Shown here: one piece after another, positions 1 to 64,000 of the stretch
How positions within the stretch are numbered: position 1 is the first letter of the stretch
How the letters are laid out: every line of letters starts with the position of its first letter
NCBI GenBank assembly: GCA_951406725.2
Contig: OX597815.1
Location: 62,186,001 to 62,250,000, forward strand
Origin: Octopus vulgaris
Lineage: Eukaryota
Length of the DNA stretch: 64,000 nucleotides
Direction: 5' to 3'
Program-made: the position numbers and the translations under genes
Notes under the pieces: model-generated
The model's input: only the letters and a program-made list of their open reading frames with translations
The model's database searches: none
What the model was told of the DNA's origin: nothing

Positions 1-780
1 TCCCCATTAGAAGAGGAATATTCCAGGGAGACACGCTCTCTCCACTCCTTTTCTGCTTGGCACTGTCACCTCTATCTGATATGCTAAATAGAACTGGATG
101 CGGATATAAAGGTTACGGCAAAACGATCAGCCACCTTTTATATATGGATTACCTAAAACTATACGCTGTAAATGACAAACAGCTGGAAGCACTATTAAAG
201 ACCGTTCATGGATTTACCAAAAGAAATAGCTATGAAATTTGGATTAGAAAAATGCGCCAAAGTAACCCTGAAAAGAGGAAAACTAGTTAAGAGTAGCAAC
301 ATCACACTAGATAAAACCAATGAAATAAAAGAGTTAGACCAAAGCCAAACTTACAAATACTTAGGAATCCATGAACTAGATAAGACACAACAAACACAAA
401 TGAAAGACAAAATAAAAAAAGAATATTATAGACGAATTAAATCAATACTAAAATCAGAGCTCAATGCTAAAAACAAGATAATAGGTATTAACACATTAGC
501 TGTCCCAGTTATAAGTTACAGCAACAATATCCTTAAATGAACTGACCAAAATAGATTGGAAAACAAGAAAAATAATGACAGGATCTAGGATGCATCACCC
601 AAAATCTGACATAGAAAGACTATATATACAACGTATAGAAGGTGGTAGAGGCCTTATACAGCTGGAAAACTACTATAAAATAACCACCATAGGACTGCAA
701 AAATATCTACTTCAGAAGGAAGGAAAACTGATACAAATAGCGGCAAAACACGAGCAAAACAAAAAACTGTTCTCAGTATT
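1..780 (+). mobile_element. R4/Dong-clade non-LTR retrotransposon RT fragment, frameshifted, runs off the window start
   Basis: Translates across frames to GIFQGDTLSPLLFCLAL, ISHLLYMDYLKLY (YMDD site decayed), MKFGLEKCAKVTLKRGK, YKYLGI, INTLAVPVISYS, HHPKSDIERLY...GGRGL, which are typical R4/Dong RT and thumb motifs. Confidence 0.9.
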
Positions 781-842
781 TAATACAACTCTGCTGTTGA
801 ATGCTCTCGTATTTTGTATTATGAGCTTTAAGCAATCTTCTT

Positions 843-927
843 TTGTATGTCTGTCTGTCTCTCCCTCTCAATCAATCAATCACTCAATCAATGAATCAAG
901 CAATTAATCAAGCAATGAAACGATTGG

Positions 928-1010
<83 letters not shown>

Positions 1011-1542
1011 GTCTGTCTGTCTGTCTGTATGTATGTATGTCTGTCTGTCCGCTTGTCTGTCTGTCTATCCATCTCTCTGTCTCACCTCTTCTTTCTATGT
1101 CTGTCTCTCCCTCTTACTCTCTCTCTCTGTAGATATCTGCATGCTTTCATGCATGCGTTCACTCACGTGTGTGTGTGTATGTGTGTGTGTGTGTGTGTGT
1201 TTTACAGAACCTTTTCTGAATGAAAGCAGATTATTGATGTGTGTATGTGTGTATACGCGTGTGAATATAGGTGTACATAAATATATACGAGCGAGTGCGT
1301 GCGTATGAGTAGGTGCTTATGAGGCGGTTAACCATCAGGTGGCGCTTTTGTACTTCTAGCGTCATTAATGATGAATTAGGATTTAAAAAACTAATGGAAT
1401 TTTTCTCACTTGCTAAATTCCGTCATTACTCATTGCTCTTCCTTCTGTCTTCCTTCATTATAAATACCCAGACACGGAGATACAGACATGCACACACACA
1501 CGTACATACATACATACATACATACATACATACATACATACA

Positions 1543-1573
<31 letters not shown>

Positions 1574-1606
1574 GTGCATGCATGTACATGTATCCATGTG
1601 TATGTA

Positions 1607-1640
<34 letters not shown>
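843..1640. repeat. Compound microsatellites (TCAA)n, (TATC)n, (TGTC)n, (TG)n, (CATA)n, (TA)n
   Basis: Direct reading. Confidence 0.95.
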
Positions 1641-1641
<1 letters not shown>

Positions 1642-1869
1642 GCACTCTTTTCTACTGTTTTCTTTGCTACTTCTTTCTTTCTTTCTTACTTTTTATTCTG
1701 TCTTTATTTCTACACTCATTACATGATTAAAACTCGAAGAAAAAAAATTTAGATGAAGACGGGGTTGTCATTTTCAAGATGTCACGTTGTTTAAAAATGT
1801 TCATCTTCGCTAGCACCACCAGCATCACAACAACCATCACCACCACAATCACAGCCACCACTATAATAT

Positions 1870-2180
1870 TCTTCTTCTTCTTCTTCTTCTTCTTCTTCTT
1901 CTTCTTCTTCTTCTTCTTCTTCTTCTTCTTCTTCTTCTTCTTCTTCTTCCTCCTCCTCCCCCTCCTCTTCCTCACCATCATTATATTCTTCCTCCTACTT
2001 TTCTTCCTGTCCTCTTCCTTCTTCTTCTTCTTCTTCTTCTTCTTCTTCTCTTTCTTCTTCTTCTTCTTCTTCTTCTTCTTCTTCTTCTTCTTCTTCTTCT
2101 TCTTCTCCTTCTTCTTCTTCTTCTTCTTCTTCTTCTTCTTCTTCCCCCTCCTCCTCCTCCTCATCATCATCATCATTATA

Positions 2181-2217
<37 letters not shown>
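1870..2217. repeat. (CTT)n/(CCT)n/(CAT)n compound microsatellite abutting the 3' end of a Dong-like element
   Basis: Direct reading. Confidence 0.95.
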
Positions 2218-2218
<1 letters not shown>

Positions 2219-5200
2219 TGCCTTTGCACAGCTTCTAACGCTGGAGATATACTACGGTGTTAGCTGTTCACAACCAGTGAACTAAGATAACACCTCTTAT
2301 GTTTCGAGCACCTTCCGGAGTATTCGATTGGTTCCAAGCAGTGCTGTTTTCTGCAAGTGTTCCACTCTTATTGCAGCCCCTATTTGTTCTATGTACCTCT
2401 CGAGATTTTTACTCACTGCTCCCAGGGCTCCGACAATTATTGGTACTACTACCACCTTTTTCATCGACCACAACTGCTTAACCCCCCAAGCTAACTTATC
2501 ATATCTATCGACTTTTCTTCCTTATCGCATACCTTGTTGTCAGCTGGGCATGCTATAACTATGATCCAGCATAGTTTGCTTTCTTTCTCAATGAAGACTA
2601 TGCCTGGCTTCCTATTCTCTATCACATGGTCACAATGAATCATAAAATCCCACAGGATCTTTGCATTATCATTTTCGATGATGCCTTCGGGTTTGTGTTC
2701 GTACCACTTTTTTGCTCAGTCAAGTCCATACTTGTTGCAAAGTGTTCAATGGACAATACTTGCTCTGTTGTCATGGCGTCTCTTATATTCTTTCTGGGGT
2801 AGTGGCGTACATTGACTGGTAATATGCCATACGGTTTCATCATTTTGTCCACAAATTCTGCACTTATCACTTTTTTATGCGTTGTCTATTCTGTAGTTTA
2901 TGTAGTTTGTTCTTAGTGCTTGCTCTTTTTCCTCTTTCTGTCTTATCTTCAACATCCCTATGAAATTGTCCATGCATTCTTTTCTTTATCCACCTATTTT
3001 CATTTTCCTTCGTTTTCAATTGCTTGTACATTGCTTTATCTTTTCAATCTTTCATCATACACATGCCCTGACCTTCTTACTCCTGATTATAGCGGTTCTG
3101 TGGCATTTTTTTTACATACAATGCTATGTTGTTTTCTTCTGCTCTAATACTGTGTTCGCATCCAATCAGTCCTCTTCCCCCTCTTTTTCTTGGTATATAC
3201 AGTCTGTCTGTGTCACTTTTTGGTTAGAGTGTTCCATATATAGTTAGCAACTTCATTGTCTTTCTATCTAAGCTGTTAAGTTCGTCTACTGAAATCGCTC
3301 AGGTGTTGATTGCTTCAATCTTATGCCGTCCGTTTAATTTTCGACTTAAAGATCAGTTTCAGTCTGCACAAGTACTCCACCTTAAATTTTGCTGTCAATT
3401 CCTTCTCCATCAATTTATCCATTTCCCAAATCCCCATGTACTTGTAGCCCGTCTCTTCTATCTGCTTCATAACCTCCCCCGACAGTATCGATAGCCCGTC
3501 CATACATTTAATTTTGCCTCTATTCAAAACTTACACACCACACTTTCTCAGTCCGAACTTCATTCTGATATCAGCACTGAAAGTATACGCCATATCAACG
3601 AGGGAACTGATTTGGGATTCATCTTTACCGTAAAGTTTGAGGTCATCCATGAATAATAAATGGTTCACTTTTCGTTGGTGGCTTTTGTATACATACCCGG
3701 CTTTTGCTTTCCTCAGAATCTGTGTTAGTCGTATCAAACACAGTACAAAGATCATAGGGACAGTAAGTCCCCTTGGAAATGCCCCTCCTCATTTCTACTG
3801 TCCCTAACTTCTTCCATATGCTGTCTAGTCCGTCCTCCAGTTTGCCATCCTTTTTCCAAGCAATAGCTCAACATTCGATGCAATACTAAATGGGTTCATA
3901 CATTCCATTATCCAAGACTGTGGTATCATATAGTCGATCCATGACATGGCTAAGTTACTTTTCCTCCTCTTGCAGTCTCTTAGTACAGTTTTGTCTATCA
4001 GGAGTTGATCCTTGGTATCTGTGCACTTACGCTTGCAACCCTTTTGCTCATGTGGCAGGACTCCATTTTTCCAGATGTTCGTACATTGGCTCTGCGAATG
4101 TTCCAGTCAATAATTTCCACGTAAGTGGCAAACAGGAAATCGGCCTCTAATTGTCTATCGTATTGCATTTTTCGATGTTTTTCAAGCACAGCACTGTCCT
4201 ACCCAATGTCAATTTCTCTAGTGTTACTTGGTCGGCATTTAAAAAAAGTGTTGGAATTGCGCAGCTATTCGTGCATGACATTCGCCAAAACTTTTGATCC
4301 AGTAGCATTGAACTCCATCTGGTCCTGGGGCCTTCCAGCTGCTCATTTTTTTGCTGATTTTCTTCACTTTCCTAACTGTAATAACTAGTTCTGCTTGTTT
4401 TGGACAGACTACTGTTTGTTTCAGTTCTTGAAACCATTCAGCATTCTTCTTGTGCTCCTTGTTTTTGTTCCATATGTCACTCCAAAACCTTTGACTTTCA
4501 TTGTTATCTGGTATCAACATTTCACCTGTACACTCTATTTATTTCTTTATAGAATCTCTTCTGATCTACTCTGAATAACCTATTCTGGTGGTAACCATTA
4601 TTTGGTCGTATCTTATTATCTTTGCTTTCTTTGCAACGAGGCGCTGTTTCAGTTCCTCCATTACCACTTTCGGGCACTTTCAATATTATACTTCCTTTTC
4701 ACCTCCCTGTATTTTTGTTCGCTTTTAAGCCCCACTTTTTCTTTTCGGTCTAACACAGAAATTTCCTCCGAGGGCATGTTTAACCCTGCCTGGATTTTTC
4801 TTTTTCACCATGGATCTTTTCTTTTGTCACTCCCATTGTATTTCTTTTTCTTGACATCAACACCCACGTTTTCTGCTACGACAATACTTGCTACCTTGAC
4901 TGAAATTATTTGTTTCTGTGATGTTGTTTGTTCTGATGTATTTCAGAATTTCATTGACATTTTTCGTTTCTCGGTTCAATTTCCAGCGATCAACCCTTTA
5001 AAGGTTGTCGCTATCGTTCTCCTGTAGTCTTGCCTTCATTCTGTCGTAGATTGCCTTTTGTACATCTGTCATGTCACCACCAGTTTTATTGTCTTCTTCT
5101 AGATCATCTATATGTCTTTCATCAGGTAAATTACCACTGTTCCTTTCCTGTGCTATGAGATTACTTTTATCTCTGCTGCTATTTTCCAAGACCCGTCTTT

Positions 5201-5900
5201 TGATAGCTCCGAGCTTTACTGCTGTGAACCAATGATTTTTTCGTATTGCTCTTACTTGATCACATAGTCTCTGTTCCGTGAGTTGAAACAAACCCTTTTC
5301 CCTCCAATGAGGGAAAATTTGAACACCATTTTCATATACCGGGTTGCTCAGATAGTAACACTCCATGACCACAGCATTAAATTTGCTTGCTCCATATACG
5401 CCGTGTGTGGTGGTCCCTTTCTGGAGCCGGACCAGAATCTCTGAGCCTACCGGGTGTAACGCTATCACCATCAATGGCTTCAGTTTTATTACCACTATTA
5501 TTCACAGTATTTTGTTTTTCATTGTCACTCATATGAGGTAGCGATTATCAGGTTGCGCAATTACCAGTGTGTTTATTGTGACACCATCACTAGATGTATC
5601 ATTAATTAGGGCATGAGGAGACGCCACCCGCTTCCTTTCATTATTATTGTTATTATCATCTTTGATATCACTGATATTATCGTTATTATTTTTTTTACTA
5701 TTTGTGATTGTTATATTAACAGACTCAGAGGTTACACAGGCCTCTGCAAGACAGGAGTGGCACCAATTTCCAGCGATGTTCAAATGGACAGCCGCATAGA
5801 AAATTACACTATTTGATCTGGTCTTCCTCAGCGATGTTCTGCCATGCTGAACGACTTTCACTTGTAATCTTCGGTGAACAGGCTCTTCTTCAGTCTTCTA
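2218..5900 (-). mobile_element. Near full-length decayed R4/Dong-clade non-LTR retrotransposon (RT plus REL endonuclease)
   Basis: Minus-strand peptides: VMECYY...LTEQRLCDQVRAIRKN (N-terminus), FWSDIW, WKAPGPDGVQCYWIK, VNHLLFMDDLKLYG, MKFGLRKC, GYKYMGIWE, and C-terminal HLQKTALLGTNRILRKVLET-stop at about 2298; many stops and frameshifts; 5' boundary approximate. Confidence 0.9.
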
Positions 5901-6112
5901 TCGCCGTTATCAAGTACTGCATTTATTGTTGTAATTGTTGTATCTATGTGTAGTCGTAGCATTAGCGGCAGCAGCAGTAGTAGGGGTGGAGGTAGTTGTA
6001 GTTGTGGTAATTAGGCCTCAGATTCCTGTGCTATCAGAATAGTAGTAGTTGCATACTTAGCAGCTGCAGCATATTATCATTATTTTTATTTTTATCATTA
6101 TCACCATCACCT

Positions 6113-6113
<1 letters not shown>

Positions 6114-6199
<86 letters not shown>

Positions 6200-6224
6200 T
6201 TATTATTATTATTATTATTATTAT
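6114..6224. repeat. (CTA)n(TTA)n microsatellite
   Basis: Direct reading. Confidence 0.95.
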
Positions 6225-6510
6225 AGAGTGAAAGAGCAGTGCATGCCATCAAATTGACACTGAGGTAAAATATACAAATCCCAGTATACCCCTCACGACT
6301 ACGTCAGGCACATTCATCACAACTATATGTGCGCAACATGGGAATCTCATATCAAGATTAACAGCGCATTATCTTGCAGGTGGGGCCCAGTCACAATTTT
6401 CTTCCGGTTGAGAAGCCCTTCCCGCTCAAAACATCCCTGAATAAGGTTTTTTTTAAGGATGATGAACGACATGCCCATGTTTCCAAATGTGAATTATCCA
6501 AACCCCATTT
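6225..6510 (-). mobile_element. Interspersed retroposon 3' part with (TAA)n tail; same family as 15866-16215 and 8490-8711
   Basis: Aligns by eye over about 280 bp with 15866-16160 (gagagcagtgcatgccatcaaa...gtgaattatccaaacc); both copies abut (ATT)n at the same end. Confidence 0.8.
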
Positions 6511-6529
6511 GCGGGCTGGACAAACACAT

Positions 6530-7910
6530 TAATGAATGAAAATGAAATAGAATGAATAAATGAGAGACGAAACCCAACACCCGCCGATTGGATTTTTCTC
6601 GAAAACATATTTTCTTTTTTTAAAAATTCATATGAGGTTTCAAACCTCTTACAAGAAGGAGGAACTAAAACCTCTTACTTAACATGTTTTTTTTAAAACA
6701 CACAACTGAGGTTATGAACCACTACAAATAATACAATAAGATGAGGTTTCAAACCCTATAACGAGGGTCTTTCACCTCCTACTCTTCGATATATCCATCG
6801 ATATATTCATCATTATCTTCAATGCCGCTTGAGTTCCTGTATCCCGCCATTTCCCATGCCTCACTTATGTAGGACATGTAAGTCGTGTAAGGGCACCCGG
6901 CCATATGCGACAGTCCTCCCCAAATCCTTTAAGCCTTTCCCACAAGGGAAACCTTATGACCTCCACAGCTATCTGCGGAGGCCATTCGGGATCCCGTATG
7001 AAGGGAATATCTACTGTCTCTTTATGTTCATCTACTATTTTTCCACCTCCCCGCCCTTATAGACAAAGATAATTAATTGATCATCTTTAAGGGTAGGGGT
7101 GATTTCTTCCACCGTGGGTGGCACAACTTCGGGACATGCAGACGGCACATCATCTCCCCGCTTTGATGAACCGTTCTTCTTTTTTTTCTTTTCTTCCCGA
7201 CTTCGGGAGAGTGGAGCTCTTCCGCTTTGTCCGGAGACTCTCCCCCGCCTCCCGAAGCCTTAGGTTCCTTCGGCGGGCAACTATTGTTGCCCGCCTTCTT
7301 CCTTTTTAATCCTTTTTGAGTTGAGGAGGCTGAAGCCTCCTCGACCACATCCACCTCTCGCTTTGACCGGGTGGAGGAGGTGGCATCTAATGACTGTTCC
7401 AGGACCTTACCATGGTCCTGGGGGCAGTTCCTTTTAATGTGGCCTGGCTGCAGGCACGAGTGACACTTGGGGGGACGTCCCTCAAGTATCATCGGATACT
7501 CGAAGCCGGCCATTTTCAAGAAATCTGGAAAAACCAGATCTGTTGCGGCCGATGGGGTCCACAGGGTCAAAATCGCTTTTGACCCTTCCCAATCGACCGC
7601 CGGCAATACCCTTACATTTAAGAGCCTGGGGCCGCCATCCCCCAGTCCCCGTCAGATGGTATCTTCAATCCAATCCACTTCGGTGTCTGGGGGCAACCCA
7701 CATACCCAGGCTCTTATTAATTTCTGGGTTTCTGGTTAGTAACCCGTCATCATATAAACAAAGGCAGAAGAAAAGACGTCGCTAAAGTGACTAAGAGTAC
7801 TAGTTAGCACCAGCATTGCTAGAAATAAGAGTCAAAACAACTCATAACCATGAGAAAGCACTTATCTGATGACTGACAACGGAGGCACGCTCCTTACAAC
7901 TTCCGGAACA
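6530..7910 (-). mobile_element. ORF1-only (RRM-like plus CCHC zinc knuckle) retroelement, L1/Tx1 ORF1-like, decayed
   Basis: ORF 7073-7606 contains MILEGRPPKCHSCLQPGHIKRNC (CX2CX4HX4C); upstream RAWVCGLPPDTEVDWIEDTI; basic low-complexity C-terminus; no endonuclease or RT downstream. Confidence 0.7.
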
Positions 7911-7945
7911 CAAAAAAACACACACATGCCTGTGTGTGTGTGTGT

Positions 7946-8201
7946 GAAGCACATGGTTTAGTAGTTAGGCATTCAGCTCACGATGGTAAGGTCGTGAGTT
8001 CAATTCCCTGCGACGCGTTGTATCCTTAAGCAAGACACTTTATTTCATGTTGTTCCAGTCCACTCAGCTGACAAAAATCAGTAGTTGCTGTATTTCAAAA
8101 GGCCAGCCTTGTCACACTCTGTGTCTCGCTGAACCCCGCTGAGAACTACGTTAAGGGTACATGTGTCTGTGGAGTACTCAGTCACTTGCACGTTAATTTC
8201 A
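7946..8201 (+). mobile_element. tRNA-derived SINE (head A plus tail X), 3' truncated
   Basis: A box-like tggtttagtagtta, B box-like gagttcaattcc, central ccagtccactcagctg, tail gccagccttgtcacac...cacttgcacgttaatttca shared with 18158-18340. Confidence 0.85.
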
Positions 8202-8237
8202 TCACAGTCATGTGCTTAGAAGAATTCTTTGGGGTTT

Positions 8238-8251
8238 GGTGATGGTGATGG

Positions 8252-8292
<41 letters not shown>

Positions 8293-8456
8293 GTGATGGT
8301 GGTGGTGGTGGTGGTGATGGTGATTGTGATGGTGATGATGATGATGATGATGGTGATGGTGATGGTGATGGTGGTGGTGGTGGTGGTGGTGATGGTGATG
8401 GTGATGGTGATGATGATGGTGATGATGATGATGATGGTGATGATGATGACGATGAC

Positions 8457-8489
<33 letters not shown>
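8238..8489. repeat. (GAT)n/(GGT)n microsatellite
   Basis: Direct reading. Confidence 0.95.
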
Positions 8490-8490
<1 letters not shown>

Positions 8491-8711
8491 TCCTGATACT
8501 GTACCAGACAGTGGCTTTCATGGCTTCTCATCTTAACTGATTAGAAGCAATTATTGGAAGCTATAGCAAATATCCTGCTCAGTACCCCACAGATTTGTTT
8601 GTTAGTTGTTTGACCACAACCAGTTGAGCATGACCCTTAGTAGCTGAGAATATGTGCATCTCTGATCGTGAGAAGTGGCGGAGGAGCATCACAGTCATGT
8701 GCTTAGAAGAA
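8490..8711 (+). mobile_element. Upstream part of the retroposon family seen at 6225-6510 and 15866-16215
   Basis: 8660-8711 matches the reverse complement of 16160-16215 (ggagcatca.agccatgtg...gaa). Confidence 0.6.
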
Positions 8712-8754
8712 CTCACTCTTTGTACTGTCTATGATGACAAATTTTATGAAATAA

Positions 8755-8914
8755 AGTAGCTTGCTTACCAACCATATGGTTCCGGGTTCGGTCCCACTGC
8801 GTGGCACCTTGGGCAAGTGCCTTCTACTATAGCCTCGGGCCGACCAAAGCCTTGTGAGTGGATTTGGTAGACGAAAACTGAAAGAAGCCCGTCGTATATA
8901 TGCATATGTATATA

Positions 8915-8962
<48 letters not shown>

Positions 8963-9147
8963 TCCCCCCAAACATCGCTTGACAACCAATGCTGGTGTGT
9001 TTACGTCCCCGTAACTTAGCGGTTCGACAAAAGAGACCGATAGAATAAGTACTAGGCTTACAAAGAATAAGTCTTCGAGTCGATTTGCTCGACTAAAGGC
9101 AGTGCTCCAGTATAACCGCAGTCAAATGACTGAAACAAGTAAAAGAG
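8755..9147 (+). mobile_element. Abundant tRNA-derived SINE family C with internal (TA)/(TG) microsatellite
   Basis: ccgggttcggtccc B box-like, ccttgggcaagtg (CORE-like) segment, gtgagtggatttggtagacg, tail cgcagtcaaatgactgaaacaagtaaaagag; at least 10 copies in the window. Confidence 0.9.
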
Positions 9148-9637
9148 CATAGGAAATTCTTGTGTTCTTGAACCCCCAAAATCGCCTTACTCGATCACGA
9201 ATCGACTTACACACATACGCTGGCGCGCGCACACACGCTTACACTCACACACACACTCATAAATATATTATTTATTCGCTTAGGTATAGCGAACTAATGA
9301 GCTGGTGTTAAAACTCAATATACATATGCTTCCGAGCATAGTATCAATCAAGTATAGAGCAAGTTAAAGCGACATAGGAATAAAAAATTATGTCACGACT
9401 TCCTTACCTTACAGCTGTTTCTGGTATAAGATGCAACGTACTCATTGTTGAATGTTTGTACATCACCCTATAGCTTTATCGGAGCTATAACAGGAAGTGC
9501 AATTTTATTTGGGAAAACCTTTACATTTATACAGATACACAGAAAAGCATTGTCAAGGAAAAGAAATGATATAAACATAAGTAGGAAATAAATTCGGAAG
9601 AGAGTTTGAAATTTTCTTGTATATATATATGCGTGTA

Positions 9638-9668
<31 letters not shown>

Positions 9669-9846
9669 ATGAATGCACACACATACACACACACACACAC
9701 AGAGTAATAAGAAAGCGTAATTGGTATTTTTAAGCTTTATATAACAAATGCGCTTTTGTGCAAGCCGATTAGCGCGGTTGCGCAACACTATTTGCGTGCT
9801 TCCTCGGTATTAGCAACAAAGAATACCGCACACTTTAAAATTATAC

Positions 9847-9877
<31 letters not shown>

Positions 9878-9916
9878 CATATGTGTATGTGTGTGTGTGT
9901 GTGTGTATCTCTCTCC

Positions 9917-9958
<42 letters not shown>

Positions 9959-10164
9959 GGCCACAGACAAAAAAAGTAAAGGAATAAAAGAATAAGAGAA
10001 TACACACACATACACACACTCACACACACACACACATATATATACGTACGAATACTTGCGTGTTTATTAATGCATGCATGCAATCAGTATCTTTAATCAC
10101 CCCGGTGGTCGATAAATTACAATATCGAATATTAAATACTAGAGATCAATAAAATCCTCCTTTT

Positions 10165-10805
10165 GAGGACATCTGTCCTCAGCAGCTGGATTATTCTTCA
10201 ACTATGGTCAACACACAGTGTCAATTTAGTAGCAGAACTCAAGGCAGTTCAGCGGTGCTACGCCAAGATGGTTGCACCAATGAAACGCTTGAGCTGTTCG
10301 GAGACACTGAAAGAATTGCGATTCTACTCTCTACAGCAAACACGAGGGAATTATGCGGTGATATACATGTAGAAGATCCTAGAGAGGCTGACAAAACTTT
10401 GGTTAACTTTCGCATCGAGAGTTATAGTATCCCCCGGACAGGACGCCATTGCACTGTTCCAAAGGTCCTACCTATCTCGTCTAGAGTAAAGAACGGGTAT
10501 TGCAATAGCTTGGGATTGAAAGGCTCCACAGCTATTTATTTTATCTTGCTAAAACCCTGAAAGATCTACATGGAGTGAGGGTAGATGTTCTAAAGAAGTG
10601 CCTTGACCTTCTGCATTCCAAAATCTCAGATAAGCCAACATCACGACAAGAAACTTAAACGGGGGCAATCATATCAAACTCCATCATTCTCCAAAAGCCA
10701 ACCGCAATTGAAAACATGATGCGCAAAAGGAATTGCAAAGATGATGATACTGACGATGCCCCAGTATGGCCACAGTCTTCTGGCTGAAACGCGTTAAAAG
10801 AGTAA
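10165..10805 (+). mobile_element. CR1/L2-type LINE 3' fragment
   Basis: QLDYS.QLWSTH...ELKAVQRCYAKMV..MKRLSCSETLKELRFYSLQQTR...IY.KIL matches the CR1-group ORF2 C-terminal pattern (LEY...WSP...LE.VQRR.T...LSY.ERL..L.L.SL..RR). Confidence 0.8.
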
Positions 10806-11114
10806 AGTAGTAACTATCCCCTAAAATCGAGGACCTGCGTCTACATTAGAAATCGATATTTCTCTTCGACCTCATCCTTGTCTTTACTATCAGCTATTTC
10901 TAAAAATGGTGTTAGCCTTGTCGCTAACTTATAAATTTGAAAACCATTTATTCCAGAGAAGAGATGATATACAAAAAATCTGTCGTCCGTTTCTCTGTCT
11001 GTCAGTTTTTTTTTGCATACACACACAGACTTTCTCTCTCTCTCTCACTCTTTCTACAGTTATACAACCGACTCGGCGAAATAATGACAACCAGCTTACC
11101 TGATATATATATAT

Positions 11115-11147
<33 letters not shown>

Positions 11148-11149
11148 CG

Positions 11150-11365
11150 TTCTTTCTTTTTCTTGTTTCAGTCATTTGACTGCGGTCACACTGGACCACC
11201 ACCTTGAAGGGTTATAGTCGAACAAATCGACCCCAGGACTTATTTTTTAAAGCCTACTACTTATTCTATCGGCCTCACTTGCTGAATTGCTAATTTACGA
11301 GACCAACACCGGTTGTGAAGCGGTGATTGGGGGGGGGGGGACAAACACAAACACAAAGACACACA
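11150..11365 (-). mobile_element. SINE family C, 3' half
   Basis: cttgtttcagtcatttgactgcgg...cgaccccaggacttatt...acttattctatcgg. Confidence 0.85.
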
Positions 11366-11711
11366 AACACATAGATATATACACATAAGGACATGGTTGA
11401 CTGATTGACCAGTCAATAATTACACTTATGAAAGCTAATAGAATCTAAGGCAACATAAAACGTTGAGAATCAAGTGACATTTTTGAAAATACAAGATATT
11501 TACTGTTTCTAACAAACTTAATCCATCAAGATTCAAATAACTCCATACACTTTAGTTTTCTGCTAGAAGCTGAACACATAGTTGTAGGCAGATCCATCAT
11601 TCCTGTTATACGAAATATCAGAATATATTATGAAGTTTATAAGTTTCTTAGGTTTAGAGGAAAACTTTCTTCTTCTTCTTCTTCTTCTTCTTCTTCTTCT
11701 TCTTCTTCTTC

Positions 11712-11779
<68 letters not shown>

Positions 11780-11807
11780 GTGATGATAATGATGATGATG
11801 ATGATGA

Positions 11808-12445
11808 TTGGCGAACTGGTAGAATTGTTACTGTGCTACGCAAAATGCTTAGTGTTATTTCGTCCGTCCTTACATCCAAATTCCTCCGAGAAAAACTTTG
11901 CCTTTCATCCTTTCGATAAAATAAATACCAGTTGAACACAGGGGTCGATGTAATCGGTTTACCCCTCAACCATATTGCTGGCCTTGGCCAAAATTTGGAA
12001 CCATTATTATTTTTGTGGCGGCGAGTTGGCACAATTGACAGCACACCAAACAAAATGCTTAACGACATTTCGTCCGTCAATAAGTTCTGGGTTCAAATTC
12101 CGCCGGAGTTCATTTAGCTTTTCATTCTTTCAGGGTCGATAAAATAGTTACCAGGCGAGCACTTAGGTCGATTCAATCAACTCAACCATGCCCCAAAATT
12201 TCAGGCCTTATGAATGAAAGGATTATTATTTTTTGTAATAATCCTTTCTACTAAAGGCACAAGGCCTGGAAATTGGCGAGAGAGAACTAGTCGATTATAT
12301 CGATCCCAGTGTTTCACTGGTATTTATTTTCTCGACCCCGCAAGGATGAAAGGTAAAGTTAATCTCGGTGGAATTTGAACTCAGAATGTGTAGACGGACG
12401 AAATACTGTTAAGCATTTCGCCCAGAGCGCAAACAATTCTGCTAG
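11808..12445. mobile_element. Cluster of three SINE family M copies (11808-12000 +, 12015-12220 +, 12240-12445 -)
   Basis: Shared ggcgagctggcagaa head, gttcaaattcc B box, central gcctttcatcctttcggggtcgataaaataaatacca. Confidence 0.85.
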
Positions 12446-13097
12446 TAATAATTTTTATTTTTAACTTTCGTATGTAAAGTTTGTATCTTGAAGCAAGGGT
12501 CTGCGAAAAGACTACCACCATTATTGGACAATAAATTCTAGAGGAGTAACTTAAAAACTCAAAGAATTATAAATCTACCCAATGTCAATAAACTCTTCAT
12601 AAAACTATCTCAGCAAAAAGACAACGAGGAATTCCTGCTAAAAATACCCGCTAAATCTCATCCAAATCTTACTCTACCTTCGTAAAAATAGAGAATAGTG
12701 AAAAAGGCGGGATGGTCACAGCTGAGACAGTTCTGCTGGATTAGAGATAACCAGGGGTTAATCAATAACATCGATAAAAAGGATTAACTTTTTTCGGAAA
12801 TTAAATGATTTTATATGGAATAACGTCAGATTGAGGAACAAGCCAAAAGACAGCTCCAAAAGTAAGGATAGACAAGGAGTTGAGAATGGATTATCGCATA
12901 AAAGAAATCCATCAGTTACTGATATACTGATCAATAACTCTTTAACTGAATATATTCGATCAATGAACCAATAATCTATTGATAAAAGCTCCAGCTCATC
13001 CAGGTTTGTTAGCAGTTAGCAGTTATATATATGTGTGCGTGTGTATGTATATCTTTATACACACACTCACACACGCGCGCTCGCAAACCCGTAGCAC

Positions 13098-13153
<56 letters not shown>

Positions 13154-13169
13154 CATATATATATATATA

Positions 13170-13292
13170 TATCACATGATAACGTGACCGACCAAGTTGT
13201 CAGGTGTTGTTACACATCGCTGGTCACAATGCGTTTTTGCATTATTTTAGCCTTCAAATGACGCCACCCCGCTGGCTAAGCGAGCAGGCCTA
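13170..13292 (-). mobile_element. Isolated SINE tail Y
   Basis: Reverse complement matches 23335-23455 (ggcctgctcgcttagccag...cgcattgtgaccagcgatgtgt). Confidence 0.8.
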
Positions 13293-13374
13293 CACGCACA
13301 CACACACACACACACACACATGAAGTAACAAACTAAGGAAAGAAATCCTTCAAAAGGGTGTGTAAAACATCCAA

Positions 13375-13453
13375 TTCACTGTCTTACACTATTGCCTCGA
13401 GCTGATCGAAGGTTGCGAGTGGATTTGGTAGATGGAAACTGGAAGAAGGCCGT

Positions 13454-13519
<66 letters not shown>

Positions 13520-13710
13520 TTCGTGCATGTGTTTTGTACCCTTCCCTCCTCTGACTTCCGTAACTTTGCGATTCGGCAAAAGAACGGATATAATAATTGC
13601 TAGCCTTTCAAAAATAAGTACTGGAATCGATTCATTCGACTAAAAACTCTTCTAGACTGTGCCCCAGCATAGTCACAGTCCAATGAATGAAACAAGTAAA
13701 AGATAAATAA
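13375..13710 (+). mobile_element. SINE family C
   Basis: gagtggatttggtagatggaaact...(TG)n...gccccagcatagtcacagtccaatgaatgaaacaagtaaaagat. Confidence 0.85.
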
Positions 13711-13736
13711 ATATATAGACACACATGCACATAAAT

Positions 13737-13807
<71 letters not shown>

Positions 13808-13937
13808 CGTACATTAAATTAAATATAGAGATACAATTGATAACTAAATACTTTATTTATATTATAATATAACATAATATACTATGGATATAATATAATA
13901 TAAAGTAACATAAAAAAATCCTTAAAAAAACCAAAAG

Positions 13938-14017
13938 AGCCAACAATTTGTCTCGACTTATATACATTATTTGATTTATAAACAATTCAGTTCACTTATA
14001 TAAGTCTCATCAGAGCT
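13938..14017 (-). ncRNA. Degenerate type I hammerhead ribozyme motif
   Basis: Minus strand: AGCU-CUGAUGA-GACUUAUAUA(32 nt loop)UAUAUAAGUC-GAGA-C AAAUU GUU-GGCU; 10-bp stem II; GAAA mutated to GAGA. Confidence 0.6.
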
Positions 14018-14214
14018 ATGGTTTAAAGATAGACGAAATTCCGTGTGAAAAGACGGCTGGATTGTAAAAAGATTAATCCAAATGTCTATATATTATGAGC
14101 GTGAGCGTTAACTTTTCAATTACATAGAAATTAGAATTAAAAAACAACAAAATTATAACGGACAATACTGTGAGTGGATTTAGAAGACGGAAACTGAAAG
14201 AAGCCTGTCGTATA

Positions 14215-14271
<57 letters not shown>

Positions 14272-14299
14272 TTATGCATATGTCTATGTATGTACGTAT

Positions 14300-14730
14300 G
14301 TATTCTTTTATTGTTTTATTTGCTTCAGTCATTTGACTGTGGCCATGCTGGAGCACCGTCTTTAGTCGATCAAATCGACTCCAAGACTTATTCTTTGTAA
14401 GCCTAGTACTTATTCTATCAGACGCTTCGGCCCAACCGCTAAGTTACGGGGACGTAAACACACCAGCATCTCTTTGTCAAGCGATGTTGGATGGACAAAC
14501 ACAGACATACAAACATACACACACACACACACATACATGTATATTTTCGTGCATATATACATATACATATATACACGCACAAACACACATATATATACGG
14601 CAGGATCTTTCAGTTTCTGTATACCAAGTCTCACAGAACTTTGGCCGGCTCGGTGCTATAGTAGAAGACATTTGCCCAAAGCACCGTGCAGTGAGATTGA
14701 ACCCAATATCACATGGTTGCAAATCAAGCC
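14300..14730 (-). mobile_element. SINE family C
   Basis: cagtcatttgactgtggccatgctggagcaccg...cagtttctgtataccaag...gcccaaagcaccgtgcagtg. Confidence 0.85.
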
Positions 14731-14782
14731 TACTAAAAGTGAGCTTATAACCATTGTCACTATGGTTACTTATGGTGAGTGT

Positions 14783-14830
14783 TCGGTTGTTGATGAAATC
14801 CCAATACGGGATTGAAAGCAGTCAGGCTGA
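14783..14830 (+). ncRNA. Degenerate minimal hammerhead ribozyme motif
   Basis: UCGGUUg-UUGAUGA-AAUCCC aauac GGGAUU-GAAA-gca GUC-aGGCUGA; perfect 6-bp stem II, imperfect core and stem III. Confidence 0.55.
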
Positions 14831-15182
14831 TCCAATATGTTATTGAATAATATAAATCAATGTGTTTACGAATGTATGCTTGTTCACAGTGTTTGTCTAT
14901 AAACACAAATATTTCACGTTGTAGAGTATATAGCATAGCTAGAGCTGAAAATGAGAGAGAGCAATGGAGAGAAAGAGGTGGAACGAGGAATAGAAAATTA
15001 AATAGTCAATATTACAACACCAAACCGTCTGAAGGAAAGAGAGAAAGAGAGGAATATCGTTACTTATAAAAAGAAAAGAAAACAAGTGAAGCTTTATTCA
15101 CTATGCTGACTCAGCCCTCGTTCCATTACATAATCAGGAGAAATATACATATATTTCTCCATATACTCTACATTATAAGTGG

Positions 15183-15392
15183 TTTCAAATTTTGGCACAA
15201 GGCCAGCAATTTCGAGATAGGGGTTAAGTCGATTAAATCGACCCCAGTGCTCAACTGGTAATCATTTTATTGACCTTGAAAGGATGAAATGCAAAATCGA
15301 CCTCAGCGGTATTTGAACTCAGAACGTAAAAACGGACGAAATGCTGCTAAGCATTTTGTCCGGTGTGCTAAGTATTCACCCATATCGCCGTC
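15183..15392 (-). mobile_element. SINE family M
   Basis: ggcacaaggccagcaattt...aaggatgaaa...atttgaactcagaacgt. Confidence 0.85.
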
Positions 15393-15667
15393 TTAATGAC
15401 ATGTGTATTAGATAATTCACTGTCTCTGTCTACATGTGTCTATCTATCTCGCTCTCTCGCTCTCTCTCACATTCTCCCTTCCTCTCTCCCACACCTACAA
15501 TCTTGTAAGTAAGAAATGTTTGTTTTTAAATTGTCATATAGTAACTACTAGGTTTGACTTTCCGCTATCAATATTGATTGTGTTTCTATGTACATGTATG
15601 TATTTATGTATGTATGTATATATTAAACAAGAAAGGTGAAATGATAGAGCAAAAGGGGCAAAAGGAG

Positions 15668-15706
15668 TCGTCGTCGTTGTCGTCGTCATCATCATCATCA
15701 TCATCA

Positions 15707-15797
<91 letters not shown>

Positions 15798-15827
15798 CTA
15801 TTATTATTATCATTATCATTATTATTA

Positions 15828-15865
<38 letters not shown>
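15668..15865. repeat. (TCG)(TCA)(TTA)n microsatellite
   Basis: Direct reading. Confidence 0.95.
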
Positions 15866-16215
15866 GAGTGAGAGAGCAGTGCATGCCATCAAACTGCACT
15901 GGGGTAAAATCTACAAAGCCCAGTATACCCATCATGTCTACTCGTCTATTAAGGGTTCACTAGACACATGCATCACAACCATATGTGCGCGACATGGTGA
16001 TCTCATATCAAGATAAACAGTGCATGACCTTGCAGGTGGGACCCAGTTAGAATGTTCTTATGGTCGAGTAGGCCATCCCACTCAAAAGGTCCCTGAATAA
16101 GAATTGTTTAAGGATGTTGAACGAACCATCCATGTTTCCAGATGTGAATTATCCAAACCTCTAAGAATTCCTTTCAACACATGGCTATGATGCTCCCCAA
16201 CTACTTCTACTTGTG
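15866..16215 (-). mobile_element. Interspersed retroposon 3' part with (TAA)n on both sides
   Basis: Homologous to 6225-6510. Confidence 0.8.
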
Positions 16216-16298
<83 letters not shown>

Positions 16299-16302
16299 CA
16301 TT

Positions 16303-16334
<32 letters not shown>

Positions 16335-16339
16335 TATTT

Positions 16340-16855
16340 TTTTTTTGAGTAATCTTATTTTTATCATGTGCTTTCACTGCCCTACTGAGCACAGTTCTGT
16401 GTGCCTTCAATATGAGCTGTGGTTTGTTTTGATTTTGTTATTTTCACTGTATTGAAAGTACTTTATGTAAGATGAGCTCAATGCCTAGTAGTGCTATTTT
16501 CTGTATGTTACATGTATTCATAAGTCCTGGTGTTTGGTTATGTATTTGTATTTTTTTTTGTTCATACCTAATGCACCTATTATTACGGGGATTATTTCTG
16601 TTTTTAGGCTCCACATTCAGGTTATCACTATTTCCAGATTTTTGTATTTTGAGTTTCTCTGTTTCTTTTAGAGATACATTGTCATCTGTTGGTATTGATA
16701 CGTTGGTTAGAAAGCATTTTTTTCTTGATGATCTCAAACTACTACATCCGGTCTATAAGCCTTGATTTCTCTATCTGTGTGTATTGGCATAAGACAGAGT
16801 ATGGTTGGTTTGTCATTTTCCAAGACCTTTTCTGGAGTATGCCGATACCATCTTT
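16340..16855 (-). mobile_element. R4/Dong-type 3' fragment (REL endonuclease)
   Basis: TDREIKAYRPDVVV, CFLTNVSIPTDDNVSLKETEK, IQKIALLGIELILHKVL-stop; flanked on both sides by trinucleotide tracts. Confidence 0.85.
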
Positions 16856-16997
16856 TTCAATTGTTGTTGTTGTTGTTGTTCTTGTTCATGTTCTTGTTCT
16901 TCTTGTTCTTGTTCTTGTTATTGTTGTTGTTGTTGTTGTTGTTGTTGTTCTTCTTCTTCTTCTTCTTCTTCTTCTTCTTCTTCTTCTTCTTCTTCTT

Positions 16998-17071
<74 letters not shown>

Positions 17072-17072
17072 G

Positions 17073-17210
17073 GTGCGAGCTGGCAGAATCGTTAGTACAC
17101 CGGGTGAAATACTTAGAAGTATTTCGTCTGCCGCTACGTTCTGAGTTCAAATTCCGTCGAGGTCAGTTTTACCTTTCATCCTTCCGAGGATCGATGAATT
17201 AAATACCAAT
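17073..17210 (+). mobile_element. SINE family M
   Basis: gcgagctggcagaatcgttag...gttctgagttcaaattccg...cctttcatccttccgaggatcgat. Confidence 0.85.
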
Positions 17211-17794
17211 TATCATTATAGTCATTATTATTATTAGAAGACTGTTGAAATTTCGTTAAATAACCGTTAAATACATAGTCTATTACAAATCGCACTGTAC
17301 TCTTTTTATTGTATATTGACCTTCGTGAAGAGTTACGTCAATCTTGATAAAATATTATTACTATTATTATTATTATTATTATTGTTGTTGTTGTGGTTGT
17401 TGTTGTTGTTGTTGCTGTTGTTGTTGTTGTTGTCGTTACTGCTGCTGCTACTTCTATTGCTGCTGCTATTGTTGTTGTTGTTTTCTGTCTGATGTTCTGC
17501 GATATTTGCTTGTTCATTTTCACAAATGTTCGTGAAGAAATTAATTTTCATTTAGCCTTTATTTCAGAAAAGGATCTTCATTGTATACCCCTTACTGGGG
17601 TTGGACAAAAATATTTTAATTTGCTGACTTCATAAGAATTTATAAACTTTCGAGAGAAGGTGGAATAATTCGTTTTTAGAATTGTTTCCCGAAGTACATT
17701 AAAGCTATAAATGAAGGTAATTTGCAGGTAATTCGAGTATCAATTCCAACAAGGAAATATTTTTATTACCGTTCAATGCTAAGGTAAACACACA

Positions 17795-17907
<113 letters not shown>

Positions 17908-18157
17908 GTAAAAACGACTTCATTCCTCTGATCCTCTGCTCGAAAAGACTGAAGTAAGCAAAGTGAAAAAACACCAAATGAAAAAGAATAAAAAACCAAA
18001 TTATATATTAATGAAAAAAAATACATATTAATGATTAAAAAACAAATAAACAAAAAAAAACAAGTGACAGGAAATGAAAAGAAAAATAATAGCACTCCAA
18101 TAGGAACATATAGCATAATATACAAGTTTGGTAAAACACAAACGATAGTAGACATAA

Positions 18158-18536
18158 CGTGGCACGCTGTCGGTTACGACAACGAGGGTTCCAATTGATT
18201 CGAGCAACGGAACGGCCTGCTCGTGAAATTAACGTGCAAGTGGCTGAGCACTCCACAGACACGTGTATACTTAACGTAGTTTTCGGGGAGATTCAGCGTG
18301 ACACAGCGTGTGACAAGGCTGGCCCTTTAAAATACAGGTACAATAGAAGCAGGAAGAAAGAGTGAGAGACAGTTGTGGTGAAAGAGTACCGCAGGGTTCG
18401 CCACCACACCCTGCCGGAGCATCATGGAGCTTTAGGTGTTTTCGCTCAATAAACACACACAACACCCGATCTGGGAAGCGAAATCTTGATCCTATGGCCG
18501 CGAGTCCGCTGCACTAACCACTGGGCCATTGCGCCT
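18158..18536 (-). mobile_element. tRNA-derived SINE (head B plus tail X), full length
   Basis: Minus strand starts ggcgcaatggcccagtggttag (A box); shares its head with 23167 and its tail with 8090-8201. Confidence 0.9.
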
Positions 18537-19986
18537 TCACAATAGTAGACATACACACAGCATGTCCAGTGTAAATATGAACAACGAAAATCTAACCCCA
18601 AAACGTTCTTTCGGACAAAAAGGAATAATAAATAACAAAAAAATGTTCGTTATAGAACTTTACACTGAAAAAATGAACTGGAAGCATTTTGTGCGTAAGT
18701 CAAGGCGTGGTGAGGGGGAGAAAGATAACCTATCTATGCTTTTGCCAAGTCTACGAGAATTTCTTTCGTTCCATCGAATAGAAACTTGGAAATACCCATG
18801 GTTGATATTTTAAATGAAGTTTTCTTTACTGGAAGAGTGAAGGTGTATGCGTCATCTTTAAAGCAGAAGACAAAGACAAAAGGGCAAGCCATGATTGTAC
18901 TTAATACATCGGTGCATATGCTGGTTCTGCAGTGTTTGGGAAGATGAACTCTTAAGGAATGACAGTGATGTTGTCACACTTGGCTTGTAGTCACTGTTGT
19001 GGCACAATATGGACTGATAGTCATTGCTGACCAAAGTTTTAGTGCTACGGGGATGGCCATAAGCATTCAAGTTCCCAGGGAGTCGCAAGATCGCAAACCA
19101 ACAGCAGTACAGTTTCCTGTAGAGAGCGTTGAAAGAAAGACCTTAAAACTAAACACCCAAGTATCCAGACAAGGGACAGATCGACAAGGTGATTGGAACT
19201 CATTTTAAACAATATAAAAAGAAGAGAAGAATATACTTTGGAGAGATTTAAACAGTTTTTATTTGTCAGTTAGTTATCCAGAGGATATGTGGGTTTACTT
19301 GCTCATTTAAGCTGCAAGCATTCCACAACTCTACTGAATGTATTATTCACTGTCTCTTATATGTCGGAAGGAAGAACTTTCGCCTTGGCTTGTCAAAAAC
19401 TCGAACAGCCATTGACAAGTTCAAAAAAGCCGAAACGCGTCGATCCTCCTCATGAATCACTGCAGTGACGATGTTCGTCTCGTTCCGATATATTTTGTGC
19501 TTTTAACACAACATGTTTGGAAAGATATTCTCTAAGACAGAAACAACAGCAACACGCCCTTTAATGGTGCATATGCAATAAGTATGATAGACAGATGACT
19601 ATTTTAAATAGTCTGCCGAAAGTATTTTAAATGATGGTTTAGGAATTAATAGCAGTAGTACAACAGGAGTAAACTCGAATGAACCAACAATTGAAACTGT
19701 ACCCTTGTCACAACAAACCCGATGTTTACCTCATGCTTTACAACACAAGTTATTATACATTGCGGTTTATAAGAATGGCCATGGGTTGGTAGGGTTTGTC
19801 CCATATTTTAATGGATTTTAAAAAAATATTTAATTTTATTTATTTTATTCCAATATGCCGATTTGTTTTCAGCGATCCGTATATCATTAAACCCCACTCC
19901 ACCTGAACACATACACACATATACATCTACACATAAATACATATACATAAGCATGCATATATGTATGTAAGTATGTATATATGTAA

Positions 19987-20043
<57 letters not shown>

Positions 20044-20048
20044 TACAT

Positions 20049-20112
<64 letters not shown>

Positions 20113-20232
20113 TATGCGTGTCTATATAACGTAGGTTTATATATATTTTATGTAATATGTTCTCTATGTAAGTTATAGGTGCGTGTCTAAATAACACATA
20201 GGCATGTATACATACGTGCATACATACATACA

Positions 20233-20264
<32 letters not shown>

Positions 20265-20718
20265 GTTATATTATGTATGTATGTATGTATGTATGTATGT
20301 ATGTATGTATGTATGTATTTATTAACGTACGTCTGCACGCACGACAAAATATATATGCAAATCGTATATATAAGTGTGTTTGTGTGTGTGTATATATGTC
20401 TGTATCTATCTGCACACACACACACACACACACACTTTTTTCCCCTTTATTTTTCAATATATTTCCATTCGCAATATTAGTTTTCGTATACGTTTAGCTT
20501 TCATGCTATTTCCTCCACCCTTCGCCCCACCCAAACGTCCGTCTACCCAGGTCCCTACATTGTATCTCTATCTATTTTCATCTTAACTTTTTCCTTTCTT
20601 TTTCTTTCTCCTCTCTCTTTCTCTCTTCCTCTTTCCTGCTTTTTCTTGTCTTTCAGTTCATCCTTCTATCTCCTTTCTCCTCTCATTGATTGCCTCATAG
20701 TCTCTCTCCATCACGATG

Positions 20719-20807
<89 letters not shown>

Positions 20808-21223
20808 TTATTTATATTTATATTTGTATTTATATATATCTGCGTGAGCGTGCGAACGTGTGTATGCGTGTATGTGTTTATACATATGTACACTCCCGCT
20901 ATATTCACCCTCTCCGCTCCTTTCCGGTTGAATTGTTGGTTCAACAACAGAGATTTTTGATCAATCTCTTGAAATTCTATGTTTTTAACGGTGCAAATTT
21001 GTTCTCCCTTCTTCTCCACCTCCTTCCCATATTCATGTTTTGCTTTCTTTTTTTTTGTTTTTTGTTTTGTTTGGTGTTTTCTCCTTTCTATCGCATCAAC
21101 ATTAAAGAGAGCAATGGCCGATGAAATGTGTATATTGTAAATGTTGATACGTACATAAATACACACACATGTGTACGTGTATGTGCGTGTATGTATGCTT
21201 GTGCATGTAAGTATGAATGTGGG

Positions 21224-21309
<86 letters not shown>

Positions 21310-21486
21310 AACACACACACACACACACATATATATATAAGCACACACAAACACATGATACACATATCTAACAATACATTTAATGGCAGGCATTTTCTTT
21401 ATGTACGTTTTCGTATACACACAACTACGCACACATATGTGTATATCTATGCTTTTTGTATGTAGATACACATGTGCACACATATA

Positions 21487-21544
<58 letters not shown>

Positions 21545-21773
21545 TTACACATACACATATATTTACATACATACATACTTACATGTACATATATATGTGT
21601 ATGTATATATATGTATACACATATGTGTATGCATATATATATATGTGAAATATGAATATATAATATACACATACATATACGTAAGTATATATATATGTGT
21701 GTATATATATATATATATATTTGTATATGTGTGTATATGTATATACATATACATATATCTATATCTATATCTA

Positions 21774-21867
<94 letters not shown>

Positions 21868-22360
21868 CGCATGTTTCTATGTTGATAAACATATTAACAT
21901 ATACAAACATACACACACACATATATATGCATACTTTTATGTGGTATGTCTGTATACATCTGTATATGTTAGTGTGTGTGTATCACACATGTACAAACAC
22001 ACTCCAACACGCACTGTGTTGTTGATACAGTGTCAGCCGTATTGACTGGTGGCTGATGAGTAAACACTTCCATCAAAGTCGCTAATTCAAACCATTTGTT
22101 TGACCTTGCTAGAAAGTGATGTCATTGGGAGGCACAGTCCACTTTAATGAAGATATGTAGGGGAGATAACCTGCTATATAATTTAACAGCAGTCGACATT
22201 TAAACCACGTGACATTATAGGTACAAATGAACGTCGGTTGGGGTCGAACTACGAAAATGAGTATTAGATTACTGAATATTGCTTTGCAACTAATTCCACA
22301 AGCAACGTCACCTTCTTAAGTAGTGGTAGTAGTAGTGGTAGTAATAGTAGTAGTAGTAGT

Positions 22361-22391
<31 letters not shown>

Positions 22392-22409
22392 CGTTTGCTG
22401 CTGCTGTTG

Positions 22410-22477
<68 letters not shown>

Positions 22478-23166
22478 TCTTAATTTAGACACACAAAAAA
22501 TTCGAGGGTGGAGATTAGTCGATCGATGCAGTTGGCTTCAGTATTTAACTGGTTCATTATTGAACTGTCTCCGAAAAGATGAAATCAAAGATGATCTCGG
22601 CGAGATTTGAATTCAGAACGTAAAATGCCTTAGGTAATATCGCAAACCATTTCATCCGAAGAGTTTCTAACAAAGACAGAATGCCTCAAATTTTAAGTGG
22701 GAGAACTCATTCGATTTATTTATTTTTTTTTTTTTTACTTTTTGAAATCTGAAAGTTTTTAAATGAATATCTCTTGTAAGACGATGCGCAAATATTTCAT
22801 ATCATGTGGATGGCACAATCTCATGCATACAACTTTACCTGACGAGCGAATTAACTGTATTAAATTTATCGACCAAACGGTGATTAATACACTACATATC
22901 AACATGCGTAGCAAACGGGGATTGTTACTTTTGCGTGGGTTGCTGTCGATAGGACACAGCTCTTCTCCACTTGTTAACGGCTGCACAGACATAACTGCAT
23001 ACGTTATTGTCAGAAGAACAGAACTCAACACTTTCTGCATACGAAGCACAGTTATCTTCTGTCATTATCATTATCCTGGTTTTACAGTTCTCTGTTATCT
23101 GCGTGGTTATTCCAGTTTTTTGGAGATTGTGTACAGACATATACATGCATATATACAAACAAGCAG

Positions 23167-23455
23167 AGGCGCAATGGCTCAGTGGTTAGGGCAGTGGACT
23201 CGCGGTCGTAGGAACGCGGTTTCGATTCCCAGACCGGGCGTTGTGAGTGTTTATTGGGCGAAAACACCTAAAAAGCTCCACGAGACTCTGGCAGGGGTGG
23301 TGGCAACAATTTCCCCTCACTCTTTCTTCTGTTGGCCTGCTCGCTTAGCCAGTGGAGTGGCGTCATTTGAAGGCTAAAACAATGCGAAGCGCATTGTGAC
23401 CAGCGATGTGTAGCAACATCTGATAACCTTGTCGGTCACAGTGGTCACGGTGATA
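23167..23455 (+). mobile_element. tRNA-derived SINE (head B plus tail Y)
   Basis: ggcgcaatggctcagtggttaggg...ggtttcgattccc (A and B boxes); tail shared with 13170-13292. Confidence 0.9.
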
Positions 23456-24179
23456 TACAAACATATAATAGTACATATTCACAGGGTGAAGTATATTGAT
23501 TCACACATGTACAAACCAATATACACATTTATTTGCACGCCTATACATGTGTGTATACATATATACTCCAACGTTTACACACTCATTTATATACATACAG
23601 CAACAGGTATAATTACATGTATACACACACGTGCATGCAGATGTGAGCCTAGTCTTTAAATGGACGTAACACAAAGGTATTGGTTTTGGCGTTTTACAAT
23701 TCTGCTAACGCAATTCTTTTGTTGATTATGGATAACAAAAACAAAAAATAGCAATAATAATAACAATAATAATAACAATATTACAGTCGTCGATAAGAAG
23801 AAATTATGTATTGTAAAATGTGACATGCGATTTTGACGGCAAAATAAAGCGAAAAGAGAGAAAGAAGTGTTATACTAACTAAATGTAGGAAATCCCCAAG
23901 TGCTGGAAGAGAGAAATTAATAGTCAATTATTATTAGGTGTTTGGGAAAAGAATTTGAGAGCAGCCTTGGACTGGATGCAGTGTAGATAGCATGTTAATT
24001 AGACCCGACAAGAATTTTCACGAAATTCTTAATATAAAGTAAAAACAGCTGAAGAATCTTCAGGCATGATACGACTGTCGTAACTTGCCTGAATACTCCG
24101 CGCATTCAGAGGCAAAACTCTGAGTAACAAATGCCTGACTCAATCAAAATAAAATAGTACACACACACACACCTATATA

Positions 24180-24535
24180 TCAGGTCATCTCATAAGTTGC
24201 ACGACCCCACACTGCAAAGATCATATCACAGAAGATCGAAGAGCTTGGATGGGAAAAAATCCACCTTATTTTCCCGACTTTGCTCCTTCAGACTAGCATT
24301 TGTTTCGTAGTTTACAGAATCATTTAAGGGATATAACTTTCGCAAGTTCTTTCAGAGTTCTTCGCTTTGAAACCAAAAGAGTTTTACATTGATGGGATTA
24401 AAAAGCTTGTAAATAGATGGAAGGAAGTCACAGATAATCAGGGAAAGTACATTGATGATTAAATTTCAATTAAATATAACATTCGATCACTTGTTTTCTT
24501 TATTCAAAATTCGGATAGAACTTATGGGATGACCT

Positions 24536-24537
<2 letters not shown>
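24180..24537 (+). mobile_element. Internally deleted mariner element with both TIRs
   Basis: Ends tcaggtcatctcataagtt / aacttatgggatgacctta with TA on both sides; encodes ARPHTAKIISQKIEELGWE, PY.PDFAPSD.HLFRSLQNHL, FYIDGIKKLVNRWKEV...GKYIDD-stop. Confidence 0.9.
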
Positions 24538-24567
<30 letters not shown>

Positions 24568-24609
24568 TGTATGTATGTATGTATGTATGTATGTATGTAT
24601 GTATGTATG

Positions 24610-24661
<52 letters not shown>

Positions 24662-24665
<4 letters not shown>

Positions 24666-24982
24666 GAAATGAAGAAAATGCAGACAAAATAATTTAAGTA
24701 AGGGAGAGTGTATTTAATTAGGTGAAGTTCTTTTTACCGGTTGCGCATTTGTTATGCTTATCAAAAGATATTTTTAAGAGAGATAGAGTTCCTTTCTGAT
24801 AGATTTTTTTCTCGCATCAGATAAGAGAAAAAAAAAATCTATCAGAAAGGAACTCTATCTCTCTTAAAAAAATATCTTTTGATAAGCATAACAAATGCGC
24901 AACCGGTAAAAAGAACTTTCACCTAATTAAATACACTCTCCCTTACTTAAATTATTTTGTCAGCATTTTCTTCATTTCCTTT
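24662..24982. repeat. Near-perfect fold-back (about 150-bp arms, 11-nt loop) containing a hammerhead-like motif in each arm
   Basis: 24662-24813 is the reverse complement of 24825-24982 with few differences; motif UUGAUAA-GCAU aacaa AUGC-GCAA-CCG GUA at 24879-24908. Confidence 0.9.
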
Positions 24983-25029
24983 TTTTATATATCACAACTC
25001 GTGTTCCACATCTCCTTTTTTAAATATAT

Positions 25030-25090
<61 letters not shown>

Positions 25091-25236
25091 CAGTACTTGG
25101 AGAATAAGAACGGAACGAAACGAACGAATCGAATCGAATCGACGCGAGGGCGCTGTCATACAATAGTGTAATAAATAAAATATATGCATACATACATACA
25201 TATATGTACGTACCTACATCTACATGTATATATACA

Positions 25237-25281
<45 letters not shown>

Positions 25282-25858
25282 CTATATATATGTATATGTG
25301 AGTGTGTGCGTGTGTGTGCGCATGTGTGTGTATGTATATATATATGTATAGAAATATATATATGTATATATGTATATATATATATATTAATAAATAAAAT
25401 AAAACATATGCATATATATAAACATATATGTACGTACCTACCTCTACATGTACATATACACGCATATATGAGTACAGGACACCAAAAGGACGTCGAACTA
25501 TGTATGTGTGTGTGTGTGTGTATTCAGAAGGAGATTAAGCATAAAGCTGAAACCGAACGTAACTAGAAACCGCACGATATTTTCGGTGGTGTTCAACCGA
25601 TCTTGCCACACACCACCTCTTATAATAACAATTATAATATCAAGTATAATAACGCTTTTTTTTATTTGCCACAAGGGCACCGAAGGAAGGTCATTAAAAA
25701 AAAACGAAAAATAAAAGAAAATTGATGGTTGTAATAATGAGAACTCTACGATTATTTAGTATTACATATAGTAGTAATGGTAGTTGTAGTAATATTGTCG
25801 AAATAGCAGTAGCAGTAGTAGTAGTAGCAGCAGCAGTAGTAGTAGCAGCAGCAGCATC

Positions 25859-25909
<51 letters not shown>

Positions 25910-26769
25910 TGGACTAGACGTGAAGCCTTAATGTGTAGGATAGCTGAAATGTCACGTTTAGAGAGTGACACGATATAACGCCTCAAGCAAACTATAACAA
26001 GAAATATATATATATATATATATATATGAAAGATTAAATAAATAGGCAAAATATAAACAAATATTACAACATAAAAAAATAAGTAGCAGTTAAAAAAAAC
26101 TAAACACGTAAATAGATAAATATATATAAATGGTTGTAGAAATTCGAAGCCGATATTGAAGGACGGAAGTCGTTCTAGAGAAAATGGATGGGAACAATTG
26201 TTACTGGTGTTGGTGTTGGTGCTGATGATAGTGTAGGTGGTGGTGGTGGTGATGGTGATGGTGGTAGTGATAGTGGTGGTTGTAATTATTGTGTTGGTGA
26301 TGATGTAGGCGTCACCGTTGGCAGGGCAATTGACAAAGTTGTTTAGTTGTTTGTATGCCTGTTATTTATATAGTTGTTGCTGTTGTGGCATTAGTTTTGG
26401 TGATTGTTGTAGAAAAAGTGTGTAATGGCTGTGTTAGGGTGTACTGTCTTTTTTTTTTGTGTAGATGTGGTGGTGCTAGACACGTGGTAGTGATAATGGT
26501 GTTGGTGCTGGTGCGGATGATTTGCTATGATGATGCTTGACGTCCATATGTTGTTCATTATCATTATACACACGTTCAACCACACACACAAATACAAATA
26601 CAAACATATACACACTCACACACACACATCTGTATGTATACACACACACACGCGCGCGCGCGCGCACACGCACACACACACACACACACACACATGTAAA
26701 TATGTAGAAAAATTATTATTTCTAAATCTCTGAACGAGAGACATTCAGTAACAGTACCCTAGAGTAAAG

Positions 26770-28030
26770 ATTATTTGCCAACATAATGCGGCAGTCCTGG
26801 TTAGGACAACTGGTACTGTTATTTAGCCCCAGGAAACATCGTCTCCAGCTGGCAATACTATACACTATTTGCTTCCTTATATTTTCGAACAAGGGAGTTG
26901 AACTATATATGAAATATAAAATGTTAAGAAATATGAGAGATGAATATATTTATTTATATAATTGACTTCCTTAAGATTACGGCATTCTGCAGCCTTCTTC
27001 ATGCAGCATTTATTTCTGTGCGGAATATGTAATGGGCATTCACACGATAAATTTAGTAAGAAACTAGCATATACCCTTAATCTATTAGACCTCAGGATTA
27101 CTGTTATCACTAATATGTCCAAAGTGAATTTCTCAGATGTTTCCCGAGACCTAAACATTCGCTCTTATAAGCCCTATTATAAACTAAATGAGAAACTTTC
27201 TTATATACAGGCTATCACACATCACTAATAGGATATCTAATATGGCCTCTTGAAAGAAAACTTTTCATAAGGTAGCCTTCTATAACAATGCCGGAGCTAA
27301 GGGCGGTTTCAATGATAAGATATAATCCTTCAATTATAAGTATTGAACCTAAAAACAGATCTAAAAACAGTCCTCGGAAAACAATATGGTTCACCCCATC
27401 CCTACTCTTTGACATAAGAATTTCCCGGCAAACTATAAGTACAGAAACATTTTTAACAGGTGCTCAAAAAATATTATACGGTTGCTGTTCCAATATGAAG
27501 AACCTCACCAAGAGCTTACTCCCAGTTGTAACTGTCGAGATCCGGAATATTGCACATGAAACCAGAGGTTGGATAAACTCTGTCTTCAAGATGATGCAAG
27601 TGAAAAGAAAAATTACACCGGTTTTTGCGAAGATAACTTTGAAAAACATTATACTAATCACCAGCCTTCTTTCCGGTACATCGACAAAAGCGAAGTTACT
27701 AAATTGGTTAGACACGTATGGCGTTTGAAGAATTCCATATGTGGCTAGCCAATTTAGAGTCCCATCTGTGCACCACATGCAATCTAGTAGAGAACCGTAG
27801 AGAAATCGATGCCATATGTAAATGAATCTAAGTTATGAATGGCTGAAAGATGGCACATTCGTTTTAGGACCAAGAATTCCACCAGACTACTTAATTCTAG
27901 ATCCAAAATTTTCAGCAAATATAAGCGTATGGACAAATTTCATTCTCGATTGAGCAGCTGCTCCGCATATTTTGAACTCCTAGCCGTTGAATCATTCTAT
28001 GGTAAAAAGGGACTAACTAATTAATTTCTT
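26770..28030 (+). mobile_element. Penelope-like element relic (RT thumb, linker, GIY-YIG region)
   Basis: KVNFSDVSRDLNIRSYKPYYKLNEKLSYI, RKTIWFTPS, SCNCR, NHQPSFR, LLNSRSKIF.KYKRMDKF match the PLE C-terminal half; homologous copy at 39870-40610. Confidence 0.75.
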
Positions 28031-28408
28031 TTCTTTCCTTTCTTTTCCCGTTTTTATTCACCCTTCGTCCTCTGATTCCACTTTGTGCATTAACCTCCTC
28101 GTTTTTACTTTTGTTTCTCATGTACCAGTGTCCTATTTTACAAGTTGATCAAACCATGCGCTCGAAGTCAATTCATTGCTTGGAGACACAGGGCACGCCA
28201 TAAAAATCTGCCTAACTGCGTGTCTGAATGGCAAGAAATTATTAGTAGCTCTTACTTAAATTGCATCATTCATTAAATGATATTCATCTCTCACTGGCTG
28301 GTGTACTTTTTCCATTGATCATACCTTAACGGAACAGTAAACAATATATATATATATGTGCATGCGCGCGCGCGTGTGTTTGTGCGTGTGTGTGTGTGTA
28401 TGTGTGTC

Positions 28409-30693
28409 TATTCTGTTGTGTCTGGGGAGGGTCATTCTCTTTTAGTGCCTTATAATTGAACACACACACCGGTAAAATTTCCACTCATTTATTTATCTTT
28501 CTAAAATTTTCGTTGCGTCTTGCAACCGTTTCAATAGTTGTTGACTCAGCCCGTTATTCACACTGCGTTCTTTTTGTTTGTGCGCATGTGTGTGGGTCAG
28601 TGTGTGCATGTGTATACACATGTATGTATGCATGCATGCATGCATGCATGTGTGTGAATGTATGTATGTGTGTGCATATGTATATATGTATGTGTGTGTG
28701 TGTGTGTGCGTGTTTGCATGTGTGTGTGCGTGTGTACCTCTGTCTCCTTGTGTGTGCATGACCGAGTGTGTGTGTGTATAGAACAAATATCTGTCAATTG
28801 TAAATAATGTAAATAATGTACATAATTCCTCATCTCTTAAATATAGAACTGCAACATATTTCGAAGCTATGGGTTTCATGTAATAGGAGTGGAGGAGCTG
28901 AACTCTATTGTTCACAGTCTCTAACCAAAGTTCAGTATCAAGGACGGGGAGTCTATTGTTGGGGTGCCTAGTGGGGAAATCTATAGTTACCTTGATTCTG
29001 TGGTGGATGGAGTTAGCTAATTGCTGGATGCTCTCCATTACGTTCCTCTCAGTTTCTACACTACCGTTACTAGAGTTGGTCTTAACTATGATATTAATGT
29101 CATCTACATACCTACTGTAGAGTAGAGGAGTTGTGAACTGTTCTGCTAAGAATTGCTTAACTTTTCTGTCCCACTAGGTCATGAAGAGGCTGGCCATATC
29201 TCCAGCTACACCGACACCGACGGCTGCACCTTAAACTTGTATGTATAGTTTTTTGTTAAACTTTACTTTAAAACAACATGAAAATTAACATACTGATATC
29301 AGACTTAGTAAGGATAATGAACAACGTGTTCCCAGTATGCAAACCTATGAAACAAAAAAAAACATGTACAGAACTTCATGCACCGCATGCAGTTCTCTGG
29401 ATATGACCAGAACGATAGGGTTCGAGTATACAGGGGTACTAGAAAGAAATTAGATAACATTATATGTAATGATACTAGTGGTACCTGCCCTAGACATAGA
29501 AACAAAGACTGGAATAGGATACAAAGAACTTGTGACTAAGTAAAACAGGGTGAACACATGGTATAGAATCGACAAATATCAAGGAGTGATACTTGTAGGG
29601 GCCACAGCCCATGGAGAACTAGTCCGTAGATTTAGGAAAGTTCTGAGGAGATCAAACATAAAACAGTCCTCCATACTCTACCAACATGCCAAGGACCAAC
29701 ATGGAGGCAGCCTGAGTCAACTTGACATCCGCATCTTATCCACGCATCAAAAGGCCCCAACACTCAGACAACTACAGGAGTACGTCCTCATAAACGAATC
29801 TTCCCCAATACTAAATAGGAAATATACGTAGTAGATATCATACTCCCATAACCACAGTTGATACAAGTAGAGTAGAATAGTTAGTGGGCTGTTATGTAGA
29901 TAGATGTATGCATGTGTGGGTGTGGGTGGGTGTATAGGTGTATATGTATTTGCACATGTATATAGGAATATGGATATGAAAGTAAACAGATAGACATACA
30001 GACGATACATAGGTACATAGGTACATAGGTTATATGAATAGACAAGCACACATACAGATACATACACAAATGAAAACTGAAACATATGGCTATATATTCA
30101 CACACACTTCAATTCACAAAAGGACACATATGGAGACACACGTCCACACGTATAGAGATACACATCCATACATACAAACACAGTATATAGTTGCAAAAAA
30201 ACCCATGCATACACAAAAACACACACACGCACACTCTGACATGCACACACAAGGAGACAGAGGTACACACACACACATGCAAACACACACACGCACACAA
30301 ACACACATACATACACAAAACATACTAACACTGACATACAAACACATGAATATGCAGAATACATACACATACATACATATATACATATGCACACACACAC
30401 ATACATGCATACACACATGCATGCATGTATGCATACATGCATACATACATACATACATACATACATACATACATACATGCACACATACATACACAATGAC
30501 CCACACACATGCGCACAAAGAAACAAAAAGAACGCAGTGTGAATAATGGACCAAGTCAACAACAATTGAAAAGGTTGCAAGACAACGAAAACTTTAGAAA
30601 AATAAATAAGTAAATGAGTGGAAACTTTACCGGTGAGTGTGTTAAATCATAAGGCACTAAATGAGAATGACTCTCCCCAGACACAACAGAATA
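28409..30693 (+). mobile_element. Penelope-like element insertion with inverted terminal repeats and an internally inverted RT segment
   Basis: Arms 28409-28760 and 30240-30693 are inverted copies; 28856-29270 minus encodes LYIQV.GAAVGVGVAG...LYSRYVDD...LPVLDTELW...YYMKPIASKY; 29270-29830 plus encodes ILISDLVRIM, MQFSGYD, SILYQHAKDQHGG...LRQLQEYVLINESSPILNRK. Confidence 0.85.
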
Positions 30694-30752
30694 TGCTTCA
30701 ACACACGAACTCAAATAAAAATCTTGTAAACCGAATCCAATAAAAAGTCACG

Positions 30753-31770
30753 TTGCTTGAAAGTCCAAAACCACGAATCTCTTACTATATTTAAAACATG
30801 CACGGATAATATAACAAAAATTATTTTTCCGAAAAGTCCTCCTACTTGTAAGATACATTTAGTATAATACAAATAAGAACATAGATATTAATATCAGTTC
30901 ATTTCGCTTTCTGCATCTTTCAAGTGGGAGCATTATTTAAACACGCACGGAGAATATAGCAAACATATTTCTCGGAAATAATGCTCCCACTTGAAAGATA
31001 CAGAAAGCGAAATCAATTGATATTTGGTTGTCTACGTTCTTATTTGTATTTTACTAAATCTATCTTACAAGTGGGAGGACCATTTCGGAGAAATAATTTT
31101 TGTTATATTCTTCGTGCGTGTTTAAATATAGTGAGAGATGCGTAGTTTTGGAGGGGTTTTAACTCCTCTTTCAAGCAAACAGGTACATATTATACCCTGA
31201 CATTTTATTATATATTTTGTTTGTTTGAATTATGTTTGCTGGCCACTTTATCATTATTTTTATAGATAATCATTTCTACTAAAGGCATAAGGCCTGAAAT
31301 TTGGGGAGAGGGGACTAATCGATTACATCGACCCCAGTGTTTCACTGGTACTTAATTTATCGACCCCGGAAAGATGAAAGAAGGAAAAGTCGACTTCGGT
31401 GGAATTTGAACTGAGAACATAAGTATTTCGCCCGGTACGCTTAACGATTCTTCCAGCGCACCGCCTTCATTATTTTAATAAATAATGATAACTTATTTGA
31501 ATTTTAAATTTATACTTGCTCGGAGGGTCTTCAGTTGAACAATGAGCACGGAGAGGTAAATGTGTTGTTTGAAATAGTTTATACAGTATACCTAACTGAC
31601 TGAGAAAGCGAACTCAATTGATATTAAGATGTCTATGTTCTTGTTTGTATTATACTAAATGCATCTTACAAGTGGGAGGACTATTTCCGAGAAATATAGT
31701 GAGAGATGCGTGGTCTTGGAGGGTTTTAACTCTTCTTTCAAGCAAACGGTTACATATTGTACCCTGACTT
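30753..31770. repeat. Diverged fold-back (30753-31178) plus a third partial direct copy (31600-31770), with an intervening SINE M (31265-31468, minus)
   Basis: ttgcttgaaag...cctacttgtaagat...tttcgctttctg pairs with cagaaagcgaaa...atcttacaagtggg...ctttcaagcaa; 31600-31770 repeats 31000-31200. Confidence 0.8.
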
Positions 31771-32279
31771 TTAATTATATATATATATATATATAATGAC
31801 ACAAGAACTAATGTTTATATGTATGTACATACACACATAATTATACACATGCACTCGCATACACCTACCTGCCTACACACATACATTTATAAAGAATGAT
31901 TGAGAGAGAGAGGGAATTAGGATTGTGTGGGATTTAGAGAAGTAGATAGTCTTGATATAATAATGAATAAAGATTGACATGAAAACAATAATTACTAGAA
32001 TTTTTCTGTTGCAAACAAGGAGTGGCTTTAGAAGCAGCCTTGGTATAGAAACTACAATTTCCAGTCGTTGATCTCCAACATACATGAAACATCACTGTAT
32101 GCCAAACTGTTTAAATAGAATTCACAGCTTTAGATTGAATGAATGTGAGAAATATTTACGTATTTGTGACTTTCACACATAAAGTGCGGAGGATTGCTCA
32201 GTGACAAGGTTGCTCCACCAACTTTTGTACGTGATTTACTTTTGTTGTTATTTGTTTTTGGTTTCTTTTTATATCTAAA

Positions 32280-32492
32280 TTGCGATGACAGAATAAAGTT
32301 AGCACGCCGGGCGAAATGCGTAACCGTATTTCGTCTGCCATTACGTTCTGAGTTCAAATTCCACCAAGGTCGACTTTGCCTTTCATCCTCTCAGTGTCGA
32401 AAAATTAAGTACCAGTTACGTAATGGGGTCGATCTAATCGACTGGCCCTCATCCCCTAAAATTTCGGGCCTTGTGCCTAAAGTAGAAAAAGA
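32280..32492 (+). mobile_element. SINE family M
   Basis: gttagcacgccgggcgaaatgc...gagttcaaattcc...gtcgactttgcctttcatcct...ggccttgtgcct. Confidence 0.85.
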
Positions 32493-33442
32493 ATAAAGTG
32501 CTGGTTAAAGCACCGTGTGGTATTTCGTTACTTTCACCGGGTGGCTTTTGTAGTTCAAATTTAGATCATGTCAGTCTTGCATTTCATTTCTTTCTCTTAT
32601 CAAGGATGATAAAACTAGAGCCACAGTAGCAGAATACAAAATAAAACTTAACAGCCACGTACAACACACATAAACTAAATGATGAAAGCCACTACAATTT
32701 AATGGTTAAATATATTTAGATCCGGCGATGATGATTTTATCTGATACAACATTAACTCCATGCCACTTTGTTGCTCACTGCTCACTGCTGCACGCCACGA
32801 TATCGGTTCATTCAGATGATGAGAGCAAGAAGGTCTTAAAATTTTAATAATGTACGAATGTTGTTGTTATTAAACAAAACGAAGAGATTAATATGGAAAT
32901 ATGGACATTCTAAGAAAACATGTTAATCTCGAATGAAGTCGTATTTTAAATCTGACATAGAAAGAAAGAATGGCTGTTTCATATTTACACAAATAAACAT
33001 ACATTCATTTATAAACCCATACATATGTACATACATTCATATATACATTCATACATAAATACATATGTTAGTACGTGCATACATGCATATGCATGTATGT
33101 ATGCATACATGCGTGCATACGTGCATACATACATGCATAAATACATACATACATACATATATACATACATGTATGCATGCATGTATACATGCAAACATAC
33201 ATACATACATACATACATACATACATACATACATACATACATGTGTGTGTACGTGTGTTCGGGTGTGGCAAAAGAGAGGGCAGTCGGAATGAATGGGAGA
33301 ATGAAAGAGGGAAGGAGAGACAGTGTTTGTGAGAGAGAAAGAAAGAGAGAGAGAGAGAGATAGAGGGAAACAAACAAACAGTCGACCGACATATGTGCAG
33401 ACAAACGAGACAGACAAGTGCAGAGCCAGAGACAGACAATAC

Positions 33443-33702
33443 CGGAAGCGTTCGTTTGATCCGAGATCTCATGTTACTTGCCATTGACGACGATGTTTGA
33501 AGGCGTGATTGGGGTAGGTGGCGGTGGTGTTTGCGGAAGAGCCGTGATGATGGTGGCGTAAGTGAAGCCAGCAGTTGGTGGCAGTCGATGAGCTGTGCCA
33601 AGTTTACGTTGGGTAATGCAAGGACCCCGACAACAATGGCGCCAACAGAACTTCCGGCGAGGAAATGACTGTAAGATTTCGACTCCATCCAAGGCTTGGC
33701 AA
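33443..33702 (-). CDS. Candidate host-gene exon (unidentified product)
   Basis: Non-repetitive GC-richer island; minus-strand acceptor tttctccgacctccattccag and donor CCG/gtattg; open frame AKPWMESKSYSHFLAG...MASNMRSRIKRTLP. Confidence 0.4.
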
Positions 33703-33846
33703 CTGGAATGGAGGTCGGAGAAACGGATGAGAAACCATAGAGCTTCGTGTAGAGGGTGTGTATACATTTTACATTTTATATAAACGTATCTGTGTACAAA
33801 TGTATACATACATACATACATACAAACCTACATATATACATATATG

Positions 33847-33903
<57 letters not shown>

Positions 33904-33914
33904 GTATATGTATA

Positions 33915-33949
<35 letters not shown>

Positions 33950-33992
33950 ATATATATCTATCTATATGTATATATATATATATACATCTATC

Positions 33993-34056
<64 letters not shown>

Positions 34057-34158
34057 CGCACGTATGGTGTGTGTTTGTGGGTGGTATGTGTATGTATGCG
34101 AGTGCTTGAATAACAGACTGAATGTGCGTGCCAATGCGTATACGTTTATATATATATG

Positions 34159-34213
<55 letters not shown>

Positions 34214-34406
34214 TTGATTACATATATCCATTATATATACACAAGCACACATGTATATACAAGTATATACATTTTACATATGTATATATGGTTTTATGCA
34301 TACCGTCTACATATATATATTTATGTGTGAGCGTAGGAATATGTGTGAGTGGGGATGTATATACATTTTTAAAAACTTGTACATAAACATGCGTGTATTG
34401 TGCAAG

Positions 34407-34507
<101 letters not shown>

Positions 34508-35388
34508 CAATAGTCATTGTCTATGTGTATAATATATATATATATATATACATACATATATACATATATACGCACACACAAAGATACTTATATGGACGCA
34601 TACATATCTGTGTTTAGATGTATGTGTGTGTGTGTGTGTATTTGTGTATATGTGCGTATGTGTAAGAAGAGTTAAGGGAAGAGTAAGTGTAGGGGTCGGG
34701 GAGTGAGAATAAACACGTCATTGTCCAGAAAAACAAATGAATGGGAAGATTGAATCTAATGAATGAGTGAACTCTTTCATTTTGCTTTGTTGTCTGCTCT
34801 CTATGTGATGTCAGTTTGTGTGTGTGAGTGTGTGTGTGTGTTTATGTGTGTGTGTGTGTGTTTGTGTGTGTTTGTGTGTTTGTGTGTGTGTGTGTTCGCG
34901 CGTAAATGTGTTTATACATATCTGTGTGTTCTTAATGTATGCGTTCTTTATAAGTACGTATGTGCGTGTACATACGTATATTCATACTTCTATATTCCTA
35001 TAAGCAGTGGAACGTGTACATACAAGCATATATACATACACACACATACATACATTCATTGTTACATACATACATACGTACATATAAATGTATGTATGTA
35101 TGTATGTGTGTATTCATATATTTATGTACACTGTTTATGCAGAACACATATACACGCACACATACACATGTATGTCTGTATACATGGATGTATATTCATG
35201 TGTCTGCGATTTCAAGATGGGGGATGAAAACATTAAATACGAGGAGGAGACAGTGATAGTTAGCCAGCTTGATTGATAGATAGATAGACAGATAGATAAA
35301 TTGATAAATAGATTGATAGATACATAGATAAATAGACAAATGGGATAGATGGATAGATATATAGATAGATATATAGATAGATAGATAT

Positions 35389-35422
<34 letters not shown>

Positions 35423-35425
35423 GGC

Positions 35426-35495
<70 letters not shown>

Positions 35496-35889
35496 CATAC
35501 ATACATACATACATACATACATACATACATACATACATACATACATACATAGACAGGTAGATAGGTAGACCGAAAGACTTAGAAAGATAGGGAGAGAGTA
35601 TGAATAAGGAGAGAGGGAGATAGAGAGAAAGCGACATACGGTGGTAAAGAGAGAAAAAGAAGGAGTGTGTGTACCGTCTGAACTGTTTATGGAGTTAGCA
35701 ACGGAAGAGTTGGAAAGAAAAACAAACCAATTTCCATAAACAGCAGATAAGGTGATAGTGCAGGGTAGGGGTAAAGTATAATGGCGGTCGTAAAGAGGAG
35801 TAGCATCACTATAACAACATACAAGTACAGCAGCAACAACAATAGCAACAAGAATAAAACGAGACGATAGTAACAAGAACAGCAATAAA

Positions 35890-35983
35890 AGTAATAATAG
35901 TAATAATAATAAAAATAATAATAATGATAATAATAATAACAACAACAATAATAATAATAATAATAATAATGATAATAATAATA

Positions 35984-36041
<58 letters not shown>

Positions 36042-36083
36042 TGATGATAATAATAATAATAATAATGATGATGATATTAATAC

Positions 36084-36154
<71 letters not shown>

Positions 36155-36248
36155 GTAATGTTCTTCGTAGTTTTGGTTTTATAAACAATTAAAATAACAA
36201 GAACAGAAAGAAATGAAGAGAAATAAGAACAACAGAAAAGGAAGAACA

Positions 36249-36326
<78 letters not shown>

Positions 36327-36620
36327 CAGTAGTAGTAGTAGCAGTAGTAGTAGAAGAAGAAGAAGAAGAAGAAGAAGAAGGAGGAGGAGGAGGAGGAGAA
36401 GAATAAGGAGGAAGCGGGGGAGAAGAAGAAGAAGAACAACAACAACAAGAGAAAGTAAAACAGTAACACCGCCAAGTTCACCACCACCCACCCAAACCAC
36501 GAACGATAACCACGACGAAGATGACGACAACCAGCAGCTGCAGCAGCAGCAGTAGCAGCACCACCACTACCACCACCACCGACACCATCTCCACCGCCAA
36601 CACCACCACTACTACCAACA
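35890..36620. repeat. Long (TAA)n, (GTA)n, (GAA)n, (CAC)n trinucleotide tracts
   Basis: Direct reading. Confidence 0.9.
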
Positions 36621-36743
36621 CCCTCACCACCATCATCTCCAAGGCGACAGCCAGCGAAACAAGTGAAACGCGAATAATATGACCGACGGCAACAACAGCA
36701 ACAACCCTACCGCCACCACCTCATTTATTACAACAACAACAAT

Positions 36744-36781
<38 letters not shown>

Positions 36782-36908
36782 TGACTTTAGGAATAACAGC
36801 CACAATAAGAAATCTTTCTTTTATTAGCCACAAGGGTACAATAGATAGAAAAATGTTTTACAGAAATATAAAAACGTGGGGGTGCGGCTAAGACGTATGT
36901 GTACATGC

Positions 36909-36982
<74 letters not shown>

Positions 36983-37076
36983 GTATATGTGCGCGCGTAT
37001 GTGTATGTGTGTACATACTCACAGATTCAGAATTTGTAAACAACATTTAATGAACTGTCAAGTAAATGGAAATCTC

Positions 37077-37110
37077 TTTGACGTTTCGAGCTTAATCTCT
37101 TCTTCAAATC
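37077..37110 (-). ncRNA. Degenerate minimal hammerhead motif
   Basis: Minus strand: UU-UGAAGAA-GAG auuaag CUC-GAAA-C-GUC-AAA; same layout as 57975-58009. Confidence 0.5.
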
Positions 37111-37189
37111 TATCTATCTATGATACATACTTACATATATACACGCGCACACGCGCACACACGCATATACACCCACCCACATATATATG

Positions 37190-37620
37190 TAATGGTGATA
37201 CTACTTAAATATGGCTGCTCAGAATGAACTGATGTCATTGCTATTTTTAATGCCAGGAGGACGCCTCCTTCAGCTGGTTATTGGATGCAATCTTCACCCG
37301 CTAGAGATAGCAGAAGTTCAACCCGCAATATATAGAATTCAAGTGACACACTCACTGATCTTGCAACAAGCAAATTAGCTAGTTATTGCCAGCTGGAATG
37401 AGCTACTGCTATCTCTAGCGAACGAGTATCTACCACCGAGGATTACCACAGAGAGGTCAACACCCTACATTCTGGTGGTTTGGCGGTGTTACTGTTATAC
37501 TTTGCAAAATATATCGGACGCAGATTACATCAAATAACCAGCTGGGAGAGGCGTCCCCCTTGTGTTAAAAATAGTAGTAATGTCGATTCCCATGGAATAT
37601 GTTTAAGTGGCAATATCCAA
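37190..37620. mobile_element. Diverged fold-back element with about 100-bp inverted termini
   Basis: ctatttttaatgccaggaggacgcctccttcagctggttatt pairs with aataaccagctgggagaggcgtcc...ttaaaaatag; inner perfect 15-bp pair cgctagagatagcag/ctgctatctctagcg. Confidence 0.75.
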
Positions 37621-37674
37621 TTTCAGTGTAGTTATTGCTCTCATCTCTTATAGAAATTTTCTAACTGGTTAATT

Positions 37675-37760
<86 letters not shown>

Positions 37761-37859
37761 TATATATATATTATTTAATTGAACGCTACGCATCCATTTC
37801 CAAGTAACTTTATCTTAATTTTTTTAATGCGTCTCTATCTATATATTGTTCTCTCCCCT

Positions 37860-38400
37860 ATCATTTTCTCTAATCGTTTCTCTAATTCCTTTTTTCTCCC
37901 CTTCACCGGTTTCTGTCTGTCGGTCTCTCTCCCTCTTTTCCATTACTCTCTCTCGTTCCTCACACGTGATGATCGTCCATCTTTCTTTCCCTCACTTGAT
38001 CATCTCTCTTTTCTTTTAGGGCTGTCCGAGCGGTTGGACGTATCCTGTCTTTTCTACTTTTTCTCTTGTCAAAGAAAATATTTCTCCAGCGTCCGCTATT
38101 TGACCTTCGTCTGGTGTAACGACCCTCTCTTATATGTCTCCACTATCCTGTTTTTGTTACCAACTTTGACCCTCCATAAAATCCCAGATTTTAGTTTGGC
38201 TTTGTGAGAGCAACTGCCTTTGAAGATTCATATTGTCGTTCAGTGCTCGAAATGAGGAGTAGATAGGCCGCCGGCAACTGATGAAAGGTCGTTCTTTATG
38301 TTATTTGTCCTGATTTCCATCTGCTTCTCTCGTTGTTTGCGTATTCAACTTATTTGTTATCGTATTTCATGTTCTTTACTGTTTGTGACGTCCTGTACCC
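37860..38400 (+). repeat. Pyrimidine-rich interspersed repeat; second copy at 60680-60990
   Basis: ttctctaattcc...cttcaccg...ctcaca.gtga..atcgtccatctttcttt shared between both loci. Confidence 0.65.
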
Positions 38401-38774
38401 ATATATGCATGGGTATATATATACACACGCTCATACTTAAATACGGGAAAAGAAGATAGCATTCTCACGCATGGTTAAGATACCATCTTTGAGGTTGGGT
38501 CGAAACCACAAACCCGTCGGCTCTAGTATCCTCCAACTCCAGTTCCCGATTCTCTGTAGTATTTACACTTTAGTTTTCACCATCGCTTACACTTATTTGA
38601 CGGCACAATTTGGATGAGGATAAATTCTTGAGGTCGTGTAGGTAGACAGGAATGACGAAGCCCATGTTATCACACAATAAAGCAAATATTTCAAAATAGA
38701 CAAAAATATATTTTATGGTTATTTGTTGTGTACACCATCACATCGGTGAAGTTGAGATTATCAACACGACATTC

Positions 38775-39207
<433 letters not shown>

Positions 39208-39869
39208 ATTGTTAATATTCTGTTTTTTAGATACTTTTTGGTTTTGATTCTTTTTGTTTCTACTGTTGATTGTTCTGGTTAACATTTTCCCAGTCGTTTA
39301 CGCTCTGAGTGTTGCTTTGCTTCCTGTGACTTCAAGTTTTCCTTGAGTTGATCTTCTAGTTGTTGTGGTTGAGCTTTCTCTTCTTTTAGTTTTGCAACGT
39401 CAATATTGACTTTTAGCAGTTGGTGTTGTCATATGTGTAGCACCTGGGTCTTTCCTTTCACCACAACGAGCATTAAGGTGCCGTTCGACAAGTCTGTCTG
39501 ATCAGGGACAGTCTTTAATTTTCATCGGTTCTTACGTTATTTGACATCACGTGTACATTGACTGGAATGACGATAAGTTCTCCAATTCTGTCTGGAGAAG
39601 TGGATTGCTTCGTTGTTTGTCATTTTTGTGGAATTGTACCTTCATTGCTTCATAGCATCTGTCGCTGGTAACATAGTCTGTCTTTTGACAACCACATTTT
39701 AGGTATTGTTTTGTTTGGATATATGTACTTGTAGTTCTTCACCAGCCGGATATTCTTTTCTATTCCTCCAATTATTCATCGTTAGTTGTTTTACCCATCA
39801 TAATTTCTAAGAGGTGTGTGTATGTGTGTGCTAGAGCTTTTGTTATCTACCTTTAAGACTTAGGCCTTT

Positions 39870-40610
39870 TTATGATGTTTTAAAAACATCTTTTTATGAA
39901 TATTTTTGTAAATAAGATGATTGTTTAAAAACAGAGAAATGAAACAATAAAGAATAACCCGAAAAATCAGTGGCCAATACTCAACTTCACAGAGTCTGCA
40001 TAGAAATAAAAGTGAACTTTTATTTATGACACTGTCACGCATATAAAACATCAACTTTGGACAAATTAGGGGACAGTAATTTTGAGACCTGACTAAAGGC
40101 AAATCACAGGAATATTTTTAATAGACGCTCAACAAAAAATTCGTACAGCTACTTTCCCAATATAAACGACATTACCACTCGGAAGTCACATCAGGAGCCC
40201 ACTTCCCGTTGTAACTGTCGAGACCCTGAAGCTTACCGGCTTCATTAGGCATGGTTGATAAACGCAGTTGTTTATGAAGCCGATGTTACAGCAGTACTCC
40301 AAGGCAACATAACTGAGAAATAAAATTACACCAGTTTGTGCGAAGGCGATTTTAAAAGCCGTTAAGTAAATCACCAGTATTCTTTCTGAAACATTGATAA
40401 AAATAAGGCCACTAAGTTGGCTAGCCATGAATGGGATCTGAAGACCAAATGCACACCACATACAATCAAGTGGGGAATCGTGGAGAAATATATTCTATAT
40501 GTAAATGGACCAAAGAGAGTTATGCGTCGCTGAAAGATTGCAATATTCTTTTTAGGCCCAAGAATTCCACGACGCTATTTAATTCCAGAACCTAACAAAT
40601 GCAAGCACAC
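39870..40610 (+). mobile_element. Penelope-like element relic, GIY-YIG region; same family as 26770-28030
   Basis: cttcccgttgtaactgtcgagacc, aaaattacaccagtttgtgcgaag, ccaagaattccac shared with 27515-27900; AVVYEADV, YT.LCEGDFKSR..NHQYSF, IKWGIVEK. Confidence 0.75.
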
Positions 40611-40989
40611 AGACAGGATTCTTTTATTGAACTGGAGGGCATCACCCACTCCGGACTGAGTAGCTATCTCACAGACTTTGCCCACCACCTCTTTCTGCAC
40701 CATCTTTCTGCACCTCTTTCTGCACCATCAACATTGTATATGGTTTCTATAGTAAAAGAGGATGAAGATCTTAGTTCTGTTTGTTTCTTTCTTTCTTTCT
40801 TCTCCTTCCAGTTTTTGCATCAATCTTCTTCGCAATTTTTCATCTAAGTTTTCTCTCTCCTCTTTTTTTTCTTTTGGTGTGCTGTCATAAATTAGATTCT
40901 TTGAAAATACATAACATGTTATATGAATCTACTAATTTGTTTTAAAACCTAAAACTATTAGTAGCTCTTCTGTAATTGTATATATCAAC

Positions 40990-41028
<39 letters not shown>

Positions 41029-41097
41029 AATATATATATACATACATACATATATATGTATGTATGTATATATGTATGTATGTATATGTATATATAA

Positions 41098-41142
<45 letters not shown>

Positions 41143-41863
41143 TATACTTATATATACATATATTTATGCATACATACGTGCATATATATATCATACATGT
41201 TACTAAAAAGTTAGTATTGTAGCTTTATTTTTATCTCTGTGGTAATCAGTACCTACATGTGTCTACAATATATGTATTTGTTTATAGAGGTGCTAGTAGA
41301 TCCAATATCTTACTTCTGTGTGTAATGTTCGCTTAAGAGAAATTATCTGGCGCTGTTCAATTTTTCTTGAGTATTTCAACTCTAAAACACAATGGACCTC
41401 CATTTGGCGGGTCGGTCGTGATGGCCATTAACTTCCCATCAACAGGCTTTCAGCTGTCTGCATCCTGCTTCTGTCTGCATCCTGTTAGCCAGAAGCTCCT
41501 TCTGTTATACTCTACCACAGCACATTTCAAGATACAGCAGTCTCCCCACCTTTCTTGCTTCTCTCAGATCTCTCAGCAACTTCCAACCAAACAGTGTCGG
41601 GAAATCTTCGCAGCCAACTCTCACCAGAAACAAGCAGAACTGTTAATTTTCTCCTGTTAGATCGGCCAAACCATTGTACTCGGTGGCAATATTCTGTGAA
41701 GTCTCCTCACAATGATCTCGGGGTGTCACTCCACGGACCACGCGTAGACACACGGGCGCATAGACACACCCTTATGTGTATACACGCACATATGCAAGAT
41801 ATTTAAAATAGAAACATTCCGACTTAATTTGCATCTTATATTATTTCTGGTTTATGACGACTG

Positions 41864-42345
41864 GCATGTATGTATGTATGTATGTATGTATGTATGTATG
41901 TATGTATGTATGTATGTATGTATGTACGTACGTACGTATGTATGTATGTATGTATGTATGTATGTATGTATGTATGTATGTATGTATGTATGTATGTATG
42001 TATGTATGTATGTATGTTTGTACGTACGTACGTATGTATGTATGTATGTATGTATGTATGTATGTATGTATGTATGTATGTATGTATGTATGTATGTACG
42101 TACGTACGTACGTATGTATGTATGTATGTATGTATGTATGTACGTACGTACGTACGTATGTATGTATGTATGTATGTTTGTACGTACGTACGTATGTATG
42201 TATGTATGTATGTATGTATGTATGTATGTACGTACGTACGTACGTACGTATGTATGTATGTATGTATGTATGTATGTTTGTATGTATGTATGTATGTATG
42301 TACGTACGTACGTATGTATGTATGTATGTATGTATGTATGTACGT
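41864..42345. repeat. (TATG)n tract with interspersed TACG and TTTG variants
   Basis: Direct reading. Confidence 0.95.
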
Positions 42346-43137
42346 ATACATATACATGCATACGGGTGTATGTATATGTATCTGTGTGTATGTGTGTATG
42401 TGTGTATGTGTATCTGGGTTCGAATGTAGTAAATATATACGACTGAGTTTTATTCTGTATGAATATTTTCCCGCTGATAAGAACAATTTTGATATAACGG
42501 CGGTGCATCAGCATGGCCGCAGCTCTGAGCTGAAACTGTAGACAAAAATGTGTATATATTCTATTGTTACTCACACCAAATAAGGGACAGCCTATGGTCA
42601 AACACCAAGGACCGGCACCAGCACCACCACCTTCCACCACCACCGCCACCACCACCACCACCACCACCACCACCACCACCACCACCACCACCATTAACAA
42701 TAGTGAGCACTGACATTTGCGCGTCATCTGCCATACTACTCTCCCAGCGAAGAATCGAGAGAGAATTTTGCATGATTTTATAAGTCTGAGATCAAATTCT
42801 CGGAGGTGAGACCACATTAGAGAAGCGTTAGCGAAATGAAAGACAAAAAAATGAACAGAAAAAAAATAAACCAAATGCATTGTCACCAAGTGTTTACGGT
42901 CGACCAGACAGGGCTAAGTAGGCCTCCCATTGACCTTCTCAAGGTGGTCTTTAAACAACAGCAACTGCAGGTATGAAGTAGCGCTAATATATACTGTAAT
43001 TATCCTATTTGGTTTCTTTACAAATAATCTCACCTAATCTTCTTGTCTGCATCAGTTATTTTAAACGGATACGCTTCATGAATATGTATATCAATGTAAG
43101 TCTGTCTACACTTGCACCACTAGCTCAAATAGGCACA

Positions 43138-43190
<53 letters not shown>

Positions 43191-43229
43191 ATGTGTATAT
43201 ATATTTATATTTATATATATATATATGTA

Positions 43230-43281
<52 letters not shown>

Positions 43282-44058
43282 CATATGTGTGTGCATATAT
43301 ATATATATATATATAAAACATAACATACATAATACATATAATGCAAATAGATCCAAAGGTGGTTTCGATCATGAGTACCTCAATTTGTTCAATCAAGCAA
43401 ACTACCTTCTCAGTGTGAGTGGCTGAATACTCTACTGACACATGTACCCTTACCGCAAGAATCAGCTTACACGATATTCATGGGTGAGACAAGGCTGGAC
43501 TTCTGAATTAAAGGATCAGTGTATTCGAAGGGCTTCGCTATAGTTTCCGTTTCATCAATTTCGTTCGCATTTCAAGAGTCGAGTCGAGTACAAGGTAAAT
43601 AACATTAGCTCCAGATACCAGGGAGTGAGAGCAAAAGCAAGACTTGGGGAGTTGAAAGCGAACTCCTTAATGAATTGGCCAAAACCAAACACATTATGTA
43701 TGTATGTATGTATGTATGTATGTATGTATGTATGTATGTATGTATGTATGTATTTATGTATGTATGCATGTATGTATGTATATTATATACATACACAGAC
43801 ACATGTGCACACAAACACACACACACACACACACGTATACATGCATGTATGTACTATTTATGTATGTATGTGTGTATATTTCTATATGTACTTATTGCAT
43901 ATATACATATTCATAAAAAAAGACACATACATTTGCATACAGCACAGATGTCGCAAGAGAAAAGTTCTGCCCTTTGATTAATGTTAGATTAAGCTTAGCA
44001 TTTATTTTTTTAAACAAGTGGGATGTTGTGCACGTATGTATATAAAAATATATATACA

Positions 44059-44102
<44 letters not shown>

Positions 44103-44149
44103 CATATATATATATGCGTGTGTGTGTGTAAATACTATCATATACGCGC

Positions 44150-44415
44150 AGAGATGGAAGTGTGGTAAGTAGTTTGCTTACCAACCACATAGTTCCCCAC
44201 CATAGCTTGACATCCAATGCTGGTGTTGTTACGTCCCCGTAAGTTAGCTGTTCGGCAAAAGAGACCGATAGAATATGTATCAGACTTACAAAAAATAAGT
44301 TTTGGGGTCGATTTCTTCGACTAAATGTAGTGCTCCAGCATTTGACATCACGTGCTGTGCTCCAATATGGCCGCAGTCAAATGACTGAAACAAATAAAAG
44401 AAAAGAAAGTAAAAG
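44150..44415 (+). mobile_element. SINE family C, internally deleted
   Basis: gtggtaagtagtttgcttaccaaccac joined directly to the tail ...ggccgcagtcaaatgactgaaacaaataaaag. Confidence 0.8.
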
Positions 44416-44459
44416 AGTATATATACGTGTATATATACACATATACATATATATATGTA

Positions 44460-44708
<249 letters not shown>

Positions 44709-44719
44709 TAATCATACAC

Positions 44720-44950
44720 GCGGAAGCGCGTGGCTTAGTGGTTAGGGTGTCAGCATCATCATCGTAAGATTGTGTTTTCGATTCCTGGACCGGGCGACAC
44801 TTCATTTCACGTTGCTCCACTCCACGCAGCTGGCAAAAATGAGTAACGCTGCAATGGATTGGCGTCCCGTCCAGCTGGGGAACACATACACCATTGAAAC
44901 CGGGAAACCGGTCCCATGAGATTGGCTAGGCTTTAAAAGGGCGCATTTAT
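44720..44950 (+). mobile_element. tRNA-derived SINE (head A plus tail Z, Nin/V-domain-like)
   Basis: gtggcttagtggttaggg...ttcgattcc; ccactccacgcagctggcaaaaatgagta; ctgcaatggattggcgtcccgtccag...gaaaccggg. Confidence 0.8.
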
Positions 44951-45120
44951 TTAATTGTTATCGCCATATTAATATGGCAGTCTTATAGATATAAGACTAA
45001 AAGCAGTCGCTGATTAGCTCCATGAGCCCATCGCCTTAAGATAGCTATTTGGCACACAAACTGTGTCCATTATAACCTTTGAACAGGGGAGGTCAGCCGC
45101 TTCACACTGCTAGTCAGACA

Positions 45121-45163
45121 GCTACAGACGCGTTTCAGGGTATTTGCCCTTTGTCAATGTAGC
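45121..45163 (-). ncRNA. Intact minimal type I hammerhead ribozyme, U3:A8 core variant
   Basis: Minus strand: GCUACA-UUGACAA-AGGG caaaua CCCU-GAAA-C GC GUC-UGUAGC; perfect 6-bp stem I, 4-bp stem II, palindromic ACGCGU stem III, GUC triplet. Confidence 0.85.
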
Positions 45164-45211
45164 ATAGTTAACCCAGCAGGTGTCGCCACTGATCGTCTCT
45201 GTTCGAAGGTT

Positions 45212-45258
45212 TTATTTACCTAGTTTCGGTGGAATACATCCACTTGTTTTCAATAATA
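45212..45258 (-). ncRNA. Second, weaker U3:A8 hammerhead-like motif
   Basis: Minus strand: UAUUa-UUGAAAA-caa GUGG gauguauu CCAC c-GAAA-C UAG GUA-AAUA. Confidence 0.45.
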
Positions 45259-45412
45259 GAAATATTAAAATTACTAAGTCTTGTTCGAAGGTTATAATGG
45301 ACACAGTTTGTGTGTCAAATAGCTATCTTAAGGCGATGGCCTCATGGAGCTAAGCAGCGACAGCTTTTAGTCTTATATCTATAAGACTGCCATATTAATA
45401 TGGCGATAACAA

Positions 45413-45494
<82 letters not shown>

Positions 45495-45512
45495 TGTATA
45501 TACATATATATA

Positions 45513-45721
45513 GTATAAAAGATCGTAGGTAAGGCCAAAACAATACGAAATAAATGCAAGGTAAATTACAAGAAATGTAATTTATGTGAATTAATGTGAA
45601 TTAATGTAGACTAATGTATTGTATTCAATATTTCGGGGTTATGACACCATTTTCAAGAAATTGACGAATGTTGGCGATGTGCATATCGGCAACATTCGTC
45701 AATTTCTACGATCTTTTATAC
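45513..45721. mobile_element. 209-bp element with 16-bp perfect inverted termini, a U3:A8 hammerhead-like motif and a 50-bp hairpin
   Basis: gtataaaagatcgtag / ctacgatcttttatac; minus 45624-45659 UUC-UUGAAAA-uGGUG ucauaa CCCC-GAAA-U AUU-GAA; hairpin 45657-45706; TA tracts on both sides. Confidence 0.7.
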
Positions 45722-45764
45722 AATATATTCTACACAATACTTCACAGTAATTATTCTATTATAA

Positions 45765-45891
<127 letters not shown>

Positions 45892-46254
45892 TGTATGTAC
45901 CTCTCTTACTATGCATATAATAATATATATGTATACATATACGCGTGTACACACACACATACTTACACACATATTCATATGGGTATGTATAATGAATTCC
46001 CAAATCCACTGCAATACTAATAACCTGTTAGCGCTCAAAATACGTTTTAGAGAAAAGCGTCAGGAACTAACCTGTCGCTTTTGTCTAATATATCTCTCAA
46101 TAAACGACAAAAGCAGTTTTAGAACCCTATGTGTATTGTCGTTCGTGTTATGTTACTAGCATCACTTCTTATGAATCTGAATTTAGTTTTATCATAAGAT
46201 TACATGAAGAAAATGAACATAACGGATTGTTCATACGATGTTTTTGAACTATAT

Positions 46255-46463
46255 ATATATTCTTTTATTTGTCTGTCATTTGACTGCAGACATGCAGGAG
46301 AAGCGCCTTTAGTCGACGAAATCGACCCCAGAACTTATTCTTTGTAAGCCTAGTACTTATTCTATCGGTCACTTCTGCCGAACTGCTAAGATACGGGGAC
46401 GTAAACACACCAGCCTCGGTTGTCAAGCGATGTTACGGGGGACAAACACAGACACAGAAACAC

Positions 46464-46521
<58 letters not shown>

Positions 46522-46595
46522 GACAGGTTTCTTTCAGTTTCCGTCTACCAAATCCACTCACAAGGCTTTGGTCGGCCTGAGGCTAAAGTAGAAGC
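46255..46595 (-). mobile_element. SINE family C, head missing
   Basis: tcatttgactgc...cagtttccgtctaccaaatccactcacaaggctttggtcggcc. Confidence 0.85.
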
Positions 46596-46599
46596 TTTT

Positions 46600-47860
46600 A
46601 TCAACAGATTTTTAAAAAAATTCCTCACACTATCTGCGATATTTTCTATTATAGTTTTGTAAAAGTTTAATGATGTTTTAATTAAAGGTATGTCCTTGGA
46701 GGTCTTGAGGACGAATCCCTCAAATTCCTTTCCCCCTGTCTTTATACTGTTTTTATTTTGATTTACAAAATCCATCAATTCACTGTTGCACTTGTTCACA
46801 ACAGTGAAATTGATGGATATATTTCGTCTATAGACTGAAGAATAGCTTTGAAGTTCTGTAATTGGTTGTTTCTGTGATTCCATGCTGGTGTTGATGACGT
46901 TGCTGTTTGGAAGTTGTTGATCTTGTTCTTGTTTTTGTTGGAGTGGTTGTGAATTGTGTTGCAGTTGTGATTTCAGAATACGTTTCCGTTGATTTCTTGG
47001 AGTAGGGCGCATTCTCCTCCTCTTTCGCTTACTCACTTTCGCTGCTGTGATCTATTGATAGTTCAGCTCTTCTTTTTCTATGTCATTGCAGTTGACGTTG
47101 GTTTGGGAGGAAGAACATTCAGAAGAAACTTGCTTTGCTGTGGCAATCTGGGGTAGACTCCTTCTTTGTCTTGGTTTGGGAGTGGTTGTGAACGTGGGTG
47201 TGCGAGTGAGTGTAGGCATCTTGAGCACTTGTTTATGATTTTGACATGTGGTGCTTGTAATGTTGGCAGCAGCGGGACTTTATTTTTTCTTGTTTCAGGG
47301 CATAAAGCCTTTAAGTGATTTACAGATCCACATGTGTGGCATCTTGACTCTTTACCCTCCATGAACACTAACATGTGGGTAACATCTGGGAGAGTGATTA
47401 GATCGTGCAGCTGCTTGATATGGTCCTGCTTGCATTGCAAGGTCAGTTCCATAGCTTTAACTAATTTTGCTTTGGTAATTTCTTGACCTCAAATATTGTG
47501 ACTTCATCTTCTTCTAAACCTGCCTAGACGGCCGCCACTAACCAGGTAATGGATATTCCTGGAGGCACATTCAGCACCCTAATCTTGGCAAGACGTTAGC
47601 TGCGATAGCTGGGGATTAAAAAAAAGTTGTAATTCCTCAAAGTTATTTTGGAATTACATCTAGCTCCTTCTTTCATCCCAAATCTCACCTCAATAGTTCA
47701 AAACTTCTTACCTCGGGCGATGTGGGTCTTTTGTTCCCACATGCGTCCAAGGCATTTTTGTACTTCGTTCTCAGGAGCATTTTCCTCCTGCCTAAACTGC
47801 TTTCAATACCTAACTGTCACTAAAAAGGTTTCCTTATATTGGGATAGGTATCTCATTAAG
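46600..47860 (-). mobile_element. Second ORF1-only RRM-like plus CCHC element, decayed
   Basis: KIRVLNVPPGISITWLVAAV, LVFMEGKESRCHTCGSVNHLKALC, followed by a basic, Q/P-rich tail. Confidence 0.7.
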
Positions 47861-47929
47861 TTCTCGAATCCGGTACACACGCAGTCTTCCATACTTATCA
47901 GTCTCCTTCCTCCATTTGCTCTTTTTCTG

Positions 47930-49110
47930 TATAGGCGATTAAAGTCTGCATATGGATGATGGGCTCCATGCATTAGCTGATAAAATGATAATTAAAAATT
48001 GTAGATGCAGATTGACAGGAATTAATGTAGCATGGGTAGATTACATGGTATCATACCGTTGGATAAGTAAAACAAAGACCATGTTTGGAATAGCAAAGAA
48101 CATGGAGAGAATGCTTAATGAAAGTATGAAATATTGGAATACTGAATTGATTGGAGGAATCAAAGCCTCGGAAAACGGAACATTAGAAATGGAATTTTCC
48201 AAGGTGATAGCTTATCTCCATTACTGTTCGTATTGCCATCACACCGCTAACTATGATACTACGAAAAGTTAAAATTGCTAACGTTTTGGGAAAAGGAAAT
48301 GGTCAGGTAAAGCATCTCCTTTTCATGGAGGATATAAAAGTTTATGAAAAAATAAGAAACAGCTTGAAAGTCTTGTACATCTGCATTTTCTCAAATGACT
48401 TAGGTATGAAATTTGGGATAGAAAAGCGCGCTGTATTGAAAATGAAACGAGGGAGATTTGAAAGAATCAGGGAATTGAAATAACAAACAATTGGGCAAAC
48501 AATGAGAGCGGTTGAGAATGGACAGTGGTATAAGTGCTTAAGGGAATATTGGAGGTAGACGAAATAAAAAATGAAGAAATGAAACAAATTACCAGTAGAG
48601 GGTAAACAAGGAGAATAGAATTATTGCAGTCAAAGCTGAATTCAGAAAATCTTGTTGAAGCAATAAATTCAAGGGCAGTACTCTTAATCAGATGTGGAGT
48701 TGGAATAATAGACTGGACCAGAAATTAAATAAAGAAAGAAACTTGACAGAAAAAACTAGAAAGTTGTTGACGATGTATGGAGCCCACAATCCGAAAGCTG
48801 ATATCAACCGGCAGTATTTGAGGAGAAACCAAGGTGGAAGAGGTTTAATGGTAGTAGAAGAATGTGAACAGATGGAAAGTAAAAGTCTAGCAGAGTATTT
48901 ACAGAACAACACAGAAAAACTACTAAAGACTGAATAAAGGTCAGGTGATCAAGCGCGGAATAGAAGGAAAGGATAAGAATTTAAATACAAAGAGAGTACG
49001 TCTGACAGATAGAAGAAAAACCTCTACATGGCCAATTTTGGAGAGTCACTGGGCTTGGTTAAAGAAGGCGCAATTAAAATGACAGCTGAAAACTTGTGGA
49101 TACCTAAGGT
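47930..49110 (+). mobile_element. R4/Dong-type RT fragment, decayed
   Basis: DKMIIKNC...INVAWVDY, GIFQGDSLSPLLF, HLLFMEDIKVY, MKFGIEK, LTMYGAHNPKADINRQYLRRNQGGRGL; followed by (TAA)n. Confidence 0.9.
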
Positions 49111-49240
49111 TACAAGTAGTAACCTGCTACGCACATAAATCCTACCAGTAATAAGACCGAACCTGAGCTAAACCAAAATAATGATAATAATGATATTAAT
49201 AATGATAATAATAATGATGATAATAATAATAATAATAATA

Positions 49241-49318
<78 letters not shown>

Positions 49319-49399
49319 TTGATGATAATGATGATGATGATGATGAGGATAATGCTAACAATAACAATAATAATGATGATGATGATTATGACGATGATG

Positions 49400-49685
49400 G
49401 ACTCTTTCGTCGAAGACGACGCGTGGGCATTCACCTTTTGCTGAACGATTTGCACAAATAATTCGTTTCTAGTGATCAAATGTATGTGCCGTACATTGCC
49501 TCACTCCTTCCATCAAATTGGCGTTGCCTGAACAGGTACACGGTGTACCGCGCGTCAGGTATCGAATTGATAGCAGAGCAACATTAGATGAAGTGTTGAA
49601 GTGATTTACACAAGAACCTCAGTAGGAATTGAAACCATGGTCTTACAATCCCGAATGCGACACGCTGACCACCAAGCCCATCCCC
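49400..49685 (-). mobile_element. tRNA-derived SINE (head A plus a further tail W), diverged
   Basis: Minus strand ggcttggtggtcagcgtg...tgtaagaccatggtttcaattcc...acacttcatctaatgttgctc resembles the 44720 head; different tail. Confidence 0.6.
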
Positions 49686-49729
49686 TTGGCAATAAGGTCA
49701 CTGCTCAGTAATATTAGACATACTTATTA

Positions 49730-50960
49730 AAGAAAATGGACAGTGTGTCAATCGACACCCGGAATAAAAAAAAAGAGAGAACTTTCAGAGTCAAACCAAA
49801 TGTGGGTCAAAATGTTTTCTGGTTGTTTGATTCCTTCCAATAACATAGGCATGAAGACCTCCATTGACCGGATAACTCCCAACAATGGCCATCGAGCACA
49901 CCTTTTTCACCGAACAAACATACTTAAACTGGAGGAAGTACCGAACACGGACGCCAATAAATTAGCTAATGATCGCAGGAACATCATAAAGAAATTGCTG
50001 TTGACTGACCTTGATTCAATTGTATATTTAGGTCAATAGTCATACAAGTAATAACGCAAATAACGATACAAAACATGCTCCCATGGTGGAAGTAGAACCT
50101 AGCATGACAAATACCCAAAGCGAGGTTATCAATGAAATTGCCCCTGGCACTGATTTAATTTATAGTGGAAGAGGAAACAAACACTGAACTTGACAAGCTA
50201 AAAGCAAAAATTCTATCAGAGTGGCTGAAGGTCAAACACACCAGACAGAGAGATCACAATGATCTTCCTAAAATTCACAACTCAAAACAAAATGGCGGAT
50301 TAATAGGCAAAGTAAATGTAGTTATAATTTTCATCTCACTTCGCTAAATAATCTACTTTATGCAGCAGCTTCAATAACTATTGCATAATGTAGTAATCAA
50401 ATAAAGAAAAAGACTTGGAATATAAACAGGAAACCAGTGTGGCATGAAAGAATTATAAATAAAATTAGTATACTTAGATCTGCTATTGAACCATTCAAAA
50501 ATATCAAGAGCAAAAACAGGTCAAAATGCCGAAACTGACAAAAAAAGAAAAGAAAAAGTGAAATTGACGAAGCAATTGAAAAAGATAAGGAAATCATCCA
50601 AGCCAAAGCGGCACGGAAAAGGAGACTCGAAAAAAATATTTGACTTATGTTTTGAAACAATCTTAAAAGTTTTTATAGGAAAATTACAAAAGCTAATATA
50701 AATATAAAAACTACACCTACCAATGGAGAAGTACAAAAGTTTTGGACATCGATCCGGTCGCACCCTAAACAACACAATCGTAATATTCCCCGGATTCATC
50801 AACAAGTCAGAAACCGTGAATATTAAATTGTAAATATGGAAAGATGTCTCTGTTGAAGGTCACAAGTCTACACTGAGAAAATCCAACAAATAGAAATCAC
50901 ATGGGAAAGATAACATCCCTAACTGCTGACCAAATGCTTTTCCTTGAATCTCATGGGAAA
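49730..50960 (+). mobile_element. R4/Dong-type N-terminal fragment, heavily decayed
   Basis: LANDRRNIIKK, LPKI, NLLYAAASI, KPVWHERIINKI..LR, EVQKFWTSI, KSHGKDNIPN parallel the N-terminal region at 4239-5495. Confidence 0.65.
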
Positions 50961-51197
50961 CTGACCCACTACTGACCCATTATGGCCGAAAAATAACCAC
51001 TGAATTTTAAACGCCACTGATCTGGTTTCTTCTGAAATATGTTGATAAAAGCTAACTTTAAAGCAATTCTCCACCAAGTCGATAAAATTCTTGGAGGTAT
51101 TCTCTACAAAAGGTTAGTGCTTCGAAAGAAAACTATTTAGGGGACAATTTCTGTTTAGAGAAAAGTTGCTTAGAGTGATGCAGTTATATGTTGGGGA

Positions 51198-51578
51198 ATA
51201 CTCTTTTACTCTTTTACTTGTTTCAGTCATTTGACTGCGGCCATGCTGGATCACCGCCTTTAGTCGAGCAAATCGACCCCGGGACTTATTCTTTGTAAGC
51301 CCAGTACTTATTCTATTAGTCTCTTTTGCCGAACCGCTTTTGCCGACGTAAACACACCAGCATCGTTGTGGGACAACACAAACACACACACGCATATATA
51401 TATACATATATACGACAGGCTTCTTTCAGTTTCCGTCTACCAAATCCACTCACAAGGCATTGGTCGGCCCGGGGCTATAGCAGAAGACACTTGCCCAAGA
51501 TGCCACGCAGTGGGACTGAACCCGGAACAATGTGGTTGGTTAGCAAGCTACTTACCACACAGCCACTCCTGCGCCTAT
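51198..51578 (-). mobile_element. SINE family C, essentially full length
   Basis: ctcttttacttgtttcagtcatttgactgcggccatgctgg...gggactgaacccgg...cttaccacacagccactcct. Confidence 0.9.
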
Positions 51579-52089
51579 GATTTTGAAAGGTTTCTGGAAT
51601 TAAAATACTTCATGAAGCAGCAAAAATTTTTGAATGAGATTAGCTTACCTTAATAGTGTTTCTATTATGGAGTCGCTCATCTCTAATATTTTTGGGAAAA
51701 TGAACAAAGATTACTTCTAAGAAGTCTCTAAATATATATGTAAGGACGTTTAAATTAAAATCTGGATGATACCATAAAATAGAGCTTGGTCTATATATCT
51801 GACGATCGTGAAGTACATAGATTTTAAAAATATTTCATAAACTTCTTCCAAGAAATATGTTGACAATAAGTAAACTTAGCACTGTTAATACTTTGAATAC
51901 TCTTTCAATTTACAAATATATATTCTACTCTCAGTGTAAACCTAACAAAAGATTATTTTATATACATATGAATTTGAACCTCACTATGATAAGAAATTTG
52001 TCACCAACATTAGTAAACGCATATTCCCCTTATCTTCAGATGAGGATACATTCATTACTTCAATGACGAAGCAACAAATTAAACATATA

Positions 52090-53377
52090 CAGGGCGGGGA
52101 AGCAAAATTTACAATGAACGCTATGTTGTTTTTTCTCAGGAGGCACTAAGTCAATTGTTTTGAAACCTAGCATATATTGATGTCATACTCATACCTAACA
52201 CTATTATCATTACCTTTTCAGAAACTTTTGCCTATATGAGTAATCAGAAAAGCAAAAGTCAAAGAGTGTGTGATTTTCTGAATGCACTCGTCACACCAAA
52301 GGAGATTTCAAAAATAGTAGGAGTGTCCATAAAGACTATTTATAAAGTAAAGAATAAAATGACTATGAGCAAAACTATTACGAGGAAGTCTGGAAGTTGA
52401 GCAATCAACAAAAAACGTACCAAAGCTTTTATTAAAGCTCTCAAATCCAAAATCCTAAAGGATCCAATCGAATCCATGAGAAAAATGGCAATTAAATTTG
52501 AGGTAGACAACAAGACCGTTAGAAATGCTGTAAAATATGATTTGAGGTTAAAATCTTACACAAGAACAGCAAAACACTTGTTGACAACAGCTATGAAGGA
52601 AAAGAGATTGGAGAGGTGCGAGAAAATTATTACATGGTTCAAGAAAAAGTTCTCCATTGTAACGATCTTTTCAGATGAAAAGATCTTCACTGTCGATGCT
52701 GTTCTGAACAGCAGAAATGACATATTTATCGCAAAATCAACAGCTGAGGTTAAGGGGACATTCAAAACAAAAGATCCTGTTCAAGTTATGGCTTTTGGTG
52801 TTGTGGCTTCCGATGGAAAGAAAATGCCTATAATATTCTACAAAGCTGATGAAAAGATCAATGTTAATACTTACTACAAGACTCTGAGATACGAGGTATT
52901 GCCATGGCTTAAAGCAAACTTACCCAGATAGTAATTATGTATGGACACGGGATGGTGCTCCAGCCCACACAGCTAGAAAAATACAAGATTTCTGCAAATC
53001 CAACTTTAGCAATTTTTTGGAATCATGTTTATGGCCGCCTTCTAGCCTAGATCTAAACTCTCTGGATTATGATATTTGGGGCGTTTTAGAACATGCTACC
53101 AATAGAACATCACACAGCAATGTCGACTCTCTTAAAGATACTATTAAAGAAGAATGGGAGAAGTTGTCTCCCGAATATTTGAGGAACGCCTGTGAAAGTT
53201 TCAGGAAGCGTGTGAAGGCAGTTATTGAGAAAGGAGAACACATAGAATAAAAATATTTTCTATTATGTAAATTGTCTTGTGGCAAATAAATTCTCATGAA
53301 TTTCAATAAACAAATTGGTCATACAATATCTTTCAAACCCCGCCTCAAAATATTGTAAATTTTGCTTCCCCACCCTG
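52090..53377 (+). mobile_element. Full-length Tc1/mariner transposon, DD37D (maT) family, 1288 bp
   Basis: 26-bp TIRs cagggcggggaagcaaaatttacaat / attgtaaattttgcttccccaccctg (1 mismatch), TA on both sides. Confidence 0.95.
52236..53250 (+). pseudogene. DD37D transposase with in-frame TGA (52398-52400) and a frameshift near 52925
   Basis: IFSDEKIFTVD, DGAPAHT, WPPSSLDLNSLDYDIW; 37 residues counted between the second and third Asp. Confidence 0.9.
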
Positions 53378-54194
53378 TATATGCTATATGCTAATGTTTC
53401 CAAATGTGAAAAATAGTCAAAGAGATATCTTATGGTATAATCCAGTTTTTAATTTAAACATCCGTATACATCATATTAAATAGAATTCTTAAACTTAATC
53501 ACTTTTTGTTTTTTCGAATTTATTTACTAGAAACACAGTTAAGGCAAAGAGTTCTTTCAATAATTTTGCTAGTTCTATTAACCATTTTAATTCCAGAAAC
53601 ATTTTCAACATTTTCAGACAACGATATATTATAGTCTATTTTTTTATTGTAAGTTCATGACGCCAAAACAATTATCTACTAAAGATGACTTGAATTACTG
53701 GAAACTCATGGAAAGACATTTATGCAACGAGTTAGTTTCGCTTGCACTATTAATATTTTTACGCTCATGCTCTTGTCATTAAAAATACACCTTTTACAAT
53801 TTAGTGTATAGACATAAAAATATTCTCCAGCATTCTCTCTTAGCAAAATATATTGTTCCTGGGTCAAACTGATCTTTCCAAACACATATCACATAGTCAA
53901 TCCTTATTCTACATGAACAAACGAGTAGTCACTAAGGTATTCGGCATCATTTCTCTATGCATATCGTCCACTTACTTTTATGTTTCGTTCATCGAAGATC
54001 GATAACAAGAAACATTGGGTAAAGATTTGTGAAGTTTCAGTTTCCAATAAATTGTTTACATATGTGTGTATTCATGTGTATGAGCATAAATATGTATGTA
54101 CGTATGTACACGCACACACATACACACATACATATTATACATATATGTATATATACATATATACGTACAAACCCATACACATATGTGTGTGTGT

Positions 54195-54243
<49 letters not shown>

Positions 54244-55329
54244 TTGTGTGTGTTTATATTATAATGGAGAAAGCTGCTTATTAATTAGGAATAAAACAGT
54301 TACTAAAAGAAAGCAATTGAAGGCTCGACCGTCTGGAAATTCTTTTATAGATTCATGTTCCAAGTAATTTCCTGTAATTTCGATTTCTGCAGTTTATTGA
54401 ATATTTGAACTATATCTTTTTCACAAATTGAAATATTCGTTGCATTCACTGCGGAGAAGATTTTAAAGTTTGATATTAATTCGTTGCAGGCGAAAATTTC
54501 CGTTTTCATTTGCAACAGTCTCTCACTCTCTCTCGCCTATATTTTCATTAATGATAACTTAATATGTATTCATTTCAATGTTTTCATTTCAAGTTTTATT
54601 TCGCCATTTTCAAAACCCACAGTTTGTTTTATATACGTAATGTAAAAAAAAAAAAATTGAATGAATGAATGCTATGAGACAAAATAGCTGTATAACTTTG
54701 GGGCTTACGAGACACAATTCCAAGAATAATGTTTGCAGAGTTTGTTGAATATTTTGGATAGGATTAATTTTTTTTTAATATACCGGTGTAATCTTTTTAA
54801 AATTAGAAGTGATTTTGTTGGTATGGCTATTTGGAACGCTATAAGCCTTACAATAATAACTATTCCTAGCATGCTAAGTGTAGTTGAGTTACCTTGAAGT
54901 TTATATAAATTAGAAATGTATTACAACTACGATAAATTACTGAAATAAATATTTACGAAGCAAATGCGATTCTTTATAAATTGAACTTTTCAGGAAAATT
55001 TACTTTCTGAACTTCCTTTTATTGTTGAATATTTCAATTTAAATATTCAGTACAAGATAGTTTTTAACGAGCTTTTTCTTATACGATTTTTTCATTTCAT
55101 GTTTATTGCATTCATTGTATGCAATGTTCTCTCTCCTTCTCTCTCTCTCTCTCTCTTTCTCTCTCACACACACACTGTCTCTCTAATATAAACATACACA
55201 GTCTCTGTAACATAAACACACACACACACACACACTCCAGGTTTGATTTCGTTATTACACAAATATAACAATTAGACTTTTGCAATTCAACTTGAGGCGT
55301 CCAAAAAAATAGTATCCGGCTGAAAAAGA

Positions 55330-56117
55330 GCATTTAGCAGTAAGGGCACGACGGCAGAGAGAAAGACGGGCAACTGAATCAGATAAAACCAGGGAAAAGC
55401 GACTGAAACAAATGTCTGAATATGCACATAAATGCAGAGATGATTCTGTTTCCGTTACACATGACCGACTGGTTAGGGTATCTCGTAAGAAGAATATTCT
55501 ACTTCAAAATAAGACACTGAGTCACTCTTCACCGTCTGTGACTGTTCAGCTGCCTATTGATAATCAGTATCAAATGGGAAGCCTTCCAAACTTCAGTAAG
55601 ATACAAAGAGAAACACCAGTGCCAACAAACAGAGTGCTCAGAGAGGAAACCCAATATTTACAGCCGGAGTACAGACGACGAAATTTTCACACTAGGAAGA
55701 ATTCTGCTAAAGGATTAGCAATGAAAACCAGTTTCGATAATTTTCAAGAACAGGCTGTCCTCTCTATTGTACAGCCACATAATTGAGGGAGTCTCTTTGA
55801 TAATGTTTGTTCATACTGCAAAGCTTGCAGATGGACTGCTGAATTAGAATGTCTATGTTGCTTTGAGGGGAAGGTAAAACTTGACAAACTGTTTCCTCCT
55901 CCGTAGTTGGACTACTATACCTTCATGTTTATTTAAAAAAGAGAGATTATGACTGTGATAAAATAATGAAAGCAATATTAACTAAGCAAGTGAGCACTAT
56001 TATACAAAGAAATAATTAGATGCAAAATATTATAAAAATTATTAGAATTGAGAATCAAATGTTAAAATATTATCAAGTGGCTAGCAGAAAACCACCCGAA
56101 AGACGTTCTTTCTGCTA

Positions 56118-56118
<1 letters not shown>
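55330..56118 (+). mobile_element. Internally deleted Helitron relic
   Basis: 55790-55905 reads GSLFDNVCSYCKACRWTAELECLCCFEGKVKLDKLFPPP (Helitron C..C.A...E...CC..GKV.L...PP motif); ends in hairpin ctagcagaaa...tttctgCTAG followed by T; 5' end not located. Confidence 0.7.
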
Positions 56119-56165
<47 letters not shown>

Positions 56166-56492
56166 GCACGCACACCGTATGTATTTATATTACTACTACA
56201 TAGTCTTGTATAACATTACTCATGTCAAGTAATTATTAGACATCATTTATATGTACGTTTCTTTAGTGTATTTTAATGCATCTTTGTGTGTGCGTGTGCA
56301 TCTGTATGGGAGCGTGTTCATATCTCGGTTGTGTACGTGTTGTTCTGTGTGAAACTGGTGTATCTCTTATCCTCGCCGTAGCAAGTTTAAACAGCTAACT
56401 GCTTTCTTGTCTTTATTATTATTTTTTTCTCATCTACCACCCCGAAATATACTATTCACATACCCTTATATGTCCACAACCTGCGCACCTAC

Positions 56493-56516
56493 CAGCTCTC
56501 AAGTCTGGACGACCAC
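56493..56516 (-). CDS. Candidate 24-nt microexon
   Basis: Minus strand ttattttactttag/GTGGTCGTCCAGACTTGAGAGCTG/gtaggt. Confidence 0.3.
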
Positions 56517-57404
56517 CTAAAGTAAAATAATAATATAAATAATAAATGTAATGGGGTATTACGCCTCTATTACAAACAATCAAGTACCCCTATCCCACCC
56601 GTGCTCGCAGCCAATATCACCAATCAATAACCACTTGAAATCTATCTTTTCACATCGCCATCAAGCAATCTGTCACTTACTCCCCATCACCCCACACACA
56701 ACCGCTACCGACACCACCACCACCATCACTAGAGTCTTGCCCTATTTCTAGCAAACACCACCCTGCAATAAATGCCCCACCTTGTGACAATATGTTTCCC
56801 CCCTCATAGACATAGTTATACCAACCCCACAAGCCACCGCTGCTACCACCGCTGCTACCACCACCATCACCATCGCCGCCGCCGCAAACTTTACTAACAC
56901 ATCTCCTACGTTACGTTGTAGCATATACAATGCTTATTTGAAATGCAAATAAAAAAAGTTTAAAAAAAGAAATTCCATGGTAGCCGACCGTTTACGAAAT
57001 TCACTATGACAACATCAACAACACTAACAACAACAACATCAACACCGCCGCCGCTATCACCACTGCCAACACCAACAACCACAACTGTAACATCAACACC
57101 ATCAACAGTACCCTGTTATTACAACTTAAATTTCTCCACTTCACCAAATGTTCTCAATCACCAACCTCACCAACGCCAATAAACATCACCACACCGTCTC
57201 TATAACCACCAACACCACCCTAAAGAAATCAATCGATAGATAGACAGACAAGCAAGCAGTTGGACAGAGATAGATAGGTAGATAGATAGATAGATAGATA
57301 GATAGATACATAGATAGCGAGAGGGAGACAGATATAGAGAGAGATAGAGAGAGAGAGAGAAAGAAAGAGAGAGAGAGATTGACAGGCTGTGTAGCATACA
57401 TTAC

Positions 57405-57532
57405 AGAACTGTTGGAGGCCGCTTTGGCCTCTGAAGACTCGACCGTAATGGGGTGGGTGTAACTAAACTAGACATCCGGTCCAGGTGTTCCCAGCCAGCG
57501 GGATCTTTTGTCGGAACTAATGCTGCTAGGCT
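57405..57532 (-). CDS. Candidate host-gene exon (unidentified product)
   Basis: GC-richer unique island between microsatellites; acceptor tattttctaaag, donor TCT/gtaatg; single open frame SLAALVPTKDPAGWEHLDRMSSLVTPTPLRSSLQRPKRPPTV. Confidence 0.4.
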
Positions 57533-57644
57533 CTTTAGAAAATATACACAATGAAATCTATACGCATGCAAACACACGCACATGCACACAACTATACAAA
57601 TATGTGTGTGTATAATACATAAGTGTCTATACACACACACACAT

Positions 57645-57677
<33 letters not shown>

Positions 57678-57825
57678 CACACGCACTAATATGTGTGTGT
57701 GTGTGTATGCGTATGCAACAGACATGGCATTACAATTGTATATTTAGCTACACACGTCATTGTGTGTTTCTGTGTGTGACTGTGTGTGTGTATGTGTTCG
57801 TGTGTGCGTGTGTGTGTAGCTTTAA

Positions 57826-57872
<47 letters not shown>

Positions 57873-57974
57873 TAAAGTTAATCCAAACAAGAAAACACAA
57901 AAAAACACAGCAACGCGAGGACATGGAACAAATGTAGTATTATTAGACGCTCAGGAAAGAAGGGAAGAAGGAGG

Positions 57975-58009
57975 GTTTAACGTTTCGAGCGGAGCTCTTC
58001 GTCGGAAAC
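57975..58009 (-). ncRNA. Minimal type I hammerhead motif (U4C variant) inside a roughly 200-bp insert (57880-58080) in a (TA)n tract
   Basis: Minus strand: GUUU-CCGACGA-a-GAGC ucc GCUC-GAAA-C-GUU-AAAC; palindromic ACGU stem III. Confidence 0.7.
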
Positions 58010-59059
58010 ATAGGAGAAGGAAAGATCCCGAGAAGGGAAGACAGAGGAAAAAAAATCGCCAACGGTACACACGAGGTCACATATATATATACACATACAC
58101 ACATTATATATGTGTGTGTATATGCATTATTTACCTACGTACATACACGCATGATATATATGTCGTATGTATGTATGTATGTATGTATGTATGTATGTAT
58201 GTGTATGTATGTATGTATGTATGAATATGAATATACTAAATACACTATACATCACCCATGATGCCTCGTCTAACTGAATTAATTGCACAATCAAACCGAC
58301 CGATATTCAGATAAATTTTTCTGTGTTTTGCGTATGATATCATATTGTTTTTGATTCAGACAAAGTTTTCAAACTCTAATTATCCGTAATTTAATTTTCC
58401 TATTGACTAATTAATATTTGAGCGTTAACAGTAGATTGTGTATCAATTTTCTGGTGTCTTTTTCATCAAATTGATTATTCGGTGGTGAAATTTATGGTAC
58501 TGCTGTTGTTTCGTAGGTCATACTTGCATCACAGACTCGTACAAACTGACTATACAGCTGTTGTATCGAGTCGTTTCAATAGAAATGTCTCGGAGTATGC
58601 AGCTATTATTTTTAAAATTCTCGTATAGCTATCGTCATTAAAAAGCAAATCACGTATCGTGTATTAGGATTATCCCTAAAAACCCGTTGGATTTACTTCT
58701 TTCACTCTCAGAGATTACTCAAGGGGATTGAGCGAAGTCTGTGACTTACCTAATCCTTGACAAATTAGGGAGACTAATGCAGTCATGCAAAGCTCGTATA
58801 CCCCTAAGCTGGTGTGTGGGGGAAAGAGAGCGAGGAGAAAAATCTAGGTTCTGGGAGGAAGGGTTGAGCTCAGTGTGGTAGTGGGGTTTGGCTAGTGGGA
58901 TTCAAAGGAGGAGTCACAGGAGAAGAAAACGGTGAATAAGGTTGTTACCATACGCCAACTGGTTTGATGTCTCAGTAAGCTGTCTTTAAAGTATTTTCTC
59001 AAGGTGATGTGGCAATATTTTGGTGTGGGTGGGGTTACTTTAGAATGCGACATCTTTTC

Positions 59060-59223
59060 TCTTACTTATTTCAGTTATTACACAACGGCCATGCTGGGAC
59101 AGTCGAATGAATCGACCCAGTTCTTATATTTTTAAAAGCATGGTACTTATTGTATCGGGCTCTTATGGGGATTAAACACACCAACACCACTTGTCGACAC
59201 CACGCACACACACACACACACAC

Positions 59224-59289
<66 letters not shown>

Positions 59290-59445
59290 CGGGCTTCTTT
59301 CACTTTACGTCTACGAAATCCACTCACAAGGCTTTAGTTGGCCCAAGGCTATAGTAGAAGGCACTTGCCCAAGATGTTACGCAGTAGGACTGAACTCCGA
59401 ACAACGTGGCTGTGAAGCAATGTTCTTACCACACAGCCACGCCTG
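59060..59445 (-). mobile_element. SINE family C
   Basis: ggccatgctggg...(CA)n...aatccactcacaaggc...cttaccacacagccacgcct. Confidence 0.85.
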
Positions 59446-59595
59446 CTCCTCTACGAAATTAATGAATTCATTTGAGTTTCTCTTCTTTTTTTCTTTTTTT
59501 GTAAATTATGGTAAATTTATGGAAATTACCAAGGCTCTTCGACTTTAATTTTGCATATGTCTAAGTCACTTGCTTACTGGAGATAGTGTCGAACA

Positions 59596-59640
59596 ATTGT
59601 ACTGATGACAGCTATTGAGCGAGAAACACGGGTCCATGAC
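59596..59640 (+). ncRNA. Degenerate hammerhead motif
   Basis: CUGAUGA-ca GCU auug AGC ga-GAAA-C ACGG GUC; core intact, stems I and II imperfect. Confidence 0.45.
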
Positions 59641-59783
59641 TGTTCTCTTATCTTCAGACAATAATCTCGTCCCTTTCGTTAATGTCAAGTCAGTTTTGGA
59701 GAACTCTTGATTCTGAATGTTATCTCCATTTCTCCAGTGTCATTTGGTATTTATGATACATCCTCTAGAGGCGAAGATTTGTT

Positions 59784-59818
<35 letters not shown>

Positions 59819-61512
59819 CACGCATATGCATACATACATATACGTATACATACATACACGTTTGTGTGTGTGTGTTAATTTTGTCCATTCATAACGGGAC
59901 GCGATTCTTTTGAGCTTATTTAAAAAAAATTCAAGTGGGATGTGGGAGAAGGAATTGTTGAGCCAGTTAGCTTTAACATAGAACAGCTATCACTAATTGG
60001 CAGGAAAGTTGCGCCGTAGAATACTTTATGCTTATAATTGTTTGTATTATATTTCTGAGAATAAATTCTGTTAAGTCTCACCAGACCATTTTGTGTTTTA
60101 ATGTTTTTGGTATTCCTCCCATTCTTGACTTGTATTAGATGACCACCCACACTAGTTTGGCTATTATGTTGAGTCAGTGGCACACAACTACGTAAATTAT
60201 TCCAGTTCAGCTAAATTATTGTAAAACCATTATAGCATTGTTATCAGGGGATTCTTATAACCATTCAGAGAATTCGTCAAAGGCTACGCATGATCAAGCT
60301 TCACCTGTCTTCAGCTGTGGTATTTCCGGAAGCTAATTTTGGTTTGCCGTCATGACTTTATAATAAAATTGCTGTTATTATTGTTTAAGCTTCCTTTGAT
60401 ATCGACTGGATAACAAATATTTGCCGAGCGACAGCCAGTCACCTAGGGCAGGTATTATAGTGTAATGCTATTATTCAACACAACTTCCGGTCTTGCTGGG
60501 TTCTATAAAATATAAAAAAAGATATAAAATATTTTGAGAATATAGATTACAAGGACAAGAACTCAGGTAGACTGTCAGCTGTTCTATGTGGTGTTTAGTA
60601 CAATTGTTTTGCATTTCGTGTATTAGGTTTTCCAAGTAAGTTTATCTTCACCTTTTGATGCAACTCTCTTCTCTATACTGTGTTTTTCCTCCATCTTTCT
60701 CTAATTCCCTTTTCTCTCCCCTCCTTCACCGTTTCAATCAGTCTCTCTATCACCCTCTTTCTCTTTTTTTTTCTCTCTCTTTCTCTCGTGGCTCACAGCT
60801 GACCATCGTCCATCTTTCTTTTCCTGCACGGACGTTAGAAAGAACGGACGTGTTTTTTTTTCTTCCTCTTCTATCTTTTCTCTTTTCAAAAAATGTTTCT
60901 CTCAGTGTTCACTATTTTCCTCTCGTTCTGGTCTAACGACACTCCATGTTTGTTTTCGTTCGGTTTCCTTGTATGTCTTTACTGTCATAACTAGATATAA
61001 GTAACTGTCGATAAAAAGAGGCTCTTTTTATGGACAGTTACTTATATACATTTGACTACTCCTACTGTCTTCTTTCCCTGAGGAAAAAGGATACATATGA
61101 TAATATTTATGACCATACCTAGCCATGAGCTGTCAACTCACTCTTGTCCTTTATTCAAAACAGACAAAATCTTCAAGTCTTAGATTTAGTAGTTGATAAA
61201 GAGATAAATGAGTTAGAAATGAATTACAATCCCTTACAGCACTATGACCCTAAGTAGGCTTCACGCGATTCTTGGAAGTGTAGTCTATTCTTAAGCGACA
61301 ACATGACTATCTTCCATCTTCTTTCTCTGTTAAAATATTTGAGAAAAATTATATTAATGCGTCCTACTGGTTAAAATTCTATTTATTTATTTGTGCAGTT
61401 GGAGATGGCACTGCCTTTGAATTGATGTAATGAATGTAATGACTGCATTGTTCAATTAAATGGAGCCGCTTGAAACGGTCGTACTACATCACTATCTGAT
61501 ATCCTGTTGCTA

Positions 61513-61605
<93 letters not shown>

Positions 61606-61610
61606 TAAAG

Positions 61611-62477
61611 GGGCATTTGAATGTAACTGTGAATATAATAGGCCGAACTGTTCGTGTCTTTGATCTCGTGTTAATATGTAGCGTGCAGTTCAATAAATTA
61701 TATTTTATGACGTACTCTACCGATGATCTGAGGATAGTTATGTAAGGAAAATTGCATAATTTATTAACAGGGAAACAACTGTATGGGGTTAATCTATATT
61801 TTTGTTATTTTTCATTTGTCCTGCTCGCTTACGTTCTTAGTGTGCTAAATTTTTCTCGAGAACAATTCTTAGTGGTTCAGTCCCTTTGCGGATCTATATC
61901 TAGCGTAAGAGCGTCCACATAGTGGATTCTCTCTCATATTTGTGTATTAATAATATTTACTGAATCTCAGTCTTTTATGCGCTAGGCCACTGGTGTTTAA
62001 ATTGATGTTATTAAATTAATATCAAATCTTTTCACCCTCATTTTGACTTTAATCATAAATTAATATGGTCTCAAACCGGCGTAAACTACTGCAGTGAATT
62101 ACTCATGCAGCATTTATTTCCGGAAATTTGGCGCGCTAGAACGAGGGCATTTGAATGTAACTGTGAATATAATAGGCCGAACTGTTCATGTCTTTGACCT
62201 CGTGTTAATATATAGCGTGCAGTTCGACAAATTATATTTTATGACGTACTCTACCGATGATCTGAGGATAATTATGTAAGTAAAATTGCATAATTTATTA
62301 ACAGTGAAACAATTGTATGGGGTTAATCTATATTTTTGTTATTTATCATTTGTCCTGCTCGCTTACGTTCTTAGTGTGCTAAATTTTTCTCGAGAACAAT
62401 TCTTAGAGGTTCAGTCCCTTTGCGGATCTATATCTAGCGAAAGAGCGTCCACATAGTGGATTCTCTCTCATATTTGT
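61611..62477 (+). mobile_element. Retrozyme-like element: two 333-bp direct repeats at 534-bp period, each with a type I hammerhead motif
   Basis: 61611-61943 and 62145-62477 are near-identical; motif ACUCUA-CCGAUGA-UCUG...CAGG-GAAA-CAACU GUA-UGGGGU at 61714-61789 and 62248-62323; (TA)n on both flanks; no ORF. Confidence 0.8.
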
Positions 62478-62577
62478 ATATATATATTTATAAATAAGGA
62501 TAATATCGATATTATCAAGTGGCCAGAATGTGAATAAATACCATACAAGGGTAATAATTTTTCACGACTTATATATA

Positions 62578-62730
62578 TATACGACAGGCTTCTGTCAGTT
62601 TCCGTCTACCAAATTCACTCAAGGTTTTGGTCGGCTCCAGGCGATAGTAGAAAATACTTGCCCCAAGGTGTCACGCAGTAGGACTGAACCTGGAACTATG
62701 TGGTTGGGAAGCAAGCTTCTTACCACACAG
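62578..62730 (-). mobile_element. SINE family C, 5' half
   Basis: cagtttccgtctaccaaattcactc...aggactgaacctgg...cttaccacacag. Confidence 0.85.
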
Positions 62731-62734
62731 CGAC

Positions 62735-63058
62735 TGAGTTTAAAAAAAAATATTTTTAGAACTCCTAGTGTTCCAATCACAACTGATATAGTTTCAATCT
62801 TCCAGTGCCCCATCCTTCTTATTTAAATTTCACGATTTTTATACATGGCAAGTGTGTCATATTCTTTGGCTGGTGTATTTTTTCAGTTGGTATAGGCGTA
62901 GGCGTAGGCGCGGCTGTGTAATAAGTGTACTTCACAAATACATGTTTCCGGTTTCAATCCCATTGCATGGCATCTTGGACAAGTGTCTCCCACTATAATC
63001 TCTGGCCAACCAAAACTTTGTGAGTGGATTTAGTAGACGGAAAATGAAAGAAGCCCGT

Positions 63059-63089
<31 letters not shown>

Positions 63090-64000
63090 TAGTTGTGTCT
63101 TCGTCCCCACTACTTGCTGATAACCAGTGTTGGTGTGTTTACGTCACCATAACTTAGGCAAAAGAGACCGATAGAATAAGTACCAGGCTTAAGAAAGTAA
63201 GTACTGTGGTCGACTAAAATTCTACAAGGCCGTGCCCCAGTATGTCCGCAATCTAATGATTGAAGCAACTAAAGATAATGATAAAAGATAAAATTCATGT
63301 GTAAGTAGGTTAGTCTTGGTGTCTTTAACGATAATATCTGGGGTGTGGTCATTAATTCCATGATCAGTAATGTCTTACAGGATGTTAGCGCTGCTACTTT
63401 CAACTACTGGTTTAGTTTAGTGTTCATACTTACTTCTCGCATGCTTGGAATCGAGGTTTTTGTATACAGTCTACTTAATATATTGGCCAGTTTTGTCGTG
63501 TCTAGCTTCATATTCTGTTGGAGCCAGGGCTGGGTATCCAGCTACTATATGGTCAATTGTTTCGCCGTGACCATTACAGACTCTGCATTTAGGGACTGCT
63601 CCTATTTTTGAGGACGTTAGTTCGATATTTATTGGGAATAAAATCTAGTCCTAGGCAGCAAGACTGAATCCTTCTGTTTCTGACTTCAATCCTGAGCTCC
63701 ATAACCACTGATGGGATTTTGATTGGTTTTTATCAGCGTCCTGAGCACGGAGTGGGTATTGGTCAAAGACAAATTTCTGCTGCCACCTTTCAAGTTATTA
63801 AATCCTTCAACTATGTATTTTATGATAGGAGCTTTCTGGTTTTTGTAACCATTCTTTGTAGCTCAGCTTGGTTCTAGTTGATGAAATCCATTTTGTATAC
63901 CAAATACTACTAAGGTGTTAATAGCTTCTCTGCATTTCTTGGATTTCAATTCAGTTTTCAGAACCAGTCTTACTCTTCTGTACTACTTCTTTCGAGTCCC
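62735..64000 (-). mobile_element. R4/Dong-type C-terminal fragment (CCHC plus REL), interrupted by a SINE C at about 62900-63290 (+)
   Basis: WLWSSGLKSETEGF, KPVVESSSANIL, TDHGINDHTPDIIVKD, then beyond the SINE IRRMGHWKIETISVVIGTLGVLK. Confidence 0.8.

Follow-up and report, generated by a model that had tools for sequence, protein, structure and literature searches.

A high-copy 364-nt hammerhead repeat in the Octopus vulgaris genome, likely a non-autonomous Penelope-like element, and its fold-back insertions

Analysis of a 64,000-nt stretch of the Octopus vulgaris genome (here, the window) indicates, with a probability of roughly 0.88, that an inverted-repeat element within it derives from a single insertion of a 364-nt repeat, non-coding and of high copy number, with a conserved hammerhead ribozyme (HHR) motif, likely a non-autonomous Penelope-like element (PLE) of the non-LTR retrozyme kind, and that its fold-back shape likely formed at insertion. 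Judged by the features that can be tested in sequence, the family belongs to the metazoan non-LTR retrozymes and bears the insertion signature of PLEs; it is neither a MITE nor a new class. The original prediction had proposed a retroelement derived from inverted PLE ends, possibly an undescribed class of mobile structured RNA. The tie to PLEs is supported; the fold-back as mobile unit is contradicted by variable junctions, and HHR-bearing units of this type are already described as non-LTR retrozymes in the available text of Cervera and de la Pena 2020 (PMC7229834) and of Li et al. 2026 (10.64898/2026.07.22.740005).

The repeat unit and the window element

In a search of the 2.8-Gb genome, in which 40 of 3200 candidates were scored, the closest copies among these best 40 (96-97%) align with element positions 1-331 only, since the window element consists of monomer positions 1-331 fused to an inverted copy of positions 195-331 (Table 1). 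The unit of the family is a protein-free monomer of 364-365 nt that is found singly, in partial tandems and in fold-backs, and that lies head to tail in tandem loci such as L017, L020, L078 and L113. Same-strand HHRs about 360 nt apart, making two consecutive HHR units, are present in L020, L025, L008 and L078; the two-consecutive-unit arrangement that Li et al. use as their criterion for 'active' elements is thus found in family loci and not in the window copy, which carries one HHR only. Exact matches in the genome number 614 for the HHR pattern and 976 for an anchor outside the HHR (reversed controls, 0), both being lower bounds on the number of motifs, of which one insertion may hold two. 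Part of the stretch is present in 20 of 24 sequencing-run entries, none of them listed as RNA; assembled contigs from four runs of four studies, presumed to be RNA, cover 29-30 of 30 bins, and these contigs, which are blind to ends, strand and level and so have no bearing on expression, include none that spans the unit and no listed circular joint.

Table 1. Features of the window element and its immediate flanks
Feature	Position in window	Strand	Description	Basis
Long arm	44951..45281	-	Monomer positions 1-331, ribozyme sense	97% to natural copy; end classes
Short inverted arm	45280..45416	+	Monomer positions 195-331, outer end also A	
Inversion junction	45280..45281	.		2-nt overlap of the two arm alignments
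Imperfect rod (extended stem I), HHR at tip	45076..45209	-		Folds; extended-stem pairs 92% paired in 21 copies
Type I minimal hammerhead motif	45121..45163	-	U3:A8, palindromic stem III	Predicted cut 45127/45126
Conserved hairpin region	45212..45270	-	Holds end B site and second HHR-like motif	Variability count, fold
(TA)n microsatellite flank, likely target	45417..45484	+		Sequence
Unrelated interspersed repeat	44720..44950	+		AT-rich 3' end abuts element; 3' end recurs separately in L028

The near-identical 135-bp terminal inverted repeats (TIRs) first noticed in the element are real as sequence (44951-45085 and 45282-45416, 135 nt, 96% complementary), and the two small palindromes ascribed to them are found in both arms; they arise from the short arm and the matching part of the long arm. 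The inner imperfect hairpin is likewise genuine and belongs to the monomer, the minus strand of 45070-45290 folding at z=-6.2 (0/200 shuffles equal) and the rod of another natural copy at z=-6.6. At 466 bp the element is too short for an RT plus GIY-YIG open reading frame (ORF), and none was present among ORFs of at least 150 aa in window positions 35000-55000. The outward end of the long arm is fixed end A, with the tail of about 59 nt absent, and no target-site duplication (TSD) of the window copy is readable. An A/A insertion thus produced the flush 'TIRs' by chance, and the copy is likely an inert, dead-end insertion, because both arms are at A and there is a single HHR.

Several other features of the window were noted. 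The interspersed repeat that abuts the element, in which no tRNA gene was called, is presumably a SINE. A 141-nt inverted pair (44201-44341 and 46292-46432; 83%, 1950 nt apart) flanks the element and probably represents two copies of another repeat in opposite orientation. A small separate hairpin (inverted repeat) at 45656-45708, downstream of the element, gave weak matches to miRNA models. The 176-aa open frame at 52401-52931 (+), without a Pfam match at E<=0.01, resembles a fragment of a Tc1/mariner-type transposase.

The hammerhead motif and constraint on its fold

A complete minimal HHR with a GUC site had been predicted on the minus strand, and the sequence agrees: stem I (GCUACA/UGUAGC), core UUGACAA, stem II (AGGG/CCCU), GAAA, and a palindromic stem III (ACGCGU) followed by GUC. 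The core pair is U3:A8 instead of the canonical C3:G8, a form reported, together with action as a dimer, for Schistosoma PLEs in the available text of PMC4209133. The motif is the sole match in an HHR scan of the 64-kb window; Rfam scans returned no hammerhead family at the gathering score or at E<=10, and the catalytic core is absent from minimum free energy folds of the window copy. According to the portions of these sources at hand, minimal HHRs of PLEs cleave weakly (PMC4209133), and one of nine frog retrozymes cleaved in vitro (10.64898/2026.07.22.740005).

Conservation was evaluated in 30 loci collected by the non-HHR anchor, of which 25 reach the HHR and among which two locus pairs are arms of one insertion. 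The 12 HHR core positions are variable in 5 of 300 cells, as against 419 of 3740 at positions 205-330. When the window copy is aligned to 20 of the 30 anchor loci (the other 10, too short on the 5' side, were excluded), 94% of stem cells are paired and 28 double changes are seen against 9 in shuffles, with 0/500 shuffles as high; this control ignores relatedness, which inflates the counts, and the changes represent a few subfamily events. Across these 21 copies stem I alternates between A-U and G-C and stem II among A-U, G-U and G-C, and the centre of stem III is self-complementary in 21/21 (AU 11, GC 7, UA 2, GU 1). The nearly invariant core and the compensatory stem changes establish the HHR as a conserved family feature; they point to selection on the HHR fold in master lineages and to pairing of dimers through stem III, as proposed for PLE minimal HHRs.

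A second, weaker HHR had been suggested at 45212-45258. Its sequence is present and is not maintained as a ribozyme: A13 is T in 4/12 copies, two unpaired bases precede stem II, and there is no G10.1-C11.1 pair. No part of the unit is better conserved than monomer positions 1-65 (15/714 cells variable), which fold into hairpins that contain site B, and the region 45212-45270 would be an RT start or binding region rather than a ribozyme. The 3' half of the second motif shares 17 of 20 bases with the HHR of an autonomous PLE family (E 2.7), a lead by which the motif could be an HHR relic.

Ends, inversions and target sites of the insertions

Fifty-six distinct insertions were classified, comprising the 30 best matches of the genome search, picked by likeness to the shape of the window element, and 26 of 30 position-ordered loci (4 duplicates being dropped). 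Their outer 3' ends lie at two sites about 59 nt apart, A (~331) and B (~390). Fold-backs make up 33/56 (22 with A+B, the window copy as the one A+A, one B+B, and 9 with an end elsewhere), and the 23 non-inverted insertions end at B (16), at A (5) or elsewhere (2). A+B thus accounts for 22 of the 24 fully defined fold-backs, as compared with about 36% expected if the two sites were used independently at the 16:5 ratio of single insertions; this pairing is, by analogy, the 'tail' signature of Penelope. Insertion lengths range from 218 to 986 bp, 5' ends are variable and do not cluster at the predicted HHR cut site, and inversion junctions are scattered. A 2-nt overlap, a putative microhomology, lies at the junction of the window copy, and the microhomologies of other junctions were read by eye. 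L002 and L003 have a common junction in mirror arrangement. At L069 (G000:C1:30481822-30484852) the fold-back runs into flanking non-family DNA on both sides, which suggests that a larger inverted duplication took place where the element inserted.

A TA run of at least 10 nt occurs within 35 nt of an end in 48/56 insertions, in a genome that is itself rich in such runs. Most sites lie in (TA)n and their TSDs are unreadable; in 2/56, L019 and L068, both outside (TA)n, target duplications of 11 and 13 bp are readable. An automatic call at L004 was discounted as low-complexity. In the proposed search for TSDs, the short uniform duplication expected of a MITE (TA, TAA or TTAA) was not seen, the TSDs being 11-13 bp at the two readable sites and the window copy itself unreadable.

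These data leave next to no probability for a DNA-transposon MITE with a chance HHR-like motif, although the flush 135-bp inverted ends starting TTAA and the TA-rich flank would suit one: tandem units exist, an inverted arm is missing from 23/56 copies, stem changes in the HHR are compensatory, and TSDs are long where readable. The family does resemble such MITEs in being short and non-coding, and the window copy in its flush inverted ends, whereas ends and arm lengths in the family are not fixed, a short uniform TSD is absent, and there are tandem copies and a conserved ribozyme motif. The earlier judgment that this is no MITE was therefore sound, given the spread of lengths, the uninverted copies and the lack of a short uniform TSD, and non-uniform ends together with a conserved HHR refute the MITE reading.

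It had also been asked whether copies are fixed in structure, as in a true fold-back family, or variable; junctions and lengths vary, as for one-off PLE insertion products, and the unit of the family is the 364-nt tandem monomer. The alternative that the fold-back is itself mobile, a rod RNA being re-transposed as such (which would be a new class), draws on the very stable rod fold of the whole element (z=-33) and on eight top matches whose junctions lie in a similar zone (~194-203 joined to 357-10). Those eight, however, were selected by likeness to the window copy, and their junctions differ, with mirror-image arrangements and different subfamilies; the position-ordered sample alone has 16/26 fold-backs with every junction different, the A/A form occurs once in 56, and the best relatives of the window copy are 86-89% identical, as against 97% for monomers. 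A mobile fold-back is thus very improbable and largely refuted.

Penelope-like elements, retrozymes and a possible mechanism

An autonomous PLE family (L122-L130, e.g., G000:C5:1039800-1046300) is abundant in this genome; its 781-aa RVT_1 plus GIY-YIG ORF is intact in 9/9 loci fetched and has a C-x4-C-x2-C linker resembling the Neptune/Nematis type. Some 75 nt short of its 3' end this family has a U3:A8 HHR with an ACAUGU palindrome; it shares the UUGAUAA..GAAACAUGU core and (TA)n targets with the 364-nt repeat, and has an optional 3' tail ending CTATTAT, like end B. Tandem repeats in its 3' UTR and apparently another coding-like region upstream of the ORF were also observed. The first 100 of 745 end matches listed for this family include, at spacings below 5 kb, 8 inverted pairs that face outward and 1 that faces inward; both pairs inspected are fold-backs of a tail-less arm (A) and a tailed arm. 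Fold-backs derived from the family's own 3' end are 220-700 bp long and HHR-bearing (L137 is a MITE-shaped piece of 220 bp with an HHR), and they are a within-genome control for the mechanism.

The 781-aa family is a candidate partner only. The nine full-length PLE loci matched the monomer at E>=2.7 only, so without significant homology, and what the monomer and the sampled PLE loci have in common are short motifs, the HHR core and CTATTAT at end B. Among 30 GIY-YIG loci the sole strong match was at L049 (86% over 291 nt), which was rejected as an autonomous partner, being a separate neighboring insertion on the opposite strand beyond about 450 bp of (TA)n. By eye, HHR-like motifs of other PLE families were seen 3' of GIY-YIG in L034, L046, L047, L051, L052 and L058, with C:G, U:A or A:U as the 3:8 pair, differing stem III palindromes, and GCAA replacing GAAA in L046 and L052. 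At L042:1750-3264, immediately past the 3' end of a PLE, there is a distinct long inverted-repeat element, several hundred bp in size, and the GIY-YIG match of L048 (G000:C30:5219680-5222829), unlike those of PLEs, is presumably a host endonuclease exon, SLX1-like.

The copies might instead be 5'-truncated 3' ends (pLTRs) of an unsampled autonomous PLE and not an independent family. The 781-aa family does make such fold-backs, and scoring covered 150 of 6136 GIY-YIG candidates. What precedes monomer position 1, however, is the monomer's own end, closing the 364-nt repeat, and never another common sequence in the loci inspected, and the closed unit is kept in several subfamilies; this origin is considered improbable.

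An independent, non-autonomous family agrees with much of what is described for PLEs. In the available text of PMC8557442, PLE insertions are partial tandems with truncated 5' ends, frequently lie next to an inverted copy that is also truncated, have a tail of 30-40 bp at one end only, and are biased to microsatellites, (TA)n in Naiads. With EN+ PLEs of the Neptune/Nematis type, as far as the sources at hand describe them, the octopus family shares 5' truncation, partial tandems, an inverted 5' copy, a tail at one end, the (TA)n bias, and a minimal HHR with palindromic helix III and U3:A8; it differs in having no ORF, a tail of about 59 nt rather than 30-40, and no significant homology to the sampled autonomous families. 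With metazoan non-LTR retrozymes, according to the portions available of PMC7229834 and 10.64898/2026.07.22.740005, it shares a non-coding tandem monomer of a size between 150 and 450 nt, a single type I HHR in each unit, many dispersed copies without LTR structure, long TSDs when present, and co-occurrence with PLEs. It departs from them in occurring mostly as monomers, partial dimers and fold-backs, not long arrays, and neither fold-back insertions nor an A/B tail are described for retrozymes in those portions, the word 'inverted' being absent from PMC7229834. Hammerhead hits in a squid genome are mentioned without analysis in the available text of PMC6962438. A literature account of this 364-nt family was not found in a search of publications; it may be catalogued in repeat databases (Repbase, Dfam) or supplements, which lay outside that search.

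A mechanism can be proposed from these features. In vitro, AT-rich DNA is cut by a PLE protein on both strands, each of which it then extends, its RT starts at two internal RNA sites with the interval between them being the tail, and HHR cleavage is dispensable (PMC11167929). In the octopus, tandem copies would be transcribed, and two HHRs would pair via the palindromic stem III and release RNA of unit length, which may form circles. With an RT/GIY-YIG protein provided in trans by a PLE, an AT-rich target would be nicked on both strands and two cDNAs would begin at internal sites of the RNA, in most cases A for one and B for the other; the two truncated cDNAs would be joined by few-base microhomology to give outward-facing inverted arms. 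Because the predicted cut site lies within inserts, some of which are longer than one unit, either circular RNA or an uncleaved multimer would serve as template. More tentatively, and at rather less than even odds, the family may be a minimal natural substrate that records PLE integration, in which both target strands would be primed in one coordinated event, nearly always at A plus B, from a circular or multimeric RNA template; the most conserved part, just downstream of B and never at an insert's end, would be the RT-binding site, and since sequence shared with the mobilising PLE would be limited to the HHR core and a few bases at the ends, recognition would be by structure and not by pLTR homology.

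In summary, the octopus repeat provides a clear retrozyme family with the full PLE insertion signature of tail, inversion and TA bias, and adds structural to phylogenetic evidence for the recent proposal that the retrozymes of animals are non-autonomous PLEs, from a genome that is not part of the mostly vertebrate set of the Li et al. study, as its available text describes it. Such fold-backs can be mislabelled as MITEs. For in vitro work on the PLE mechanism, the 364-nt RNA is also a convenient substrate, its start sites being mapped and covariation being available from natural copies.
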